From the NCBI GenBank assembly GCA_036378075.1, contig DASUXE010000113.1, forward strand, positions 1-29,178: 29,178 nucleotides of DNA. The letters are read 5' to 3'. Under the pieces are notes generated by a model, which had not been told where the DNA came from, ran no database searches, and saw nothing but the letters and a program-made list of their open reading frames with translations. The DNA comes from Gammaproteobacteria bacterium (GTDB lineage Bacteria; Pseudomonadota; Gammaproteobacteria; Natronospirales; REEB76). Positions 1 through 29,178 of the stretch are shown here, piece after piece (position 1 is the first letter of the stretch; every line of letters begins with the position of its first letter). A program made the position numbers and the translations under genes.

Positions 1-952
1 GTTCGCCACAGATCCTCGTGCCCTCCGCATCGGTTTCCGGCAGTACCAGGAGGAATTCTTCGCCACCATAGCGGCCAAACGTTTCATGTTCCGCTTTGCC
101 GTCACGGCCGATACGGTCCAGCTCGCGGATCTCGCCCGCGACCCGATTGGCAAACTCGCGCAGCATTTCGTCACCAGCCAGATGACCGTGACGGTCGTTG
201 ATCTCCTTGAAATGATCGATGTCCATCAGGCAGACGCCGAAACCACGGCCGGTTCGCAGGGCGCGGGCACGTTCCTGTTCCAGGATCTCGAGAATATGCC
301 GCCGGTTGTATACGCCGGTGAGGTCATCGTGGGTAGCGAGTTCCTGATTGCGGCTGAGTGCCTCGGCGAGTTCACGATTGCGGTGTGCAAGCGTATCGCG
401 CAGCCGGCCGACGTAGCTGCCGAAAAATGCCAGCCAGATCAGGGTAACGATCAGCACCGCAAATTGGAGCAGTTCAAGTGACAGCGGTTCCATGCTGATA
501 TCCGCGGACGTTTCACGCAGCACGATGGCGCCGTAACCGAGCAGCGCGAATGCGGTCAGCCACAGATATTGTGCGCGCCGCAGCCGGAAGATGCCGAACA
601 GGAAAATTACCACGTACAGCAGCAGCATGATGCCGCGCACCCGTGGCGTGAATGAGACCAGCAGCATGACCCAGAACGTCGCCAGCAGCATCTGTGGCAG
701 TGTCAAACTGGGATCCGACGAGCGCAAGTTGATGCCGCTACGCAGCAGTACAAAAAACATGATGTTGCCGGCCAAGGTCAGGCCGACCGCCAAAACAAAC
801 CAGGGAAATGTCAGATTGATGTAACCAAGTAGATAGCAGTAGATGGTGAGACCTACCCACAGGAGATACGACAACGCGGCCATGAAAAAGCGCTTGAGGC
901 GCAAAGCCTGCTTCGGATCGTCAGGAAAGAGCTGCCAAACCACGCGGTACAC
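1..952 (-). CDS. Membrane-bound diguanylate cyclase (GGDEF domain); 3' end runs off the window edge
   Basis: Not in the ORF track because it is truncated, so translated by hand. About 6 hydrophobic segments (FFMAALSYLLWVG...) are followed by 'THDDLTGVYNRR', 'CLMDIDHFKEINDRHGHLAGDEML' and 'GRYGGEEF'. Start is uncertain: GTG at 952 or ATG at 883, same frame. Confidence 0.88.
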   Translation of the reverse strand, partial: MYRVVWQLFPDDPKQALRLKRFFMAALSYLLWVGLTIYCYLLGYINLTFPWFVLAVGLTLAGNIMFFVLLRSGINLRSSDPSLTLPQMLLATFWVMLLVSFTPRVRGIMLLLYVVIFLFGIFRLRRAQYLWLTAFALLGYGAIVLRETSADISMEPLSLELLQFAVLIVTLIWLAFFGSYVGRLRDTLAHRNRELAEALSRNQELATHDDLTGVYNRRHILEILEQERARALRTGRGFGVCLMDIDHFKEINDRHGHLAGDEMLREFANRVAGEIRELDRIGRDGKAEHETFGRYGGEEFLLVLPETDAEGTRICGE

Positions 953-1043
953 CTGAGACCGGGAATCATTCCCGGCCCGGAGAGTGCCATAGCCGGGGCG
1001 GAAACCCAAGCGGCAATTTGATCGGCGGCGAAATGCGGGATTA

Positions 1044-2219
1044 TTAGCCCAGAATCCGTTCCTGCCGGTAAAGCCAGACCGCCAGCCAGGACAGCAACAG
1101 ACCCAGCAACAGCGTGCTGCCAACGGACGTTGCCACGAACAACGGCTTGAGGAGTTCGCCCTTGAGCAGGGAGGTCATCAATACATTCTGGCTCATGGTC
1201 GGTATCGCCATCATCCACAAGGACGGTTGTGCCGGTGACAGCATCAAGCCGAAGGCCGGGATCATCGGCAAGACAAATACAAATGAAAGCCAGGTCTGCG
1301 CTTCCTTGTAGCTGCGCGTGAATGAAGCCACCACGGTCAGCAGTGCCGCAATAAATACCGTGAACGGTACGCCGATCAGGAACATGTTCAGCGCGGTCGG
1401 AATGTCGAAGTTCACCGCGATATCCAGTTGCGAGATGTGGATAAAACCCTGGCAGGCATAGAACGCGACCACCGCCAACGCCAGTGACAAGGCACAGAAC
1501 GCCGTGACTGCAACCAGCTTCGCAGCAACCAGGGCAGTGCGCGAGATTGCGGTGGTGAGCAGCGGTTCCAGCGAGCCGCGCTCGCGTTCGCCGGCGGTGG
1601 CATCGATGGCGAGATAGAAACCACCCATGATGGTGGCGAACAGGAAAAAATACGGCAGAAAACCCAGCACCAGAACTGCACGCGATCTCGGTGTCGAGAC
1701 GTCCACCTTCTCGATCGCCAACGGCGACAGTATCCCGCCGGGATTCGTTCCGCGCGCCAGCAGCCGAAGGCTGCTGATTTCACGCGCATAGGCGTCGAGC
1801 AGATCGCGCGCGCGGCGCACGTTCTTGGTGGCCGATTGCCGCGAAGCGTCCTCGATCAGTTGCAGAGTCGCCGGTTTTCCGGCACTGAAGGCTGTGGCGT
1901 AGTCTTTGCCGATCACCAGCACCACATCCTGTCGGCCAGTCGTCACCGCGGCACGTGGATCGCCGGGCGCCGCTTCGATTTCGGTGTCATGCTGTTTCAG
2001 GTATTCAACAAGTCCGGGTGCGTATTGCGCGCCGGCTACCGGCAACTTGAGCGGTTTGTCGCGATTGCTTATCTGCTGGTTTACGATGGCATTCATCATC
2101 ACGGTATAGAACACCGGTCCGAACAGCGGACCGAAAACCAGTACCGTGAGCAGCGTACGCCGGTCGCGCAGATTGTCGACGACTTCCTTGCGCAGCACAC
2201 TCCACAATTGGCGCATCAT
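1044..2219 (-). CDS. ABC-2 type exporter permease, NatB/YhaP-like
   Basis: N-terminal 'KEVVDNLRDRRTL' plus a TM helix, a large extracytoplasmic loop, then 5 TM helices with the 'AGERERGSLEPLLTT' motif. Start overlaps the stop of the ATPase gene (ATGA). Confidence 0.88.
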   Translation of the reverse strand: MMRQLWSVLRKEVVDNLRDRRTLLTVLVFGPLFGPVFYTVMMNAIVNQQISNRDKPLKLPVAGAQYAPGLVEYLKQHDTEIEAAPGDPRAAVTTGRQDVVLVIGKDYATAFSAGKPATLQLIEDASRQSATKNVRRARDLLDAYAREISSLRLLARGTNPGGILSPLAIEKVDVSTPRSRAVLVLGFLPYFFLFATIMGGFYLAIDATAGERERGSLEPLLTTAISRTALVAAKLVAVTAFCALSLALAVVAFYACQGFIHISQLDIAVNFDIPTALNMFLIGVPFTVFIAALLTVVASFTRSYKEAQTWLSFVFVLPMIPAFGLMLSPAQPSLWMMAIPTMSQNVLMTSLLKGELLKPLFVATSVGSTLLLGLLLSWLAVWLYRQERILG

Positions 2220-2950
2220 GCCGATCCCTCCGCCGGTTCACCTGCAAGCTTGACGAAGGCCTCCTCCAGATCCTGTTCGCCGGCCTGTTGCCGCAATGTA
2301 TCCGGCGTGCCGTGCGCAACGATATGGCCTTGTGCGATGATCACGATGTCATCGCACAAGGCGGCGACCTCCTGCATGATATGGCTCGAGAACACTACAC
2401 AATGTCCCTGTTCGCGCAATTTGCGGATCAGGCTGCGCAAGGCACGCGTTGCCATGACGTCCAGACCATTGGTGGGTTCGTCCAGAACCAGGTTGCGGGG
2501 CCCATGTACCATCGCTCGCGCCAGGGCCACCTTGATGCGTTGTCCCTGTGAAAACCCCTTGGCCTTGCGGTCGGCGAATTCCCCGATCTCGAGCAGCTTA
2601 ATCAAATCCTCAACCCGCGCCGTCAGTTGCCGGCCATGCAAACCGTTCAGCTCGCCAAAATAGCGGATGTTCTCGCGCGCCGACAGCCGTGGATAAAGAC
2701 CGCTCGCGTGTGGCAGCACCCCGAGTTTCAAGCGCACCGCGTTGTCATCGGCAAGCACATTGCTGCCGTCGACATTCACGTTGCCGCCGTCTGCCCTGAG
2801 CACCGTCGAGATGATACGCAAGGTTGTGGATTTCCCGGCACCGTTGGGACCCAGCAGACCGGTAATGCAACCGTCCGGCGCGCGAAACGATACATCCTGC
2901 AGCGCCTGGACCGCACCGAAATGCTTACTGACATTCTGGACTTCGATCAT
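2216..2950 (-). CDS. ABC exporter ATP-binding protein, NatA-like
   Basis: Walker A GPNGAGKS, signature variant FSQGQ, Walker B LVLDEPT, H-loop SSH. Start placed at MIEVQ (2950), which overlaps the upstream stop (ATGA). Confidence 0.92.
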   Translation of the reverse strand: MIEVQNVSKHFGAVQALQDVSFRAPDGCITGLLGPNGAGKSTTLRIISTVLRADGGNVNVDGSNVLADDNAVRLKLGVLPHASGLYPRLSARENIRYFGELNGLHGRQLTARVEDLIKLLEIGEFADRKAKGFSQGQRIKVALARAMVHGPRNLVLDEPTNGLDVMATRALRSLIRKLREQGHCVVFSSHIMQEVAALCDDIVIIAQGHIVAHGTPDTLRQQAGEQDLEEAFVKLAGEPAEGSA

Positions 2951-4443
2951 GGGGTCGGTCCGTTGAAATTGACGAAGAACGGGAAAGCGCGGATCGATTT
3001 CACACATTTTGTGTCCAATCCGCTGACTGAAGCGCTGGCAACGAATTGCGCCATGAGTTTCGGTATGCAACCGCGCATGGCGTTGCCATGACCCTGGCCG
3101 GGAACCACCAGCGACAGGCTGTTGGAGAGCGTTTTTGCGGCATGTGATGCGTTGGCGGGCGGAGTGATGGGATCATCCTCACCCGACAGCAACAGCACCG
3201 GCTTGTCGGATTTGACCGGCTGCTTGAAATCAGGCTCCATCACGCCGCGTGGCCAGACCGAACAGCTTTTTATCAGCGCTTCAATCGGCTTGCCGCCCAG
3301 ATAGCTGGCGGCGGACCGGCGTATCTCGGCATTGTGCGAATAGAACGGCACATCTTCGGTACACAGCACAGCGGCATTCATACCTGCAGCGATGCCTTCG
3401 TCCACCGACCGGGTGAAAATCAGCGACTGCGCCATCAGCGGTGCGTAATCATGAGCCACGGCTGCCTGATGAATCAGCAAGGGTAGCAGCGCAGCCGTGT
3501 CACTTGAATAACTCATCAGCCGGATCGCTACCGCGACCTTGTTCCAGTCAAGCGAACGGTTAATCAATGTGGCATCGACGGGATCGCGCAATTGTACGGT
3601 TACCGGACGATGTTTCAAATTCTGCTGCAAGGCGGCGAATTCATTGACCAGATTCGGAAATGCCCTGTGGCACTGGGTTTGTCTGGCACAACGAGTAAAC
3701 ACGCCGTCAAGGGCCTGCTGTGCATCCAGTGAAACATCTGCACCTACATTCCAGTCGGCGGGCACCACGCCATCGAGGATCACGCTGCGAACGTGCGCGG
3801 TATAGTCGCGCAGGTATTCGAACGCGACACGCGTGCCATAGGAGATGCCATACAGATCGATCTGCCTGTATCCGAGCGCAGCACGCACTTGATCCAGATC
3901 CTTGACAGCAACTGTGGTGGTGTAGAAACGCGGATCCCCTTTCAACTGTGCAAGGCAGACTTTTGTCTCGTGCACGATCGATACTTCATTGCCCGGACTA
4001 TCGTCCGATTCGGGACAGTTGAGTGGATTTGATTGGCCTGTGCCACGTTGATCCACCAGCACGATGTCGTGATCGGCACGGATTCGATCGAATGCCGCAG
4101 CCTCTGTGACAAAGGCTTCGGTGGACGCCTGGCCTGGACCGCCGGCGATAAAAAACAGGGCATCGGCAGACGGTTTGTTGGCGTGCGCTGGCAGTACCGC
4201 AATGTGCAGACTGATTTTTTTGCTATCAGGTCTGGTGCGGTCTTCCGGCACTGCAAGCGACGTGCATTTCGCCTGCATATGAAATGCAGAATCGGGCATG
4301 CCGATCTGGCACGGTGTGAACACTGCCGCAACTGGGTTTTGCGGCTGGGCCCGCGTGCCGTGCATCCACGGTACCAGTGCCACGAACAACAGCCACCCCA
4401 GCGGATAGCGCGAAGCGTGCCGGTAAAGAGTTGTTCCAGACAT
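2947..4443 (-). CDS. Secreted alpha/beta-hydrolase, TAP-like (tripeptidyl aminopeptidase-like, S33-type) peptidase
   Basis: Signal-peptide-like N-terminus, GGPGQA oxyanion motif, DQRGTG, nucleophile elbow GISYG, 'GEDDPITP' Asp, 'QGHG' His, several Cys. Confidence 0.85.
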   Translation of the reverse strand: MSGTTLYRHASRYPLGWLLFVALVPWMHGTRAQPQNPVAAVFTPCQIGMPDSAFHMQAKCTSLAVPEDRTRPDSKKISLHIAVLPAHANKPSADALFFIAGGPGQASTEAFVTEAAAFDRIRADHDIVLVDQRGTGQSNPLNCPESDDSPGNEVSIVHETKVCLAQLKGDPRFYTTTVAVKDLDQVRAALGYRQIDLYGISYGTRVAFEYLRDYTAHVRSVILDGVVPADWNVGADVSLDAQQALDGVFTRCARQTQCHRAFPNLVNEFAALQQNLKHRPVTVQLRDPVDATLINRSLDWNKVAVAIRLMSYSSDTAALLPLLIHQAAVAHDYAPLMAQSLIFTRSVDEGIAAGMNAAVLCTEDVPFYSHNAEIRRSAASYLGGKPIEALIKSCSVWPRGVMEPDFKQPVKSDKPVLLLSGEDDPITPPANASHAAKTLSNSLSLVVPGQGHGNAMRGCIPKLMAQFVASASVSGLDTKCVKSIRAFPFFVNFNGPTP

Positions 4444-4601
4444 TACCGGGATCTACCGGCTCCGGATTTTCTGCTGGCCGTCAGCGCAACAGTGACGGCG
4501 ACGCCGATACCGATGCCGACACCCCAGTTGCCGCTCGAGGAAGCAATCGCCGACGCCATGGCGATTCCAAGCACCAGATTGAATGGGAAAGCGTATTTCA
4601 T
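4443..4601 (-). CDS. 52-aa small hydrophobic, glycine-zipper-like membrane peptide (not in ORF track)
   Basis: Manual translation: MKYAFPFNLVLGIAMASAIASSSGNWGVGIGIGVAVTVALTASRKSGAGRSR*. Its ATG overlaps the HTH stop (ATGA, 4598-4601) and its TAA overlaps the peptidase ATG (TAATG, 4441-4445). Confidence 0.8.
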   Translation of the reverse strand: MKYAFPFNLVLGIAMASAIASSSGNWGVGIGIGVAVTVALTASRKSGAGRSR

Positions 4602-4831
4602 GAGGGTTCTCCCGATGTAGATGTAGAAACTGGATCTGCGACATCAAAGACAAAAATCTCTTCGATCGGTTTGCCGAACAGCTTGGCGATACTGAACGCC
4701 AGCGGCAGGCTGGGATCGTACTTCTCGGTTTCAATCGCGTTAATGGTCTGGCGCGACACGTTCAGGCGTTCAGCCAGCTCTGCCTGAGTCCAGCGGTGTT
4801 CGGCGCGCAGCACGTGAATGCGGTTTTTCAC
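4598..4831 (-). CDS. Xre/Cro-CI (HTH_3) family transcriptional regulator, 77 aa
   Basis: '(M)KNRIHVLRAEHRWTQAELAERLNVSRQTINAIETEKYDPSLPLAFSIAKLF' is a canonical Xre HTH. The GTG start at 4831 overlaps the upstream stop (GTGA). Confidence 0.92.
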   Translation of the reverse strand: MKNRIHVLRAEHRWTQAELAERLNVSRQTINAIETEKYDPSLPLAFSIAKLFGKPIEEIFVFDVADPVSTSTSGEPS

Positions 4832-5235
4832 CGGTAGCGCCTGCGCAGGAGCAGACGCGCGACGGCGTAGATCATGGCGACGCTGACCCAGGCCCACCAG
4901 CTGCCGATCGCAGGAAAGCCGGTATCACCTTCGAGAAAGGTATACGTCAGTCCCAGGAACGCGGTACCTGCGGCCGCAATGGCGAAGGCTTCGGTCTCGA
5001 TCCGGCGCTGCAGTTCGTCCATCTGGGTGACATAGCGGAAGACCGACCAGATCATGAACGCGGCAGGGAGCATGGGCGACAGCGCCAGCAACATCCGGGC
5101 CGGGCCGGAAATCCCCAGTTTGATGAGCTTTATGGAGCCAAGCAGGACCACCACATAGCTCACCCCGCCAATGACCGTTTCAATCTGGTGGCGCCGGCAG
5201 AGCTGAGTAGGGGTAAGTGGATTTTTTGAATTCAT
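4828..5235 (-). CDS. Small 4-TM membrane protein of the type often paired with Xre regulators ('DELQRRI' motif)
   Basis: 135 aa with four hydrophobic segments around a 'MDELQRRIETEA' linker and a basic C-terminus. First gene of the operon. Confidence 0.8.
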   Translation of the reverse strand: MNSKNPLTPTQLCRRHQIETVIGGVSYVVVLLGSIKLIKLGISGPARMLLALSPMLPAAFMIWSVFRYVTQMDELQRRIETEAFAIAAAGTAFLGLTYTFLEGDTGFPAIGSWWAWVSVAMIYAVARLLLRRRYR

Positions 5236-5241
5236 GCCAAA

Positions 5242-5270
5242 AGTGTAGAAGACACATTACAATTAGTCAA
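5242..5270 (-). promoter_or_regulatory. sigma70-type promoter, probably leaderless
   Basis: Minus strand reads TTGACT (-35, 5270-5265), a 17-nt spacer, TACACT (-10, 5247-5242), 6 nt, then ATG at 5235. There is no room for a Shine-Dalgarno sequence. Confidence 0.7.
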
Positions 5271-5302
5271 GCACACTTGACTCAATATCGAGAGTGCTTT
5301 AC
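5245..5302. promoter_or_regulatory. Three phased 16-bp operator-like boxes, likely sites for the Xre autoregulator
   Basis: Perfect 6-4-6 inverted repeat GTCAAG-caca-CTTGAC at 5266-5281, with degenerate copies GTAGAA-gaca-CATTAC (5245-5260) and ATCGAG-agtg-CTTTAC (5287-5302). The period is exactly 21 bp. Confidence 0.62.
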
Positions 5303-5421
5303 CTACGGTTAATCCGAAGTTAGCTGACCGGCATTCAGTTGAACGGCTTCGGACACCTGGCGGCCATCGCTTGCGTACTTGAACAGGGCGTATATGCTTG
5401 AATTCAGGCAGGGAGGGGAAC

Positions 5422-5805
5422 ATGCCACGGGTCATACACTTTGAGATCCATGCCGATGAGCCGGAGCGTGCCATACGCTTTTACCGCTCGGTGTTTGGCT
5501 GGGAATTCACTCCGCTACGCAACATGCCGGTCGATTACTGGGCGGTCCGGACCGGTGACACCGGTCCCGGCATCGACGGGGGTCTGATGCGCCGGCTCAC
5601 GCCGGTGGACGGCGCCGCAGTGACTGCATTTGCGTGCACAGTCGCAGTCTCGGATCTGGACAACTATCTGATGAAAGTCTCGACCAGCGGCGGGCAGCTC
5701 GCGGTATCAAAAATGGCAATTTCAGGTTTCGGCTGGCTGGCCTACTGCAAGGATACGGAAGGCAACATGTTCGGCATGATGCAGGCAGATGAATCCGCGA
5801 AATAA
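5422..5805 (+). CDS. VOC family (glyoxalase/bleomycin-resistance-like) protein
   Basis: 'VIHFEIHADEPERAIRFYRSVFGWEF...GIDGGL...AYCKDTEGNMFGMMQ'. SD GGAGGG lies before the ATG at 5422. Confidence 0.88.
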   Translation: MPRVIHFEIHADEPERAIRFYRSVFGWEFTPLRNMPVDYWAVRTGDTGPGIDGGLMRRLTPVDGAAVTAFACTVAVSDLDNYLMKVSTSGGQLAVSKMAISGFGWLAYCKDTEGNMFGMMQADESAK

Positions 5806-5877
5806 GTATCATTTGTGACCCGAAGCAATTTTCCACAAACCATATTCCGGTTTGCACTTCCACTACAGCATGATTTG

Positions 5878-5919
5878 CTGATCTTGATCAACGACATGGT
5901 CGGATTCCGGTCCTATGCT
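5878..5919 (+). promoter_or_regulatory. Candidate FNR/Anr-type box with class II promoter geometry
   Basis: CTGAT-cttg-ATCAA (5878-5891) matches TTGAT-N4-ATCAA at 9 of 10 positions. A -10-like TATGCT at 5914-5919 puts the box centre at about -41.5. Confidence 0.45.
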
Positions 5920-5953
5920 GATTTTCCCTCAAGTCTCCATGGAGGGAAGTGTC

Positions 5954-7843
5954 ATGCGCTTTCCTGTGTCGATGCGTTCGATTGCTCTGGCAATCACATT
6001 CCTGTTCACCGGGTTACTGACAGCCTGCGGCGGCAGCAGCACCGGTTCGATCCTGATCCCGTCAGTTACGGACTGCACTGTTCCGGCTAATCAAACCACC
6101 AATCAGTGCGGACCGGTTGCATTCAATCTCGGCGATGCTAGTGGTGATTTCGTCAGTTATGTGGTAACAGTCGATCAGATCACGCTGGTGCGCGATGATG
6201 GTGTAACCGTGAATGCACTGCCCGCACCGGTGGCGGTTGACCTGGCACAACTGGTGGATTTCAATGCCTTGCTGGGCACCGCGTTCGTGCCGAGCGGGAC
6301 CTATACCTCGCTGTCGGTAAAACTTGATTACTCAAGCGCAGACATCGAAGCGGAAAACGCCAGCGGCAGCACCGTCAAGTTGACCCCGATTTCGTCGGAC
6401 GGCAGCAGTGTCACTACGATCACGCAGAAGATCAATCTGGGCACCGATAATACAATCACCGTACAGAGCGGCATCACCTCGGTCGCGACGCTCGATTTCG
6501 ATCTGGCTGCTTCAAACAACATTGATTTCAGTGCCACGCCACCGACCGTAACCGTGGGCACATTCCTGCTGGCAACGGCCAGTGCCGCTGATATCACTTA
6601 TTCACAGGCTTCCGGCAAATTGACGGCGGTGGATACCACAGCGGCCACGTATACAATCGACGTTGTGCCCCTGTTCTACACCGGCACCAAGACATTTGGT
6701 TCGCTTGAGGTTGTGACCGATTCGCAAACCGCGTTTTTGGTTAATGGGGCCGGCTACACCGGCAGCGCGGGTCTCCAGGCCATGACCAGCCTGCAAACCG
6801 GCACCGCAACTCTGGCATACGGCAGCATGGATCCCGGCAAGAACCGGTTCGAGGCGAGCGAAGTTTATGCCGGCAGCAGTGTCCCCGGCGCGACTCTCGA
6901 TTCGGTTCACGGTTCGGTGACAGCTCGCAGTGGTGCGTTGTTAACGGTGCGCGGCGTGACCTACGTGCGCAGCAGCAGTACCACGCTCTATCACAGCACC
7001 GTGACAGTGACCCTGGGCACCCAGACGGTGGTGCGCAAGGCCGGCGAACCAACCACGCCCGAGACAATCACCGATATTTCAGTCGGGCAACGTGTTGTGG
7101 TGCTGGGAACCCTGACCAATTCCGATCCAACCGCACTGGCGATGGATGCCGGCGTCACCGCGACCGGGTACGTGCAACTTGCACCATCCCTGGTGGCCGG
7201 TACGGTCTTGAGCGAGAATGCCGGCGTCGTTACCGCGACGCTGTCGGAGATCAACCACCATCCGGTGTCGTGGTTCAATTTTGCCGGAACCGGTACCAGT
7301 GCCGCTGTCGACACCAATCCCCTGAACTATGAAATCAACACCGGTTCATTGGATCTGACGGCAATTGCAGTGGGTGATCCCGCCGAGTTCGACGGTTTCG
7401 TCCAGAGCTTTGGGCAGGCACCGCCTGACTTCAACGCTGAAACCGTCGGTAACTACATGGTGTCAGGTACCCGTTTGATGGTCAGCTGGCGGCCAAACGG
7501 GACTACCGCGCCGTTCATGAGTCAAAGCACCACCGCCCTGGTGCTCAACCTGGCGGATCCGAATCTGGGTCCGTTCGCGGTGCTGCGCCGTGGCGGTTTG
7601 ATGACCGACCTCACCAGCTTGCCGGCATCGCCCAGCATCAAGCCGCCGTCCGGTGGCACGGGACTGTATGCCATTCGTCAGAATGGCGTGGTCACGGTGT
7701 ACGTCTCGTTTGCCGGCTGGGAAGCCGACCTGCAGTCCCGCCTGAATGGCACCACCAAGATGATCGGGCTGTTCGGCAGTGGGGGCTATTCGGCTGTCAC
7801 CAATACCTATACGGCGACGAAGCTGTCAGCGAATCTGAAATAA
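5954..7843 (+). CDS. Large Thr/Gly/Ser-rich lipoprotein, DUF4382-like N-domain with DUF5666-like beta repeats
   Basis: SD GGAGGGA before the ATG at 5954 and lipobox LLTAC. 'DASGDFVSYVVTVDQITL...VDLAQL...SGTY...LDFDLAAS' resembles DUF4382. The remainder is beta-strand-rich. Confidence 0.7.
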   Translation: MRFPVSMRSIALAITFLFTGLLTACGGSSTGSILIPSVTDCTVPANQTTNQCGPVAFNLGDASGDFVSYVVTVDQITLVRDDGVTVNALPAPVAVDLAQLVDFNALLGTAFVPSGTYTSLSVKLDYSSADIEAENASGSTVKLTPISSDGSSVTTITQKINLGTDNTITVQSGITSVATLDFDLAASNNIDFSATPPTVTVGTFLLATASAADITYSQASGKLTAVDTTAATYTIDVVPLFYTGTKTFGSLEVVTDSQTAFLVNGAGYTGSAGLQAMTSLQTGTATLAYGSMDPGKNRFEASEVYAGSSVPGATLDSVHGSVTARSGALLTVRGVTYVRSSSTTLYHSTVTVTLGTQTVVRKAGEPTTPETITDISVGQRVVVLGTLTNSDPTALAMDAGVTATGYVQLAPSLVAGTVLSENAGVVTATLSEINHHPVSWFNFAGTGTSAAVDTNPLNYEINTGSLDLTAIAVGDPAEFDGFVQSFGQAPPDFNAETVGNYMVSGTRLMVSWRPNGTTAPFMSQSTTALVLNLADPNLGPFAVLRRGGLMTDLTSLPASPSIKPPSGGTGLYAIRQNGVVTVYVSFAGWEADLQSRLNGTTKMIGLFGSGGYSAVTNTYTATKLSANLK

Positions 7844-7860
7844 GCGGCCACCCGCCGCTT

Positions 7861-7896
7861 GCCTGGCGCGATTCCCACGATTGGATCGCGCCAGGC
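7861..7896 (+). other. Strong GC hairpin after the lipoprotein gene (terminator-like, no U-tract)
   Basis: GCCTGGCGCGAT (7861-7872) and ATCGCGCCAGGC (7885-7896) form a perfect 12-bp inverted repeat 17 nt after the stop codon. Confidence 0.5.
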
Positions 7897-7981
7897 CTCG
7901 CCGTAAACACAAACCCTTCTGGCCAGCGCCATTTGCGCATAAAATGCGCAACCCAGCGCGGAATCGGCAACCACGGCCAGC

Positions 7982-9874
7982 ATGGATTACCCCCAGCAAT
8001 TTGAAGTCATCGTGATCGGCGGCGGCCATGCCGGCACCGAGGCTGCACTCGCGGCCGCCCGCATGGGTGCGCGCACCCTGCTGCTGACCCACAACGTCGA
8101 AACCCTCGGCCAGATGAGCTGCAATCCCGCCATCGGCGGCATCGGCAAGGGTCACCTGGTCAAGGAGATTGATGCACTGGGCGGCGCCATGGCTCACGCC
8201 GCGGATCTGGCCGGGATCCAGTTCCGGATCCTCAATGCCAGCAAGGGCCCGGCAGTGCGCGCGACCCGTGCCCAAGCGGACCGAACCTTATATAGGAAAG
8301 CGATCCGGGGCTTCATCGAGAATCAGCCCAACCTCACCGTGTTCCAGCAGGCGGTCGACGATCTGGTGACGGAGGGCGAACGGGTGACCGGCGTTGTCAC
8401 CCAGATGGGCTTGCGCTTCTTCGCCCCGGCAGTGGTACTCACGGTTGGCACCTTTCTGGGCGGGCGTATTCATATCGGTCTCGAGAATCACGAGGGCGGC
8501 CGAGCCGGTGATCCACCTGCCAATCGTCTCGCCAGACGTCTGCGTGAATTGCCGTTCCGGGTCGGCCGGCTCAAGACCGGCACGCCGCCGCGCATCGACG
8601 GACGCAGCATCAATTACGACGATCTCGCCGCACAGCCGGGTGATGATCCCGTGCCAGTGTTTTCATTTACGGGTACGCGTAAACAACATCCACGGCAGGT
8701 CGTCTGCCACATCACGCATACCAACGCACGCACGCACGAGATCATCAAAAGCGGACTCGATCGTTCGCCGATGTATACAGGTGTAATCGAAGGCGTCGGT
8801 CCGCGCTATTGCCCTTCGGTGGAAGACAAGGTGATGCGTTTCGCGGACAAGGAGCGACATCAGATCTTCATCGAACCGGAAGGTCTCGATACCCATGAGG
8901 TGTATCCCAACGGAATCTCGACCAGCCTGCCGTTTGACGTGCAGTACCAATTGGTGCGCTCGATCAAGGGATTCGAAAACGCACACATCACACGGCCGGG
9001 TTATGCCATCGAATACGATTTCTTCGATCCCCGCGATCTCAAGTATTCACTGGAAACCAGATTCATTGCCGGTCTGTATCTGGCCGGTCAGATCAACGGC
9101 ACCACCGGCTATGAAGAAGCCGCCGCGCAGGGTCTGTTGGCCGGCATCAATGCCGCATTGGCGGTACAGCAGAAAACGCCGTGGTGGCCGACCCGCGACC
9201 AGGCCTATCTCGGCGTTCTGATCGATGACCTGATCACGCGCGGTGCACCGGAACCCTATCGCATGTTCACCAGCCGCGCCGAACACCGCCTGATGCTGCG
9301 CGAAGACAATGCCGATCTGCGTCTCACGGAAATCGGCCGAACACTGGGGCTGGTTGACGATACGCGCTGGCAGCGCTTCAGCGCAAAACGTGACGCCATA
9401 GAACGCGAAACAGCGCGGTTGAAGTCCATCATGGTGCGTACCGGTGACGTTACTGTCGAACAGGCCACGCATGTGTTCGGCGCGCCGTTGACCAAAGAAA
9501 CCTGTGCACTCGATTTGCTGCGTCGTCCGCAAGTCGATTACGAAGAACTTGTATCGCTTCCCTGTGTCGGCAAGGCCGATTTGAATCCGGAGGTAACCGA
9601 ACAAGTGACCATTCAGGTGCGCTATGCCGGTTACGTCGAACGCCAGCGCGATGAAGTGGCACGGGCCAAGCGTCAGGAAGACACACCGATCCCGGAACAA
9701 TTCGATTTCGCTGCGGTGCGCGGCCTGTCCAACGAGGTGCGACAGAAACTCATGCAGGTCCGACCGCAAACGCTGGGACAGGCCGCACGCATTCCGGGGG
9801 TGACCCCGGCCGCGATCTCACTGCTGCTGGTGCATCTGAAAAAACGGCAGGTTCCCCTGTCACAAAGCGCGTGA
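7982..9874 (+). CDS. mnmG: tRNA uridine-5-carboxymethylaminomethyl(34) synthesis enzyme MnmG (GidA)
   Basis: GGGHAG FAD motif, '[15 protein letters not shown]', '[11 protein letters not shown]', '[17 protein letters not shown]', '[13 protein letters not shown]', C-terminal 'IPGVTPAA'. 630 aa. Confidence 0.99.
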
Positions 9875-10642
9875 ATGGCGGCTTTAACCACCGTGATTGA
9901 TTTCATGGCTTCCATGAATTTTCTCGACTGGTGGCTGCTGACCGTTATCCTGGCACTTGCCGAGGTGTTTGTGTTGCGCGGCTGGTTGCTGGGACTTGCG
10001 ATCGCGACCGGCATCACCGGGTTTGTGCTGATGTTATTTCCGCAGTTGGCCTGGCCGTGGCAGGTGTTGATCTTCGGCGTCGTCGGTGTTGCCGGCATTG
10101 CCCGGCACTGGCGCAGGCGCGCAAAATCCGTTCCTGGTTCCGCACACAGCATGCAAGAGGACACCGTTATGAGCAGCTTTCATGATTTCGAGATCAAAAC
10201 AATTGACGGCAAAGCCAGGCCATTGAGAGATTTCAAGGGCGAAGCGGTACTGGTAGTGAACGTTGCCAGCGAGTGCGGCCTGACGCCCCAATACGCCGGG
10301 CTTGAACAATTGCAACGCGAATTCAAGGACCAGGGGTTCACGGTGCTGGGGTTGCCCTGCAACCAGTTCGGCGCCCAGGAGCCGGGCACCGAAGCCCAGA
10401 TCCAGCAGTTCTGCAGCACGAAATTTGACGTGAGCTTCCCGCTGACGAGCAAGATCGAGGTGAACGGCGCCGGCGCGCATCCCTTATATAAATGGCTCAA
10501 GGACCAAACCGGCGGTGCAGATATTCAATGGAACTTCGAAAAATTCCTGATCGGCAAGGATGGCCGGGTCATCAAGCGTTATTCGCCCAAAACCGTGCCT
10601 GAAGATGCGGGCTTGCGGGCTGACATCGCTGCGGCGCTGTAA
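9875..10642 (+). CDS. NfeD/YbbJ-like membrane segment fused in frame to a Cys-type glutathione peroxidase (GPx alone would be 10169-10642)
   Basis: Residues 1-83 are YbbJ-like ('WWLLTVILALAEV...WPWQVLIF'). From M99 the GPx motifs NVASECG, PCNQFGAQEPG and WNFEKFL appear. Internal SD AGAGGA at 10156-10161. Confidence 0.82.
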   Translation: MAALTTVIDFMASMNFLDWWLLTVILALAEVFVLRGWLLGLAIATGITGFVLMLFPQLAWPWQVLIFGVVGVAGIARHWRRRAKSVPGSAHSMQEDTVMSSFHDFEIKTIDGKARPLRDFKGEAVLVVNVASECGLTPQYAGLEQLQREFKDQGFTVLGLPCNQFGAQEPGTEAQIQQFCSTKFDVSFPLTSKIEVNGAGAHPLYKWLKDQTGGADIQWNFEKFLIGKDGRVIKRYSPKTVPEDAGLRADIAAAL

Positions 10643-10792
10643 ATTGCTGGTGTGTGGCTGCAAGCCTGAAATATCCGGACGGCAGGCACGGTCCTGAGCA
10701 GACAGGGCTCTCGTTGCATCCGCATCCGGCGTGCCCTGCCGGACGTATCTGATGTTGAAACCACCGACACCCGGTTTTGGGAAATAATCCAT

Positions 10793-11695
10793 ATGAATAC
10801 CATTTATTTCGTTCGTCTTGCGATAGCGGCGGCAGTACTCGCAACTTGCGTGACTGCTTTCGCGGCTGAGCCTCCGGCTGGCAGCGTGGTGACTGCTGTG
10901 CAGTCGCCAGCCTGGCTGGTGCAGGGCGGCCTCACCACCCCGCTCAAACCCGGTGCACTGATTGCGGACGGTGACAGTCTGCGCACCGGTAGCGGCGGGC
11001 GCGTGTATCTCGCGCTGCCTGAACACAGCATGGTTAAGCTCGGCGAAAACACCGAACTTGCCACGCCAGCGATGGACATGATGCACGATGCCCAGGGCAG
11101 CGTGTTCAAAGGCGCGCTGCATATTCTCAAGGGTGTATTCCGATTCACCACCGATCTGATCGGCAAAGCGCAGCGACGGCATGTCGACATCCAGGTCGGC
11201 ACGGCAACCATCGGCATTCGCGGCACCGATGTCTGGGGTCGTGCCGGCAGTGACGGCGATCTGGTGGCGCTGCTGGAAGGTAAAGCCGAGATGCTTGCAC
11301 CCGGTCACGCGATGATGATGATGGACCAGCCGATGCATTACATGATGATGCCCAAAACCGGCAGCATGCAGATGAACATGCCGGTTACGCATGCCAGGCT
11401 GACGGACTGGGCTGCGCAAACCGATGTCCGTTCCGGCGACGGCGTGTTGATCCGCGACGGTCACTGGGTCGTGGCGCTGATTTCATCCACCGACGAACGC
11501 GATGCCACACGCCTGATGCACAAACTCTCGGTGGCCGGTTATCCATCGGAAGACACCCCGGTACAGTTTCGCGGCAGGCAATGGTACCGGCTGGTGATCC
11601 GTCAGGTCGCCAGTTACCGGGATGCGCGTGCCCTGGCGCAACGCCTGGGCAAGTTGTATCCGCTGATGAATCCCTGGGTATTCAAGGCGCCCTGA
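10793..11695 (+). CDS. Secreted FecR-like domain protein with a Met/His-rich insert and a C-terminal SPOR-like domain
   Basis: Signal peptide ('TAFA-AE'). FecR-like 'GDSLRTGSGGRVYL...KLGENTEL...G.FRF...TATIGIRGT'. SPOR-like 'WVVALISS...KLSVAGYP...WYRLVIRQ.ASY.DA'. Confidence 0.75.
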   Translation: MNTIYFVRLAIAAAVLATCVTAFAAEPPAGSVVTAVQSPAWLVQGGLTTPLKPGALIADGDSLRTGSGGRVYLALPEHSMVKLGENTELATPAMDMMHDAQGSVFKGALHILKGVFRFTTDLIGKAQRRHVDIQVGTATIGIRGTDVWGRAGSDGDLVALLEGKAEMLAPGHAMMMMDQPMHYMMMPKTGSMQMNMPVTHARLTDWAAQTDVRSGDGVLIRDGHWVVALISSTDERDATRLMHKLSVAGYPSEDTPVQFRGRQWYRLVIRQVASYRDARALAQRLGKLYPLMNPWVFKAP

Positions 11696-11728
11696 TTCTG
11701 GCCTTCGTGTGTCAGCTTGATAGAATGA

Positions 11729-11748
11729 CCGGACCTCATGAGGTCCGG
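11729..11748. promoter_or_regulatory. Perfect 20-bp palindrome just after an extended -10
   Basis: CCGGACCTCA-TGAGGTCCGG follows TG-A-TAGAAT (11718-11726) and contains the probable SD (GAGG) of the MBL gene. Confidence 0.45.
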
Positions 11749-11753
11749 CCATC

Positions 11754-12704
11754 GTGAACAGTCCCTCGCTGCTTGAATTCGGACATGGCATCACCGCCAT
11801 TGATACCGATTACGTGCGTCCGTTGCTGGATGCCAGCCATCTGATCGTGCGTAATGGACGTGCGGCGTTCGTGGATACCGGGACCACGCATTCAGTACCC
11901 AACCTGCTCGCGACGCTGGAACAGAAAGGGATCGATTCTGCGGCAGTCGATTACGTGCTGTTGACTCACGTGCATCTCGATCATGCCGGCGGTGCCGGCG
12001 AACTGATGCGGCATCTGCCCAACGCCCGGGCGCTGGTACATCCACGTGGCGCCGCTCACATCATCGATCCATCGAAATTGATCGCGGGCACCAAAGCCGT
12101 GTACGGTGCTGACGAATTTGCGCGCCTCTACGGCGAGATCCCGCCGATACCGGCTGAGCGCGTGCTGACAGTGAACGACGACATGCGCATGCCGCTCGGC
12201 AGTTCCGAATTGCAATTCATCCATACCCCGGGTCACGCGCTGCATCATTACAGCATCGTCGATGCAGACAGCGGCGGCGTGTTTACTGGCGATACCTTCG
12301 GCATTTCCTATCGCATATTCGATACCGCACAGGGTGCTTTCATCTTTCCGGCCACCACTCCGGTGCATTTCGATCCGGAGCAAGCGCATATGTCACTGGA
12401 TCGCATCATGTCATTCGAACCGGAGGCCTGTTTTCTGACTCACTACAGTCGCGTCACCGAACTGCAGCGACTCGCCGAAGATATGCACCGCGGAATCGAC
12501 ACGCTGGTGGCGATGGCAAAATCCAGCATGCCCAGCGCGGATCGCATCGCTGACATGAAGCCGAAGATTCACAAATGGCTGGTGCAGGCTGTGCGCGCAC
12601 ACGGCTGCATGCTGGACCAGAACACTGTCGATACCTGGTTGAGCATGGATGTGGATCTCAACGCCAAGGGGCTGGCGGTGTGGCTAGATCGAGTCTCTGA
12701 CTGA
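11754..12704 (+). CDS. MBL-fold metallo-hydrolase
   Basis: THVHLDHAGG (HxHxDH), 'HTPGHALHH', 'FTGDTFG', 'LTHYS'. GTG start. Confidence 0.92.
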   Translation: MNSPSLLEFGHGITAIDTDYVRPLLDASHLIVRNGRAAFVDTGTTHSVPNLLATLEQKGIDSAAVDYVLLTHVHLDHAGGAGELMRHLPNARALVHPRGAAHIIDPSKLIAGTKAVYGADEFARLYGEIPPIPAERVLTVNDDMRMPLGSSELQFIHTPGHALHHYSIVDADSGGVFTGDTFGISYRIFDTAQGAFIFPATTPVHFDPEQAHMSLDRIMSFEPEACFLTHYSRVTELQRLAEDMHRGIDTLVAMAKSSMPSADRIADMKPKIHKWLVQAVRAHGCMLDQNTVDTWLSMDVDLNAKGLAVWLDRVSD

Positions 12705-13025
12705 ATGACCCGCATCACCGGGTGCAACGTGCGGCTACCGTGAGCGGCACGGATAATACTACTTCCCATAATCGCGCATTCCATTTTTAAAGTTTCGTTG
12801 CTCGATCCCTGACTTTACGTAAGCGACCGATACATAACTGAAAGATTCACAGTCTTGTTGCCGGGATTGCGAATCGCGTCACGATAATATTTCTATTTAC
12901 TTATTACCTTTCTCCCATAAGACAGATTCCAAACCCGTCTTTTCAAGACCCGGGAATGGTCTGCCTTTCAGCGCCGTAAAACAGATAATCAAATACGGCC
13001 GAATCAAATTCCGGGAGACACCACT

Positions 13026-14468
13026 ATGTCCGGTCAAACATTTCTGACGCTCTGGTCCAGCTCGCCCACGGTATCCGCCGTGATCTGGCTGGTGTTGCTG
13101 ATTGTCGTGTTGTACGTGGCACGCGAGCCGGCACACCAGCTGCTGCGGAATCTGGGCGGTTTTATCTATCGCGGGATGCGTCTGGCGGCAAAGGCTTTGA
13201 TGCGCACATCGGAGCGTCTCAATGAACGCAATCGCGAAGTCATGCTGGTGCAGGCGCGTGAACACCAGGTCCAGCGATTGCAGCGCGAGTTTGAAAGGGT
13301 GGCGGGGTATGTAAACCACGACCTGAGCGCCTACCCCGCACTCAATCGCCAGTTGAGCGAGATGGGCGCCCGGGTCGAGGAAGATTTCCAGCGCTCCGGA
13401 GAAGTGCCACCGATGCCGCCACCGTGGGTGGACGCGGTGAATTCCATCGCCAAGATTCCGGCTAATGGTGATCCCATGATCGGCACCATTCTGCGCAACG
13501 TGCAGGACATGCTGGACAAGTCCAGCAAGGATGTGGTCGGGGCGTACCGCAAGGCGGCAGGCAAGCGGCATGAATTGCTGCAGCGCATGCTGCCGATGTG
13601 GCGTTACATGAACCGCAAGCTGGAAAGCCTGGAAAAGATGTTCGCCGGACTCGGTGAACGGACCCAGAAGATCGACAATCAGATCGCCCGGCTTGAAGAG
13701 ATCATCGACGGCACTGATCATGTCGAGGAGACCCTGAAATCCTCGGCGGTGACCCAGTTCTTCGTCGCCACCCTGCTGCTTGCCATTACCATCGTCGGCG
13801 GCGTGATCAACTTCAACCTGATTGCCATGCCGATGTCCGAGATGGTGGGCGGGGCCAGCTATATCGGGCCGTTCCACGCTTCCGACGTGGCGGCATTGAT
13901 GCTGGTTGCGATGGAGGTGTCGGTCGGCGTATTCCTGATGGACTCGTTGCGCTTTACCCACCTGTTTCCGGCCATCGCAACCATGGAAGACAAGGTGCGC
14001 CGCCGCGTGTTCCTGCTGATGCTGGTGTTCCTTACCGTGCTGGCCTGCATCGAATCAAGCCTCGGCTTCATGCGCAATCTGCTGGCGGCCGACAAGGAGG
14101 CGCTGATTCAGCAGCTCGCCGGCGGTGCAGTTACCGCGAGCGCCGCGTTTCAGTATCGCTGGTTGCCGTCGCTGGCACAGATGGTGTTGGGCTTCATCCT
14201 GCCGTTCCTGCTCGCCTGGGCCGCGATTCCGTTGGAAATGTTCGTGCATTCCGGCCGCACGGTGAGTGGACTGGTCAGCTCATCGGTGCTGCGGGTCAGT
14301 GCATTTGGTTTGCGCCTGGTGGGGAACATTGTCGAATCCGCGAGCCGCTTGCTGATCGCGTTCTATGACACGCTGGTGTCACCCATGTTGCTGGCGGAAC
14401 GCTGGATTCGCGGCTTGCGCGCCAACCATGAGCAGAGTCACAAGCAGAACCAGAAGAAAACCGCGTGA
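13026..14468 (+). CDS. Uncharacterised polytopic membrane protein with a long coiled-coil domain
   Basis: 480 aa with SD GGGAG. One N-terminal TM helix, about 200 aa of charged helical region with a Pro hinge (VPPMPPPW), four further hydrophobic segments, then an amphipathic C-terminus. Confidence 0.8.
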   Translation: MSGQTFLTLWSSSPTVSAVIWLVLLIVVLYVAREPAHQLLRNLGGFIYRGMRLAAKALMRTSERLNERNREVMLVQAREHQVQRLQREFERVAGYVNHDLSAYPALNRQLSEMGARVEEDFQRSGEVPPMPPPWVDAVNSIAKIPANGDPMIGTILRNVQDMLDKSSKDVVGAYRKAAGKRHELLQRMLPMWRYMNRKLESLEKMFAGLGERTQKIDNQIARLEEIIDGTDHVEETLKSSAVTQFFVATLLLAITIVGGVINFNLIAMPMSEMVGGASYIGPFHASDVAALMLVAMEVSVGVFLMDSLRFTHLFPAIATMEDKVRRRVFLLMLVFLTVLACIESSLGFMRNLLAADKEALIQQLAGGAVTASAAFQYRWLPSLAQMVLGFILPFLLAWAAIPLEMFVHSGRTVSGLVSSSVLRVSAFGLRLVGNIVESASRLLIAFYDTLVSPMLLAERWIRGLRANHEQSHKQNQKKTA

Positions 14469-14478
14469 GGAGGTTGTC

Positions 14479-15129
14479 ATGCGCCGCCTGATCGTACTTT
14501 CCATTACCGCGCTGGTTCTGCTGTTCGCCGGTTGCAGCGAAACCGGCGGCAGGCACGCGCGCGCAGTGTACGTGCTGCTCGACGTGTCGCAGAGCTACAG
14601 CAACAAACTCGATGCCGCCAATTCGGTAATCAACTATCTGCTCGGTACCCTGGTGAGCGGCGATTCGCTGACGGTTGCCAGTATCGACAGTGCCAGTTTT
14701 ACCGAAAAGGACATCGTTACCAAGGTCACCTTCGACGATCGCCCATCCGTGGCCAATGAACAGAAGCGCGCGCTGCGCGCACGCCTGAATCAGTTCTTCA
14801 GCAACCTGCATCCCAGCGACAGGACCGATGTCAGCGGTGCCTTGTTGCAGGCGGCTCAGGATCTTGATGAAAGCGGCGCGGGTCACCGCTATATCCTCGT
14901 GTTCTCGGATCTGGAACAGGATCTGCCGAAAGGCTACGTGCGCAAATCACGCCTGCCTCTCGACGGCACCCAGGTAATTGCTGTGGACGTGACCAAACTG
15001 CATTCGGACAACGTCAATCCGCAGAATTACCTTGACCGGCTCCAGCACTGGAAACAGGTGGTCACCAAGGACGGCGGTCAGTGGCTGGTGGTCAACGACA
15101 TGAACCACCTGGACCGGATATTCAACTGA
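14479..15129 (+). CDS. vWA-like (MIDAS) domain lipoprotein
   Basis: SD GAGGAGG and lipobox LFAGC (C19). 'VYVLLDVSQSY' gives DxSxS, followed by 'RTD' and 'ILVFSD'. Starts 10 nt after the upstream stop. Confidence 0.8.
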   Translation: MRRLIVLSITALVLLFAGCSETGGRHARAVYVLLDVSQSYSNKLDAANSVINYLLGTLVSGDSLTVASIDSASFTEKDIVTKVTFDDRPSVANEQKRALRARLNQFFSNLHPSDRTDVSGALLQAAQDLDESGAGHRYILVFSDLEQDLPKGYVRKSRLPLDGTQVIAVDVTKLHSDNVNPQNYLDRLQHWKQVVTKDGGQWLVVNDMNHLDRIFN

Positions 15130-15144
15130 ATAGCGTCGATCCGG

Positions 15145-15717
15145 TTACGCCATCGCACCCGTCTGCGGATCACCGGCGGGCGCGGTGGCGCGGCTCTTGA
15201 GTATCACGTTGACGTAATAGCAGATGTAGTATCCGGCCAGCAGGAAATAGATTCCGAGCGTGAGCGGACTGCGCTGATAGGCCGCGAACGGGGAGGCCTG
15301 CAATTGGGGGTTCTGCGCCGCCTGCTGGGCGGCACTGTGGATGGCAGGATAGATCACCGTGAAGCGGTAAATAAGCCGGCCGATAAGCAATGCCGTCACC
15401 CCCATGCCGATATAGCCATTGGGCGTATAGAAGCGGCCTTCGGGCGTGGTTTCGAATCGGGTATGTGCAAGAGCATAGAACCCCAGACCGATTCCAATCA
15501 CGACACCGATTGCTGCAGCGACCAGGCTCATGCTGGTGCGGAACGGCGAGACCAGCAACAACACACAGACCAGCGCCAGGATCACCACCCGTATCCACAT
15601 GGCGGTCGGACGCAGCCGCTGGCGGCCGATGTTGCGGCGAAAGCGCCGGTACAGTACGAACAGCACCAGGGCGCCGATCAGAACGGTGTTGAGCAAGCCT
15701 GCGGCAGTCGGATGCAT
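15145..15717 (-). CDS. DUF1453/CcdC-like membrane protein
   Basis: 'LYRRFRRNIGRQRL', 'LAHTRFE...YTPNGYIG...LLIGRLIYR' and several TM segments. SD-like AAGGGGG before the ATG at 15717. Confidence 0.72.
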   Translation of the reverse strand: MHPTAAGLLNTVLIGALVLFVLYRRFRRNIGRQRLRPTAMWIRVVILALVCVLLLVSPFRTSMSLVAAAIGVVIGIGLGFYALAHTRFETTPEGRFYTPNGYIGMGVTALLIGRLIYRFTVIYPAIHSAAQQAAQNPQLQASPFAAYQRSPLTLGIYFLLAGYYICYYVNVILKSRATAPAGDPQTGAMA

Positions 15718-15784
15718 GGTTTGGTTTCCCCCTTGTTTGTCCGGACTATACTCTAACATCGCCCGGTGAATTGGTATTTAAAAC

Positions 15785-16504
15785 TTAATCCCGGTCGCGT
15801 ATTACGAGTTCCAGACCATCCGGTGTCGCGATCTGAATCGCCGATGCGCCATCGTGGTCCCGTTGCCGCCGGAACGGAATGCCGCGTGTCTCGAGTAATT
15901 GCAACAACACTTCCGGCTGTTCGTTGATGAACACCAGCTGTGGCGGTGTGCGTGCGCCGCGCACCTGCATGCCCAGATTGAGCCCGCTGCGCGCCACTTG
16001 TGCGTAGTGTGCCGGTGGTTCGTTTACCACTGCCGCCACCATGCCCATGCGTTCCCAGAAGTCGCAGCTGGACTTGCAGTCACGGACGCCGATGCGGTAT
16101 TCGAGAAAATAGCCGCATGCGGAATCGCCAAATCCGGCACGCAGCGGCGAATAGGTGCGCGCCTCCAGTAACGTAATCATCTGTTGATCCGGGTCGGTGA
16201 AACCGGCTTCATTGAATTCGTCATCAGCGAGTTTGCAGAAGGCGAATTCAATGCCGAGCTGTTCAAAGCCGGCAAGCTTGGCGCGCAGATCGGGCAGCAC
16301 GAAGGTCAGGGACGGCGACGGGAATTCGTATTGGTGCAATCCCAGCGCCACCCGGCCGTCGGTCAGGACCGCATAGGGATGCCGCCAGGTCTCGCCGACC
16401 GGCGCATGCCGGAAACCCAGCCGTTCGTAAAATTCTATCGAGGCCAGGATCTCCGCGGTCGAGACGCTGATTTCGAGAAAATCGCCAAGCATCGGCGCGC
16501 TCAT
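15785..16504 (-). CDS. Tandem VOC-fold-like hypothetical protein, translationally coupled to hemH
   Basis: Two similar halves: 'FLEISV...SIEFYERLGF' and 'FLEYRI...SCDFWERMGM'. Its ATG (16504) overlaps the hemH stop (ATGA). The longer ORF-track N-terminus lies inside hemH. Confidence 0.68.
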   Translation of the reverse strand: MSAPMLGDFLEISVSTAEILASIEFYERLGFRHAPVGETWRHPYAVLTDGRVALGLHQYEFPSPSLTFVLPDLRAKLAGFEQLGIEFAFCKLADDEFNEAGFTDPDQQMITLLEARTYSPLRAGFGDSACGYFLEYRIGVRDCKSSCDFWERMGMVAAVVNEPPAHYAQVARSGLNLGMQVRGARTPPQLVFINEQPEVLLQLLETRGIPFRRQRDHDGASAIQIATPDGLELVIRDRD

Positions 16505-17541
16505 GAAACGGTCAGCACCGGCACCTCGGGTTTCCCGAGGCGCGCGCAGACAATCTGCGCCAGTGCCCTGATGTGGTCGGCACGTGCATTGAGCGCCCGA
16601 ATGTAACGCAGCGCATCTCCCCCGGCATCGTGGAATACGTCGGCATAACGCATGGCGATTTCTTCCAGTGTTTCCAGGCAATCGGTCGCAAACCCGGGAC
16701 AGATCACATCCACGGTTTTCATCCCGTTTGCAGCCAGTTGCCTCAGCGTCACATCGGTATAGGGCTGCAGCCAGGGTGCCGGCCCGAACCGCGACTGGAA
16801 CACCAGTTGCCAATCGGTGTCGGCAAGGCCAAGCGCAGCGCCCAGCAATTGGGCGGTGCGTGCACATTGCGCTGGGTAGGGGTCACCCTGATTCGCGACC
16901 TGCTGGGGGATGCCGTGAAACGAGATCAACAGTTTCTGGCCCCGGCCGTGCTGTTGCCAGTGTTCACGTACGCTGGCCGCGAGTGCGTCTATGTAAGCCG
17001 GATGATCGTGGTAGTCACGAATCGCGTGACCCACCGCCAGCGCCGAGGTGGCCGATTCGAGTGCCATCAGCCGCTTGAGCGTGGAGCCCGTAGTGGCCTG
17101 AGCAAACTGCGGATACAACGGCAGCACCACCACCTCGCTCGGTACGATGTCCAGCAATTCGCGTGCTGCCAGTGTCAGTGACGGTTGACCGTAACGCATA
17201 CCGGTCGCGACCGTCACCGGCATGTGCAACTTCGATTCCAGTTCCGTTTCCAGCGCCACCGCAATGGCCCGGGTTTCGTGCAGCAACGGCGAACCCTGGG
17301 CGGTCCAGATGCGCTGATAGGCCTCAGCGGATTTTGCCGGCCGGATGCGCAGCACCAGCCCATGCAGGATCGGCCACCACAGCAGGCGCGGCAGGGTGAC
17401 GACATCCGGGTCGGAAAGGAATTCTGCCAGGTAGCGGCGCAGTGCCGCGGGGGTGGGCGCATCCGGGGTACCGAGGTTGACGAGCAACACGCCGAGATGC
17501 GGCGCATCCGTATCTGCAACAGTATGGACGGGCTCGGACAT
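16501..17541 (-). CDS. hemH: Ferrochelatase
   Basis: 'GVLLVNLGTP', 'YL.EFLSD', 'MRYGQPS', 'LPLYPQF', 'LISFHGIP', 'FQSRFGP..WLQPYT', 'PGFATDCLETLEEI'. Confidence 0.98.
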   Translation of the reverse strand: MSEPVHTVADTDAPHLGVLLVNLGTPDAPTPAALRRYLAEFLSDPDVVTLPRLLWWPILHGLVLRIRPAKSAEAYQRIWTAQGSPLLHETRAIAVALETELESKLHMPVTVATGMRYGQPSLTLAARELLDIVPSEVVVLPLYPQFAQATTGSTLKRLMALESATSALAVGHAIRDYHDHPAYIDALAASVREHWQQHGRGQKLLISFHGIPQQVANQGDPYPAQCARTAQLLGAALGLADTDWQLVFQSRFGPAPWLQPYTDVTLRQLAANGMKTVDVICPGFATDCLETLEEIAMRYADVFHDAGGDALRYIRALNARADHIRALAQIVCARLGKPEVPVLTVS

Positions 17542-17683
17542 TGGCGAAGCGTGATCCTGACAAGAAAGCCGCCCAGATTATGGCATGCCGCGCGCTATTC
17601 GCCGAACTGCTTAACGCCTATAGTGTATCGCGGGGTGCGGGCGGTAGTCGCCGGCCAGGCATGCACGTACAAGGAGTCGACCC

Positions 17684-18145
17684 ATGTCCATGCTCAAGGA
17701 TTTTCGCGATTTCGCCATGCGCGGCAACGTCGTGGACATGGCGGTGGGTATCATCATCGGTGCCGCCTTCGGCACCATAGTCAAATCGCTGGTGGATGAC
17801 GTGATCATGCCACCGATCGGTCTGTTGCTCGGCAATGTGGATTTTTCCAACCTGTTTGTGGTGCTCAAACAAGGTGTCAAAGAAGCCGGGCCCTACGCCA
17901 CCATCGCCCAGGCGCACGCTGCGGGTGCGGTGACCTTGAATTACGGCCTGTTTATCAACACCGTCATCAGCTTTATTATCATTGCGTTTGCAGTCTTCAT
18001 GCTGATCAGCGCGATGCAAAAAGCACAAAAGAAATTCCATAAAGCCGAAGCCGTGGCTGCGCCGACCACCAGGGAATGTCCGTATTGCTTTACAGCAATC
18101 AATATCAAGGCAACACGCTGCCCGAATTGCACGTCCAATCTCTGA
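17684..18145 (+). CDS. mscL: Large-conductance mechanosensitive channel MscL with a C-terminal Cys4 (zinc-ribbon-like) tail
   Basis: '[40 protein letters not shown]', '[12 protein letters not shown]' and tail CPYC-x10-CPNC. SD AAGGAG. Confidence 0.97.
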
Positions 18146-18165
18146 ATATTCCGGTCACGGACAAT

Positions 18166-18204
18166 GAAAAGCCCGCTACTGTCCAGACAGCAGCGGGTTC
18201 TTTA
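18166..18204. terminator. Bidirectional intrinsic terminator between convergent mscL and thiolase
   Basis: An A-run (GAAAA), then stem GCCCGCT-a-CTGT / ACAG-c-AGCGGGT, followed by TCTTT. Confidence 0.65.
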
Positions 18205-18219
18205 TCAGGCAGGCAGTTA

Positions 18220-19509
18220 TTAGCGTTCCAGAATCGCAGTCACACCCATACCGCCGCCGGTACAGATCGAAATCAGTCCGCGACCCGAGCCTTTTTCGGC
18301 CAGCAGTTTGGCCAGCCCGCCGATGATGCGTCCGCCGGTGGCGCCGAATGGATGTCCGAGCGCCACGCTGCCGCCTTTCACGTTGAGCTTGTTGCGGTCG
18401 ATGCTGCCGAGGGCTTGCTGGCGACCCAGCCGGGTGCGGCAGTATTCGTCCGATTCCCAGGCCTTGAGTGTGCACAGTACCTGTGCGGCAAACGCTTCAT
18501 GGATTTCATAGAAATCGAAATCCTGGAGTTTGAGTCCGGCGCGATCCAGCATTTTTGGCACTGCGTACGTCGGCGCCATCAGCAGACCTTCGCGCGGGCC
18601 GTTCATGCCGGCGAAATCCACTGCCGCCACTTCGCCGTAGCTCAGATAGGCCAGCACCGGCAGGTTGTGCGCCCGGGCCCAGTCTTCACTCGCCAGCAGC
18701 ACCGCTGAGGCGCCGTCGGTCAGCGGCGTGGAATTACCGGCGGTCAATGTGCCGGCGCCGCTGCGGTCGAACGCAGGCTTGAGTTTGGCGAGTTTCTCGA
18801 GCGTGGTGTCGGCACGCACGTTGTTGTCCATGGTGGCACCGTTGAAAGGCGTCACCAGATCGTTGAAAAAGCCTTCCTTCCACGCTGCGGCAGCCTTGGT
18901 GTGACTCGCGTAGGCCAGTTCGTCCTGTTCCTGTTGTGTCAGATTCCATTCCTTGGCCATGACTTCGCAGGATTGTCCCATCGAGAGACCGGTGCGCGAT
19001 TCGGTGACCGCGGGGAAATGCGGTTTCAGATCACGCAGGCGCCAGCGCGAGAGCGCCTTCATGCGTTGTCCGAAAGTCCGCGCACGATTCAGGTCCAGCA
19101 GGATCTGCTGGTAATGACGGCCGAACACGATCGGTACATCGCTCGCTGAATCCACGCCGGCGGCAATCGCGCTGTCGAGTTCGCCGATGGCGATACGGCT
19201 GGCGAGTTCGATCGCGTCCGACAACGAGGTGCCGCAGGCGCGGTCATAATTATGTCCTGGCGTGTGTGGACTGAGACCACTGCCGAGCACCGCTTCGCGC
19301 GTCATGCTCCAGTCGCGCGAATGTTTCATCACCGCACCGGCGGCGACGTCGCCGATGATTTCGCCCTTGAGGTTGTACTTGTCCACCAGCGCCTTGAGTG
19401 CGGCGGTCAGCATCTCGAGGTTGCCGAGACGCATGTAATTGGTATTCATGCGACAGAACGGGATACGCATGCTGCCGACGATGGCAACGCGACGGATAGT
19501 CTGGGACAT
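18220..19509 (-). CDS. Acetyl-CoA C-acyltransferase (thiolase), FadI-like
   Basis: Catalytic 'RACGTS', 'GNSTPLTDGASA', 'EIHEAFAAQ', 'NVKGGSVALGHPFGATG', 'ICTGGGMG'. Start at MSQTIRR (19509). Confidence 0.93.
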   Translation of the reverse strand: MSQTIRRVAIVGSMRIPFCRMNTNYMRLGNLEMLTAALKALVDKYNLKGEIIGDVAAGAVMKHSRDWSMTREAVLGSGLSPHTPGHNYDRACGTSLSDAIELASRIAIGELDSAIAAGVDSASDVPIVFGRHYQQILLDLNRARTFGQRMKALSRWRLRDLKPHFPAVTESRTGLSMGQSCEVMAKEWNLTQQEQDELAYASHTKAAAAWKEGFFNDLVTPFNGATMDNNVRADTTLEKLAKLKPAFDRSGAGTLTAGNSTPLTDGASAVLLASEDWARAHNLPVLAYLSYGEVAAVDFAGMNGPREGLLMAPTYAVPKMLDRAGLKLQDFDFYEIHEAFAAQVLCTLKAWESDEYCRTRLGRQQALGSIDRNKLNVKGGSVALGHPFGATGGRIIGGLAKLLAEKGSGRGLISICTGGGMGVTAILER

Positions 19510-19634
19510 GGTGAGCCTCCGAGCTGGGAAACCGGGCTCCGGCCGGCGGCCGGGCACAACATCATGCCACAGTCACGCCGGACACGTGAAATTGCTATGA
19601 TGCCGTCCCCGTTTTCCGCTGCGGTGTGCGTTGC

Positions 19635-21005
19635 ATGGACAGCCAGCGTCCGGTTCCAAGTCCGCAGTACGCCGTGCCGCGTCGCGAAGTTGCGGCATTA
19701 CTCGCGATCGGCGGACCCCTGATCGTGCATAACCTGGCGCTGGTGGGCATGGGACTCACCGACACCATCATGTCTGGATTGCTCGGCGCACATACCCTGG
19801 CCGCAGTCGCGGTCGGCGCCAACATCTGGGCGCCGGTTTTTCTGCTGGCACTGGGCATACTGATGGCACAGTCCCCGACCACCGCGCATCTGTATGGCGG
19901 CGGCAGACTGCGCGAGATCGGTCACTATGCGCGGCAGATCGCCTGGTTGTCACAAGTGCTGGGCTGGGGCGGGTTTGTGTTGCTGCGCAATACCACGCCG
20001 TTCATGCAGGCGATTCACATCGAAGCGGACATCATTCCGAATGCTGGTGCCTATCTCGATGCGCTGGCATGGGGCATGCCGGGCGTGTGCCTGTATCAGG
20101 GCTTGCGCTTCACCAGCGAAGGTATTGGTCACACCCGTCCGATGTTGGCAATTGCTTGCGGTGGTTTGCTGGTCAATATCGTGCTGGATTACGTCTTGAT
20201 GTACGGCAAACTGGGGTTGCCGGCGCTGGGTGCGCGAGGCTGTGGTTATGCGACTGCCGTCACGCAATGGTTGATGTGCGCGGCATTGTTACTCTACATG
20301 TATCGCCGCAGCCTGTTTCAACCGCTGGAACTGTTCGCGCGTTTCGAATGGCCGCAGTGGCAACCGCAAGCCGAATTGATTCGGCTGGGTGTACCGATTG
20401 GCATCGGCATTTTCATGGAGTCGTCGTTGTTTGCCGGTGTTGGGTTGATGATGGGCACGCTGGGCGCCGACGTGGTGGCAGCACACCAGATTGCCATGAA
20501 TTACGCCTCGTTCGTGTTCATGGTGCCCATGAGCATCGCACTCGCGATCTCGGTGCGGGTGGGACATGCCATCGGTCGCGGCGATGCAGCCGCTGCCCAG
20601 CTGGCGGGATGGACCGGAATCGGGTTGTGTGCCGCGTTCGAGGTCCTGTCAGCGCTCAGCATGCTGTTGTTCCCGCACTTGATCGTCGGCGTCTATACTC
20701 GCGACGCAGGCGTTGCACGTATCGCGGTCGGACTCCTGTATATGGGCGCCATCTTCCAGATATCGGATGGTTTGCAGACCAGCGCCGCCGGCGCCCTGCG
20801 CGGTTACAAGGACACGCGTATCCCGATGATTATCACGATCATCGCGTATTGGCTGGTCGGGTTTCCGCTTGCATGGCTGTTCGGTATCCCCATGCACCTC
20901 GGACCGCAGATGATCTGGGCCGGTTTCATTGGCGGCTTGACGGTCGCGGCAGTGTTGCTGGTGCTGCGTTACGCACGGTTGAGTCGCCGCACGGCTATTG
21001 TTTAG
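19635..21005 (+). CDS. MATE family efflux transporter, NorM/MdtK-like
   Basis: 'TDTIMSG.LG...LAAVAVG', 'SEGIGHTRPM', 'YGKLGLPALGARGCG.AT', 'FQISDGLQ...GALRGYKDT'. About 12 TM segments. Confidence 0.93.
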   Translation: MDSQRPVPSPQYAVPRREVAALLAIGGPLIVHNLALVGMGLTDTIMSGLLGAHTLAAVAVGANIWAPVFLLALGILMAQSPTTAHLYGGGRLREIGHYARQIAWLSQVLGWGGFVLLRNTTPFMQAIHIEADIIPNAGAYLDALAWGMPGVCLYQGLRFTSEGIGHTRPMLAIACGGLLVNIVLDYVLMYGKLGLPALGARGCGYATAVTQWLMCAALLLYMYRRSLFQPLELFARFEWPQWQPQAELIRLGVPIGIGIFMESSLFAGVGLMMGTLGADVVAAHQIAMNYASFVFMVPMSIALAISVRVGHAIGRGDAAAAQLAGWTGIGLCAAFEVLSALSMLLFPHLIVGVYTRDAGVARIAVGLLYMGAIFQISDGLQTSAAGALRGYKDTRIPMIITIIAYWLVGFPLAWLFGIPMHLGPQMIWAGFIGGLTVAAVLLVLRYARLSRRTAIV

Positions 21006-21927
21006 GATGCGCGGCAAAGAATTGCCACATTACATTCGTCGCGTTTACAGCATCGCTCGGTTTATCCAGCATGCGACTCAGGCGTTCTCCGCCGGGCCAG
21101 GCGTGACCGCCACCCTCAATAACGTAATAGGCAATCGCGGTACCGTCACGGCATCCGCGATAGGTCTTGATGTCGAGCTTCGCTTGTTGTGATTCCTGCG
21201 GAGTGGAATCGCAGCCGTCGGCTTTTACCCAGAAATCGATGCTGTTCTGCACCGGTGGGCGGTTATCTTTTATGAACGCCTTGTTACCGACGCCGCCGTT
21301 GAGCGGCACGTTCTGATCCGCGCTACCGTGGAAATCGATCACCGCGACCGGATGCGAGGGTTTGCAATCCGTATCGGTGATGATGCCCGAGACAATCCCG
21401 ACTGCGGCGAAGATATCGCTGGCTTCGCAGGCCAGCGTGTACGCCATCATGCCGCCATTGGAGATACCGGTGGCGTAAATCCGTTTGGGGTCGATTCGAT
21501 AGTCATGCGCAACCTGTTTAACTACTGCCCGAATGAATCCCACATCGTCCACGTGGTTGACGAGCGCATAGCCACAACAGGTGCCGGCATTCCAGGTCAG
21601 AAATCCGGACTTTCCCATCCGCTTCAACAACGCCCGGGGGCGGTCGGTGCCGTTGGGATAAACGACCAGGAAACCCGCCTGATCCGCTTGCGCATCAAAC
21701 CGGGTCATCTTGATTGTCGGCACAGCGCTGCCCCCGCCACCGTGCATCACGAGCACCAGCGGCATGGGTCCTGCAACCGCCGGCGGCACATGCAGCTGGT
21801 AGCTTCGATCCCGGCCGCCGAACTGCAGGTGTATCAGCGGATCCGTTGTGCCATGCGCGGACTGGGCCAACAGGCCCATCGCCACCACCGCTGCAACGCT
21901 ACTCAGTATCCCCGGATTTGCTGACAT
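20995..21927 (-). CDS. Secreted esterase, PHB-depolymerase/LpqC-like family
   Basis: Signal peptide, 'VMHGGGGS', 'VVYPNG', 'WNAGTCCG', GISNG nucleophile, 'FHGSADQNVP', 'GGGHAWPG'. SD AGGAGAGG. Its 3' end overlaps the MATE 3' end by 11 nt. Confidence 0.85.
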   Translation of the reverse strand: MSANPGILSSVAAVVAMGLLAQSAHGTTDPLIHLQFGGRDRSYQLHVPPAVAGPMPLVLVMHGGGGSAVPTIKMTRFDAQADQAGFLVVYPNGTDRPRALLKRMGKSGFLTWNAGTCCGYALVNHVDDVGFIRAVVKQVAHDYRIDPKRIYATGISNGGMMAYTLACEASDIFAAVGIVSGIITDTDCKPSHPVAVIDFHGSADQNVPLNGGVGNKAFIKDNRPPVQNSIDFWVKADGCDSTPQESQQAKLDIKTYRGCRDGTAIAYYVIEGGGHAWPGGERLSRMLDKPSDAVNATNVMWQFFAAHPKQ

Positions 21928-22039
21928 GTACGCCTCTCCTGTCATAACTCCCTGGTGAGCATAACGTCCGCCGCCAGAAACCGCTGACTGTCACATCGAT
22001 GCGCTATGCTTGATGCGGACCCACACCGGAATCGCCACC

Positions 22040-22456
22040 ATGCTGCATCGTGAAACCGTTCGGAAAACAGGCCGCCAGGCCATCGCTGTTATCGAGGACA
22101 TGGGCCTGTTCCTGATTCTGGCTGCGACGGTCGTCGCCATCGGTCAGGAGTTCTGGCACATGATCGAAGCGCGCAAGGTCGAACTCTCGAACCTGTTGCT
22201 GCTGTTCATTTTCCTCGAAGTCATCACCATGGTCGAATACTACTGGCGCTTGGGCAAGCTGCCGGTAAGGATTCCGCTCTACATTGCCATGGTGGCTCTC
22301 GCGCGATTCCTGATTCTGGATACAGAAGACGCGCATAACCTTCAGGCTCTCTATATCACCGGCGCAATCCTGATTCTGGCGCTGGCGGTATTTGTGGTGC
22401 GGTTTGGGCACCTGAAGTTCCCGTATGAAGACCAGAACGGATCCGGTGATTACTGA
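22040..22456 (+). CDS. PsiE family (phosphate-starvation-inducible E-like) membrane protein
   Basis: 'LLLLFIFLEVITMVE.Y...GKLPVRIPLYIAMVALARFLIL'. Start uncertain (22010, 22013 or 22040); 22040 fits a -10 TATGCT at 22005-22010. Confidence 0.8.
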   Translation: MLHRETVRKTGRQAIAVIEDMGLFLILAATVVAIGQEFWHMIEARKVELSNLLLLFIFLEVITMVEYYWRLGKLPVRIPLYIAMVALARFLILDTEDAHNLQALYITGAILILALAVFVVRFGHLKFPYEDQNGSGDY

Positions 22457-22586
22457 ATTCAGGCGCGCTCGCGGCTTTGATACGGCATTCGCGTCAACCG
22501 GGAACTGTTGAGTGCGTTCGTGATAAGGACACGCCAGGATCAGCGCGTGAACAAACAAATATAAATATTGTTCGGGGGGTGCAGTG

Positions 22587-23708
22587 ATGTCGGCGCATCG
22601 GGTTTGGCGGATCATCGGCGGTTTTGTTCTGCTTGTCATGGTAAGCGCCTGCGGCAGCGGCGATTCAGGTTCGTCGTCGGGTGGTGGTTCCGGCGGCCAG
22701 CCCTTATCCGATCAGCAACGTGCACAGGCGGCAGAGACAACAGCCAGCACCAACACGCAATGCACGTCGCTGACACCCTTCTATTGGGAAATTGGCGACA
22801 AGGATGGTGCAATGGTCAGTGGTACGGGTGGCGACAATTCTTCATCACCACCCAGTTCGATCACGGTGATGGCGATTGCTTCGGCGTCGAAATGGATATT
22901 TGCGGCCTATGTGCTTGAGAAGCTGGATATATCAGGCACCAATCCACTGACCAAAGACGAAATTCAGTTACTCAATTTCACCAGCGGTTATCACAATCTG
23001 TACGACGCAACCTGCTGGTTGAGCACGACTGTCGGTGGTTGTTTTAGCGCCAGCAATCCTCTGGGCGGCAACAACAACGATCAGATCACGGCAGACATCG
23101 GCAAGTTTTACTATAACGCGGGACACATGCAGGCGCTGGCAACCAATGTAATAGGCCTGGGTGGCGATTATGACAATATTGTCACGACCACGCCCAAGCT
23201 TGCTACCGAAATCGAAACCTACGTCGGGCAGGACATTAATTTGATTTATACCAACCCAGCGTTAGCGGGCGGTATAGCAATGTCACCCGGGATGTATTCG
23301 GCATTTTTGCGCAAGATACTCAGCGGCGATTTGCGGATGAAGAACTATCTGGGTGTTGACGCCGTGTGTGCACACGCCAATTCCAGCGATTGCCCCACGG
23401 CCATCTACAGCCCCGTCAATCAATCGGCGCCGGGCAAGAGCAACGACATAAACGACGAAGCCTGGCATTATTCACTGGGCCACTGGGTTGAAGATGATCC
23501 GGCCGTCGGCGACGGTTCGTTCAGTAGCCCGGGCGCAGATGGGTTTTATCCATGGATCGATGCCTCGAAAACCTATTACGGTGTCCTCGCACGTTATGTG
23601 CCCATTGCAACTGCAAGCGCAGCGCCAGCAAAGGAAAAACCCTACGTGACGTCGGTGTACTGTGGCCGTCTGATTCGCAAAGCCTGGCTAAGCGGCAATC
23701 CGCAATAG
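22587..23708 (+). CDS. Lipoprotein with a divergent serine beta-lactamase/PBP-like hydrolase fold (putative)
   Basis: Lipobox VSAC, Gly/Ser linker, 'IASASKW' (SxxK), 'FYYNAGH', 'YSLGHW' and 'SSPGADGFYPWID'. Start is GTG 22584 or ATG 22587. Confidence 0.62.
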   Translation: MSAHRVWRIIGGFVLLVMVSACGSGDSGSSSGGGSGGQPLSDQQRAQAAETTASTNTQCTSLTPFYWEIGDKDGAMVSGTGGDNSSSPPSSITVMAIASASKWIFAAYVLEKLDISGTNPLTKDEIQLLNFTSGYHNLYDATCWLSTTVGGCFSASNPLGGNNNDQITADIGKFYYNAGHMQALATNVIGLGGDYDNIVTTTPKLATEIETYVGQDINLIYTNPALAGGIAMSPGMYSAFLRKILSGDLRMKNYLGVDAVCAHANSSDCPTAIYSPVNQSAPGKSNDINDEAWHYSLGHWVEDDPAVGDGSFSSPGADGFYPWIDASKTYYGVLARYVPIATASAAPAKEKPYVTSVYCGRLIRKAWLSGNPQ

Positions 23709-23758
23709 TCTGCACGAATCTGCCACACGCACAATATCCATAATCGGCTGCAAATCGC

Positions 23759-24787
23759 ATGAAACCATCCCATCCAGTCTGTCTGATGCTGGCGGCATGG
23801 TTGCTGATCGTCATCATGGTGCCGGCGGACGCGGGGTTGCTGTTTCGGCACAAGAACGATACCTACGCCAATTGCGATGGCTTGATCCCTCCCATTACTT
23901 CTGGCTACGGCGCCGATGGGCAGTATCAGCTCTCATCCTCGACGATCCCCAATCCGAGTTTGCACCGCAAGCCGGTGCAGGTTTTCTTCCCGCAAGGAGC
24001 AACCGGCAAGCTACCGGTGATTTTCTTTTCGCACGGCTTCGGCCCCGGCAAGTGGGAAAGCTATGCGGATCTGATCAGGCATATGGTCAGCCGCGGATAC
24101 ATTGTGGTGTTTTCCAGTTATGCCCAGGCGTTTACCAGCATTGACGGACGCTATTCGAGTTTGTGGCAGGGCTTTCAGGCGGCAGCGGAGAAATATGCCG
24201 ACCGCATGGATCTCAGCCGGGTCGGGTTTGTTGGTCATTCCTTCGGCGGTGGCGCAACCCCGGCGATGGCGTATCGGGGCATCGTGCAGCATGGCTGGGG
24301 CAAGCACGGCGCGTTTCTGATGGAACTGGCGCCCTGGTATGTATCGCAGATGAACAACGGGCAACTGGGGCGGTTTCCGGCGGGCGTACTCCAGGTCACC
24401 GAAGTGTACGAGCAGGATGACACCAATGACCATCGCATGGCGATTGATATCCATGCGCATACGCACATGACCGATCGCTACTATCTGTTGGTGCATTCAG
24501 CGAGCATCAAGGGTTGCGCGGTGAAGGCTGATCACGCAACGCCAGGACGCAATACCTCCCTGCGGCAGAAACAGTACGCGGTATTCCGCCCCTTCGACGC
24601 GCTTGCCGATGCGGCGTTCAACGCGTCTACGGCAGCGCGGACTGCATTGTCGGATATGGCACAGACCGCTACAGGCAGTGCCTATCAGCCGTTGTCGCTA
24701 GAAACGCAGCCGGCGCCGCTGCAACCGGAATCCTATTACCGGTACCCGTGGAGCGGGAAGGACAATCCGCGCCGCGACGGTTTCTGA
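23759..24787 (+). CDS. Secreted alpha/beta-hydrolase, chlorophyllase/cutinase-like
   Basis: Signal peptide, 'PVIFFSHGFG', 'SRGYIVVF', 'DLSRVGFVGHSFGGG' (S161). Candidate catalytic D220/D221 and H259. Confidence 0.8.
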   Translation: MKPSHPVCLMLAAWLLIVIMVPADAGLLFRHKNDTYANCDGLIPPITSGYGADGQYQLSSSTIPNPSLHRKPVQVFFPQGATGKLPVIFFSHGFGPGKWESYADLIRHMVSRGYIVVFSSYAQAFTSIDGRYSSLWQGFQAAAEKYADRMDLSRVGFVGHSFGGGATPAMAYRGIVQHGWGKHGAFLMELAPWYVSQMNNGQLGRFPAGVLQVTEVYEQDDTNDHRMAIDIHAHTHMTDRYYLLVHSASIKGCAVKADHATPGRNTSLRQKQYAVFRPFDALADAAFNASTAARTALSDMAQTATGSAYQPLSLETQPAPLQPESYYRYPWSGKDNPRRDGF

Positions 24788-24891
24788 CGCCAGCAGCGCA
24801 TTCCAGAGCCCCTGCCCCCACCTGATCACGCTTGCGCCATACGGGTGGCTCCGTTAGCCTCACGCAACCTATCGCCTTCAGGAGACTCCCC

Positions 24892-26493
24892 GTGGCCCAG
24901 GGCAAGTTGCGCAAAGATGCCGGATTGGTCGGCCTGCTATTCGCCGGTGTCAGTTCCATGATCGGGTCGGGCTGGCTGTTCGGCCCCATGCATGCAGCCA
25001 AGGATGCGGGTCCACTGAGTATCGGTTCCTGGGCGATTGCTGCCCTGGTCGTCGGTCTGATCGCGCTGGTGTATGCCGAACTGGGCCCCATGTTTACCCG
25101 GAGCGGCGGGCTCATGTACATGAGTGTCATTACCCACGGACGCCTGGTCGGACGCATCTGGAGCTGGATCCTGTTTCTGGCCTACGTTTCCATCGCACCG
25201 GTCGAAGCCATGGCCGTCGTCACCTACGCCAACAGCTATCTGCCCGGGATGGTGCATCCGGCAACGGGTCTGTTGACGACATTCGGCGTGGTCATCGCTG
25301 TGATCGTGCTGGGGCTGCTGACCGCGCTGAATTTTCTGGTGCTGCGGCTGGTTTTGATGCTTAACACGGTGGCGACCTGGATCAAGGTCTGCGCGCCGAT
25401 CGGCACCATCATCGTGCTGCTGATCTTTTCGCATCACCCGGAGAACCTGTCGGTGCCGGCGCACGCGACCGGCAACGTCATGAACATGTTCACCGCTATC
25501 TCGACCGCGGGGGTGTTCTTTTCACTGTTCGGCTTCACGCAGGCGATCCAGCTTGCCGGCGAGACCGCCGATCCGGCCCGCAACATTCCCATTGCCGTAA
25601 TCGGCACGATCATCATCGGCGCGATCATCTTCGTGCTGGTGCAATACGCGTTTGTCGCTGCCGTTCCACCGGATGTGCTGGCGCGCGACGGCTGGGCCGG
25701 ACTCAATTTCAGCGGCATCTCCGGACCGATGGCGGGACTGGCCATCACCATCGGCGCATCGTTTTGGGCGTATGCGCTGTTCGCCGATGCCATCATTTCA
25801 CCCGCGGCCTGCGGCTATATCTGGACCACCGCGACCGCACGCATGCTGATGGCTTCTTCGGATGAAAAGTTTGCGTCCCCGGGAATGCAGCAGATCAACC
25901 GCTACGGCGTGCCGTGGAAGGCGTTGATTGTGAGTTTCCTGATCGGGCTGCTGTTCTTCTTTCCGTTTCCATCCTGGCAGAAGCTGGTGGATTATGCGTC
26001 GTCGGCGACCGTGCTCTCGTATGGTCTCGGCTGCATCGTGCTGCTGCAATTGCGTCGCGTGATGCCCGACGTCAAGCGCCCGTTCCGCTTGTGGCGAGCC
26101 TGGACGATTGTTCCGCTCGCGTTTATTGCATCGAACTTCGTGCTGTTCTGGGCCGGGTTTTCCGTCATGAGTTTTCTGTTTGTGATTCTACTGGCAGGTC
26201 TGGCGCTGTATCTGATTTTCAACAGCGGCGAAGGTGCGCGAGACTGGCAGCATGCGCTGTGGTTGATTCCCTATTTCGGCGGCATGTGGCTGTTGAGCTG
26301 GATCGGCCCGGCCGAGATGGGCGGCAAAGGCTTTATCAACATTTACTGGGACATGCTTGCGGTGGCGGTGTTGAGTCTGATCATTCTCTACATTGCGCTC
26401 AACACCAGCGTGAGTGCGGAACGGTCGGCACAGTATTATGCGAGTATCAGCGAAACTGCGGACATCGAGGTGCCGGCACCTGGCAGTGTTTGA
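24892..26493 (+). CDS. APC family amino acid permease (YveA-like aspartate/proton symporter type)
   Basis: 'SSMIGSGWLFG', 'YAELG.MF..SGG', 'FSLFGFTQA.QLAGE...P.RNIP', 'PDVKRPFR'. GTG start at 24892 with SD AGGAGA. Confidence 0.9.
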   Translation: MAQGKLRKDAGLVGLLFAGVSSMIGSGWLFGPMHAAKDAGPLSIGSWAIAALVVGLIALVYAELGPMFTRSGGLMYMSVITHGRLVGRIWSWILFLAYVSIAPVEAMAVVTYANSYLPGMVHPATGLLTTFGVVIAVIVLGLLTALNFLVLRLVLMLNTVATWIKVCAPIGTIIVLLIFSHHPENLSVPAHATGNVMNMFTAISTAGVFFSLFGFTQAIQLAGETADPARNIPIAVIGTIIIGAIIFVLVQYAFVAAVPPDVLARDGWAGLNFSGISGPMAGLAITIGASFWAYALFADAIISPAACGYIWTTATARMLMASSDEKFASPGMQQINRYGVPWKALIVSFLIGLLFFFPFPSWQKLVDYASSATVLSYGLGCIVLLQLRRVMPDVKRPFRLWRAWTIVPLAFIASNFVLFWAGFSVMSFLFVILLAGLALYLIFNSGEGARDWQHALWLIPYFGGMWLLSWIGPAEMGGKGFINIYWDMLAVAVLSLIILYIALNTSVSAERSAQYYASISETADIEVPAPGSV

Positions 26494-26522
26494 TGAGCGC
26501 TCAGGGATGAGCCGGACAAATC

Positions 26523-27161
26523 GTGCCAGCTAGCCGCGTTGCGGTAATCCGGAACTGGGAACCCAACCCCGGCGCCAGCTTTTCGCTGGCGTTGCTTGCC
26601 GCCTTACTGTCGACAATCGCATTCCTGATTCTCCTGCATCAACCGAGATTGTCGGCGACGCATTCGGATGCTGTTTCAATCGTGTTACTGAAATATGCGC
26701 CGGTGCGAAAGAACATTAAAAAACCGCGGCACCACCCGGCGACTTCATCTCCGAAGCCCCACATAACCCACGCGCTGCCTGAACCTGCGGTTAAACTGCC
26801 GGCGTTGGCACAGGGCCTGGATCTCAGTATTCCACCTCTGACAGCAAATCCCCCGGCATTTGACGCACCGCGCACCAAACCAATGGATCGCAATCTCGGC
26901 CGGTCACTGAACCGGCCTGTGAAAGCAGCGCCGGCGCTTGAGGACAATCACGCCTTTCGGAACATCGATGGCAAAACGTTGATCAGATCCGGCAATCTGT
27001 GCGGGAGCGTTGAAACCCTGCAGATGAGTCCATCACCCACCAATAAAGCGTCGGTCGGGTCTTTTACGCCCTGCCCCGGCGAATACCAACCGAGTCTTGG
27101 TGATCAGTTGCTGGATTGGGCGAAGCAGAAACAGGAAAAATCCGCGCTCCCTCCGCCTTGA
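26523..27161 (+). CDS. Hypothetical membrane-anchored protein with a Pro-rich linker
   Basis: 212 aa, GTG start, one TM helix (about aa 20-40), a Pro/Lys/His-rich spacer and a small C-terminal domain with 2 Cys. It fills the gap between the APC permease and yadH. Confidence 0.55.
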   Translation: MPASRVAVIRNWEPNPGASFSLALLAALLSTIAFLILLHQPRLSATHSDAVSIVLLKYAPVRKNIKKPRHHPATSSPKPHITHALPEPAVKLPALAQGLDLSIPPLTANPPAFDAPRTKPMDRNLGRSLNRPVKAAPALEDNHAFRNIDGKTLIRSGNLCGSVETLQMSPSPTNKASVGSFTPCPGEYQPSLGDQLLDWAKQKQEKSALPPP

Positions 27162-27956
27162 TCAGCTGCGCAGTCCGATGCCCTTGTTGAGCAGCCACAT
27201 ACTGAAGGCAAAAAGTGCCACGATGAACAGCAGGATGATGGCGTAAGCGGTACCGATGCCGATGTCGGAAACCCCGAGTATCCCGTAACGGAACGCATTG
27301 ACCATGTACAGGATCGGGTTGACCTTGGAGATGTTCTGAAAAACCGGTGGCAGCAGATGGATGGAGTAGAACACGCCGCCCAGATAGGTTAACGGCGTCA
27401 GGATGAAAGTCGGCACAATGGTGACATCGTCGAACTTCTTGGCAAATACCGCGTTGATGAATCCACCCAGCGCAAATACCACGGCTGTGAGTATCACCAC
27501 CGAAACCGTGATCAGCAGATGTGCAACATGCAAATGCGTGAACAACATTGCGACGATTGCCACCAGCGTACCTACCACCAGGCCACGCACCACGCCACCT
27601 GTTGCATACCCGAGCACGATGTAGAAATTCGGCAATGGCGAGACCTGCAATTCCTCGATGTGACGGCCGAACTTGGCGCCGAAAAACGAGGACACCACGT
27701 TGGTATAGGAATTGTTGATAACCGACATCATGATCAGGCCCGGCGCCAGGAAGGTCATGTAGCTGTAACCGCCCATCTGCCCCACCCGGCTGCCAATCAG
27801 CGCGCCGAAGATCATGAAATAGAGCGTCATCTGGATCACCGGCGGGACAAGAGTCTGCACCCAGATACGGGTGACGCGCACGATCTCGCGGTTGACGATG
27901 GTCTGGAAACCGATCAGGTTTTCACGCAGCCGTGAGGCCTTGATTACCGCACTCAT
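27162..27956 (-). CDS. yadH: ABC-2 transporter permease YadH-like
   Basis: 'REIVRVTRIWVQTLVPPVIQMTLYFMIFG.LIGSR', 'NVVSSFFGAKF...IEEL.VSP', 'TPLTYLGGVFYS'. Its ATG (27956) overlaps the yadG stop. Confidence 0.9.
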   Translation of the reverse strand: MSAVIKASRLRENLIGFQTIVNREIVRVTRIWVQTLVPPVIQMTLYFMIFGALIGSRVGQMGGYSYMTFLAPGLIMMSVINNSYTNVVSSFFGAKFGRHIEELQVSPLPNFYIVLGYATGGVVRGLVVGTLVAIVAMLFTHLHVAHLLITVSVVILTAVVFALGGFINAVFAKKFDDVTIVPTFILTPLTYLGGVFYSIHLLPPVFQNISKVNPILYMVNAFRYGILGVSDIGIGTAYAIILLFIVALFAFSMWLLNKGIGLRS

Positions 27957-28867
27957 TGCTTGTTCTCCACCAGCCGCAGGAACAATTCCTCCAGGCGGTT
28001 GGCCTTGTTGCGCATGCTCAAAACCTGCACATCCGCTTTCGACAGCATCTCGAACAGCCCGTTTACGTTCTGCGACCGGCTGATCTCGACCTCGAGCGTC
28101 GTGTCGTCCGTCTGATTTACAGCATAACCGTCCAGTGGTGGCAGTTTGGCGAGCGGCTGGCGCAGGTTCAAAATGAATGTTTCGGTGTGCAGTTTGGCCA
28201 GCAGATCGCGGGTCGAGCCGAATTCGATGATTTTGCCGTGATCGATGATTCCCACCCGCCGGCACAGGTTCTCGGCCTCTTCCAGATAGTGGGTGGTGAG
28301 GATGATGGTGATACCTTCACGATTGATACGCTTGAGAAACTCCCACATCGAACGGCGGATCTCGATATCCACACCGGCGGTGGGTTCGTCGAGAATCAGC
28401 AACCTGGGCTCGTGCACCAGTGCACGTGCGATCATCAAACGCCGTTTCATACCGCCTGACAGATTGCGCGACATGTCGTTGCGCTTGTCCCACAGTGACA
28501 GCTGCCGCAGGTATTTTTCGGTGCGCTCACGCGCCAGTTTACGCGGGATTCCGTAAAAGCCCGCCTGATTGACAACGATATCCTGGACTTTCTCGAACTG
28601 GTTGAAATTGATTTCCTGGGGCACCAGGCCGATGCAGGATTTGGCCCGTTCGAGGTCAGTCTCGATGTTGTGTCCGAAGACCTCCACGCTGCCGCTGGTC
28701 TTGGTCACCAGCGAGGTAATGATTCCGATGGTCGTGGTCTTGCCGGCGCCATTCGGTCCCAGCAGGGCGCAAAACTCGCCTTGCGCCACATCCAGGCTGA
28801 TGCCCTTCAGCGCCTGGGTGCCGTTTCGATAGGTTTTAGTCAAATCGCGGATCGAGAGCGCTTGCAT
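27953..28867 (-). CDS. yadG: ABC transporter ATP-binding protein YadG-like
   Basis: GPNGAGKTT, LSGGMKRR, 'LILDEPTAGVDIEIRR', 'LTTHYLEEAE', C-terminal 'MRNKANRLEELF'. Start at MQAL (28867). Confidence 0.92.
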   Translation of the reverse strand: MQALSIRDLTKTYRNGTQALKGISLDVAQGEFCALLGPNGAGKTTTIGIITSLVTKTSGSVEVFGHNIETDLERAKSCIGLVPQEINFNQFEKVQDIVVNQAGFYGIPRKLARERTEKYLRQLSLWDKRNDMSRNLSGGMKRRLMIARALVHEPRLLILDEPTAGVDIEIRRSMWEFLKRINREGITIILTTHYLEEAENLCRRVGIIDHGKIIEFGSTRDLLAKLHTETFILNLRQPLAKLPPLDGYAVNQTDDTTLEVEISRSQNVNGLFEMLSKADVQVLSMRNKANRLEELFLRLVENKQ

Positions 28868-28944
28868 TGCCGTGCCGGTACCACATGACGGCGCCAGCCG
28901 GCGCCGGGGAGGCGGAATCTTAACATGCGCTCCGGCGGACACCG

Positions 28945-28979
28945 CAAAAAGAAAGGCCCGCGGCGTCAGCCGCGGGCCT
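28945..28979 (-). terminator. Rho-independent terminator of the protease-like gene at the right edge
   Basis: Minus strand: AGGCCCGCGG-ctgacg-CCGCGGGCCT followed by TTCTTTTTG, about 30 nt after the stop at 29012. Confidence 0.85.
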
Positions 28980-29011
28980 CAATAGAGGAATGCTTGTAAT
29001 TTTCGGGACTG

Positions 29012-29178
29012 TTACGGGTGCTGCAGGCAGAACGTGAAGCTGCCGCTGCCAGCGTAGCCGTAGATATCCCAGATGTAATAACCGCTGCTACCGTTGTACG
29101 AGATCGACTCGGTGGCGGTGTTGCTGGTCGAGGAAGCAACCACCATCCAGCCGTAACGCGAGTTCCACTTGTACAGGT
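29012..29178 (-). CDS. C-terminal fragment of a secreted protein with a PPC-like (pre-peptidase C-terminal) domain, probably a protease
   Basis: Manual translation: ...LYKWNSRYGWMVVASSTSNTATESISYNGSSGYYIWDIYGYAGSGSFTFCLQHP*. This has the 'S.....ESISY..GYY...Y.GSG' pattern of PPC domains. Confidence 0.65.
   Translation of the reverse strand, partial: LYKWNSRYGWMVVASSTSNTATESISYNGSSGYYIWDIYGYAGSGSFTFCLQHP

Follow-up and report, generated by a model that had tools for sequence, protein, structure and literature searches.

Does the NatAB-type ABC exporter at this locus serve as an ordinary sodium pump, or does it act together with the genes that precede it on another substrate? The first-pass annotation had proposed the latter, a self-contained module that would sense, cleave and export peptides.

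Layout of the six-gene unit

Within the window, i.e. the whole analysed stretch of 29,178 nt, six minus-strand genes run from 5235 to 1044 and are chained via five start/stop overlaps. These minus-strand junctions (GTGA 4828-4831, ATGA 4598-4601, TAATG 4441-4445, ATGA 2947-2950, ATGA 2216-2219) read exactly as given in the first-pass annotation, and the coupled unit described there is real. The features are, in order of coordinates:

2 to 952, minus strand: membrane-anchored GGDEF diguanylate cyclase (GGDEF, E 1e-26), truncated by the contig end
1044 to 2219, minus strand: NatB-like ABC-2 permease (ABC2_membrane_3) with a ~120-aa periplasmic domain between helices 1 and 2
2216 to 2950, minus strand: NatA-like ABC ATPase (ABC_tran, E 9e-31)
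2947 to 4443, minus strand: secreted S33 (TAP/Hip1-like) serine hydrolase, 498 aa, alpha/beta hydrolase plus TAP-like C-terminal domain
4443 to 4601, minus strand: gene for a small membrane peptide, 52 aa, hydrophobic, glycine-rich and genus-specific
4598 to 4831, minus strand: predicted CylR2-type Xre/HTH_3 repressor, 77 aa, whose GTG start overlaps the stop of its partner
4828 to 5235, minus strand: four-helix membrane protein, 135 aa, the HTH partner, without family match
5233 to 5270, minus strand: sigma-70-type promoter with a -10 to ATG distance of just 6 nt

This arrangement supports a single unit with tight coupling, preceded by a leaderless, operator-rich promoter from which the genes would be co-transcribed. 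The 91-nt gap between NatB and the GGDEF gene, a gene that the first-pass annotation does not mention, holds no terminator-like site, and a GGDEF gene is located 3' of NatB in 12/20 order-level loci; it is a conserved downstream neighbour and possibly represents a seventh cistron.

A survey of gene order in relatives gave a divided picture: the order S33-NatA-NatB is kept in 104/108 loci (Gammaproteobacteria, Chloroflexota, Acidobacteriota and Myxococcota including Myxococcus), whereas the complete six-gene set occurs in four genomes, all of one genus. The six genes thus appear to be three separate modules joined within one genus, and the self-contained module originally claimed is not ancestral; elsewhere the regulator cassette is mostly free-standing and the trio mostly comes without cassette and peptide.

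The hydrolase and its exporter

The hydrolase comprises Abhydrolase_1 and TAP-like (PF08386) domains with invariant Ser201, Asp424 and His452, preceded by a variable signal-like N-terminal segment. Across 49 orthologues, eight cysteines never vary, and a further two, C45 and C394, are invariant in a 16-row set only. The closest solved relative is M. tuberculosis Hip1/CaeA (E 8e-19, full length). With Hip1/CaeA (Rv2224c) and Streptomyces Tap/SlpD (MEROPS S33, PF08386) the protein shares the alpha/beta hydrolase fold, the cap, the TAP-like C-terminal domain, the Ser-Asp-His triad and a cell-envelope location, the last predicted here, although the sequence similarity is only distant. In contrast to Hip1 and Tap, the orthologues conserve eight to ten cysteines as well as a C-terminal PFFxxFxGPxP tail, and the hydrolase is genetically joined to an ABC exporter; to our knowledge, neither Hip1 nor Tap has a comparable ABC partner. 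The hydrolase family holds both peptidases and esterases.

The trio order was found in 20/20 loci of the order and in 8/8 strong class-level matches, and hydrolase stop and ATPase start share a 4-nt overlap in 63/91 loci. Cultured genera with the trio include Rhodanobacter, Dyella, Lysobacter and Myxococcus. In many Gammaproteobacteria the trio adjoins mnmE-like and yidC-like genes (named by N-terminal sequences only), usually without a regulator.

The nearest solved nucleotide-binding domains of NatA are those of ABCA lipid transporters (E 1e-55 to 1e-60), followed by NosF (1e-41). A fold search with the AlphaFold model of NatB (pLDDT 83) yielded the ceramide exporter ABCH-9C and NosY as best matches, indicating a lipid-exporter-like fold with an external domain. 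NatB also aligns over its full length with the permease half of NCBIfam NF041647 (ABC permease subunit/CPBP intramembrane protease; E 3e-70). As this nearest NCBIfam is a permease-CPBP protease fusion, it independently ties the permease type to a protease, which is a fused intramembrane CPBP metalloprotease in NF041647 but a separate periplasmic serine hydrolase here. Bacillus subtilis NatAB as well as YhaQP and LnrLMN share the combination of an ATPase and an ABC2_membrane_3 permease of six helices, the first two of which flank a large external domain, described for the NatB family as an unrecognised fold (PMC11466899).

Structure prediction for one copy of NatB with hydrolase residues 38-498 resulted in a complex score of 0.87, compared with 0.00 for the best of three controls. 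This score is the model's own confidence, with a mark reached by 58/80 solved complexes and 2/110 mismatched pairs, counts that hold only roughly here because self-built alignments were fed into the prediction. At least 92% of the contacts agreed between runs, with a partner pLDDT of at least 89. None of the solved structures is related to NatB in sequence, making it unlikely that the model simply reproduced a known structure. The predicted contacts connect NatB 53-177, its periplasmic domain, with the N-terminus, the cap (285-342) and the C-terminal tail of the hydrolase, and include the near-invariant residues R152, R156, G157 and D173 of NatB and P288, P488, F490 and G495 of the hydrolase; as a set, interface residues are not more conserved than other periplasmic parts (NatB p = 0.14, hydrolase p = 0.84). 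The hydrolase is hence predicted to sit on the NatB periplasmic domain.

Cross-phyla synteny and the high-scoring predicted complex together support hydrolase and exporter as a functional pair and therefore make a plain two-gene sodium pump unlikely, in line with the initial proposal. An ordinary NatAB sodium exporter, with unrelated neighbours that are just tightly packed, would find backing in the family-level similarity to ABC-2 NatAB-type proteins and in B. subtilis NatAB being listed as a sodium exporter (PMC11466899). Unlike Bacillus NatAB, however, the proteins here and at ~100 other loci come with an overlapping secreted S33 hydrolase 5', a predicted binder of the external domain, and no two-component regulator gene adjoins the operon among the ORFs scanned. 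Given also the near-universal linkage to the hydrolase, the start/stop overlap and the proximity of both NatA and NatB to lipid-type exporters, we disfavour the sodium-exporter reading as highly improbable, and the "NatAB" sodium-pump label is probably wrong.

NosDFY and the FtsEX-hydrolase systems likewise consist of an ABC complex with a partner protein at the periplasmic face, as predicted here. In the fold search with NatB, NosY ranked with the best matches, but the NosDFY partner is a beta-helix copper-sulfur carrier in place of a serine hydrolase, and the FtsX membrane fold differs from that of NatB. ATP hydrolysis by NatAB might toggle the docked hydrolase in the way FtsEX controls cell-wall hydrolases, with nothing crossing the membrane. 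Such mechanotransmission would be compatible with the predicted stable docking of the cap and residues 458-462, beside the catalytic His452, on the NatB external domain, and with the unassigned fold and function of this domain in the NatB family (PMC11466899). Nevertheless, NatB exhibits the type V exporter fold of true lipid/drug exporters rather than the MacB/FtsX fold, and a cell-wall hydrolase domain is lacking; we consider this possibility rather improbable.

The regulator cassette and its operators

The 77-aa regulator matched HTH_3 (E 3.6e-15), PDB 9K3W (E 7e-24) and CylR2 (1UTX, E 2.5e-12), and a gene annotated as cylR2 on a plasmid of E. faecalis matches it with 50% identity across 58 residues; judged by sequence, the regulator and CylR2, the repressor of the Enterococcus cytolysin, are homologous. 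Its 135-aa partner, for which no Pfam or NCBIfam family matched, bears the signature DELQRR past helix 2 and RRY at the C-terminus (alignments A2 and A5), and a profile search retrieved 2,646 cluster representatives at E<=1e-3. The HTH gene lies directly 3' of the membrane gene in ~75/77 metagenomic loci, the two overlapping by 4 nt in most of them, and in 6/6 sampled contigs long enough to show the order. Both genes together constitute an autonomous two-gene cassette with ~2,600 cluster representatives. The cassette precedes the hydrolase-NatAB trio in only ~17 loci, an arrangement recurring in at least three families; since most cassettes of the family stand alone without cargo, its place before the hydrolase is possibly in part incidental.

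A membrane protein with a small repressor indeed heads the unit, as had been claimed, and the CylR1/CylR2 pair of the Enterococcus faecalis cytolysin operon (Haas et al. 2002; Rumpel et al. 2004; reviewed in PMC3709268) provides the precedent for peptide sensing. Both systems combine an Xre-type repressor of ~66-77 aa with a small multi-helix membrane protein encoded immediately 5', presumably on one transcript here, and a palindromic operator with GTCAAG/CTTGAC half-sites across the promoter, without a kinase relay. CylR1 has three helices and 94 aa as opposed to four helices and 135 aa for the partner here, with no detectable homology between the two (hhalign probability 0.07%). The operator half-sites are separated by 5 nt in cyl and by 4 nt here, and, unlike cyl, the present locus shows three phased boxes and a predicted leaderless mRNA. 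The genes under presumed control are located downstream in the same operon, whereas those of the CylR1/CylR2 system are divergent, and the host is an uncultured Gram-negative MAG. SdpI/SdpR of Bacillus subtilis, originally put forward as the analogue, shares the concept of a membrane protein governing a small autorepressor upon peptide. SdpR, however, is an ArsR-family winged-helix protein, and the SdpI/SdpR gene order is opposite to that of the cassette. Because the HTH here is Xre/CylR2-type, with cyl operator half-sites, this likeness is an analogy only and CylR1/CylR2 replaces it.

The promoter consists of TTGACT (5270-5265), a 17-nt spacer, TACACT (5247-5242), 6 nt and the ATG at 5235, a distance that implies a leaderless mRNA and hence would entail leaderless initiation. 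A TTGACA-17-TACnnT-(6 to 8 nt)-ATG layout without Shine-Dalgarno is kept in nine loci of three genera. A weight matrix built from 119 boxes of distant metagenomic cassettes and scanned over the whole 29-kb window (~29,000 positions) located three boxes at an exact spacing of 21 bp, bearing out the triple operator noted earlier:

5286 to 5303, minus strand: distal weak candidate operator box with a good left half, GTAAAGCA, and a poor right half (rank 4, -0.2 bits)
5265 to 5282, minus strand: central strong candidate operator, AGTCAAGTGTGCTTGACT, whose right half is the -35 hexamer (rank 1, 24.9 bits)
5244 to 5261, minus strand: proximal weak candidate operator box, overlapping the -10 hexamer (rank 2, 2.2 bits)

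The central box has a 10-26-bit counterpart at the same position in nine related loci, it shares its half-sites with the palindrome in the cyl promoter of E. faecalis, and it represents the single GTMAAG-N4-CTTKAC site in the 1.94-Mb assembly. Both flanking boxes are weak: the proximal one has 5-7-bit counterparts with identical 21-bp offset in loci of genus g3, and relatives show little conservation of the distal one, whose counterparts in loci L021 and L030 are weak. Sister-genus loci without the regulator cassette contained no operator.

One of the two options in the first-pass annotation is dedicated antimicrobial-peptide resistance, where a peptide, cationic or hydrophobic, would be sensed by the membrane protein, the repressor would be freed, the peptidase would degrade the peptide and the exporter would expel it or its fragments. 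The CylR1/CylR2 precedent (PMC3709268) speaks for this scenario, as do the predicted docking of the periplasmic hydrolase on the exporter, weak matches to SagH and a lantibiotic-protection ATPase, the CPBP fusion family, and the fact that pairs of ABC-2 exporter and protease are typical of bacteriocin immunity/export loci. The trio is nonetheless kept across phyla, often by the mnmE/yidC-like housekeeping genes and usually without regulator, a pattern more in keeping with a constitutive role in the envelope than with an inducible resistance island; furthermore, the locus has no histidine kinase or BceAB-like architecture, and peptide specificity cannot be inferred. Overall, dedicated resistance seems unlikely.

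The 52-aa peptide and the assembled operon

Four genomes of the genus carry the 52-aa ORF intact, and its dN/dS of 0.08-0.24 and third-position bias point to a real gene under purifying selection in this genus only. No family match and no paralogue in the genome were found, and the search for the ORF in relatives showed it to be absent from 107 other hydrolase loci. As the trio mostly occurs without cassette and peptide, the peptide cannot be its general substrate, and processing and export of the operon's own peptide, as suggested at the outset, is unlikely as a general role.

A closed loop, with the 52-aa product exported, trimmed by the hydrolase-exporter and sensed by the membrane partner in a cytolysin-like auto-induction, would match the cyl-like layout of CylR1/R2-type pair, small peptide gene, serine hydrolase and ABC exporter, and the coupling of the selected peptide gene to both neighbours in the four genomes. 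A conserved A-x-A after the first hydrophobic stretch, read from the sequences, is a candidate signal-peptidase site, and a distant cassette has a 63-aa glycine-zipper ORF in the same place after the HTH, although its similarity to the 52-aa peptide is not significant (E 0.32). Against such a loop, the peptide is restricted to one genus while trio and cassette are each widespread without it, it resembles a two-helix/single-pass membrane protein with a basic tail rather than a leader-core precursor, and no modification enzyme is encoded nearby. We thus judge auto-induction to be quite improbable.

The explanation that we favour, and deem reasonably probable, is a genus-level fusion of three modules on one leaderless promoter: a docked hydrolase-NatAB machine, a CylR1/CylR2-type switch and a small peptide. 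From the initial "sense, cleave, export" idea, this retains the coupled unit, the hydrolase-exporter pair and the sensor-type pair, and abandons the ancestral module, the SdpI/SdpR model and general own-peptide processing. In the proposed fusion, the 77-aa HTH would repress its own promoter via one strong and two weak GTCAAG-N4-CTTGAC boxes, 21 bp apart, over -35 and -10. The four-helix partner, made in fixed ratio with the HTH through the GTGA overlap, would relay a membrane or periplasmic signal, presumably by its conserved cytoplasmic DELQRR loop, freeing the repressor. Because there is no intervening terminator, the trio would come under this switch by read-through. The peptide would be a recent small membrane protein inserted between switch and trio, maybe as an accessory or modulator. 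At the core, the secreted S33 hydrolase would dock onto the NatB periplasmic domain and NatA would power NatB, forming an ATP-driven "extract and cleave" or "export and cleave" machine rather than a sodium pump, which would likely act on an amphipathic molecule of the envelope, be it a hydrophobic peptide or a lipid-linked/ester substrate.

Gene layout and flanking genes of the unit

An ORF scan of the window placed six genes head to tail on the minus strand, from 5235 to 1044. Reading of this strand confirmed all five start/stop overlaps of the first-pass annotation (GTGA 4828–4831, ATGA 4598–4601, TAATG 4441–4445, ATGA 2947–2950 and ATGA 2216–2219). In the following, the hydrolase, the ABC ATPase (NatA) and the ABC-2 permease (NatB) are termed the trio, and the membrane protein together with the helix-turn-helix (HTH) regulator the cassette.

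Genes of the unit and its neighbours
5422–5805, plus strand: glyoxalase/bleomycin-resistance (VOC) family gene, divergent from the operon
4828–5235, minus strand: membrane protein, 135 residues; no Pfam or NCBIfam match
4598–4831, minus strand: regulator, 77 residues, GTG start; HTH_3 (E = 3.6e-15)
4443–4601, minus strand: hydrophobic ORF, 52 residues; no family match
2947–4443, minus strand: hydrolase, 498 residues; alpha/beta hydrolase PF00561 (E = 3e-22) and TAP-like PF08386 (E = 7e-17)
2216–2950, minus strand: ABC ATPase; ABC_tran
1044–2219, minus strand: ABC-2 permease; ABC2_membrane_3, large external loop
2–952, minus strand: membrane-anchored GGDEF diguanylate cyclase; GTG start, runs off the contig end

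The source MAG comprises 1.9 Mb at 81% completeness. For the permease, the best NCBIfam match was NF041647, the permease half of a permease/CPBP-protease fusion (E = 3e-70). No terminator-like site was seen in the 91-nt gap between NatB and the GGDEF gene, and a GGDEF gene follows NatB at 12 of 20 order-level loci as well as at several more distant ones; the gene may be the seventh cistron of the operon, or else a functional neighbour that has been conserved. On the minus strand at 959–975, 6 nt 5' of the GGDEF GTG start (952), lies a perfect palindrome of 17 bp, CCGGGAATGATTCCCGG, possibly a binding site for a regulator or a small hairpin. On the other side, the VOC gene is the conserved upstream neighbour at most loci of the family, including those of a related genus (g2) devoid of the cassette, where its retention marks the site of cassette insertion or loss.

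The hydrolase–NatA–NatB trio

The hydrolase was present in 50 of 61 related genomes, and at all 20 order-level loci fetched it was followed by natA and then natB in the same order and orientation. Within a class-wide sample of 301 genomes a strong hydrolase orthologue was found in only 10, with the complete trio at 8 of the 8 loci fetched, and a scan of species-representative genomes yielded 80 more loci from Steroidobacteraceae, Woeseiaceae, Rhodanobacter, Dyella, Lysobacter, Cellvibrionaceae, Anaerolineales, Acidobacteriota and Myxococcus. The neighbourhood survey envisaged by the first-pass annotation revealed a consistent gene order, with natA–natB directly 3' of a strong hydrolase orthologue at 104 of 108 loci, a few of which are duplicates, one contig having been retrieved in two ways. 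The hydrolase stop and the ATPase start share a 4-nt overlap at 63 of 91 loci. Judged from these neighbourhoods, the trio is an ancient and widespread module; the literature searched contained no description of a hydrolase–NatAB link.

The catalytic triad of the hydrolase, S201 (within GxSYG), D424 and H452, is invariant in 49 orthologues. Eight cysteines are likewise invariant in the 49-sequence alignment, as are C45 and C394 in a 16-sequence set, which fits a disulfide-bonded periplasmic protein. The C-terminal PFFxxFxGPxP tail is conserved in the orthologue group. The closest solved relative is the Mycobacterium tuberculosis envelope hydrolase Hip1/CaeA, matched over the full length (E = 8e-19). 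The alpha/beta fold, the TAP-like C-terminal domain and the Ser-Asp-His triad are all those of the TAP/Hip1-like members of MEROPS family S33 (PF08386); by this placement the enzyme may be a peptidase or an esterase. How the hydrolase is anchored differs within the genus, since the copy of another genome (G004, locus L029) begins with a lipobox-like signal, LLLLVAAAC, and the window copy has an ordinary signal-like N-terminus. At many of the loci L021–L130 the trio adjoins mnmE- and yidC-like genes 3–6 kb 3' of the hydrolase, both named from N-terminal sequences only, and an Opp/Dpp-like peptide importer lies upstream of the trio at 13 loci; these neighbours probably reflect synteny, not function.

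Complex prediction for NatB and the hydrolase, using paired 49-row alignments, resulted in scores of 0.87, 0.88 and 0.86 in three runs; the best of three controls scored 0.00. Among solved complexes 58 of 80 attained this mark, as did 2 of 110 mismatched pairs; both counts serve as a rough guide only, as own alignments were used. The contacts agreed to at least 92% between the runs, with a partner pLDDT of at least 89. In the predicted complex, NatB makes contact through its periplasmic domain (residues 53–177, between helices 1 and 2 in the AlphaFold model), and the hydrolase through its mature N-terminus (44–57), the cap region (285–342) and the C-terminal tail (483–498). Near-invariant residues at these predicted contacts are A67, P68, L70, R152, R156, G157 and D173 in NatB, and P288, L319, L322, P488, F490, G495 and P498 in the hydrolase; as a set, the interface residues were not significantly more conserved than the rest of the periplasmic parts (p = 0.14 for NatB, 0.84 for the hydrolase). 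No sequence relative of NatB was found among solved structures, which makes it improbable that the prediction merely reproduces a known complex. The hydrolase is predicted with high confidence to dock on the external domain of NatB; such an organisation would resemble NosDFY, with a periplasmic partner on the external face of the permease, although here it is a prediction (0.87 against the control value of 0.00).

The fold of NatB is nearest to the insect ceramide exporter ABCH-9C, followed by NosY of NosDFY, and the nucleotide-binding domain of NatA is nearest to ABCA lipid transporters (E = 1e-55 to 1e-60). For the external domains of Bacillus subtilis NatAB, YhaQP and LnrLMN, a structural survey described a fold without known relatives (PMC11466899). 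The unit shares with B. subtilis NatAB the ABC ATPase and the ABC2_membrane_3 permease with a large external loop, but it is not a free-standing two-gene unit, being preceded by the S33 hydrolase at the 104 of 108 loci. Trio linkage, predicted docking and likeness to lipid exporters together point to a hydrolase-coupled exporter of an amphipathic substrate and argue against a plain sodium pump. The earlier proposal that this is no sodium pump gains from all three lines; for the trio the sodium-pump label is probably wrong.

The membrane protein–HTH cassette and its operator

The regulator matches the structure of an uncharacterised PbsX-family regulator, 9K3W (E = 7e-24) and, over residues 3–62, the Enterococcus cytolysin repressor CylR2 (1UTX; E = 2.5e-12), and it is 50% identical to the annotated cylR2 on the E. 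faecalis plasmid NZ_CP124909. The partner of CylR2 is CylR1, a small membrane protein encoded just upstream, and the pair responds to the peptide CylLS'' (PMC3709268; bioRxiv 10.1101/2024.08.13.607848). The cassette shares with CylR1/CylR2 a small Xre-type repressor (77 residues here, about 66 for CylR2) homologous to CylR2, a small polytopic membrane gene immediately upstream, with a GTGA overlap here and the cylR1 end coinciding with the cylR2 start in E. faecalis, and a GTCAAG/CTTGAC palindrome over the regulated promoter. It differs in its membrane partner, for which we could not detect CylR1 homology: aligning a 40-sequence family profile to CylR1 gave an hhalign probability of 0.07%, a comparison of low power as the target was a single sequence. 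The likeness to the cytolysin pair accordingly lies in the HTH, the gene arrangement and the operator. On the E. faecalis plasmid (L224:2150–2206), cylR1 (94 residues, 2207–2491) is absent from the gene table; its ORF is intact and abuts cylR2.

The first-pass annotation had drawn on the SdpI/SdpR pair as precedent. The best match of the regulator is HTH_3/Xre, with no ArsR-type match and only a sub-threshold MarR_2 one, which sets an SdpI/SdpR-type pair aside; the relevant precedent is CylR1/CylR2.

Four helices are predicted for the membrane partner. Its signature comprises LP..LP within helix 2, DELQRR immediately following that helix, YGFLE, and RRY at the C-terminus. The protein lacks a Pfam or NCBIfam match even at permissive thresholds. 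A word-based homologue search retrieved 10 relatives only; a profile search over 1.8 billion cluster representatives yielded 2,646 at E ≤ 1e-3 and 1,084 at E ≤ 1e-10, with no Pfam family among them. The membrane gene is followed directly by an HTH gene of 65–75 residues in six of six sampled contigs of sufficient length and at about 75 of 77 metagenomic loci; in most cases the two genes overlap by 4 nt. At these loci and contigs co-directional cargo is usually absent after the cassette. By homology and gene order, the two genes make up a self-contained cassette of the CylR2 type.

The promoter of the unit reads TTGACT–17 nt–TACACT, with 6 nt to the ATG. In the metagenomic cassettes the palindrome TGTCAAGCATGCTTGACA occurs twice, the copies beginning about 54 and 29 nt upstream of the start codon. 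Scanning the whole window with a weight matrix derived from 119 of these metagenomic boxes ranked the box at 5265–5282, the right half of which is the −35 element, first (24.9 bits), the box at 5244–5261, over the −10 element, second (2.2 bits) and the box at 5286–5303 fourth (−0.2 bits), all three spaced by exactly 21 bp. Because the matrix stems from independent boxes, the triple operator noted earlier is supported, although its two outer boxes are weak. Parsing of the half-sites as TGACA-N3-TGTCA palindromes was discarded, since the metagenomic cassettes show the true unit to be the 18-bp palindrome.

The strong box is the sole GTMAAG-N4-CTTKAC site in the 1.94-Mb assembly, which suggests a regulator dedicated to this single promoter. 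At nine related loci a box of 10–26 bits occupies the same position, several of these loci also have the proximal box, and no operator remnant was found at sister-genus loci lacking the cassette. The E. faecalis cyl promoter carries TTGTCAAGTGTCACTTGACAA, with the same half-sites and one extra central base. At all nine related loci the −10 element lies 6–8 nt from the ATG with no Shine-Dalgarno sequence, which implies a putatively leaderless mRNA, whereas GGAG leaders are found in the metagenomic cassettes. In the cassette-free sister genus (L023–L028), a hydrolase promoter, TTGACG–17–CATCAT, is found about 40 nt upstream and ends 8 nt from the ATG, so leaderless expression may be common in the lineage.

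Combination of the modules and the 52-residue peptide

The cassette precedes the trio at about 17 of 108 loci. These comprise four genomes of the window's genus, four fetched loci of another genus of the family (g3), where 10–20 nt separate the HTH stop from the hydrolase start, one genome of a second family (G053, locus L035) with a hydrolase gene of about 300 residues in between, two genomes of a further family (f25), and named Dyella, Rhodanobacter, Solimonas and MAG loci that may overlap the latter. In g2 the VOC–hydrolase synteny is kept, the cassette is absent and the hydrolase has its own promoter, apparently leaderless too. At other loci the cassette is free-standing.

An alpha/beta hydrolase of about 300 residues and of a different subfamily directly follows the cassette in three lineages (G236, L137:4578–5531; G053, L035; contig P0030). 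The G053 protein has a signal-peptide-like start, and in G236 the next gene after the hydrolase encodes an outer-membrane beta-barrel. At one metagenomic locus (L222:4360–6539) NatA- and NatB-like genes follow the cassette with no S33 hydrolase, constituting a second, independent cassette–exporter link. That the cassette has repeatedly been recruited beside secreted hydrolases and this exporter type suggests that the regulatory link is genuine rather than the product of an accidental insertion. From its distribution across genomes, the six-gene operon is a mosaic.

Each of the four genomes of the genus has an intact copy of the 52-residue ORF; the copies show 59–68% identity, a pairwise dN/dS of 0.08–0.24 and differences concentrated at third codon positions. 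In three of these genomes there is an overlap between its start and the HTH stop; in G004 it begins 8 nt past the annotated ORF end. At the other end, each copy shares 1 or 10 nt with the hydrolase start, even though the hydrolase start codon itself has shifted. The intact frame, low dN/dS and kept overlaps identify it as a real gene. Pfam and NCBIfam returned no match, permissive thresholds included, and no paralogue was found in its own genome. A search for similar ORFs upstream of the hydrolase at 107 loci flagged only the G004 orthologue, using a filter that missed two known orthologues of the genus. The peptide has two glycine-rich, hydrophobic segments, the first of them followed by a conserved A-x-A, and a tail that is basic; it could form a helical hairpin or, after signal cleavage, a single-pass protein. 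In one distant case (L142:2733–2924 and L143:2015–2206) a 63-residue glycine-zipper ORF, with weak sub-threshold Gly-zipper Pfam matches, lies 12 nt after a cassette of two membrane paralogues followed by the HTH. Comparison of the 52-residue peptide with the L142 ORF was not significant (BLASTP E = 0.32); by its location the 63-residue ORF is a positional analogue.

As trio and cassette are both widespread without the peptide, it cannot be their general substrate or signal, which makes a general role in processing and exporting its own peptide, one of the two functions suggested earlier, unlikely. The peptide may have a role specific to the genus. A narrower variant confined to this Gram-negative genus would be a closed cytolysin-like circuit: the peptide would be inserted or exported and trimmed by the hydrolase, and the processed product would be read by the CylR1-like partner, lifting CylR2-type repression. 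We regard this circuit as very improbable; if true, small glycine-zipper peptides would be natural ligands of the large membrane-protein/HTH cassette family.

The preferred reading of the unit is an ABC exporter with a docked hydrolase, controlled by a switch of the CylR1/CylR2 type, and a young gene for a small membrane protein lying between the two; signal, substrate, repression and co-transcription we infer from sequence. Of the sense, cleave and export module first proposed, the exporter with its hydrolase under a membrane-sensor/repressor switch is retained, and the general own-peptide role and the SdpI/SdpR analogy are dropped. That a fully coupled six-gene operon can be a recent mosaic limits functional inference from any single operon.

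Transporters of the NatAB type (ABC-2) routinely receive a sodium-pump annotation. At about 100 loci, from at least four phyla, their genes are instead tightly linked to the gene of a secreted S33 serine hydrolase. This suggests a hydrolase-coupled exporter not described so far, with cultured carriers in Rhodanobacter, Dyella, Lysobacter, Pseudofulvimonas and Myxococcus. The analysis also defines a CylR2-type cassette family of thousands of cluster representatives with no Pfam entry. With a conserved cytoplasmic DELQRR motif in its membrane partner, an 18-bp operator and an obvious read-out, this family makes CylR1-to-CylR2 signalling, unclear since 2002, testable outside Enterococcus.

Follow-up and report, generated by a model that had tools for sequence, protein, structure and literature searches.

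The protein analysed here joins a FecR-type beta-solenoid to a SPOR domain. In one clade of its large family, substitutions have placed methionine and histidine throughout the last four solenoid strands, and these residues have been kept over deep divergence. We tentatively favour, at a little less than an even chance, the view that the fold contains a putative site for Cu(I), or for a different soft metal, in a periplasmic protein associated with peptidoglycan. The gene lies in a window (the whole stretch of DNA that was analysed) of 29,178 nucleotides, contig DASUXE010000113.1 of a Gammaproteobacteria bacterium. The coordinates of its features are given in table 1.

Table 1. Features of the FecR-SPOR gene and its product, in positions of the window
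Feature	Residues	Position	Strand	Basis and remarks
FecR-SPOR CDS		10793..11695	+	300 aa + stop; ORF list and translation, Pfam, orthologs with kept synteny in related genomes
Signal peptide (predicted)	1-24	10793..10864	+	Sec type, AxA-like site, non-lipoprotein; model helix 2-21
FecR/CJM-type twisted beta-solenoid	58-213	10964..11431	+	VIA-align, Foldseek, Pfam FecR
First Met/His patch, MDMMH	94-98	11072..11086	+	Met conserved in close homologs
R-G-T-D motif	143-146	11219..11230	+	Family-invariant; candidate FecR-type Gly-Thr self-cleavage site
Met/His tract	167-196	11291..11380	+	Last four FecR-fold beta-strands, recoded to Met/His
Connecting helix	200-210	11390..11422	+	AlphaFold model; W206, T210 and D/E211 family-wide
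SPOR-fold domain	221-300	11453..11692	+	Pfam SPOR; structural match to RlpA SPOR

The reading frame encodes a genuine, exported protein. The export signal claimed in the initial annotation is present as a hydrophobic N-terminal helix (residues 2-21 of the AlphaFold model; overall pLDDT 91.4, pTM 0.85) with an AxA-type site at its end, and cleavage is predicted after residue 24. The product was rejected as a lipoprotein because Cys19 is not conserved, Cys being found there in three of 109 homologs. Neither the Pfam scan nor the model contains a second membrane segment or an anti-sigma domain (DUF4880), the absence of the latter having been claimed from the start, and we infer that the protein is soluble and periplasmic. 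A regulatory element upstream of the gene was also considered and rejected, as the region has no promoter or terminator consensus, the intergenic stretch folds no better than its shuffles (z -0.71) and the sequence is poorly conserved.

The two domains first named were both recovered by Pfam over their cut-offs: FecR (PF04773) at residues 61-166 with 42.6 bits (cut-off 24) and SPOR (PF05036) at 223-286 with 29.1 bits (cut-off 21). In VIA-align comparisons the solenoid matches the CCSSD of PupR (6ovk, chain residues 111-251) with Z 15.6 and 4m0n with Z 15.7, and Foldseek returns a FecR-type solenoid at E 3e-6. The solenoid carries polar residues that are invariant across the family (R117, T119, T120, R129, R143 and D146). 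Of 151 representatives, 147 have retained G144, 145 have T145 and 150 have D146; in the connecting helix, 142 of them have T210 and 104 have W206. E. coli FecR cuts itself at G181-T182 (PMC8144685), and FoxR also self-cleaves at a Gly-Thr (PMC11637429). The Pfam FecR match ends 22 residues after G144 here and 21 after G181 in E. coli FecR; this placement is by Pfam model coordinates, direct profile alignment to E. coli FecR being too weak. Self-cleavage at the retained G144-T145 is possible on this sequence correspondence.

The C-terminal region superimposes on the SPOR domain of RlpA (6i05/6i09) with Z 10.3 and an rmsd of 2.1 A over 75 residues; the SPOR structures of DedD, DamX, FtsN and CwlC match as well, and the family profile matches the SPOR sequences of FtsN and DamX. 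The fold searches returned FecR and SPOR folds, and the CutA structures further down the ranking (Z ~6) superimpose on the SPOR part, whose common alpha/beta fold they mirror. In SPOR domains the most conserved residue is a Gln that contacts MurNAc/GlcNAc (RlpA Q270, FtsN Q251, DamX Q351; PMC6895207). The aligned position in beta-1 is occupied by Ala228. Of 109 close homologs 95 also have Ala there, whereas the family as a whole varies at this position. S231, W264 and R266 are the equivalents of FtsN S254, W283 and R285, so that the basic and aromatic residues of beta-3 are present, with R266 kept in 106 of the 109. Thus, of the SPOR tail proposed to bind denuded septal glycan, the domain itself stands and the binding of septal glycan is uncertain, because the conserved glycan-contacting Gln is replaced. 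The domain would associate the protein with peptidoglycan, and to judge from the high pTM of the AlphaFold model it packs against the FecR domain.

Residues 167-196 hold 12 Met and two His, and a first patch, MDMMH, lies at 94-98, the same counts as in the initial annotation. Met makes up 2.3% of residues genome-wide, so the genome overall is not Met-rich; the probability of at least 12 Met in 30 residues is 1.6e-12 per 30-residue segment, with about 9e-7 such cases expected over the whole genome. The enrichment is conserved in homologs, a point that the first reading had left to comparison. In 109 close homologs with a mean column identity of 56%, M167, H172, M175, M177, M181, H182, M184, M186, M192 and M194 are 78-99% conserved, and in the first patch Met is found at position 96 in 96% and at position 94 in 84%; the Met-poor relatives carry Leu at 94 and Pro, Gln, Arg or Thr at 96. 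The Met columns (up to 99%) rank among the best conserved of the clade, even though 40-60% of the remaining positions differ between these sequences. As the enrichment is kept in homologs down to about 40% identity, ATG slippage in one lineage is excluded, and low complexity was likewise rejected, since (ATG)4 and (ATG)3 are the longest tandem repeats seen in the DNA.

The tract had been described as a 12-Met insert, and this part of the description does not hold. The segment 160-205 is equally long (~46 aa) in Met-poor homologs, which have V/L/F/Y or R/E/T/S/P at the Met/His positions. In the AlphaFold model the tract forms four beta-strands (165-168, 175-177, 182-187 and 193-197, pLDDT >90) inside the structural match to the FecR fold (58-213), and both an insert and a disordered linker were therefore rejected. 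The model places it as part of the folded FecR beta-solenoid, not as a flexible segment of the PcoE/SilE kind. Recoding took place by substitution: about seven hydrophobic and about nine normally polar positions were changed to Met or His, and the residues replaced include acidic ones and Pro. His was gained along with Met at positions 78, 110, 172 and 182.

The protein has more than 3,600 homologs, and 219 clusters at 50% identity match it at E<=1e-30; nearly all are about 300 aa long with the same FecR+SPOR layout, from Gamma- and Betaproteobacteria. Met-poor orthologs occur in the cultured genera Chitinimonas and Iodobacter, and Andreprevotia is a further cultured carrier. When high-quality genomes were sampled evenly across its class, at least about 5% had a member of the family. 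The protein had been called an orphan of an architecture not recognised as described. The first term is right in that sigma factor and receptor partners are missing and wrong in that thousands of homologs exist; as for the second, the FecR+SPOR combination is common and automatically annotated, and our literature search found no experimental paper on FecR-SPOR proteins and none on Met-rich FecR folds. Met-rich members make up 16 of 147 representatives and lie within one 19-leaf clade, which persists as a single clade when the Met/His columns are dropped from the tree. One member inside this clade, P0131, is Met-poor, and about 90% of the family representatives are without Met enrichment.

Analysis of the gene neighbourhood agrees with the reported lack of an ECF sigma factor or TonB-dependent receptor, as neither was found among the large ORFs scanned in the window. 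Across 80 related loci the recurrent neighbours are leuS, lptE, holA, uvrD, secD and the glutathione peroxidase (GPx) gene, with no ECF sigma factor or TonB-dependent transducer among them. By lineage, the gene is flanked by mnmG, glutathione peroxidase, an MBL-fold hydrolase, rimO, leuS-lptE-holA or secDF; these neighbours vary and are housekeeping genes, and no operon partner emerged among them. The most persistent neighbour is the MBL-fold gene, which has no signal peptide by manual reading.

No copper genes were found among the ORFs scanned in the window; a copA(MCO)-copB pair lies on another contig (C175). In an ORF scan the only other comparable Met density of the genome was found in this CopA-type multicopper oxidase beside CopB, and its Met-rich stretch has in common with the FecR-SPOR tract the motif M-x-M-P-[GD]-[HM]. 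CopB is present in only three of 41 related genomes, so that the distribution of the Met-rich trait does not follow this copper system. CopC was searched for and not found, and PCuAC, present in all 41 relatives, is not discriminating. The FecR-SPOR protein itself has no Pfam or NCBIfam match to known copper-binding families.

In periplasmic proteins such as CusF, CopC/PcoC, PCuAC and CueO/CopA, clusters of Met and His are well known to coordinate Cu(I). We favour soft-metal binding because conserved His residues (H172, H182, H110 and H78) were gained together with Met and because the tract has an M-x-M-P-G-H motif like that of the CopA oxidase. The two-domain body of the protein resembles the periplasmic module of FecR/PupR-type anti-sigma factors but is free of the membrane anchor and anti-sigma domain, and the SPOR fold takes the place of the STN domain after the solenoid and a short helix. 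The clade recoded the last four solenoid strands and neighbouring strands by substitution and then kept them strictly. This would have added at least one thioether/imidazole site for a soft metal, Cu(I) or, e.g., Ag(I), and the protein, tethered to the wall, might bind, buffer or sense copper. Several observations speak against a metal site. The gene is not linked to cop, cus or cue genes; roughly half of the Met substitutions lie where hydrophobic side chains face the core, and these could be structural; both tract histidines are absent from some Met-rich relatives (P0150, P0196 and P0267); the trait is distributed independently of CopB; and the protein is not homologous in sequence to the known copper-binding families. 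A more elaborate scheme, which we regard as rather unlikely, is that the family is an undescribed class of wall-associated proteins that keeps the self-cleaving Gly-Thr core of anti-sigma factors, while the terminal rungs of the clade form a multi-Met/His Cu(I) site; metal occupancy could then decide whether the SPOR-bearing C-terminal fragment is stable or is released. On this scheme the solenoid would be a new copper-binding scaffold, and periplasmic copper status would act on the cell wall with no sigma factor involved.

Alternatively, the partner of the Met-rich strands could be something other than a metal, such as a protein, a molecule linked to lipid or a ligand derived from peptidoglycan. 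The strands would offer it a hydrophobic surface or core that is malleable, with a parallel in the Met-lined grooves of SRP54 or calmodulin, and the clade would have shifted its ligand specificity. The tract does sit in a fold that anti-sigma factors use for partner binding, and PupR needs both subdomains to bind the signalling domain of its transducer (PMC7186176). The replacement of hydrophobic residues in about half of the Met gains is consistent with such a surface, and the family-wide invariant polar residues listed above suggest a binding or processing site that is independent of Met. However, the partner interface in PupR is the linker and STN domain, not the last solenoid strands, and a hydrophobic surface agrees poorly with conserved His co-gained at four positions, with acidic and polar surface positions swapped for Met/His and with a motif that resembles the Met-rich stretch of the multicopper oxidase. 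We consider a non-metal partner unlikely.

The oxidant sink or redox sensor that the initial annotation named as its alternative to a metal buffer would have surface Met scavenging HOCl, H2O2 and chloramines and shielding the wall-synthesis machinery. Cyclic Met oxidation is an established antioxidant mechanism, and the density and conservation of Met would suit it, as would the glutathione peroxidase gene, the immediate upstream neighbour in the same orientation both here and in a relative with ~42% identity (L020). The peroxidase was cited as support for this role, but it carries little weight. In the sister genus an S46 peptidase gene and rimO are inserted between the two genes, and the GPx domain probably faces the cytoplasm, because by manual reading it comes after a positively charged stretch behind three hydrophobic segments. 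Moreover, an MsrP-type molybdoenzyme (PF00174) was not found in genome G000 (81% complete), in any of four genomes of the same genus or in any of five genomes of the sister genus that carry the FecR-SPOR protein (92-100% complete), so that a regenerable periplasmic Met sink would be without its usual reductase in the genomes searched. A sink also leaves the co-selection of His unexplained, and oxidation of the many core-facing Met would destabilise the folded domain. The idea is weaker than that of a Cu(I) or soft-metal site, and we hold it to be distinctly unlikely. Least probable of all is that the tract has no dedicated function and reflects tolerated compositional drift of a structural segment, fixed in one lineage. 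In the core of a beta-sheet Met can stand in for Leu, Val or Phe, most of the family works without it and P0131 is Met-poor among Met-rich relatives; however, drift does not readily account for Met columns that are among the best conserved of the clade, for polar, acidic and Pro positions also turned to Met/His, or for such density in a genome that is not Met-rich overall.

Almost all that is known of the FecR fold comes from anti-sigma factors of iron uptake, in which it is the sensor in the periplasm. In the present family it is found in thousands of soluble exported proteins joined to a cell-wall-binding fold, a family for which we found no published function. The Met/His clade is a natural experiment, in which the same scaffold has about 16 positions changed to potential soft-metal ligands and kept over deep divergence. 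If Cu(I) is bound, the clade would represent a new structural class in periplasmic copper handling, in a group of soil Gammaproteobacteria that mostly are without the classical CopAB system, and would offer a handle on the function of the whole family. If no metal is bound, it would still be a clear example of a folded domain in which Met enrichment has been selected, and would help to calibrate the trust to be placed in "Met-rich means copper" for genome annotation.

Among known systems, the protein has a close counterpart in the periplasmic cell-surface-signalling module (CCSSD) of the anti-sigma factors FecR, PupR and FoxR (6ovk, 4m0n, PF04773), which has the same twisted beta-solenoid. The periplasmic module of PupR consists of the CJM, a linker and the STN domain (PMC7186176), and the common plan of the two is a solenoid, a short helical linker and a small alpha/beta domain. 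A Gly-Thr dipeptide is retained as well, probably at the position that corresponds to the self-cleavage site of E. coli FecR and FoxR. In contrast, a signal peptide replaces DUF4880 and the transmembrane helix; by Pfam, E. coli FecR is DUF4880, FecR and FecR_C, whereas our protein is FecR and SPOR only, with no PF16344 (STN/FecR_C) match. Longer family members likewise have no DUF4880. A true anti-sigma factor was rejected, as DUF4880, the transmembrane helix and the STN domain are all missing, and the linkage of anti-sigma factors to an ECF sigma factor and TonB-dependent transducer has no counterpart among the ORFs scanned in the window or the recurrent neighbours in the 80 related loci. As far as we found, the Met/His recoding of the last strands is apparently undescribed for FecR/PupR-type proteins. 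A FecR fold behind a signal peptide and without an anti-sigma domain is also seen in Leptospira LipL45 and Lsa33, to which there are weak NCBIfam matches, and in the FecR partners of CHASE2 receptors; these proteins lack SPOR, and some, unlike ours, are lipoproteins or are encoded beside CHASE2 sensors.

The SPOR domain has the same RNP-like fold as those of RlpA, FtsN, DamX, DedD and CwlC, and differs from RlpA, FtsN and DamX in having Ala228 where these carry the glycan-contacting Gln. Among Met/His proteins that bind Cu(I)/Ag(I) (CusF, CopC/PcoC, PCuAC, CopK, the Met-rich segments of CueO/CopA/PcoA, and PcoE/SilE), the features in common are export, dense conserved Met and His, and short motifs of the M-x-M and M-x-x-M-x-H types. 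The FecR-SPOR protein has no sequence or fold homology to these families and is encoded outside a copper operon. PcoE and SilE are disordered, whereas the FecR-SPOR tract is folded in the model; CusF, CopC, PCuAC and CopK resemble it in that their Met/His ligands sit on beta-sheet scaffolds.

The gene under study encodes a 300-residue protein with a FecR domain and a SPOR domain, both matched by Pfam above the curated cut-offs. On the opposite strand a longer ORF, of 326 aa, overlaps this gene, and a gene caller that takes the longest ORF would choose the wrong strand at this locus; the plus-strand reading was adopted because Pfam matches, homologs and synteny all agree on it. The AlphaFold2 model, built on 71 homologs, has a mean pLDDT of 91.4 and a pTM of 0.85, with high confidence along the whole chain. 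It opens with a signal-type helix (residues 2-21). In structural comparison, residues 58-213 match the 'CJM' beta-solenoid subdomain of the anti-sigma regulator PupR (6ovk; Z 15.6 over 139 residues) as well as 4m0n, an anti-sigma periplasmic domain from Bacteroidales (Z 15.7). Residues 224-300 match the SPOR domain of RlpA (Z 10.3, rmsd 2.1 A), and further matches there are DedD, DamX, FtsN and CwlC. These results agree with the initial annotation of a FecR-like protein with a cleavable-type signal peptide, a SPOR tail and no anti-sigma domain. Since Cys19 is unconserved in the homologs, a lipoprotein was ruled out.

Coordinates of the FecR-SPOR gene and of the other features discussed (G000, the genome of the window; L013, L019 and L020, loci in related genomes; other positions are in the window)
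Feature	Position	Strand	Remarks
FecR-SPOR ORF	10793-11695	+	ORF list, translation
FecR domain	residues 61-166	+	Pfam
SPOR domain	residues 223-286	+	Pfam
Antisense ORF	10484-11464	-	
Glutathione peroxidase ORF	9875-10642	+	GSHPx domain, residues 102-209
Predicted membrane protein	13026-14468	+	480 aa
ORF overlapping the membrane protein gene	14365-15129	+	weak VWA_2 match just under Pfam cut-off
rimO-type gene beside FecR-SPOR	L013 10573-13014; L020 8137-9486; L019 7092-8357		UPF0004, radical SAM, TRAM_2
Tandem FecR-SPOR paralogs	L019 (G031:C172) 5147-5980, 6148-6996	-	33-36% identical to query
CopA-type multicopper oxidase, then CopB	G000 C175 (L102:1025-2875; L105)		TAT signal, Met/His-rich stretch
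FecR-only paralog	G000 C275 (L107:1315-2172)	+	285 aa, exported, no SPOR
Gly/Met-rich ORF	G000 C65 6762-7313	+	183 aa

Within residues 167-196 (nt 11291-11380) there are 12 Met and 2 His, and the sequence at residues 94-98 is MDMMH; a recount from the translation gave the same figures as first reported. As the ORFs of this genome average 2.3% Met, the probability of at least 12 Met in a 30-residue window is about 1.6e-12, with a genome-wide expectation of roughly 1e-6. The tract DNA has no tandem repeats beyond (ATG)4 and (ATG)3. The earlier description of the tract as an insert has to be abandoned: the segment aligned to residues 160-205 is about 46 residues long in Met-rich and Met-poor members alike (150 family representatives, 50% clustering), the model folds the tract into four beta-strands (165-168, 175-177, 182-187 and 193-197; pLDDT above 90), and it falls within the stretch matching the PupR and 4m0n fold. 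The Pfam FecR model stops short of the end of this structural domain. The Met richness was thus reached by substitution inside the fold. Compared with Met-poor relatives, Met replaces hydrophobic residues at positions 94, 167, 175, 181, 184, 185 and 186, and Met or His stands in place of a polar or charged residue, Gly or Pro at 78, 96, 110, 169, 172, 176, 182, 192 and 194.

The positions listed next are 78-99% Met or His in 109 close homologs (58-93% identity), so a lack of enrichment in homologs, which the initial annotation named as a refutation, is excluded. Met is shared by 99% at M177, 96% at M96, 94% at M167 and M192, 92% at M181, 90% at M175, 87% at M184, 84% at M94, 83% at M186 and 78% at M194; position 169, Ala in the query, is Met in 84%. 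For His, the shares are 94% (H182), 88% (H110), 87% (H172) and 78% (H78). Mean column identity in the 71-sequence alignment is 56%. Met-rich representatives (16 of 147) all lie in one region of the tree, and stay within a 19-leaf clade once all Met/His-enriched columns are dropped; the trees require 3-5 state changes, of which well-supported branches force only 2. The Met-rich form occurs in only 11 of 80 species genomes, all of uncultured Gammaproteobacteria, one labelled Arenicellales. We rate the recoding as clade-specific, inside a widespread, uncharacterised FecR-SPOR family.

More than 3,600 homologs came from the word-indexed search; the best 120 are almost all about 300 aa long, carry FecR plus SPOR and derive from uncultured Gammaproteobacteria. 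When HMMER was run exhaustively over 1.84 billion cluster representatives, there were 4,805 matches at E<=1e-3 and 219 at the stricter limit of E<=1e-30, nearly all full-length. Matching ESM Atlas clusters are labelled 'FecR protein/SPOR domain-containing protein'. The protein therefore belongs to a large family, and is an orphan solely in having no sigma factor or receptor partner. Our literature search found no paper characterising a FecR-SPOR protein. Species-representative genomes with the family belong to both Gamma- and Betaproteobacteria, and Chitinimonas, Iodobacter, Andreprevotia and Fontimonas are cultured examples. It is present in at least 15 of 295 evenly drawn genomes of the class (at least 90% complete), a minimum, as scoring was limited to eight candidates per genome. 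Orthologs occur in 4/4 same-genus genomes and 10/10 of a sister genus, and were essentially not found in a third genus of the family (tallies that include the unpublished G002). The tandem paralogs at L019, next to rimO, come from one genome of the same taxonomic order. The FecR-only paralog adjoins an S9 peptidase gene and has weak matches in most relatives.

The gene order in the window's genus is mnmG, glutathione peroxidase, FecR-SPOR, MBL-fold hydrolase and an uncharacterised membrane protein. In the sister genus the peroxidase and FecR-SPOR genes are separated by two inserted genes, an S46 peptidase and rimO, and more distant Met-rich relatives still have the peroxidase and/or MBL gene nearby. 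Met-poor genes are divergent from leuS-lptE-holA in Betaproteobacteria and 3' of secDF in some Gammaproteobacteria. As originally noted, no ECF sigma factor or TonB-dependent transducer is linked among the window ORFs scanned, nor is a copper gene, and none is among the recurrent neighbours. Neither a promoter nor a terminator nor a conserved RNA structure is prominent upstream of the gene. The peroxidase ORF starts immediately after the mnmG stop codon; its N-terminal extension of about 97 aa has three hydrophobic segments and then an Arg-rich stretch ahead of the GSHPx domain, and is conserved, since sister-genus tblastn alignments span 238-254 of 255 residues. The enzyme may be membrane-anchored and cytoplasm-facing. 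The 480-aa membrane protein is 78-91% identical in related genera and has no Pfam or NCBIfam family. The rimO-type methylthiotransferase gene adjoins FecR-SPOR in three separate lineages, not in the window.

The reading that we tentatively favour is a soft-metal site, most likely for Cu(I), in a wall-associated periplasmic protein; its ligands would be the Met thioethers and His imidazoles of the last strands of the FecR-type fold. Fold, conservation and clade restriction are direct results, whereas metal binding is an inference. It is preferred because His was gained and conserved jointly with Met, polar surface positions were replaced, and the tract resembles a copper oxidase in motif. The ORF scan found a single other protein of comparable Met density in this genome, a TAT-exported CopA-type multicopper oxidase adjoining CopB, with 10 Met in 30 residues, whose Met-rich stretch shares the motif M-x-M-P-[GD]-[HM] with the FecR-SPOR tract. 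Since CopB occurs in only 3/41 relatives, the oxidase and CopB together look like an accessory module for copper resistance; PCuAC occurs in 41/41, and neither therefore tracks the Met-rich trait. These tallies and those of MsrP include the unpublished G002, G015 and/or G023, which enter no sequence-level claim. The 183-aa ORF on another contig (C65), which falls into no Pfam family, contains repeats rich in Gly and Met, with 8 Met in 30 residues.

Ranked next, and rather unlikely, is that the Met-rich strands offer a surface for a non-metal ligand or partner. An oxidant sink, to which the initial annotation had linked the neighbouring peroxidase, is somewhat more doubtful still: the two genes are adjacent in the window's genus, but this neighbourhood is unstable, the peroxidase is probably cytoplasmic-facing and many of the Met face the core. 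Moreover, searches for an MsrP-type reductase (PF00174) found none in G000 (81% complete), in four same-genus genomes or in five of the sister genus, several of which are 96-100% complete. Neutral drift is the least likely origin of the enrichment. To periplasmic Cu(I) proteins, the resemblance of the protein is one of composition only.

The tail has the SPOR fold, without the canonical Gln of SPOR-domain proteins. Profile alignment to FtsN places the equivalents of S254, W283 and R285 at S231, W264 and R266, whereas Q251 corresponds to Ala228, a position that is Ala in 95/109 close homologs and variable across the family. This Gln (Q270 in RlpA) is reported to be the sole residue in contact with glycan that SPOR domains conserve strongly (Alcorlo et al., PMC6895207), and canonical recognition of denuded glycan therefore cannot be assumed. 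Throughout the family, R117, T119, T120, R129, R143, G144, T145, D146, W148 and T210 are nearly invariant (all 151 representatives). G144-T145 lies 22 residues ahead of the end of the Pfam match; the self-cleavage site of E. coli FecR, G181-T182 (PMC8144685), lies 21 residues ahead of its own, and that of FoxR is G191-T192 (PMC11637429). From this similar distance we infer that the family retains the anti-sigma Gly-Thr motif as a candidate cleavage site, the alignment of the family profile with E. coli FecR being too weak for residue-by-residue placing. Three features that define FecR-type anti-sigma factors are missing from the protein despite its FecR domain: the anti-sigma domain or membrane helix, the STN domain, and the sigma/transducer linkage. 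In PupR, the CJM (110-238) is joined to an STN domain by a linker of 11 residues that includes a helical turn, and the three make up the periplasmic module (PMC7186176). Our protein shares this plan of solenoid, linker and small domain, with SPOR in the place of STN and a cleavable-type signal peptide replacing the anti-sigma domain and membrane helix of PupR.

Follow-up and report, generated by a model that had tools for sequence, protein, structure and literature searches.

A coiled-coil membrane protein and a vWA lipoprotein form a conserved bacterial gene pair with a co-varying glutamate triad

The window, meaning the whole stretch of DNA that was analysed, comprises 29,178 nucleotides of a contig (DASUXE010000113.1, assembly GCA_036378075.1) from a gammaproteobacterium of the order Natronospirales. 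It contains two co-oriented genes, here called gene 1 and gene 2, whose features are collected in Table 1. A 10-nt spacer (ggaggttgtc) separates them and each has its own Shine-Dalgarno sequence, which confirms the arrangement described in an earlier note on this DNA. The start codon of gene 2 is an internal ATG inside a longer open reading frame (14365-15129). The flanks also agree with that description: there is a wide gap upstream, and a convergent gene on the minus strand (15145-15759) ends 15 nt past the stop codon of gene 2. The neighbours in the window are housekeeping genes (hemH, mscL, thiolase and mnmG). Rfam produced no match in the window at gathering thresholds and none in the leader at E values up to 10, and a sigma-70 consensus scan of positions 12500-15900 found no promoter-like site. 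Contigs from one soil metatranscriptome library, in which DNA is possibly present, cover parts of both genes; no contig of the same library covers the flanks or the gene junction, a gap that carries no weight either way.

Table 1 Features of the gene pair and its leader (positions within the window; residue numbers refer to the encoded proteins).
Feature	Position	Strand	Remarks
Promoter/leader region	12705..13025	+	321-nt gap between an MBL-fold gene and gene 1
Leader block TTTACGTAAGC	12814..12824	+	Conserved among close relatives
Leader block GGGATTGCGAATCGCGTCACGATAAT	12863..12888	+	Conserved among close relatives; imperfect 6-3-6 palindrome, -10-like GATAAT
Shine-Dalgarno GGGAGA, gene 1	13013..13018	+	7 nt to ATG
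Gene 1	13026..14468	+	480 aa; undescribed family of inner-membrane proteins; coiled-coil hairpin and five TM helices
Coiled-coil hairpin, residues 33-228	13122..13709	+	Helices 33-124 and 150-228; probably cytoplasmic
Hairpin tip PPMPPPW, about residues 127-134	13407..13427	+	Proline-rich
Residues 262-276, NFNLIAMPMSEMVGG	13809..13853	+	End of TM2 with the adjoining first periplasmic loop; invariant
Glu272 codon	13839..13841	+	Loop PMSEMVGG; proposed MIDAS ligand
Glu297 codon	13914..13916	+	Middle of TM3; co-varies with Glu272 and Glu343
Glu343 codon	14052..14054	+	Periplasmic end of TM4; co-varies with Glu272 and Glu297
Glu404 codon	14235..14237	+	Cytoplasmic end of TM5
Shine-Dalgarno GGAGG, gene 2	14469..14473	+	Directly after the gene 1 stop codon; 5 nt to ATG
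Gene 2	14479..15129	+	216-aa predicted lipoprotein; one vWA domain, MIDAS site complete
Gene 2 lipoprotein signal peptide	14479..14535	+	Lipobox LFAGC; Cys19 codon 14533-14535, then Ser20
MIDAS motif D35-V-S37-Q-S39	14581..14595	+	Other MIDAS residues: T116 (14824-14826) and D144 (14908-14910)

The product of gene 2 is predicted to be a lipoprotein of vWA fold, and its MIDAS site is invariant. Its N-terminus, MRRLIVLSITALVLLFAGC, contains no Asp and ends in the lipobox, and the vWA domain begins about 10 residues past the predicted lipid-carrying cysteine. The AF2 model (pLDDT 86.7) features an alpha/beta Rossmann-like vWA fold, which Foldseek matches with a probability of 1.00 to TFIIH p44, CMG2, BatB and integrin I domains at TM scores of about 0.5. 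In Pfam, the match to VWA_2 (PF13519) is borderline, lying just above the cut-off (27.1 against 27.0 bits, E = 6.8e-6), and several gene 2 homologues carry a precomputed PF13519 annotation. Further along the chain lie the motifs T116-D117 and F142-S143-D144. Cys19, Asp35, Ser37, Thr116, Asp117, Ser143 and Asp144 are invariant in all 35 diverse sequences compared, and position 39 is Ser or Thr among relatives. The view that this lipoprotein, with Cys19 followed by Ser, is essentially one vWA domain with a MIDAS site is therefore upheld by a confident fold and by residues that do not vary. In the same 35 sequences, the residue after the cysteine is Ser or Thr and never Asp. Under the +2 rule of E. 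coli, a lipoprotein whose cysteine is followed by Ser or Thr, with no Asp, goes to the outer membrane, which conflicts with the inner-membrane docking considered below.

The family of gene 1 is undescribed, being without a Pfam or NCBIfam model, a fold that has been solved or can be recognized, or a published function. Pfam, NCBIfam and PADLOC gave nothing meaningful for gene 1. Against the PDB, a sequence search gave no match, a profile search returned only transmembrane and coiled-coil noise (best hit AT1R, E = 5e-4) and Foldseek found nothing at E values up to 1e-3; a search of the AFDB clusters turned up members of the family itself and nothing else, none of them named. A wide VIA-align search followed by a second look yielded only generic antiparallel coiled coils, aligned to residues of about 74-229, with Z scores of 8-10 that are within noise for helical models. 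Full-text searching found no paper on the pair, and profile searches assign neither protein to a named pathway, in line with the earlier failure to match it to one.

Hydropathy places the five TM segments of gene 1 at residues of about 15-32, 243-266, 287-306, 326-345 and 384-405, and the predicted structure (pLDDT 93.8) combines five TM helices with a long antiparallel coiled-coil hairpin. Both hydropathy and sequence bear out the TM layout and the positions of Glu297, Glu343 and Glu404 that had been noted before. The PPMPPP segment, previously read as a hinge between two helical regions, instead forms the distal tip of one antiparallel hairpin in the predicted fold. Trp134 at this tip is retained in 101 of 104 family representatives, vWA-less members included. 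The predicted periplasmic exposure is limited to two short loops of about 20 and 38 residues. As counted from the sequence, loop 267-286 contains no Lys or Arg and loop 307-327 contains five; a basic region follows TM1, the C-tail is basic and no hydrophobic segment occurs beyond residue 405. This charge distribution, together with the natural fusions described below, suggests that the hairpin lies in the cytoplasm. Glu297, Glu343 and Glu404 are invariant across 36 gene 1 sequences with identities down to 43%, so that the conservation of these glutamates and of the gene 2 MIDAS site expected at the outset is found in both proteins. In distant gene 1 members, Glu297 and Glu343 are replaced by Gln or small residues. 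Glu404 is retained in 91 of 104 representatives, partner present or not, and position 306 is always Asp or Glu. Glu272 is the sole well-conserved acidic residue of both periplasmic loops.

More than 1300 homologues of gene 1 and more than 1100 of gene 2 were found, so the pair is not a chance observation. At 78 of 81 loci, gene 2 lies directly downstream of gene 1, in most cases overlapping it by 4 nt, and an adjacent vWA gene is present at 29 of 30 further loci whose gene 1 carries Glu272. In one lineage, the two genes are fused into a single chain: a cluster of 10 proteins of 659-685 residues, from JGI and ENA metagenome contigs, has the vWA domain at the C-terminus of gene 1, joined via a membrane helix. 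These fusion proteins retain the PMSE and DTSGT motifs, and the former signal peptide acts as the TM linker. Fusion of a vWA domain through a TM linker places the C-tail of gene 1 in the cytoplasm, independently of the charge distribution. The pairing seen at this one locus thus recurs elsewhere, as adjacency and as fusion, and the sequence comparisons support the view that the two genes represent one conserved, uncharacterized functional unit.

The gene 1 family comprises 701 clusters at 50% identity and occurs in at least 578 species-level genomes of Pseudomonadota, Thermodesulfobacteriota, Myxococcota, Nitrospirota and other groups. Within the order to which the window belongs, the pair is present in 33 of 66 genomes (14 of the 32 high-quality ones), and its presence varies inside genera. 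It occupies a variable chromosomal slot in which relatives hold other cargo: the pair is an accessory cassette. Its flanking genes at other loci are unrelated to one another, with 125 genes matching 134 different Pfam families. Cultured carriers include Thalassolituus, Hahella ganghwensis, Kangiella, Aliikangiella, Bacterioplanoides and Salinispirillum, and genetic experiments are therefore feasible.

A hint of how the two proteins may interact comes from three glutamates of gene 1. A vWA gene is adjacent in 107 of 108 members with Glu272 and in none of the 6 members without it; the exception is protein P0326 (locus L102), which has Glu272 and no adjacent vWA gene. When 401 genomes of the phylum were searched with a profile, most of the members retrieved carried Glu272 and only one further locus lacked it. 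Among 98 representatives of clusters at 50% identity, both Glu297 and Glu343 are present in 45 of the 68 with an acidic residue at position 272 and in 1 of the 30 with a non-acidic one, counts that ignore kinship and are not phylogenetically independent. Across the sequences compared, Glu272, Glu297 and Glu343 vary together and track the vWA partner, an association that is new here.

The predicted complex of gene 1 and gene 2 obtained a score of 0.41, whereas the best of three controls scored 0.00. Contacts agree by at least 86% between prediction runs, and the pLDDT of the partner is at least 78. Of 80 solved complexes, 58 reached the mark set for this score, as did 2 of 110 mismatched pairs, and values of 0.60 or below included only 7 of the 80 solved complexes and both of the mismatches that passed, a calibration that is only rough here because the prediction started from our own alignments and included a Mg ion. 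The prediction lends weak support to an association of the two proteins. Taking the evidence together, we consider it very probable that they form a complex. The short periplasmic loops of gene 1, the tether of about 10 residues between Cys19 and the vWA domain, and the fusion would put this complex at the inner membrane, on its outer side. Whether Glu272 serves as a ligand of the MIDAS metal is, judged from the co-variation, an evenly balanced question.

We propose that the module is a self-contained, accessory two-gene unit of the inner membrane. Gene 1 would have a short N-terminus outside, followed by TM1, a cytoplasmic hairpin with about 75 residues per arm, four further TM helices and cytoplasmic C-terminal helices. 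The periplasmic vWA lipoprotein would dock on the small periplasmic face of gene 1, where the carboxylate of Glu272 would complete the metal coordination of the gene 2 MIDAS site. The state of this contact could then be coupled to the cytoplasmic hairpin via Glu343 and Glu297, and the complex would act as a cation-dependent envelope signal transducer. We offer this docked, Glu272-MIDAS-dependent transducer as a tentative model, which is possible rather than probable. That it transduces signals, rather than conducting ions or serving as another kind of effector, is somewhat doubtful. More doubtful still is the broader proposal of a new transducer class, in which an integrin-like Glu-to-MIDAS handshake would join the lipoprotein to a membrane protein of new fold, and its metal- or ligand-dependent state would be relayed via the membrane glutamates to a cytoplasmic hairpin of about 11 nm whose Pro/Trp tip might control cytoplasmic partners such as, in some lineages, sensor-less histidine kinases. 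The idea of a receptor-effector system, put forward in the earlier note, is plausible.

A precedent for the proposed contact exists in integrins, in which an invariant Glu of the alpha-I linker, the 'intrinsic ligand', binds the MIDAS of the beta-I domain. Our proposal, which is derived from co-variation, resembles it in that a partner glutamate would complete a vWA/MIDAS metal site as a conformational relay. In contrast to integrins, with which only the vWA superfamily is shared, the glutamate here would come from a polytopic protein of the bacterial inner membrane.

The acidic residues of gene 1 could also be read as a conduction path. In such a scheme, gene 1 would be a cation channel or transporter, and the vWA protein an accessory subunit that gates it or delivers the ion. 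The residues form a ladder along the TM region, with Glu272 at the surface, Glu343 at the outer boundary, Glu297 in the middle of the membrane, and the acidic residue at position 306 together with Glu404 at the cytoplasmic boundary. The upper three co-vary and track a metal-binding partner, and the lower two are conserved throughout or nearly so. Tethered extracytoplasmic vWA/MIDAS subunits acting on polytopic membrane proteins are found in CaV alpha2-delta and CLCA1/TMEM16A, and alpha2-delta is one of the many vWA matches of gene 2 in Foldseek (rank 48). However, those systems are eukaryotic and their partner has a known channel fold, whereas our searches found no similarity of gene 1 to any channel or transporter by fold or sequence. 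To our knowledge, a MIDAS metal is a held binding cofactor and does not pass into a transport pathway. Moreover, vWA-less members lack the ladder yet keep the hairpin and the invariant cytoplasmic residues, which argues against conduction through these glutamates as the core function of the family. We therefore regard a channel or transporter as unlikely.

Regulatory genes next to the pair differ between lineages. In one gammaproteobacterial clade, a divergent, sensor-less kinase and an OmpR-type regulator adjoin the pair; the kinase has two TM helices and almost no periplasmic loop, and a direct repeat, TTTTTCAC-N3-TTTTTCAC, lies upstream of gene 1. The kinase is linked in 34 of the 59 loci with enough flank, which belong to one clade (43 rows), and the linkage goes back, in essence, to a single event in evolution. 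Neither a kinase nor a regulator nor a TTTTTCAC repeat is present in the window. A query with the kinase of the linked clade found nothing in the metagenome-assembled genome (MAG) to which the window belongs, which is 81% complete, and a query with the regulator picked up nothing better than an unrelated regulator, matched weakly. The pair thus seems able to do without that kinase. At one Nitrospirota locus (L073), gene 1 is preceded, at a distance of 73 nt, by a c-di-GMP-I riboswitch; no such riboswitch was detected in the other 21 kinase-less loci scanned, nor in the window. Adjacency to regulators suits a regulated effector as well as a sensor.

The kinase-linked clade invites comparison with SaePQRS of Staphylococcus aureus and, loosely, with LiaFSR and BceRS-AB. 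That clade alone shares with SaePQRS the combination of a lipoprotein with a polytopic protein, a direct-repeat promoter, an OmpR-type regulator and a nearly loop-less kinase. We know of no homology of SaeP or SaeQ to the pair. Unlike SaePQRS and systems of the LiaF or BceAB type, the window is without kinase, regulator or repeat, and the pair has a much wider distribution than the kinase.

The diversity of control also bears on a structural explanation: the pair might be a regulated envelope effector with a protective or structural role, for instance a scaffold that stabilizes or remodels the membrane, and sense nothing itself. Such a role would suit regulators that differ by lineage, from the direct-repeat operator and the c-di-GMP-I riboswitch to the conserved palindromes in the clade of the window, and it would suit the many clades, indeed most, that carry the pair without a kinase. 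The long coiled-coil hairpin resembles scaffold proteins, but only generically. Likeness to PspA/ESCRT-III, flotillin or dynamin amounts to coiled-coil noise (Z 8-10, nothing beyond a generic coiled coil), and an effector of this kind would leave the invariant MIDAS site and the Glu triad unexplained. We consider it improbable.

A third arrangement would span the envelope, with an outer-membrane lipoprotein contacting gene 1 across the periplasm or a periplasmic hairpin reaching up to the lipoprotein. The 'trans-envelope' label of the earlier note implied as much, and the invariably Asp-free +2 position of gene 2 is what one would expect of it. The layout of one TM segment, a long helical hairpin and several further TM segments also recalls YhgE/Pip/EsaA; gene 1 has no match to YhgE/Pip in Pfam. 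Against this arrangement, the charge distribution argues for a hairpin on the cytoplasmic side, the membrane helix of the fusion proteins tethers the vWA domain at the inner membrane, and both the tether of gene 2 and the loops of gene 1 are too short to favour a contact across the periplasm. The label fits poorly, and we judge such an arrangement very unlikely.

Finally, an anti-phage or abortive-infection cassette, in which the vWA protein would detect a phage component and the membrane protein would kill or depolarize the cell, has in its favour the patchy distribution, the variable slot and a compact two-gene format with a membrane component, but this phage-related suggestion, too, fares badly and is highly improbable: PADLOC-DB 2.0 contains no family for either protein at E values up to 1, the neighbours in the window are housekeeping genes, the flanking genes elsewhere show no defence theme among their 25 most frequent families listed, and control by a c-di-GMP riboswitch or a dedicated kinase and regulator is unusual for defence genes.

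Two known types of vWA locus offer further points of comparison. A published study proposes that pairs of a TolQ-like protein and a TPH-vWA protein form 5:2 motor units (Mol Biol Evol 2025, PMC12204202); it detects the TolQ homologue with PF01618, and the vWA partner contains a transpore helix bearing a proton-binding Asp. The likeness lies in a membrane protein tightly coupled to a membrane-tethered periplasmic vWA protein, widespread in Proteobacteria. In contrast, gene 2 has an Asp-free lipoprotein signal peptide and no transpore helix. PF01618 matched neither gene 1 at E values up to 1 nor 36 of its relatives at E values up to 0.1, and the fold searches with gene 1, which returned only generic matches, listed no ExbB, TolQ or MotA. 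With no PF01618 match and no Asp-bearing transpore helix, the 5:2 motor reading was set aside. BatA and BatB of the Bacteroides aerotolerance operon (PDB 4jdu and 3ibs) are envelope vWA/MIDAS proteins that rank 21 and 39 among the Foldseek matches of gene 2. At Bat-type loci, the vWA proteins have a TM anchor and are encoded together with a MoxR ATPase, a DUF58 protein and TPR proteins, partners that do not occur here. Neither a MoxR AAA+ ATPase nor a DUF58 protein is present in the window or in the conserved neighbour clusters of the 81 loci, and both are absent from the 25 most frequent families listed for the 125 flanking genes. The Bat/MoxR system was set aside as well, its partner genes not having been found.

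Much is understood about vWA domains in the adhesion and channel regulation of eukaryotes, and little about those in the bacterial periplasm. The co-variation described here makes the claim that Glu272 is a ligand of the metal site directly testable. If gene 1 were a channel or a scaffold, it would still represent a new membrane protein fold. If the pair is a cation-dependent transducer, it would be a new input device for bacterial envelope signalling, and it could explain how kinases without sensor domains receive their signals.

Gene 1 (P0001) and gene 2 (P0002) are both found at the positions claimed for them in the earlier note and lie close together. Their 10-nt spacer reads ggaggttgtc, so GGAGG stands 5 nt before the gene 2 ATG; GGGAGA is located 7 nt 5' of the gene 1 start. 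The claimed spacing and Shine-Dalgarno sites are therefore present, as are the long upstream region (321 nt to an MBL-fold gene) and the convergent gene downstream. The 204-aa membrane protein encoded by the latter has no Pfam match and, because it accompanies the VOC protein and hemH even in relatives lacking the pair (loci L093, L094 and L095), is placed outside the module. The window neighbours are housekeeping genes: mnmG, glutathione peroxidase, a FecR/SPOR protein, the MBL-fold hydrolase, a VOC protein, hemH, mscL and a thiolase. The leader shares the blocks TTTACGTAAGC, ACATAAC and GGGAnTGCGAATCCCGTCACGATAAT with close relatives. The two palindromic blocks at 12814-12824 and 12863-12888 resemble an operator that overlaps a -10 element.

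Coordinates of the pair, its convergent neighbour and leader blocks, and of genes occupying the same chromosomal slot in relatives without the pair
Feature	Position	Strand	Remarks
Gene 1 (P0001)	13026-14468	+	480 aa
Gene 2 (P0002)	14479-15129	+	216 aa; start is an internal ATG of a longer ORF, 14365-15129
Convergent 204-aa membrane-protein gene	15145-15759	-	Ends 15 nt past the gene 2 stop
Leader block TTTACGTAAGC, containing perfect palindrome TTACGTAA	12814-12824		Conserved in L005, L007, L008, L010, L012
Leader block GGGATTGCGAATCGC (imperfect 6-3-6 palindrome), then GTCACGATAAT	12863-12888		Conserved in L005, L007, L008, L010, L012
SRAP (YedK-like) peptidase gene or TraB/PrgY/GumN gene	L093:8625-9362, L095:8081-8896		In the slot of pair-less relatives

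ORFs were called and clustered in 80 fetched loci and the window (n = 81). The pair does co-occur in other genomes: gene 2 directly follows gene 1 on the same strand in 78 of the 81 loci, usually with a 4-nt overlap. The exceptions are two loci that end less than 1 kb from gene 1 (L035, L057) and one that has flanking sequence and no clustered gene 2 (L066). No extra partner gene is generally conserved in these loci; the closest non-module neighbours in 125 flanks fall into 134 different Pfam families, the commonest of which occurs only five times. One lineage, a cluster of ten members from JGI and ENA metagenome contigs, encodes both proteins in a single chain of 659-685 aa. These fusions retain PMSE and DTSGT, and the former signal peptide, as a TM linker, joins the vWA domain to the gene 1 tail. 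This is Rosetta-stone evidence for a physical complex and puts the vWA domain on the outer side of the inner membrane. Prediction of a complex between gene 1 residues 231-480, mature gene 2 and Mg weakly favours association. It scored 0.41 (best of three controls, 0.00). Of 80 solved complexes 58 reached the mark, as did 2 of 110 mismatched pairs; only 7 of the 80 solved, plus both passing mismatches, did so at 0.60 or under. Contact agreement across runs was at least 86%, and partner pLDDT at least 78; the output gave no interface.

Gene 2 adds a new member to the vWA superfamily. It matches Pfam VWA_2 at 27.1 bits (cut-off 27.0), and its AF2 model (pLDDT 86.7) is a plain vWA fold. Foldseek matched it with probability 1.0 to TFIIH p44, CMG2, BatB and integrin I domains, at a TM score of about 0.5, and returned no closer vWA subfamily. 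The MIDAS proposed earlier is conserved: D35, S37, T116, D117, S143 and D144 are invariant in 35 sequences, and position 39 is Ser or Thr. The lipobox Cys19 is likewise invariant in 35 sequences, down to 50% identity, and the first strand starts about 10 residues past it.

Gene 1 failed every family test run, with no meaningful Pfam, NCBIfam, PADLOC or PDB sequence match. The description of the pair as uncharacterised holds. AF2 modelled gene 1 from a 104-sequence alignment (pLDDT 93.8, pTM 0.76) with helices at 14-31, 33-124, 134-142, 150-228, 231-274, 285-307, 322-364, 379-397, 400-450 and 452-479, and, at 279-284, a small beta-hairpin. The helices 33-124 and 150-228 are the two arms of an antiparallel coiled-coil hairpin, so PPMPPPW is its distal tip; the PPMPPP segment (127-132) had been read as a hinge, which the model does not bear out. 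Structural searches recognized only this hairpin, and its matches were generic coiled coils (Smc arms, p85 iSH2, EnvC; Z 8-10). Foldseek found nothing in the PDB at E up to 1e-3, and its AFDB matches were unnamed members of the gene 1 family only.

Hydropathy gives five TM segments in gene 1 (approximately 15-32, 243-266, 287-306, 326-345 and 384-405), and E297, E343 and E404 sit where they had been placed. The loop 267-286 contains no Lys or Arg and the loop 307-327 contains five; sequence following TM1 is basic, as are the last 75 residues. Past residue 405 hydropathy stays below TM-like values (maximum 1.29). From this charge distribution and the lack of a later TM-like segment, we infer a topology with the N-terminus out, the hairpin and C-terminus in, and two periplasmic loops (about 20 and 38 aa). 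In 36 sequences of at least 43% identity, N262, L265-A267 and P269-G275 (PMSEMVG; the end of TM2 and the first periplasmic loop) are invariant, as are many cytoplasm-facing residues and the three glutamates singled out by the earlier note, E297, E343 and E404. In the wider set of 104 representatives (down to 25% identity), the residues that persist best are R33, W134, R181, L185, G301, an acidic residue at 306 (always Asp or Glu), T/S311, R325, E404, Y447-D448 and E458, every one of them cytoplasmic or at the cytoplasmic membrane boundary.

The new result is that the glutamate triad of gene 1 (E272, E297 and E343) tracks the vWA partner. Glu272 is the sole well-conserved acidic residue across both periplasmic loops. 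Among 98 representatives, E297 and E343 are both present in 45 of 68 with an acidic residue at 272 and in 1 of 30 with a non-acidic one (Fisher p 1.4e-9, kinship among sequences ignored), and E404 shows no dependence on residue 272. Six Glu272-less members (P0276, P0279, P0298, P0312, P0340 and locus L125) have no adjacent vWA gene; beside them lie an MFS transporter, a short-chain dehydrogenase, an unrelated ORF, convergent genes or, on the same strand, nothing. Two distant Glu272-bearing loci (L100, L101; 25-28% identity) have an overlapping vWA lipoprotein gene with DxSGT, TD and FSD, and 27 further Glu272-bearing loci also have a vWA gene, P0326 alone being without. With the first set of loci added, a vWA gene adjoins 107 of 108 Glu272-bearing members versus none of the six Glu272-less ones. 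P0326 (locus L102) is close to the end of a contig, with a DnaG-type primase gene two genes upstream, and may be on a mobile element.

The pair is widespread and patchy. A 5.8-billion-protein set holds more than 1,300 homologues of P0001 and more than 1,100 of P0002, nearly all unnamed, 'hypothetical' or 'VWA domain-containing'; exhaustive phmmer (E up to 1e-3) gave 701 gene 1 clusters at 50% identity, and at least 578 stretches in a species-level genome collection encode a relative. Cultured carriers include Thalassolituus, Hahella ganghwensis, Salinispirillum, Aliikangiella, Halioxenophilus and Bacterioplanoides pacificum, and carrier MAGs are labelled Kangiella, Desulfobacteraceae, Geobacteraceae, Myxococcota, Nitrospirota and Deferribacterota. 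Gene 1 occurs in 33 of 401 genomes of the sampled phylum and 33 of 66 of the window's order (14 of 32 high-quality ones), unevenly inside genera (for example, 8 of 15 and 3 of 21). Two complete-looking pair-less relatives retain the order hemH, VOC, 204-aa membrane protein, slot, MBL, FecR/SPOR, GPx, mnmG. Other genes fill their slot, which is therefore a local hotspot for gene exchange; with the patchy presence, this makes the pair an accessory cassette whose slot is variable. Within the window's order, three congeneric genomes (G022-G024) each have two gene 1 paralogues, a close one (E about 1e-212 to 1e-219) and a distant one (about 1e-88 to 1e-95). Gene 1 is nearly identical (branch lengths 0.02-0.05) in L046, L047 and L060, from MAGs labelled Anaerolineales, Pseudomonadota and Desulfobacteraceae, which points to either recent transfer or mis-binned contigs. 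Near-identical DNA is present in soil metagenomes of several studies, and contigs over parts of both genes in one soil metatranscriptome library give no more than a hint of expression.

Immediately upstream of gene 1, 34 of the 59 loci whose flank on that side is 2.6 kb or longer carry a divergent operon. It encodes a 270-aa regulator (REC plus a weak winged helix) and a 511-606-aa kinase with two N-terminal TM helices, a very short loop between them and an extra C-terminal domain. The kinase matches only GHKL ATPase-domain models in Pfam (HATPase_c and relatives), with no HisKA match; a block HA(E/D)KLKxFISDKLL(E/D)YIEYDEKFLHFK is conserved at the expected H-box position (L015:7474-9009, L030, L038, L052). 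The intergenic region common to this operon and gene 1 contains the direct repeat TTTTTCAC-N3-TTTTTCAC, of 11-bp period and oriented towards gene 1; most kinase-linked loci have it in full or as a single TTTTTCAC-like copy, and it is absent from the window and nearly all kinase-less loci. In the gene 1 tree, the kinase-linked loci group in a single well-supported clade (43 rows, support 100/99; 36 linked, 4 with truncated flanks, 3 unlinked), and the window falls in a separate kinase-free clade. The association is therefore real but represents roughly one evolutionary event. The Nitrospirota locus L073 has a c-di-GMP-I riboswitch (51.8 bits, cut-off 35) that ends 73 nt before gene 1; a scan of 21 more kinase-less loci gave no other, and the window has none. 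Genes for c-di-GMP recur near the family, as in Thalassolituus (L001), where a GGDEF gene is beside the kinase, and at L099, where a Glu272-less, vWA-less member lies between a SiaA/SiaC/GGDEF-type cluster and a second GGDEF gene, but GGDEF accounts for only 4 of 125 flanking genes. Two gammaproteobacterial MAGs have cobalamin riboswitches a few hundred nt beyond the pair, on its downstream side (L037:12041-12261 and L061:11832-12052; 103 and 109 bits); these presumably regulate the operon that follows.

On the simplest reading of these sequences, the PMSEMVGG loop would be a docking site in which Glu272 completes MIDAS coordination, and E343 (periplasmic end of TM4) and E297 (mid-TM3) would be tied functionally to that contact. 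We tentatively favour an inner-membrane complex built on this handshake: Glu272 would hold the gene 2 MIDAS at the inner membrane, and a metal- or ligand-dependent periplasmic state would be converted into a change at the cytoplasmic hairpin. The main rival, in which the vWA domain gates a cation path along the acidic ladder of gene 1, appears unlikely, and a regulated structural effector less likely again. The trans-envelope layout of the earlier note is improbable, although the residue after the lipoprotein Cys (Ser, Thr, Ala, Gly, Asn or Pro in 35 sequences) is never the +2 Asp, which speaks for that layout and against inner-membrane docking. The sorting rule that gives +2 Asp its meaning in lipoproteins is that of E. 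coli, and it may be inapplicable in carrier lineages. A role in defence is the least probable, the pair being none of the known defence systems.

The pair is also neither a Bat/MoxR system nor the TolQ/TPH-vWA pairing (PMC12204202). The docked complex that we favour may work somewhat like the integrin intrinsic-ligand relay or the alpha2-delta and CLCA1 accessory subunits and, in one clade only, like SaePQRS-type accessory modules. As a system, the pair is without a described counterpart, 'categorically new' in the sense that no match was found rather than that a new mechanism was demonstrated. Members without the periplasmic glutamate retain the hairpin-tip Trp and the cytoplasmic residue set. 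Since Glu272-less, vWA-less members exist, the gene 1 family has a vWA-independent core function, which the cytoplasmic hairpin probably carries together with the residues at the membrane's cytoplasmic boundary.
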